This document shows positions 1 to 20,000 of a stretch of 20,000 nucleotides of DNA, in pieces (position 1 is the first letter of the stretch; every line of letters begins with the position of its first letter). The stretch lies in contig LXFE01000157.1 in NCBI GenBank assembly GCA_001929475.1, positions 108,339 to 128,338 on the forward strand, written 5' to 3'. The notes under the pieces were generated by a model. It saw nothing but the letters and a program-made list of their open reading frames with translations, made no database searches and was not told where the DNA came from. The translations under genes were made by a program, and so were the position numbers. The DNA comes from Neolecta irregularis DAH-3 (taxonomy: Eukaryota).

Positions 1-1324
1 AACGTCAGATTCCGGACTCCAAGGATTAAGAAATGTTTAAACTTTAAAGGGTCCTTTACAAGAATGCCCAATGAAATCGGGACAACTTTCTTTAGACTCT
101 GCTAATCGAGGAGAATCTAAAGTATTCAATATTAATATCTTTAAAAATGTCAGGGAGTGAAAGTTAATATATTGATAAGATACTAATCTTGAATACTGTA
201 TCCATGTCTCGCTTGTATTGTATTCCACCCGCTAATTGCCCACGGGAACAGGTAAGCCATTTTAGGACGTTTCATTAGTAATTGGTCGTGGAATAACCCA
301 TTTACCTTCCCTGATACAATAGTTGGTAATGCAAGCAGCTAAATAGCTTTGATTATGTCAAATCTTTAAGTCTATTGGACTCCTAACTCGAAATTCTCAT
401 GAAACCTGCACCATTAGAAAGCTTACTCAATCTTCTATTCTTCTAGTTCTCCCGTGGTCAATTGATGTGTGGCTAAATTGAGTGCCTCTCAAGAAGAGTT
501 GAAATGGTTGATACCCACTTTATTCAACCGGTTCTCAAAATTGTAACCCAAGAATTGGCAATTCCTGATATTTATGCCGCCATTGACCAACCTATTAATT
601 CATACTGGCAACGACAGCCGCTCATTTGGAGAAGTGATTCAGAGAAAGGAACTCTTTTATTCCTTATATTCGATTTCAGGCGAGAGTAGACTGACATTTA
701 TCGCGAACATATAAACATCTCTAAGTGACGGATACCATCCCGAATCCGGAATTGTTTGATTGTGGGCAGTCATCCGGCACATTGTAAATCGTCAGATTTC
801 CCAACCTCCACCAACCTCCTACCCACCTCCTGAACTTGTCAGTCTCCAGTATATCGCTTACAGACCCGCGATTATCGTTAGTATATATACGCATAGCTGC
901 GAGTCGGACGCTATATTTATTTGTATAATCACAGTGTCTCGGTGTTACTGATCAGAGGCAAGCGCGGTGTTGAATATTTCGAATCTGCCTCCGACATATT
1001 GCATTCATTCCTCTACACGCTGTCGTTTCCTCGTGTATTCTCCAGAATCTTGTTGCTGTTCCAAATATCGCCGTATTTTATTTCCCGTGCGCATATTACA
1101 AAAGCCAATCTCCCCTTAGAACCGCCGATCTGTTCGCGGTTCTGCCCTCAACCTTCTCGGTTTGCTGGTCTACAAGGTACATCATTATTGCCCGATCACT
1201 GAAATAAAAAGGCTCAAGTTAACTGCATCGGATCTTCACTTTTTCCCTATCTCGATTGAATCGGGCTTTTGCTCAAATAACACCTTGCTTTCACTAAGAT
1301 ATCTTCGTAATCCTCAACACCACT

Positions 1325-2624
1325 ATGGATCTACAACATGAAGGACAGCATTCATCACATAGACTCTTTCAGGATTCGTTTAACCTTGGAGGTGTATCTT
1401 GGAGTGCCACAGTAACTCCTCCTGATCAATCATCAATCGATCCTATACAAGATGAGGGATCTCATTCGCCCCTGACGACAAGAGACACGCAACCGTTCAT
1501 GTCGGCGGCGCAATTTGAACCACATCATCACACGCAAAGCCCTTATCACCAACCACAAGAGCCAAGGTTCCCGTTTTTTGGACCAGATGAACAATTTACC
1601 CCCTTCCCCAATTTTGTTGCACCGCATGCGAATCATATTCAAAGCTCTACACAATCTTATCAGCAATGCCTCGAACTGCCACACGACTTTCCTCCAATTA
1701 ACTTCCTCGAGCGTCGTGTCTCATCGCCGATGCTGAAGACCAACACCTCGAATGAATTTTCTGCAGTTGCTAATAATACGTTGCAACATCAGTCACAGGC
1801 GAATACCGCCTTTAACCGCCGACCATCACCTTCAAATCCAAATCCAAATCACTCATTTAATACAGGGCAGGTCATCGGTGATCATTTCCAGCAGCAAATC
1901 CAACCCAATTTATGGGGCCCAGAAAGAGGACACCCTTATATACGGCCTCGGTGGAGTCTCGATCGAAGGATGTCACATCCAGTCTTGCCGTCAACATACC
2001 AAACCCCTCCTGATATTCCTCAAAGAGGCCGACAAATGTCCATGTTTGATTCCCGCTCAGATGTTTCGGGTCAACCGTCACCAGCATCATTAACTTCATT
2101 CGATCCATATTCATCCTCTTTTCCTCTTGAGGTTCGCCAGGAACACAAACAAATGGCACCCCATGTGTTCTATCACTCTGTTCCTGAAGAAGCGGAAACA
2201 TCATCATCTCAGTTATCACATCTGTCACTTAAAACGCCTGTGGAACAACCGTTTGAATATGAGCATTCCTCAATGGCGGTGCTAGATCGAAGAAGCAGTC
2301 TAGCATCACTAAGTGATTATAATGCAGAGCAAACTAATATGATGCGGACGTTCAATGTGAAAAAAGCCTCGCCTAGCGCGAAGAAACATATCTGCGAGTT
2401 GTGTCACAAGCGATTTACTCGACCAAGTTCGCTGAAGACGCATCGTTTTAGTCACACAGGGGAAAAACGTATGAGTCAAAAGGGTTTACCGGTCTGACTA
2501 AATTGTAGCATTTGGCTGCGAATATCCTGGGTGTAAACGCAGTTTTTCTGTGGTTTCCAATCTTAAGAGGCACGCAAAGACGCATCGCAACAAAGTAGGC
2601 GACGAGGACGTTTCTGAGGAATAG
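1325..2624 (+). CDS. C2H2 zinc-finger transcription factor, FlbC/Fle1-like (2 exons: 1325-2468, 2509-2624; about 419 aa)
   Basis: The ORF ends in finger 1 (CELCHKRFTRPSSLKTHRFSHTGEK). Removing a 40-nt GTATGA...CTGAC...TAG intron (2469-2508) restores the HTGEKPF linker and finger 2 (CEYPGCKRSFSVVSNLKRHAKTH), with stop TAG at 2622-2624. The N-terminal part is Q/S/P/H-rich and low complexity. From recall, RFTRPSSL..H..SHTGEKPF and FSVVSNL.RH match the FlbC family. Confidence 0.85.
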
Positions 2625-2785
2625 AAATACCTCGGATCGCGTCGACTGGTCTGCGGCGCCTCCTTGTGGGTGTTTGGTATCTGGCGTTGGGAGCACTTTC
2701 ATGTTTTGAGCGAGGACTTTATCATTTCTTTCTGTTCGAGGTTTTAAAATTTTCTTCTTATCTCTTTACCGACAAAATGTACATA

Positions 2786-2871
2786 CACGTAGCACCCTAA
2801 TAGCACTCATATATGTATTATGCATTATGGCCGGAATGGAACGTGATGGAAGAGCCAAGGAATGCCACGTA
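2786..2871 (+). promoter_or_regulatory. Candidate UPR (Hac1/XBP1-type bZIP) elements upstream of BiP
   Basis: CACGTA at 2786-2791, AACGTG at 2840-2845 and GCCACGTA at 2864-2871, all within about 165 bp of the BiP ATG. ACGT cores are typical bZIP/UPRE sites. Function is not demonstrated. Confidence 0.4.
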
Positions 2872-2948
2872 TCCATTTTTTGAATGCGCGCAATTTAAAA
2901 TGCCAACGCCCGCTCCTCTTTCCCAATTTACCAACCATCCACTCCACC

Positions 2949-5077
2949 ATGAAGAACTGGGTCTTCGCTACCATCTCCAGCTATCTGCTGGCTGGTTCGT
3001 TCCTGTCGGGCGGCTATGTGTCCGCAGATGAGCAGCTGAATTACGGCACCGGTACTTGTGGCCTGCTTTTTCCCAACACTGACATCCAAGTTATTGGAAT
3101 TGATCTTGGTACTACCTATTCTTGCGTAGGTGCCATGAAATCCGGTCGAGTAGAAGTATGTCTATCCTGCTATGCGATAACCAACATCTAGATTATTGTG
3201 AATGATCAGGGCAGCCGGATTACACCATCTTATGTTGCTTTCACGGAAAATGAGCGGCTTGTAGGAGAAAGCGCTAAAAATCAAGCGGCGGCTAATCCAG
3301 AAAACACTATTTTTGATATCAAGTTCGTCAGTATTGTGCATGTTGTACTGACTTGTTTAGGCGTTTGATGGGACGGCGATTCAATGAGGCAGATGTACAA
3401 GATGATTTAAAGCACTTTCCTTTCACAGTCGTCGAACAAGACGGAAAACCGGTTGTCGAAGTCAAAGTTAAGGGAGATAACAGACGTTTCTCGCCAGAAG
3501 AAATATCCGGCATGATCCTTGGCGCTATGAAGAAAACCGCCGAAAGTTACCTTGGAGTCAACATTACTTATGCTGTCGTTACAGTTCCTGCTTACTTCAA
3601 TGATGCTCAGCGCCAAGCTACCAAAGATGCTGGTGCAATTTCTGGTCTTGTCGTCCTGCGAATCGTCAACGAACCTACAGCCGCAGCTATCGCTTACGGT
3701 CTTGATAAAAAAGAGGGTAGCAATCAAATCATTGTCTTCGATCTTGGTGGTGGTACTTTTGATGTCTCGCTCCTGAGTATTGAAGAAGGTGTTTTTGAAG
3801 TTTTAGCCACTGCTGGAGATACCCATCTTGGAGGAGAGGATTTCGACAATCGCGTCATCCAACACTTTGTTAAACTATACAATGGCAAATACAATGTCGA
3901 TATCTCCAAGGATAATAGAACTTTGGGTAAACTCAAACGCGAAGTCGAGAAAGCAAAACGTATCTTGAGTTCACAGATGAGTGCCAGGATCGAAATCGAA
4001 GCTTTCTTTGAGGGCAAGGACTTTTCTGAAACCCTCACTCGGGCCAAGTTCGAAGAAATTAATCTCGACCTATTTAAGAAGACCATCGAACCCGTCAAAA
4101 GAGTGCTCAAAGATGCAAACGTCAAGATAAGCGAAGTGGATGATATCGTCCTAGTCGGTGGTTCCACCCGTATCCCCAAGGTTCAGCAGCTCATAGAGGA
4201 CTACTTCGGTGGTAAGAAGGCTTCCAAAGGAATTAACCCCGACGAAGCCGTCGCATATGGCGCTGCTGTTCAAGGTGGTATTTTGAGTGGCGATGAGGGC
4301 GTTGATGACCTTGTTCTTCTTGATGTCTGCGCTCTCTCTGTGGGTATCGAAACTACTGGCGGAGTCATGACTAGTATCATCAAGAGGAACACTCCTATCC
4401 CATCCCGAAAACAACAGATGTTCTCTACTGCTGTTGACCAGCAACCGAGTGTACTCATCAAGGTTCATGAAGGAGAACGAACTCTTACTAAAGACAACAA
4501 CTTCCTCGGTAAATTCGAGCTTGGCGGCATTCCACCTGCGCCCAGAGGCGTTCCACAAATCGCTGTTACATTTGAAATCGACGCTAATGGTATTCTCAAG
4601 GTTACCGCTGAAGATAAAGCTGCTGGAAATACTGAAAGTATCACCATAACCAACGACAAAGGAAGACTTTCTAAGGAAGAAATTGAGCGGATGGTGACAG
4701 AAGCCGAAGAATTTGCAGAAGAAGATAAACAGAATCGTGAAAGAATTGAGGCCCGAAATGGTCTCGAGAATTACGCCTACTCTTTGAAAGCTCAGGTCAA
4801 CGATGAAGAAGGTTTGGGTGGAAAAATCAGTGCGGAAGACAAAGAAGCTATTCAAAATGCTGTGAAGACTGCTATTGAATGGCTCGATGAACACGGCTCT
4901 AGTGGTGCAAAAGAAGATTTCGAAGAACAAAAGGAGGCTCTATCCAGTGTTGCCTATCCAATTACCAGCAAGCTTTGTATGGCTCCTATTTACGAGCATT
5001 TCTGACTGGATTTTTTAGACGAAGCAGCTGGCGGATCAGAATCAGACGAGGAGCCATCTGGTCATGACGAACTCTGA
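2949..5077 (+). CDS. KAR2: ER Hsp70 chaperone BiP/Kar2 (exons 2949-3051, 3091-3155, 3192-3322, 3361-4976, 5019-5077; about 657 aa)
   Basis: Signal peptide [19 protein letters not shown]...; Hsp70 signatures [27 protein letters not shown] and [14 protein letters not shown]. Four GT-AG introns of 36-42 nt restore the frame. The last exon encodes ...EEPSGHDEL*, an ER-retention signal. Confidence 0.97.
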
Positions 5078-5154
5078 TATATATAATATATATTTCGCTG
5101 CGACGTTAGTCAATAGAGCTTTCAGTTTCCTAAATATATATTGAGCGGCATCTA

Positions 5155-8035
5155 TTACTGATGTATTGACAATAATTCTTTTACAATGCCAGCGGCCAAA
5201 GTTTCTCCTTCATTGCGCAGTATGATCCGACCGAAGTCCTTGTTTATGCTGTATATTTCCAGTTGCATGCCCTTTCCCAAAATAGTTAACTCTACAAATG
5301 CAGCCATTCCATTTGAGAGATACCTAGGATATTAATAAACCCAAATATGACTGTTGAGCAAGGTCATACCGTGGATTCTTCTTTACTATTGTTCCGGTCG
5401 TTTTGTCGACGACAGAAATAAGTTTTGATATAATTGCTGGCTCTTCTGTTCTGCCCCTATGAATGACCACAGTTCCACCCAATGTCAAAGGCCGAGACAT
5501 GTCGAATGTGATTATACGCGCCTCAATAACCTTGACGATTTGTATGGGACTGCACATATCGCAAAGAACATCCCCAACCCTGCTGGTCAACAATTCTTTT
5601 AGAGGCACTACAAACCTTAAATGCGCAATATCAAATCCAGTTATTCCGATGATAACATTATTCCCAGCGGCGGCGACGGTTCGATCTTCATCATCTACCT
5701 CGATCGTTTTGACAACGGCTGAGTCATCACAGGTCGGGCACACCACCGGGTCACCTACTTGTATATGCCCGGAAGCAACACGGCCAATGATATTGATTGA
5801 TGCCCCACTTTGGCTGCCTTTGTACAGATCCGATATTGACAACCGGAAAGGTTTATCAACATCCCTTGAGATTTGGTTTGTGCTTTCTATAGAGTTACGC
5901 CTGAAAAATAAATAAAGGGTACCTATTTCTTCAAGAACAGATTTTTGGGCAGGCCATGAAGATAATTGTACAGGCTTTGTAGTAATGTTGCCCCCAGTCA
6001 GTCCGCTACATGGAACAAACTTCAAATTTGTCGAATCGAATCCCACACGAGAAAGAAACTCATTCATCTGTATACGAATTGTGTCAAACCGTTCTTTCGA
6101 CCATTGAACCTCCGATTTTAAGCTTGGTATCTTTGCTCAACTTACATTGTCAAGTTTATTTACTGCAACGAGCAAAGTTTGTACTCCAAGGCTGCGTGCC
6201 AGTAATGCATGCTCTTTCGTCTGGCCGTGTAAATGAAATCCAGATTCAAATGCGCCTGTAGAACCATCGACTACAAGAATGGCAAAATCGGCCTTGAATA
6301 AGTTAGCTGTGATAAGGAATAACAGGAACATAGCTGTGAGGCACCAGCAATCATATTTGGTACGAAGTCTCTGTGACCCGGCGCATCTAATAAAGTGTAT
6401 GTACGCCCTCTGATACTGAACCTCCGGATCCCAATATCGATGGTTACTCCGCTTGTATTTCAGTTCATCCTCGTAATTTAAACGAACCGATTACGTTCTT
6501 CTTCTGTTCCATCGAGCAACCACGCAAGCGCAAAAGACGATTTCCCGATTTTACCGCTCTCTTGATGGAGCTTTTGCATTGTGCGTTTTTCAACTTCTCC
6601 AAGGTCGTGGAGCAACCGGCCGATCATTGTGCTCTTTCCAGCGTCTACATGGCCTGCTTGTAAGTGCTGTCGGTGATTATGTAATGCATACCAATAACAA
6701 CAAAGTTTACATTATTATCCCGTCGAAGGGCTCTCAAAGTATCCCCATCGATCGGGTTTTTCTTGAGCACTTTACGCATCGGAACTGGATTTACTGGCAC
6801 ATTGCCGAGGCCCATGGTTTTCATGGGCCCAGTGAGAGTATCTCCACCTGTCGTTGGGGGTTTCCGAACATCTCTAGTCACCACTCGTGAAATTGCTAAA
6901 AGTAAGTGAAAGCCGAGACGGAGATCTACGTGATGTTGGGTCTGGTCGCTTATGTTTGGGAATGGAAGATGTAAATGCAATTTTGGAGATTTGTGGGGCT
7001 AAAGGGAAAACAAAGCGATGATCAGCCTTTATTCCAAGTGAAGTTTGAGAAAAAGATTTGAGAATTATAGAAGTGGCAAAGTCAGAGGCGGTTGCAAGAA
7101 GTTCAGGCACTTGTGTTGGAGGATTCGGAGGAATATCTCGATTATCTCGTTTCTTGGGTTGCTGAGAGACAAAACCGAGTTCCGACTTTTGTTTTCGGTG
7201 ATCCACAATGGGATTTTTAATTCCTTGGGAAGGTGTGATGATCTCTTTGTGAGAAGTTTCGTGCGTCAATGATTTTGACTTCCCAAACATCGCTACTGAA
7301 GACAACGCGCTAACTCTTCCAGTGGAGGAATTCACAGAAGTTCCTCGCGACTTCGCCAAAGCAGAAAGTTTAGAGACTTTTTTATTGGGCGACTCATTGT
7401 GAGGCGATCTCTCCTTGGAAAGTAACATTCCAGCGTGTTCATCATGGAGTTGACGTGGTTTGAGAATTGCAAGATCTTGTTGAAGATTAATCGAATCCTC
7501 CAATTGCGAAGAGACACGCAGTGCACCTTTTGTAACGGTAAACAATCCTCATAGAAGTAAAATCGAGAGATATTTACCCGAAGCTTTCTTATCTGGAGAC
7601 CTCGATTTTGAAACGGGGTTACGCTCTGCGTTATTCTGATTCGGTCGTTTCTTCACTTGCTGGACTAAAAATAAGTGCTAGGAAATGAAATCCGCAATAC
7701 TGAGTAACCAGTCTATAGCCTTGTGAACATCGAAATAATAATACCAGAGGGCATCTTTGATTTCTTTCTCTGATATTCCTGTCCCATCTAATGTTTGGCA
7801 AGTTTGAGAGTAGGCATTCTCCAGTTGCTCTAAAGATCTTCAATAGATATAATACAGGAAGCATTACCAGCTTCCTCTTCCGTCATTTCTGTTTGGGTCA
7901 GCAAATGCCGCTATTCTGTGTAAACCTGTATGTTCGTCTTCACAACTTTCGGCCAACACATCTGGTAGTGAGAAATTTTAGCAGACATAGTTTACCACCA
8001 ACATCGAGATTCCTCACGGCGCGATGTCGGCTCAT
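5155..8035 (-). CDS. HBS1: Hbs1 translational GTPase (eEF1A/eRF3 family; partner of Dom34/Pelota), multi-exon, with a Ski7-like exon
   Basis: Starts [11 protein letters not shown] at 8035. HBS1_N-like segment [20 protein letters not shown]. After splicing, G-domain motifs are [31 protein letters not shown] and NKLD, followed by beta-barrel domains ending [21 protein letters not shown] (TAA 5157-5155). Introns include 7995-7962, 7925-7889, 7867-7830, 7700-7665, 7577-7527 and 6929-6896. Confidence 0.93.
6930..7526 (-). other. Putative alternative (cassette) exon of HBS1 encoding Ski7-like motifs
   Basis: 597 nt (199 codons), flanked by two phase-1 introns (7577-7527 and 6929-6896). Encodes [10 protein letters not shown] and [12 protein letters not shown]. 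Confidence 0.6.
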
Positions 8036-8160
8036 ACCCTACCGAGAATGGCCAGGACGATGTTGATTTGCAGAAGAGCTGGGGTGCCTACAAGACACGT
8101 GAACAACGTCATCAAATAAAGCATTCAATAAATAATGTTTAAGCCCGATCCAAATCCAAT

Positions 8161-10293
8161 TTACAGATCAATTAAAGAAACTTCTTCCACATGTCTTGAC
8201 CTTGTCGGTTGTCCCACCTGCTGATCAGAACCTCCAGCGTAATACTCCGGAATGAGCTGTGCCTGAGACGAAACTTGAAAAGGCCTAGTTGTTGAGCCGT
8301 GCTGGTGTGTCGCAGAAATATTCTGCACGGATGAAGCTGACCCGTCATTCCGAGTTATCTGATATGGAGGGAACTGAGAATCTAATAGACGGTCATTTGG
8401 ATATTGGGAATACGAAGATGCAAGAACTGGCGCTACAGGTACTGTGTCAACTTGAGCTGAGTTCAGGTAAGTATTTGATGTTGGATACTGAGAGACGAAT
8501 GGAACTGGGCTGAATGTATCAGCAGTGTGCTCTGCCAAAGCCGGTTGAGGATAATCTGATCTAGTGCTTAATAGTTCGCGTTGGTTATAACTAGTGGAGT
8601 TTGACCGAATGGGATTGTCCGAACGATCAAAGTAAGAAGCAGAAGCCGCTTGCGAAATGTTTTGATGGGGAAGATACTGCTGAGGAGCCGATAGCATGTA
8701 CGAGGAATAACGGCCTTGTCGTCCAATAGTCGTCATAGAAAATCTGGATTCAAGGAGCTGATCATAAATATGAACAGCTTTTCCGATCTGAGAATGCATC
8801 CTTAGTAAAGTTTCTACATCAATTTAATTTTCACCTTGCAAGGGTATTCACCATGTTTATTCATAGTTTCAGCAAGTGCACGGGCAAGTTTTGGTCTAAG
8901 AGCACCAATAGAATCGTGCAATTCCTGAATTTGGGGTTCTTTCGTCACTGTTCCAATAGGAGCAGACTTCAAGCGCTCTATCAGAGTACTGAAAAGGGTG
9001 ATACTTTCAGTCTCTACTGGTGAGAGGTCGTACAAAACTACAGTCTACCCAGTTAGACTGGACGACATGAGTACCATACTTTTGTTGATGAATGCGATTT
9101 GTATAGCGGTGACTGTGTAGGTGGTTCAACGACGACCTTCTTCTTTGCCTCCTCAACATCGCGAAGTGATGCCTGAATGGCGGCCTCGAGATCGTCATCT
9201 TTAGGTTTAGATGTGGTTTTAGGTTGGTAGCTGCTAGAACGGGCAGGAGCAGGTTTGGAGATTAGATCGATTTTCGTGCTATCTTCTAAGCTCAGACGGA
9301 GTGCTGTTTTCAAGTCTTCGTCATCTTCCGCGTCTTCGCGAGCTGGTGGTGTTGCTGGAGTCTGTAAAAGCGGTCGTGTACCAGTTTGGTGTTTGAGTTT
9401 TTGAGCATTTCTGGGTTCAGTTTGTATAATGTGACATCCATCACAGACACGGACAGGTTGTACAATGCCAAGACGGGGGAGAGGAATAGTTTTTGCTGAG
9501 CAGACCCCGCAGAAAACATTTCCGCAATTCCGGCAGTGATGCTTGCGATTGGTAAAAGTGAACGGTATTCTACATCTCATGCAAACATCAGAATCAATCC
9601 ATTCGGGCGGCTGGGTTTAGTTAGCTACCTCCGTATGAGAAAGATATTACAGCAATTGTATCGACGTATGATGCTGTGATTTCCTGTACCGTGGGAAACT
9701 CAAAACCTATTCATAAGATTCATGTCAAACATCGTCCAGTTGATGCCTTCATACTTCAACGATTTGACTGCCTCTTCAACGTAGTGCAGGTGGGGTTTGC
9801 CTTGAAAGGCCAGTACCCATACCTGCATCAATTCCAGAATCCTGGACTTCACTTCAGCATTGGTGAATACCTACAAGTTAGCCACTAGATCAGCAGCAAG
9901 GATACCGTTGACTTGAGCAGAGAGGACATATTATCTATAAACTCTTTGGACGCCACCTCCACGAGAAAGTGATCTCCGCCGTTCTTGACACAGGCATCGA
10001 TGAGCTGTAGGTAAGCAATTCCTAGAAGTATGGTACGACGAATACCCGTAGAGTAGACAGTTGGACATTGGGGTTCTTATTCTCCAGACGCCGTTTCAGA
10101 GCCTTCATGGCGTCCTTGGGGGCTACAGACTTGCTCCTGATCTGATCGCATATCTCGAGAGTAAGGGCCCAGTCTTCGAAACCGGAAGGCAATGTTTCAG
10201 AGGTGGCCTTATCTGTGCAGGTTAGGCAGGTGAATACGCGCACAGGGAGATACCGATGAGCTCATCGAGAGGATTCGAGGACCACCAGGACAT
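8161..10293 (-). CDS. VPS27: ESCRT-0 subunit Vps27/Hrs (VHS, FYVE, 2 UIM, GAT/coiled coil, C-terminal clathrin-box-like motif), multi-exon
   Basis: Starts [22 protein letters not shown] ([13 protein letters not shown]...NPNVQL). [31 protein letters not shown]...VRVCDGC. UIMs: [14 protein letters not shown] and [13 protein letters not shown]. Ends SLIDL* at 8161. Confidence 0.95.
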
Positions 10294-10478
10294 TGGATAT
10301 GGCGGTTAGGGAGCGCATATAGTCAAGTGCCGGTATGCATGTAGCACTCACTCAGGAAACATACATGGACTATTTCTCAGTCTACTGGGGACTGCTGCCT
10401 GTGTAATACTGCTGCAGAAACAGGACGGCTTCTGTTTGGCATATCCTGACCCTCCTAACCCGCCTGCAAGCTTGCAAT

Positions 10479-13400
10479 ATGGCTGCCTTGCCGCCCTCCC
10501 TTAACCCGCGCTGCATTCCAGACATCAGTGCGCGTGCTCTCAGCGAAATACGCAACGAGCGCATCCTGCTACAGGCTTCTGCAAGATCGCTCTGCGCCCG
10601 GGCGTATGGTTATTTTGCACAGGTACGATCTCAGTCACCACCACCCTTTGTTCACTCCACCAGGCACAGGAAGCCTCAAACACAGGCAAGCACGAGACTG
10701 CCTATTTCTATTATCTAAAATGTGGACTGTTTGTTGCGATAGTACACATCACGCACGGCTGATTGTAAAGTATCATCGAAGAGGTCCCCACTCGCAAAGA
10801 TTTCTACAAGTGGAAGGAAAAGAACGATGATTCCCTCAACGACTATCTAATCGTGAGATCGGTTGGCGCACTGCCTCGACCCATTGTTGATCAAAGGTCA
10901 CCCGAGACAGGATTCGTAAATTGGCCAAGCTGCTTGCTCAGCCATCTTCCGATGCGGGTTCGGACAAGGCTTCTCTTCAAAGTTTTAAAGATCCCTCTGG
11001 CTTGGATGATCAACCTCAAACACGTTCTGCAGAAGAACAAGGTATTGCCCTTTTGTGTTTTTTTCCAACCAAAGTCATCTATCCTCGGCTTTCGCAGCGA
11101 GGTTTCCAAATATATAAGACCTCTTTAATATGCATAGATGTTCCAGACGCATGGATCGTAACATCAGCTTCAAATGATTCGGATAACGGCAGCATTTATC
11201 GCAATCGCCTTCGCGATGGTACCTTGCAGTTGTAATGCATATGCTTAATACTCAGCTACGGAACGCCAACGAACTTCTCAAACTAGTTCGAATTCCTCAG
11301 CAGATGACCACTTGCTTCAACGATTCGAAAAACTCTCTATCAAGAAACACGAGCCCAATAATGTGGATCTCAAGGGGTCGCAAGTTTTGCCTCTTAATTC
11401 CACTGATTCAAACGTTGTTTTTAATTGCCTTCCTAGGTCTTCTCTCGAGAACTTCAAGAATTATAACCTCTCTGAAATCTCTTCAATTACACAAACACCG
11501 CTTCAAGCCCGTCATCCTATCTCTAATGCTGATCCACCATCTGCAGCACACGATCATTCCATCTCGGATTTTTGGGAGGAAGAACCGCATATACCCGCAC
11601 TTCTCCCGGACAAATTCGCTCAAACGAACGTCATTACAGTGGCTATTTTGCATTCTTACCTTTTTGACCGGAGCCCGAAGCCGTCCATCTTGTTTATCGA
11701 TGTGAGAGATCGGAAACTTTTCGAGAAGTCTAGGATTCGAGGACAACACGTCGTCAATGTGGAACCCATCATATTATCAGAAGGTATTACCGGCCCAGAG
11801 CTTGAGAAAGCTCTTTGCCTAGCAACAAGAAGAGAACAATATTTATTTTCCTCCAGATCGCAGTTTGATATAGTCGTTTATTACGACCAATCGAGTAGAA
11901 TAAATCAAGTGACTGGAGGACCACTGGATGAGGAACATGCGCGGATTCTCCATACATTGGCTCAGGCAATCTTTGAATACAATGGCTATCTTAAGCCCCT
12001 TAAGAGGATGCCGTTGTTCCTTCTGGGCGGCTTGGATCGTTGGATTGCACACATTGGTGAAGATGGTCTGGATCGGACTCTACTACCAACAAAGGAGTAT
12101 CGCTCGGAACTTCCATCTACTCTGTCCGATGGACAGGAATTGCAGCCATCGAATGTTCGCGAGCCTCGTCGGTACACTCTTGAGCAAGATCTCCCTACAG
12201 GAGTTGAGATAGATCTTGATGCTGAAATTAAATGGTTGCAGCAGCTGCAAACTGAAAAGTATTTATCCAAAGATGAAGTTTCTTACCGACTTGTAGAGCA
12301 GGTGAGCTTGAGCAAACGCCGAGCAACGACTACAGACCCAACAAGAAGAAAATTCATCGGGCTGCCTCTATTATCCCCAGCAGCGACTCTGGATATGCTC
12401 GCACTATTACAGACTATGTAAGTTTTCTGGAATTATAAGGTTCTGACAACACAGTTACAACAACCTAATGGAATTAGTTCTCCATGTGTGGTGGATTCTG
12501 ATAATGGCTATCATTCAATCTATACTGCCAACAAGACTGAAGATCACCCAGTTTCACCCACTTCTCTAGACTGGCATCCATCAGGCCCCAATCGTGTTCT
12601 CCAGAGATCAAGAACCATTTTAGATCACCCTTTTCACGGGTTTTCCAAACTCCAAGATGTTCGCTCCAACGAAGAGACGCCGAGTGCTGAAATACCCCTG
12701 ACTGCAACCGATATGGGTAACTCACCTAGGCCTAAAGCCGATAGCCTGCCACCGAAAGTACCAGAGAAACGAAGGATGAATTCATTACAATCTCGTCAGC
12801 CATCATCTACGTTACCTGCAATAAACACTGGACTAAAGAATCTCGGGAATAGTTGTTACATGAATGCTGTACTTCAGTGTCTGAGTGGCTCAGTACCACT
12901 ATCGAGATATTACAATGGTAAAAGAACCATGCATGAGAAATCTTGAACTATAGATGGAAGTTTCAGACGTGAGATTGCGCGGAACAATCCACTTGGAAGC
13001 CAGGGCAAATTATCAGAAGCCTACACCAATGTTTTAAAACATCTCTGGTCTTCAAATTATACATTTGTATCCCCTGTCACGTTCCGGGTAAGTCGATTCC
13101 TTTGATTCCTCTAATTTCGAAAGGATTTAATTGGTCGCATGAACTCGCAATTTGGTAATGACGATCAACAAGATGCTAGCGAATTTCTTTCGTTTCTGCT
13201 TGATGCTCTGCACGAAGATACGAACCTTGCATTTGATCGATCTAAATTTCGAGAATTGACTAAAGACGAAGAAGACAGGCGTAATGGATTGCCAATTCAG
13301 GTTGTTTCTCCAATAGAATGGTCCCGCTATACCCATCGTAACTCGAGTCGGATAGTCTCATTTTTCCAGGGCCAGTTACTTAGTCAACTGAAGTGTTTGT

Positions 13401-13999
13401 CCTGCAACTACAAGTCTAGCTCATACAGTGCATTCTCCATGCTGAGTTTACCCTTGGCCTTGAATGCTCATCATGGAAAAAGTTCTATCTACGACTGCTT
13501 GGGGATGTTTTTACAGCCTGAAATATTGCGCGGGGAGAATTCCTGGTATCCTCCCTTCAAATATTCAAGTGCTAAGTTTGGCAGGCTTTGTCCCAAGTGT
13601 AAAAAGCCAAGAGAAGCCTCCAAACAGTTGATGATCACGCGCCTGCCACCACTATTGATTATCCATTTGAAGCGCTTTTCAATGAACGGGCGTTGGCGAG
13701 ACAAGTTAAACATGCCAGTTGAAGTTCCGCTCCAGACATTAGACCTTTCTCCATATGTTGTCCCCGAGGCTAATTCAACTCATGGCCATGATTCACTTGG
13801 AACCCTGGAGACTGTCTGTTATGGGATGATAATTCATCATGGTCAAGGTCTGACCTCGGGCCATTATACCGCGTATGTTCTCGACGAATCGAATCAATGG
13901 TGGCATTTCGACGATACACGAGTATCCAAAGTTTCTGAGGAGGAGGTTTTCAAGGCGCAGGCATATATAGTGTTTTACAAGCGAAAGGCTATGGTTTAG
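10479..13999 (+). CDS. DOA4: Ubiquitin C-terminal hydrolase Doa4/Ubp4/USP8-like (N-terminal MIT-like region, rhodanese domain, USP catalytic domain), multi-exon
   Basis: Rhodanese-like LFIDVRDRKLF...VEP...FDIVVYYDQ...LLGGLDRW. Cys box TGLKNLGNSCYMNAVLQCL, QQDASEFLSFLLDALHED, His box HHGQGLTSGHYTAYV...WWHFDD, ending AYIVFYKR; stop at 13999. Short 5' exons splice in frame from the ATG at 10479, but the 5' structure is less certain. Confidence 0.88.
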
Positions 14000-14123
14000 A
14001 TTTTGGGGTGGAGTTTGGGTGATTGCAACATGACCGTACATTATATGAAAAAAAAGTTCCAGTAATATCATATTTGAAAAGTAAGAGAAAAACACCGATA
14101 CAAACACCCACCCGCCCGTAGCA

Positions 14124-15174
14124 TTATTCCCAGTCATCGTCACTGCCTTCAGCCGACTATATTGTGAAAAAAAATCTTTACAAATGCCATACCTTTACTG
14201 GTTCCACAGGATTGACGACATCATAGCTACCATCACTGGAGAGTCTGGAATTTCGACTCTCTGGTTTCAAGGTAGCTGTACTCGATATAATATTCTCATG
14301 GGAAGGGCAAGTAGATTTCTTGCTCTGCTCATTTTCGTCATCAGAGTCCCAGTTTATATCTTCCTCAGGCGACAAGACTTGGATCAGTCTACATGGATAA
14401 TGTCAAATCACCTGGAGGTACTCTATCCTTCTCGTAGATTTTTCGATTGAACAGGTATCGCATCCAAAAAGTGTTATGCGAGACTAAATCGATGGGCAAC
14501 GCTGCCCTCATCTTTACAATTTCAGGGATCCGTTTAAGCTCTTCGATTTTCTCATCATATTGATCGATCGTAAAATCAGCCTTCCATTTGGGATAGTCCT
14601 CGTGAGATGGGTCGACGGTATAAGTCTCTTTGCTAATATTTAATACGTGTAGCTGGGAATCGGTTCTTTATCAGTGGATGTAGAGATAGGAGGGATACGG
14701 TTCAGCAATGTTGGCTTCGAATAATAAATTGGCGGTTTCTTCCTGTGGGCTTGTGATGGTAACCGCGTCCTTTATAAAGGCACCTAAACTCGCACGAAAA
14801 CCGCGAAGGTATGTTTCTGCAGACTGCTCGACCTTTTCGAGATCTTTTAGAGATACACGTTGTGCGGACTGAACAAGACTAGCAATACGCGAAGAGGGGG
14901 CTGCCTCGTTTCCAGAGTTGCTATCGACAGTTGAACCACTACGAGAACGAGAGATTGACTCTGAGATTTCCGATTTCAGTTCGGTAATCTCCATTTTGGC
15001 ACGCTCTTCGATGTGATGGTAAGCACTAGTCAACGTCTGACCCCACGACGATGAGGCGAAGGAATGGAGGGCTGACTGGACTTCAGACTTGAGCTCTGGA
15101 GTTTTATCGGGTTCATCTTGAATATCTTGGGATGACAGGGACTGTTCCTGGACGTGGTCGAATACGACGTCCAT
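14124..15174 (-). CDS. BSD-domain protein (Dos2/BSDC1-like), 4 exons
   Basis: Starts MDVVFDHVQEQ. Spliced exon 2 encodes DSQLHVL...YTVDP...WKADF...LVSHNTFWMRYLF, the BSD FWxRYxF motif. Acidic EEDINWDSDDE and SSDGSYDVV segments follow. The last mini-exon is SAEGSDDDWE* (TAA 14126-14124). Confidence 0.82.
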
Positions 15175-15317
15175 GGAGGTTGTTTGGTGTACGAATGCAG
15201 CGACCCTCCTTCTGCGACAGTTGCAAGGTCTGGAGAATATTATTTCATAAACACAAACATGAAAGAGCTACAAATGCTTTGCAGACCGACTCCAAACCCA
15301 TGAATACCATTCCTTTC

Positions 15318-16659
15318 CTATTTCCAAACATCCGCCGTGGAGAACAGTCCATCATCTCCAAACGCTGCAGTGCTCGCTGGCTTGGCATGGTCCGTTCCAG
15401 GTGAGTGAATATCTTGAAAGGACCCGAAATCGTCATCATCAGTGGCAGGGGATTCCCATGCATTCCCAAACCCGGCTGCTACTCCAGTGTTTGGTGCAGA
15501 TTTCATTGGCCGAACGATACCGTCAAACCCTGATAATTTAACTTTTGGCTGAGATGGCGATAACTGGGTTTTTGGGAGCGCTTCTGGAGAGACACCCCAA
15601 GCCGATGGTGACTTGATAGCCGTTGGAGAAGTAGAGTTTGATGGGATAGAGGAGGATCGCTTAGTCGGACTCACAGTAGTATTAAATGCGCCTGCGAGAC
15701 CAGTGAATGCCCCGAGAGTGGTATGAGATCCAGCCGATTGCAGAGACATTGCCTGGGAGGCAGGAGATGAAGACGGGGCAGCACACGTTTTAGAATATAG
15801 CGACAAGATTGAGGTTTTGAGCTCTGAACGAGAGGGTTGGTTAACTGAAGGTCGAGTAATAGGAGCAAGTGCTTGAGCCGGCGAATTCGACCTGGAAGGA
15901 TCGAAATCTAGCAGCGAACTAGAAGACTTTGAGATTTGAGGGGCGGCAATAGTAGATTTCTGGGCAGTGATGGGAGGAGGAGTGTTTGACAAGAGATCTC
16001 TATCTAGATTTGACGAAGTGGCGAGCAAACTGGACCTTTTCGAGGGACGAACTGCTGCATCGACATCCTATCATCAGCAAGCTAGACAGGGAAGAGCCGT
16101 ACTCTATCATCGTCAAAAATGGAAGTATCTTGTGGGATTCCGCTGGCTAGAGCCCATCTCTTGGAATCATACTTTGTCCGTATAAAGTTCTCCATTTTAC
16201 TAAGTTAGCAATGATAAAGAAAGCAGTACCTATCTGAAGGGACGTGCCCTGGCGAAAGGCCTGCTTCCCAGTATCTAATGTCAACGATGCCATTTTCAGG
16301 GAATCTACTTGTTTGCTCTCTTGTTGCCCCATTTTATCATGCTCTTTAATTGGTCGTCGGTCCAGGTATCAAGGTCGACAGATTTCACTGCTACTCAGCA
16401 GATAAAGGGGGATGCGCAACCTCGTGATATATGAGTTCCCAGGCTCCTGTGGATTCCAGCGCATCTGGTATTGTGAGACCGGATGGCAGGGGGCATACCG
16501 AATGCACATGAAGACGCCGATATTCCAACTAGCCCATCGCGGATGGTCATTTTTCTTGCAATCCGCACAAAATCTGTTGGTTTGGAGCAGTTTATCCAGG
16601 ATGAGCTTCGAGCGCTCCTGTTGGGATTTGTCTGCGGATCTGGCGAACCGAGTAGACAT
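15318..16659 (-). CDS. AGE2: ArfGAP, Age2/SMAP-like, multi-exon
   Basis: ArfGAP zinc finger CADC-x17-CIRC with WASWNIGVF, then CAGIHRSLGTHISR|VKSVDLDTW...WGNKRANK..FIRTKYDSKRW after splicing. S/P-rich tail ends FSTADVWK* at 15318. Confidence 0.88.
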
Positions 16660-16715
16660 TGTGATCGGAGGCGAGTGGAAGATTCAACACCACTGCGGTC
16701 CCCTCTGCGTACCAA

Positions 16716-17287
16716 ATGGAGCAAGGAGATACAGCCATACCTGCAGAGTTTGCGCTCGCAGACGTATTGTCGCATGTCGACCGTAAAGATATCTATCTTG
16801 TGATCCACGACAAGGGTCCGTTTTGCGTTGTGAAAAATTGCTGATCCGGCAGTTTACGATGCCTCGCCGTTTATAGACGAACACCCCGGAGGGGAAGAAG
16901 TCCTTCTCGACGTTGCTGGTATCTCATTAATCGCCGTCCGCTAAACATTTGAGGCAAAGATGCTACTAATGCCTTTGAAGATGTTGGACACTCGGACGAG
17001 GCTCGGGAGGTGCTTGAGAAACTTTACATTGGCAATATCAAGGTGATGAATATCGGTCTAGTTCTAATGAGCCAGGCTAGCGACAAGAAATCACGACCAA
17101 AAGCCAAGACCGCGATCAAATCTGTTGGCGCTTTGGTAGATGCAGACTCTGGAACGTAAGAACACCTTGAAACATCACAATTGATCGAAGAAGCAACTAT
17201 ATAGGAGTCTTTTTTATCATAGGCGCAATAGTTGCTTTCGCTGCATACAAGTACATGCAGAAAACCACAGATGCCCAACACCCGTGA
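16716..17287 (+). CDS. CYB5: Cytochrome b5, tail-anchored (exons 16716-16815, 16853-16918, 16954-17042, 17076-17155, 17191-17287; 143 aa)
   Basis: Not in the ORF track because all exons are short. Spliced product reads ...[57 protein letters not shown]..., with both haem His ligands (HPGG, GHS). C-terminal membrane anchor YIGVFFIIGAIVAFAAYKY. Exon lengths sum to 432 nt. Confidence 0.95.
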
Positions 17288-17338
17288 TGGATCAGGGTAT
17301 TTATTAGATTATAAATCACAAAATATAGTACTACAAGG

Positions 17339-18299
17339 CTAGTTTCCATTGACCGGTGTTCTGAAGATGAGTTTGTCTTCATACCAAATGCACATCTATT
17401 TATAAGCCCATGGAAACAGGAGGGACGTACCCGCCTAGGACATTTATCATAAATTAGCTGAATATTATGTTTTGTTCGTCTGCCGTTGGGCCTTGGCTTA
17501 GTACACTGATTCCGCGAGAAAGTACCAAGTGATATAAGCCAAAAGCTGGTTATCTTTTTGATCCCGTTCGATTGTATCGATACATCTGATTTCATTTTCC
17601 CAGCTAGGCAGGTTGAGCGGGACCTTCCATTCTTCGTCGGAGGAAACTGATTTTCGGCCTCGTTTGTTGGGTGTGATCATTTCGCTTTTTCGTCTACGAC
17701 GTTTAAGGTCTTGTGTGAATACGAATTCTTCGCGGCCGCCTTGGGTTGTCCAGTATTGTTCGATTAGTTCCTTTGCGTTTTCGCAGTTTGATTCAGGTTC
17801 CCAGGTTATATCTTGGGGTTCGTCAAAGCCCTTCCACTTGATTTGGTATTGCCATTCATTCTGAGGGTAAGACGGATTAGATGGATGATACCATTCCTGG
17901 GGAATTGCGATGGTCCAAGATGTCTTCGACTACATAGCCTTCTTCGTCGGGATTGTCATCAAAAGGTGTATCCTGTTCGTTATCATTGTCGGTAGGTTCG
18001 ACAGGTTCGACAGGTTCATCACCAAGATCGTCTGTGGCATCAACATCAGGTTCGGCGGTCGTCATTTCATCGGCAGTCGTCATTTCATCGGCAGTGGCCA
18101 TTTCATTGGCAGTGGCCATTTCATTGGCAGTGGCCATTTCATCGGCGGTCGCCATTTCATTGGCAGTGGCCATTTCATCGGCAGTGGCCATTTCATCGGC
18201 AGTGGCCATTTCAGGTTCGGCTTCAACATCTTTGGCCAAAGGTAGGTCTGCAATTGGATCTGTCTGGGCAGGACATGATGGAGGGTCAACTAAAGTCAT
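17339..18299 (-). CDS. swi6: Heterochromatin protein 1 / Swi6-like (chromodomain + chromoshadow domain; exons 18299-17892, 17860-17526, 17491-17431, 17395-17339; about 286 aa)
   Basis: Chromodomain EEGYVVEDILDHR...YQIKWKGFDEPQDITWEPESNC with aromatic-cage Y/W/F present. Basic hinge KRRRRK/KRGRK. Chromoshadow SWENEIRCIDTIERD...YITWPNG...KCPRRMCIWYEDKLIF, which resembles the S. pombe Swi6/Chp2 CSD (from recall). Could instead be the Chp2-type paralog. Confidence 0.88.
18051..18212 (-). repeat. Coding minisatellite: 9 x 18 bp (consensus GAAATGGCCACTGCCGAT) encoding E-M-[A/T]-T-A-[D/N/E]
   Basis: Directly visible tandem units (plus strand ATCGGCAGTGGCCATTTC and variants) in the Swi6 N-terminal extension. 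Confidence 0.95.
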
Positions 18300-18367
18300 G
18301 ATCAGGGGAGCAAAATGGTGGAAATGTAGTTGCGTGGCCTAAAAGTTTCTCCCCTCCACCCCAACCG

Positions 18368-20000
18368 ATGGCCCAAACCGCGATGCCGTCAATGGACAAT
18401 GCGATCATGACGAGAGACGAGAACGGACGGCCGTTTATCATTGTTAGAGAGCATGTTTCCTGCTTGGGGTCTACTAATATTATAGTCAGGGGAAAAAGAA
18501 AAGGTTTTGCTTGAAAAAGGCATGAGCTAATGTGAGGCTGCATGGTCTAGATGCAATCAAGGTGGATATGAAAAGAAAGTGGCTAATAAGCTAGTCACAC
18601 ATCTTTGCTGCAAAGACGGTGGCGAATATTGTGCGGTCGTCGCTTGGGCCTCGGGGTTTGTGCGTGGATTTGCATCATGCTGACAAGAGGCTTGGACAAG
18701 ATTCTTATTTCCCCGGACGGGGATATTACTATTACGAATGACGGGGCGACGATTCTTGGGCAGATGGAGGTAGAGCATCAGATTGCGAAATTGCTTGTTC
18801 AATTGTATGCGTTCCGAGGATTGGGCTTACCTGGAGGTCCAAGTCGCAGGACGACGAGATTGGGGATGGCACTACGGGGGTCGTTGGTATACGCGGGCAG
18901 CAGGGCGGGACTGACGGCAGTACTTGCGGGGGCGCTGCTTGAGCAAGCGGAGGAGCTGATTGAGCGGGGCATGCACCCTATCCGGATTGCGGACGGGTTT
19001 GACGCTGCGTGCGGGGTTGCGATTGAGCACCTGGATGCGATCTCTGACGTTGTGCCGTTCAGCAAGACGGATACTGTGAACCTGGTGGAATGCGCCAAGA
19101 CGAGTCTGAGCAGCAAGATGTATGTGGGCGGGGCGGGGGGTGGTGGTGCTAACGGGGCAGAGTGTCGAAGGCGCACGAGCAGTTTGCGCGGATTGCGGTC
19201 GAGGCTGTGCTGTGTGTTGCGGACCTGGAGCGGCGGGACGTGGACTTTGAGCTGATCAAGGTGGAGGGCAAAGTGGGGGGGTCGCTGGAGGACACGGCGC
19301 TGATCAAGGGGGTGATTGTGGACAAGGACATGTCGCACCCGGGGATGCCGAGCGAGGTGCGGGATGCGCGCATTGCGATCCTGACGTGCGCGTTCGAGCC
19401 GCCGAAGCCGAAGACGAAGCACAAGCTGGACATTACGAGCGTGGACGAGTTCCGCAAGCTGCAGGCGTACGAGCGGGGCAAGTTTGAGGAGATGATCGCG
19501 GCGGTCAAGCAGGCGGGGGCGAACCTGGTGATCTGCCAGTGGGGCTTTGACGACGAGGCGAACCACCTGCTGCTGCAGAACGCGCTGCCTGCGGTGCGCT
19601 GGGTCGGCGGGCCGGAGCTGGAGGTGCGCAGCCGTACTCAGCCGATGCTGACCGCAGCTGATCGCGATTGCCACGCACGGGCGCATTGTGCCGCGCTTCG
19701 AGGACCTGACGCCCGCAAAGCTGGGCACCGCGGGGCTTGTGCGCGAGGCGACGTTTGGCACCACGCGCGACAAGATGCTGGTGATCGAGCAGTGCGCAAA
19801 CCCGCGCGCGGTCACGGTGTTTGTGCGCGGCAGCAACAAGATGGTTTCTCGCTGCTGCTGCTCCCGCTGACCGCCAGATCGTCGACGAGGCCAAGCGCGC
19901 GCTGCACGACGCCCTGTGCGTGGTGCGCAACCTGGTCCGCGACAACCGCGTCGTCTACGGCGGCGGGGCCGCGGAACTCGCCTGCTCGCTCGCCGTCGCC
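18368..20000 (+). CDS. CCT5: Chaperonin CCT/TRiC subunit epsilon, 3'-truncated by the window end, at least 9 introns
   Basis: Spliced product reads [45 protein letters not shown]...[28 protein letters not shown]...[24 protein letters not shown]...[14 protein letters not shown]...[14 protein letters not shown]...[10 protein letters not shown]. Introns: 18451-18485, 18504-18536, 18562-18594, 18656-18689, 18805-18836, 18887-18920, 19120-19160, 19624-19657, 19844-19877. Confidence 0.96.

Follow-up and report, generated by a model that had tools for sequence, protein, structure and literature searches.

Identity and architecture of the SKI7/HBS1 gene

In the window, the 20,000-nt stretch of Neolecta irregularis DAH-3 DNA to which all positions below refer, a minus-strand gene at 8035-5155 matches at 100% the N. 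irregularis DAH-3 "HBS1-like protein" deposited at NCBI (P0001). The long form of the protein comes to 793 aa in our exon model and to 794 aa in the deposited annotation, and, two introns aside, the model is identical to P0001 as annotated. At 6333 the sequence reads CAG/CTATGT, which would reflect either an assembly error or a true loss of the GT donor. A 22-nt "intron" at 5922-5901 was rejected because it broke the reading frame; the deposited 36-nt intron at 5922-5887 fits. The introns of the gene are 34-51 nt long and introns 1-7 are all in phase 1, so that the reading frame survives skipping of any of exons 2-7. The gene and its constant exons are:

5155-8035, minus strand: SKI7/HBS1 gene of N. 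irregularis; ATG at 8035, stop at 5157-5155, 14 exons in the model
7701-7829, minus strand: exon 4, encoding HBS1_N (PF08938, 41.5 bits where the cut-off is 26.4, E 1.8e-10); common to all predicted isoforms
6692-6895, minus strand: exon 7, linker into the GTPase G1 motif, present in the exon model and the annotation; common to all GTPase-bearing isoforms

Pfam matches to the exon translations were above the cut-offs for HBS1_N, GTP_EFTU and GTP-eEF1A_C (41.5, 31.3 and 36.2 bits, respectively), and a partial exon gave GTP_EFTU_D2 at 23.1 bits, under its cut-off of 30.3. The best PDB relatives of the full-length profile are Hbs1l/Hbs1 (E 1.5e-185). Moreover, the G1 (GHVDAGKS), G3 (DAPGH, with the catalytic His) and G4 (NKLD) motifs are intact and invariant in an alignment of 20 sequences that includes Neolecta, as in Hbs1 and in undivided genes and unlike in subfunctionalised Ski7. 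The domains and motifs are those of the Hbs1/Ski7 subfamily of eEF1A-like translational GTPases. Read from its sequence, the locus is a combined SKI7/HBS1 gene for Ski7 and Hbs1, of a kind that fungi are already known to have.

One Neolecta protein appeared in the top 120 database matches, a weak hint of a single-copy gene. A word-based search found no longer protein besides the Neolecta protein itself, and a look among 500 candidates for shorter Neolecta proteins or fragments over residues 60-340 gave none at E <= 0.01. The sole deposited model of the gene is the long form, and the predicted Hbs1 form of Neolecta is therefore missing from the databases. A full-text literature search for "Neolecta" together with "Ski7" returned none of the papers covered; the 2018 PNAS paper of Marshall et al., which reportedly surveyed SKI7 splicing widely, may already include Neolecta.

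The Ski7-specific region and its motifs

The initial annotation had drawn attention to a 597-nt exon between the HBS1_N and GTPase exons, flanked by two phase-1 introns, and had read the locus as a combined gene with Ski7-type motifs in this exon. The exon lies at 7526-6930 as described, the other features named there are likewise at their given coordinates, and all 198 residues of the exon are found in the annotated P0001 at 100% identity. The upstream intron (7577-7527, GTAAAT...AAAAG) is 51 nt long and in phase 1. Because introns 1-7 are all in phase 1, the symmetric phase of the exon is not distinctive. The two peptides singled out in the initial annotation map to 7374-7345 and 7101-7066 by the exon model and residue numbers, and they contain motifs S1 and S2, which align with other ascomycete long isoforms; this part of the initial reading stood, and its proposals of cassette skipping and of a GTPase-less form, taken up below, found no support as worded. 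The features of the exon are:

6999-7526, minus strand: alternative region specific to Ski7, 528 nt, 176 aa; part of the exon in the long form, predicted to be spliced out of the short form
7345-7374, minus strand: motif S1, residues 156-165; counterpart of the first helix of yeast Ski7, which binds Ski3
7069-7089, minus strand: motif S2 or "SKI7-like motif", ASDFATS, residues 251-257; predicted exosome (Rrp43) docking motif
6931-6978, minus strand: degenerate S3/patch-4, residues 288-303, a candidate remnant of the AFxGPSPDDVVxAAQS of relatives

Against a profile built on the long isoforms of 19 other ascomycetes, the alternative region scored 30.2 bits (E 2.3e-11 for one sequence), and the maximum among 2000 shuffles was 10.5 bits; the profile left out the Neolecta row, yet the underlying alignment had been computed with that row present. 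Annotated short isoforms of other species are without exactly this region. GTPases crowded out other matches when the PDB was searched with the full-length profile, and the search was therefore repeated with the alternative region alone, using a profile of ten rows, of which the Neolecta exon is one. Among 177,635 distinct PDB sequences, the top five matches were yeast Ski7 (8qcf, 8qca, 5jea, 5g06) and the human HBS1L isoform (9g8m), with E values of 0.003-0.38, and these matches arise mainly through motif S3, which Neolecta is without. By contrast with the profile, the exon peptide alone gave 0 matches at E <= 0.001 in a phmmer search of 1.84 billion representatives; its homology is invisible to a single-sequence search and visible to a profile. 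When metagenomes were scanned with this peptide, 126 stretches fitted the pattern, 0 of which were confirmed by tblastn. On these sequence comparisons, we regard both the identity of the gene and the homology of its alternative region to Ski7-specific sequence as established.

Motif S1, a helix of the SKLxALAKxR type, sits between two 3' splice sites, the proximal one and the predicted distal one described below. Its residues S156, K157, L158, A160, L161, A162 and R165 are invariant in 20/20 long isoforms, and it aligns with the labeled "motif S1" of Saitoella and Schizosaccharomyces pombe Ski7 (PMC3597508 Fig. S3). Helix H1 of yeast Ski7 (residues 1-12) binds TPR 26/27 of Ski3 (PMC10659929). 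In motif S2, S252 and F254 are likewise invariant (20/20), and the usual Pro of PSxFA is Ala in Neolecta. The profile consensus akPSsFAtsl aligned with ARPSAFASTL of the human HBS1L isoform in 9g8m, and the metazoan S2 consensus is A+PShFAahL (PMC6143672).

The initial annotation had also remarked that PSPDD was not recognizable. This was borne out by a six-frame search, in which no PSPDD-like motif occurred in any frame of the gene. A 2018 review calls PSPDD (patch-4/S3) "universally conserved" in SKI7 orthologues. The candidate remnant keeps F289 and P294 alone; the columns of P292, S293, D295 and D296 are nearly invariant, and Neolecta is the deviating row of 20. SP[DE][DE] is missing in 1 of 32 S1-bearing orthologues, Neolecta being the sole case. 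Because S3 is degenerate, one defining Ski7 feature is missing in Neolecta, and contact with the exosome/Ski2 through patch-4/S3 has probably been weakened or replaced. Across the window there is one PSPDD-like match, an unrelated one at 2177 of the plus strand.

Candidate 3' splice sites and predicted isoforms

The splice signals around the alternative region are:

7572-7577, minus strand: 5' splice site GTAAAT, common to the forms; exon 5 (7664-7578) ends in G, base 1 of a split codon (phase 1)
7527-7528, minus strand: proximal 3' splice site AG of the long Ski7-like isoform, junction codon G/GT (Gly); used in P0001
7021-7025, minus strand: CTGAT, candidate branch-point motif for the distal site; branch A at 7022, 22 nt upstream of the AG
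6999-7015, minus strand: tract CTTTGTTTTCCCTTT (7015-7001) and AG (7000-6999), together a predicted distal 3' splice site
6896-6929, minus strand: intron 6, 34 nt, GTAGAT...CTTAC...TTTTAG, phase 1; acceptor with 13/15 pyrimidines, the target of the skipping model
6874-6876, minus strand: TAG stop reached by translation upon retention of intron 6, giving a 321-aa GTPase-less product

The proximal acceptor had been called weak in the initial annotation. It is not unusually so, as it has 8/15 pyrimidines and the 13 acceptors of the gene span 0.33-0.87. An exon beginning at the predicted distal site would open at 6998 with the junction codon G/CC (Ala), in frame, and would give a protein of 617 aa. 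The tract of this site (14/15 pyrimidines) ranks top of the 33 AGs at 7560-6881 and of the gene's 13 acceptors, and in the window as a whole just 2 of the 2434 AGs reach 14/15 upstream pyrimidines. Moreover, when the 45 nt upstream of each of the 33 AGs were examined, CTGAT was the sole CTRAY. Branch-like motifs in the other introns of the gene lie ~6-12 nt from the AG, compared to 22 nt for CTGAT, and the intron 7577-6999 would span 579 nt, ~11x any other intron of the gene. The tract also encodes RFVFPL, which resembles an F.[FL]P peptide motif conserved in relatives, and protein constraint alone could therefore explain part of it. RNA folding of 7590-6990 was examined for a structure that draws the distal site near and gave z = -0.25, with 8/20 shuffles at least as stable; the idea of such a fold was dropped for want of support.

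The position of the distal site was compared with junctions in other species. One of the closest known systems is Saitoella complicata, which belongs to the same subphylum (Taphrinomycotina) and has a single gene with HBS1_N, S1, the PSxFA motif and the GTPase. Its long form reads SKAS-G-PRL...FFYLPAS-A-APEVAKVFSGPSPDD and its short form SKAS-A-APEV... (PMC3597508 Fig. S3). The Neolecta long form reads KKAS-G-ALR... and the predicted short form KKAS-A-PQIS. In both species, ...KAS and the split G codon thus close the 5' exon; Gly comes next in the long form, and the short form (in Neolecta, as predicted) restarts at Ala-(A)P..., with the S3 position a few residues further on. In the Orbiliaceae, the short P0041 of Arthrobotrys musiformis is missing residues 104-296 relative to the long P0092 of Orbilia oligospora and restarts at APTQ. 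The Gly/Ala junction residues of Saitoella and the Val/Ala residues of the Orbiliaceae forms imply the same phase-1 "G" layout. Annotated orthologues fall into length classes of about 590-620 and about 780-890 aa, which the predicted 617 and 793 aa fit. The two species also differ: Saitoella has the canonical S3 FSGPSPDDVV in both isoforms whereas Neolecta has the degenerate remnant, and Neolecta has an additional 34-nt intron right after it. The use of both 3' splice sites was demonstrated by RT-PCR in S. complicata (PMC3597508 Fig. 3B, Fig. S3), whereas those of Neolecta are predicted.

Both acceptors are present in the Neolecta DNA and in frame, and the distal one, a little upstream of where S3 lies, matches in position the verified site of Saitoella and the annotated short-form junction of the Orbiliaceae; to this extent, which is that of the sequence itself, we take the two sites as given. 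AG 7000-6999 looks like the conserved distal 3' splice site of ascomycetes. On balance, we lean toward an undivided SKI7/HBS1 gene in which one 5' splice site is joined to either of two competing in-frame 3' splice sites, and the switch is probably an alternative 3' splice site inside the exon rather than skipping of the whole exon. The single donor at 7577 would be joined by competition to acceptor 7528-7527 or 7000-6999. Choice of the proximal AG would keep the 176-aa region with S1 (the Ski3-binding helix) and S2 (the exosome-docking motif), and would give a 793-aa Ski7-like adaptor that retains HBS1_N and the GTPase. Choice of the distal AG would remove the 579-nt intron 7577-6999, and with it the 176-aa region, to give a 617-aa Hbs1-like ribosome-rescue GTPase. 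We infer use of both sites in vivo and, by analogy with Lachancea kluyveri, a division of the Ski7 and Hbs1 functions between the two proteins.

The predicted scheme resembles that of L. kluyveri, where one 5' and two in-frame 3' splice sites are likewise found with S1 and S2 between the latter, and where the proximal site gives Ski7 function and the distal site Hbs1 function (PMC3597508). Function in L. kluyveri was tested by complementation and western blot (PMC3597508), whereas the Neolecta forms are predicted from sequence; the Lachancea gene, with one intron, is also much simpler.

Other readings of the locus

Splicing could instead be constitutive, with the long protein as the single product, AG 7000-6999 a coding coincidence or relic, and Hbs1 function supplied by the long protein or by a separate gene, as in Schizosaccharomyces. 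The deposited model is indeed the long form alone, the degeneration of S3 hints that part of the region is under relaxed constraint, and duplication with loss of alternative splicing occurred independently in Schizosaccharomyces and Saccharomyces (PMC3597508). However, subfunctionalised SKI7 genes have lost their HBS1_N exons and have degenerate GTPase motifs (PMC3597508 Fig. S3). Within the Taphrinomycotina, S. pombe has separate SKI7 and HBS1 genes of the unspliced type, and its Ski7 (SPAP8A3.05) carries S1, a PSSFA motif and S3 but has lost HBS1_N, and its G motifs are degenerate. In contrast, Neolecta has everything in one gene, which keeps HBS1_N and intact G motifs together with S1 and S2, the architecture of single-gene species. 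Moreover, the long isoform of L. kluyveri did not complement an hbs1 deletion (PMC3597508), and a 14/15 tract with an in-frame AG at the exact homologous position is unlikely by chance (2/2434 AGs). We therefore consider constitutive splicing unlikely.

The initial annotation had proposed that the 597-nt exon is a cassette, with a 7578-to-6895 join yielding plain Hbs1 and retention of intron 6929-6896 yielding a GTPase-less Ski7-like protein. The arithmetic of both products was reproduced: the join gives G/CA (Ala), keeps the frame and yields 594 aa, a typical Hbs1 size, and retention adds 18 codons before TAG 6876-6874, for the 321-aa product. The 6896 acceptor also has 13/15 pyrimidines and a CTTAC motif, and exon skipping together with a truncated form has been described in Cryptococcus, Ustilago and human (PMC3597508). 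Cryptococcus neoformans and Ustilago maydis SKI7/HBS1 and human HBS1L (HBS1LV3) are, like the Neolecta locus as predicted here, single genes with Hbs1-like and Ski7-like products, in which alternative exon(s) with the Ski7-specific sequence follow the HBS1 N-terminus and precede the GTPase (PMC3597508, PMC5389692); they differ in that Hbs1 arises through exon skipping and the Ski7-like product is probably or certainly without the GTPase. An in-frame skip carries no weight in Neolecta, however, because introns 1-7 are all in phase 1, and a stop would follow from retaining almost any intron. Beyond these two properties, common to most exons and most introns here, neither whole-exon skipping to 6896 nor the GTPase-less form found support. 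Intron 6, at 34 nt, has the length and signals of an ordinary intron of this gene. In the ascomycetes studied so far, alternative 3' splice sites are used and the long form keeps the GTPase (PMC3597508), and a cassette leaves the exceptional acceptor at 7000-6999 unexplained. The Neolecta sequence thus favors the ascomycete scheme of alternative 3' splice sites over the basidiomycete and human cassette pattern, and we find the cassette quite doubtful. The two are not exclusive, as 6896 could serve as a third acceptor beside 6999. A fuller version, in which donor 7577 would choose among 7527, 6999 and 6896 to give a Ski7-like form that works without PSPDD and two Hbs1 forms with or without the 23-residue S3 remnant, strikes us as distinctly improbable; if true, it would mean that this lineage has a rewired Csl4/Ski2 contact or a decaying Ski7 function.

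Few ancient splicing events that diversify proteins are known in fungi, and alternative splicing of SKI7/HBS1 is one of them. Neolecta shares the subphylum Taphrinomycotina with Saitoella, which has one alternatively spliced gene, and with Schizosaccharomyces, which has two genes. If the favored scheme of two competing 3' splice sites is confirmed, the Neolecta locus would add one more case to the known alternatively spliced SKI7/HBS1 genes. It would also mean that the alternative-3'-splice-site mechanism has been kept even where introns are otherwise 34-51 nt long, and the long form would be a natural Ski7-like protein without the patch-4 motif, which would help in asking what patch-4 is for.

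Gene model and neighboring genes

In a database protein search, the exon peptide was 100% identical over its full length to P0001, a deposited 794-aa 'HBS1-like protein [Neolecta irregularis DAH-3]'. Our exon model agreed with P0001 up to residue 462 and again beyond two small differences. Pfam searches of the exon translations placed HBS1_N in exon 4 (E 1.8e-10) and recovered GTP_EFTU and GTP-eEF1A_C; the GTP_EFTU_D2 match, for which a partial exon was the query, fell under the cut-off. The exon model also bore out the initial annotation of 7526-6930 as a 597-nt exon between two phase-1 introns, and the two exon peptides singled out there were found where it had placed them. The features are as follows:

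8035 (ATG) to 5157-5155 (stop), minus strand: SKI7/HBS1 gene, from the exon model
6931-7524, minus strand: exon peptide, sole matching database protein P0001
8161-10076, minus strand: VHS-FYVE-UIM (Vps27-like) gene, directly upstream of SKI7/HBS1 on the same strand
3317-5005, plus strand: Hsp70-family gene (PF00012, E 1e-219), convergent with the SKI7/HBS1 3' end

The stop of the Vps27-like gene lies ~125 nt ahead of the SKI7/HBS1 ATG. Introns across SKI7/HBS1 are 34-51 nt long; the first seven (8035-6654, minus strand), which span this same length range, are all phase 1, and such uniform phasing is unusual.

Ski7-specific region and its motifs

Among the best 120 orthologues listed in a whole-protein search, lengths fell into two classes, about 590-620 aa versus about 780-890 aa. 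Neolecta belongs to the Taphrinomycotina (Ascomycota), and when MAFFT was used to align 20 long with 10 short forms, its exon fell in a block that is present in the long forms and absent from the short ones. The Neolecta peptide scored 30.2 bits with a profile of this block built from the 19 other long isoforms (Neolecta row excluded), compared to 10.5 bits for the best of 2000 shuffles. Searched alone, the exon peptide gave no Pfam match and no phmmer match among 1.84 billion representatives. A second profile, A2, was limited to the alternative region, built from nine relatives and Neolecta, and run against 177,635 distinct PDB sequences. Its top five matches (E 0.003-0.38) were to yeast Ski7 (8qcf, 8qca, 5jea, 5g06) and to an HBS1L isoform of human (9g8m) in exosome complexes, followed by unrelated coiled-coil proteins.

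The proposed check of aligning the exon peptide to fungal Ski7/Hbs1 relatives was run, and residues of both motifs were invariant in the 20-sequence alignment A1: S156, K157, L158, A160, L161, A162, and R165 in S1, and S252 and F254 in S2 (ASDFATS). In Fig. S3 of PMC3597508, the label motif S1 is given to Saitoella KMSKLAALAKARK and to the N-terminus of S. pombe Ski7, and motif S3 to 'PSPDD'. According to PMC10659929, residues 1-12 of yeast Ski7 form helix H1, which binds Ski3 TPR 26/27, and residues 119-225 form the Exo10-binding segment; helices H4-H6 dock onto Csl4, Mtr3, and Rrp43, and H7 (residues 212-225) makes contact with the Ski2 helicase. PMC6143672 describes a 'SKI7-like motif' (consensus A+PShFAahL) that docks onto Rrp43 and a 'Patch 4-like' motif (...PF.F..PSPDD.V) that contacts Csl4. 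Taken with these roles, the S1 and S2 matches imply, at the level of sequence, that two Ski7 motifs, the Ski3-binding and the Rrp43-docking one, are encoded in the Neolecta exon. The initial identification of the locus as SKI7/HBS1 with a Ski7-like exon held, in that the exon aligns with the long-form block and keeps S1 and S2, and the locus is very probably one undivided SKI7/HBS1 gene, of a type already known in ascomycetes.

The earlier remark that PSPDD is not recognizable was also correct. The S3 position is degenerate, with the relatives' AFxGPSPDDVVxAAQS reduced to F289 and P294 and Neolecta the deviating row at P292, S293, D295, and D296, and none of the gene's reading frames encodes an SP[DE][DE]-type motif. 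A simple S1 pattern occurred in 32 of the best 120 orthologues listed, 31 of which have SP[DE][DE] ahead of G1; Neolecta is the single exception. The only unusual aspect of the locus is this S3 loss, a modest twist on a known gene type. Motifs FFxDxPWxxVP and GLLGGS are common to Pezizomycotina long isoforms on the upstream side of S1 but have only faint counterparts (QLEDSIN and GMLLSKE) at Neolecta residues about 106-150 (7524-7380, minus strand), implying divergence of that stretch of the Ski7-specific region as well.

Candidate acceptors in the alternative region

Alternative splicing of SKI7/HBS1 is established in fungi, animals, and plants (PMC3597508; PMC6143672; PMC7491326). In the ascomycetes Lachancea, Aspergillus, and Saitoella, a single 5' splice site is paired with either of two 3' splice sites, of which the distal lies 'just upstream of motif S3', whereas basidiomycetes and human skip exons, possibly yielding a GTPase-less Ski7-like product (PMC3597508). 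The initially proposed scheme of exon skipping and a GTPase-less protein follows the latter pattern, and the mechanism in Neolecta probably differs from it, to judge from the splice sites. Within the full-text collection searched, no paper named both 'Neolecta' and 'Ski7'.

Between 7560 and 6881 we surveyed every AG dinucleotide, 33 in total. AG 7000-6999 is in frame, the final G of exon 5 plus CC giving Ala. Its preceding tract, CTTTGTTTTCCCTTT (14/15 pyrimidines), tops those of all other AGs in this interval and of the gene's 13 acceptors, and it alone of the 33 has an upstream CTRAY (CTGAT, 7025-7021; candidate branch A 22 nt ahead of the AG). At least 14 of 15 upstream pyrimidines were found at 2 of 2434 AGs in the whole window, both strands. 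The tract also codes for RFVFPL, resembling the relatives' F.[FL]P, so that protein constraint may explain part of its composition. Predicted use of this acceptor would remove 528 nt and give a 617-aa protein. The predicted 579-nt intron is far longer than the gene's other introns, with its candidate branch motif farther from the AG than in those, and no unusual RNA structure was found in the 601-nt stretch 7590-6990 that spans it (z -0.25). The proximal acceptor at 7527, initially called weak, has 8/15 pyrimidines, inside the 0.33-0.87 range of the 13 acceptors.

Junctions in relatives are similar. For Saitoella complicata, Fig. S3 of PMC3597508 gives ...TASKAS-G-PRLVIDE... and, further on, ...FFYLPAS-A-APEVAKVFSGPSPDD in the long form, and ...TASKA-SAAPEVAKVFSGPSPDD in the RT-PCR-supported short form; the Neolecta long form reads ...DKKAS-G-ALRVSS... 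at the proximal junction. The two species share an upstream exon ending in ...KAS and a split codon, which becomes Gly with the proximal site and Ala with the distal one; this switch fits a phase-1 intron after G, and the short form (predicted in Neolecta) restarts 8-9 residues ahead of the S3-position Phe. Among Orbiliaceae, removing residues 104-296 from the long form P0092 (Orbilia oligospora) yields the annotated short form P0041 (Arthrobotrys musiformis), which restarts at APTQKAA; at the junction, the long form has Val and the short form Ala, also consistent with a G-ending phase-1 exon. The best-supported mechanism, which we favor with modest confidence, is that the Hbs1 form would be made via the internal distal acceptor at 6999.

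No shorter Neolecta protein or fragment was found in the protein collection searched, and metagenomes yielded no related DNA; the genome may also hold a separate HBS1 or SKI7 gene. Constitutive splicing only appears unlikely. Slightly more doubtful still is the cassette skip proposed initially. Joining donor 7577 to acceptor 6896 does give G|CA in frame (product 594 aa), and this acceptor is strong (13/15 pyrimidines). However, because the first seven introns are all phase 1, loss of any one of exons 2-7 would preserve the frame, and the in-frame skip of the 597-nt exon therefore carries less weight. Acceptor 6896 could be a third choice besides the other two. Retaining intron 6929-6896, whose 34 nt are typical for this gene, does lead to the stop at TAG 6876-6874 (product 321 aa), as first noted, but a functional GTPase-less product has no specific support.

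Other introns in the GTPase region

A conserved GTPase-domain segment (6344-6293, minus strand), across which the 19 other A1 sequences are conserved, was recovered only with an intron at 6333-6293 that begins with CT (CAG|CTATGT...CAAG), a donor one base off a perfect GTATGT. The deposited model there splices from GT at 6344 to AG at 6307, and a 12-residue reading replaces GASQ. Either position 6333 reflects an assembly error or polymorphism, or the donor has truly been lost and the splice has shifted. The deposited intron 5922-5887 (minus strand) is 36 nt long, a multiple of three, and stop-free; its retention would add 12 in-frame residues between the GTPase domains.
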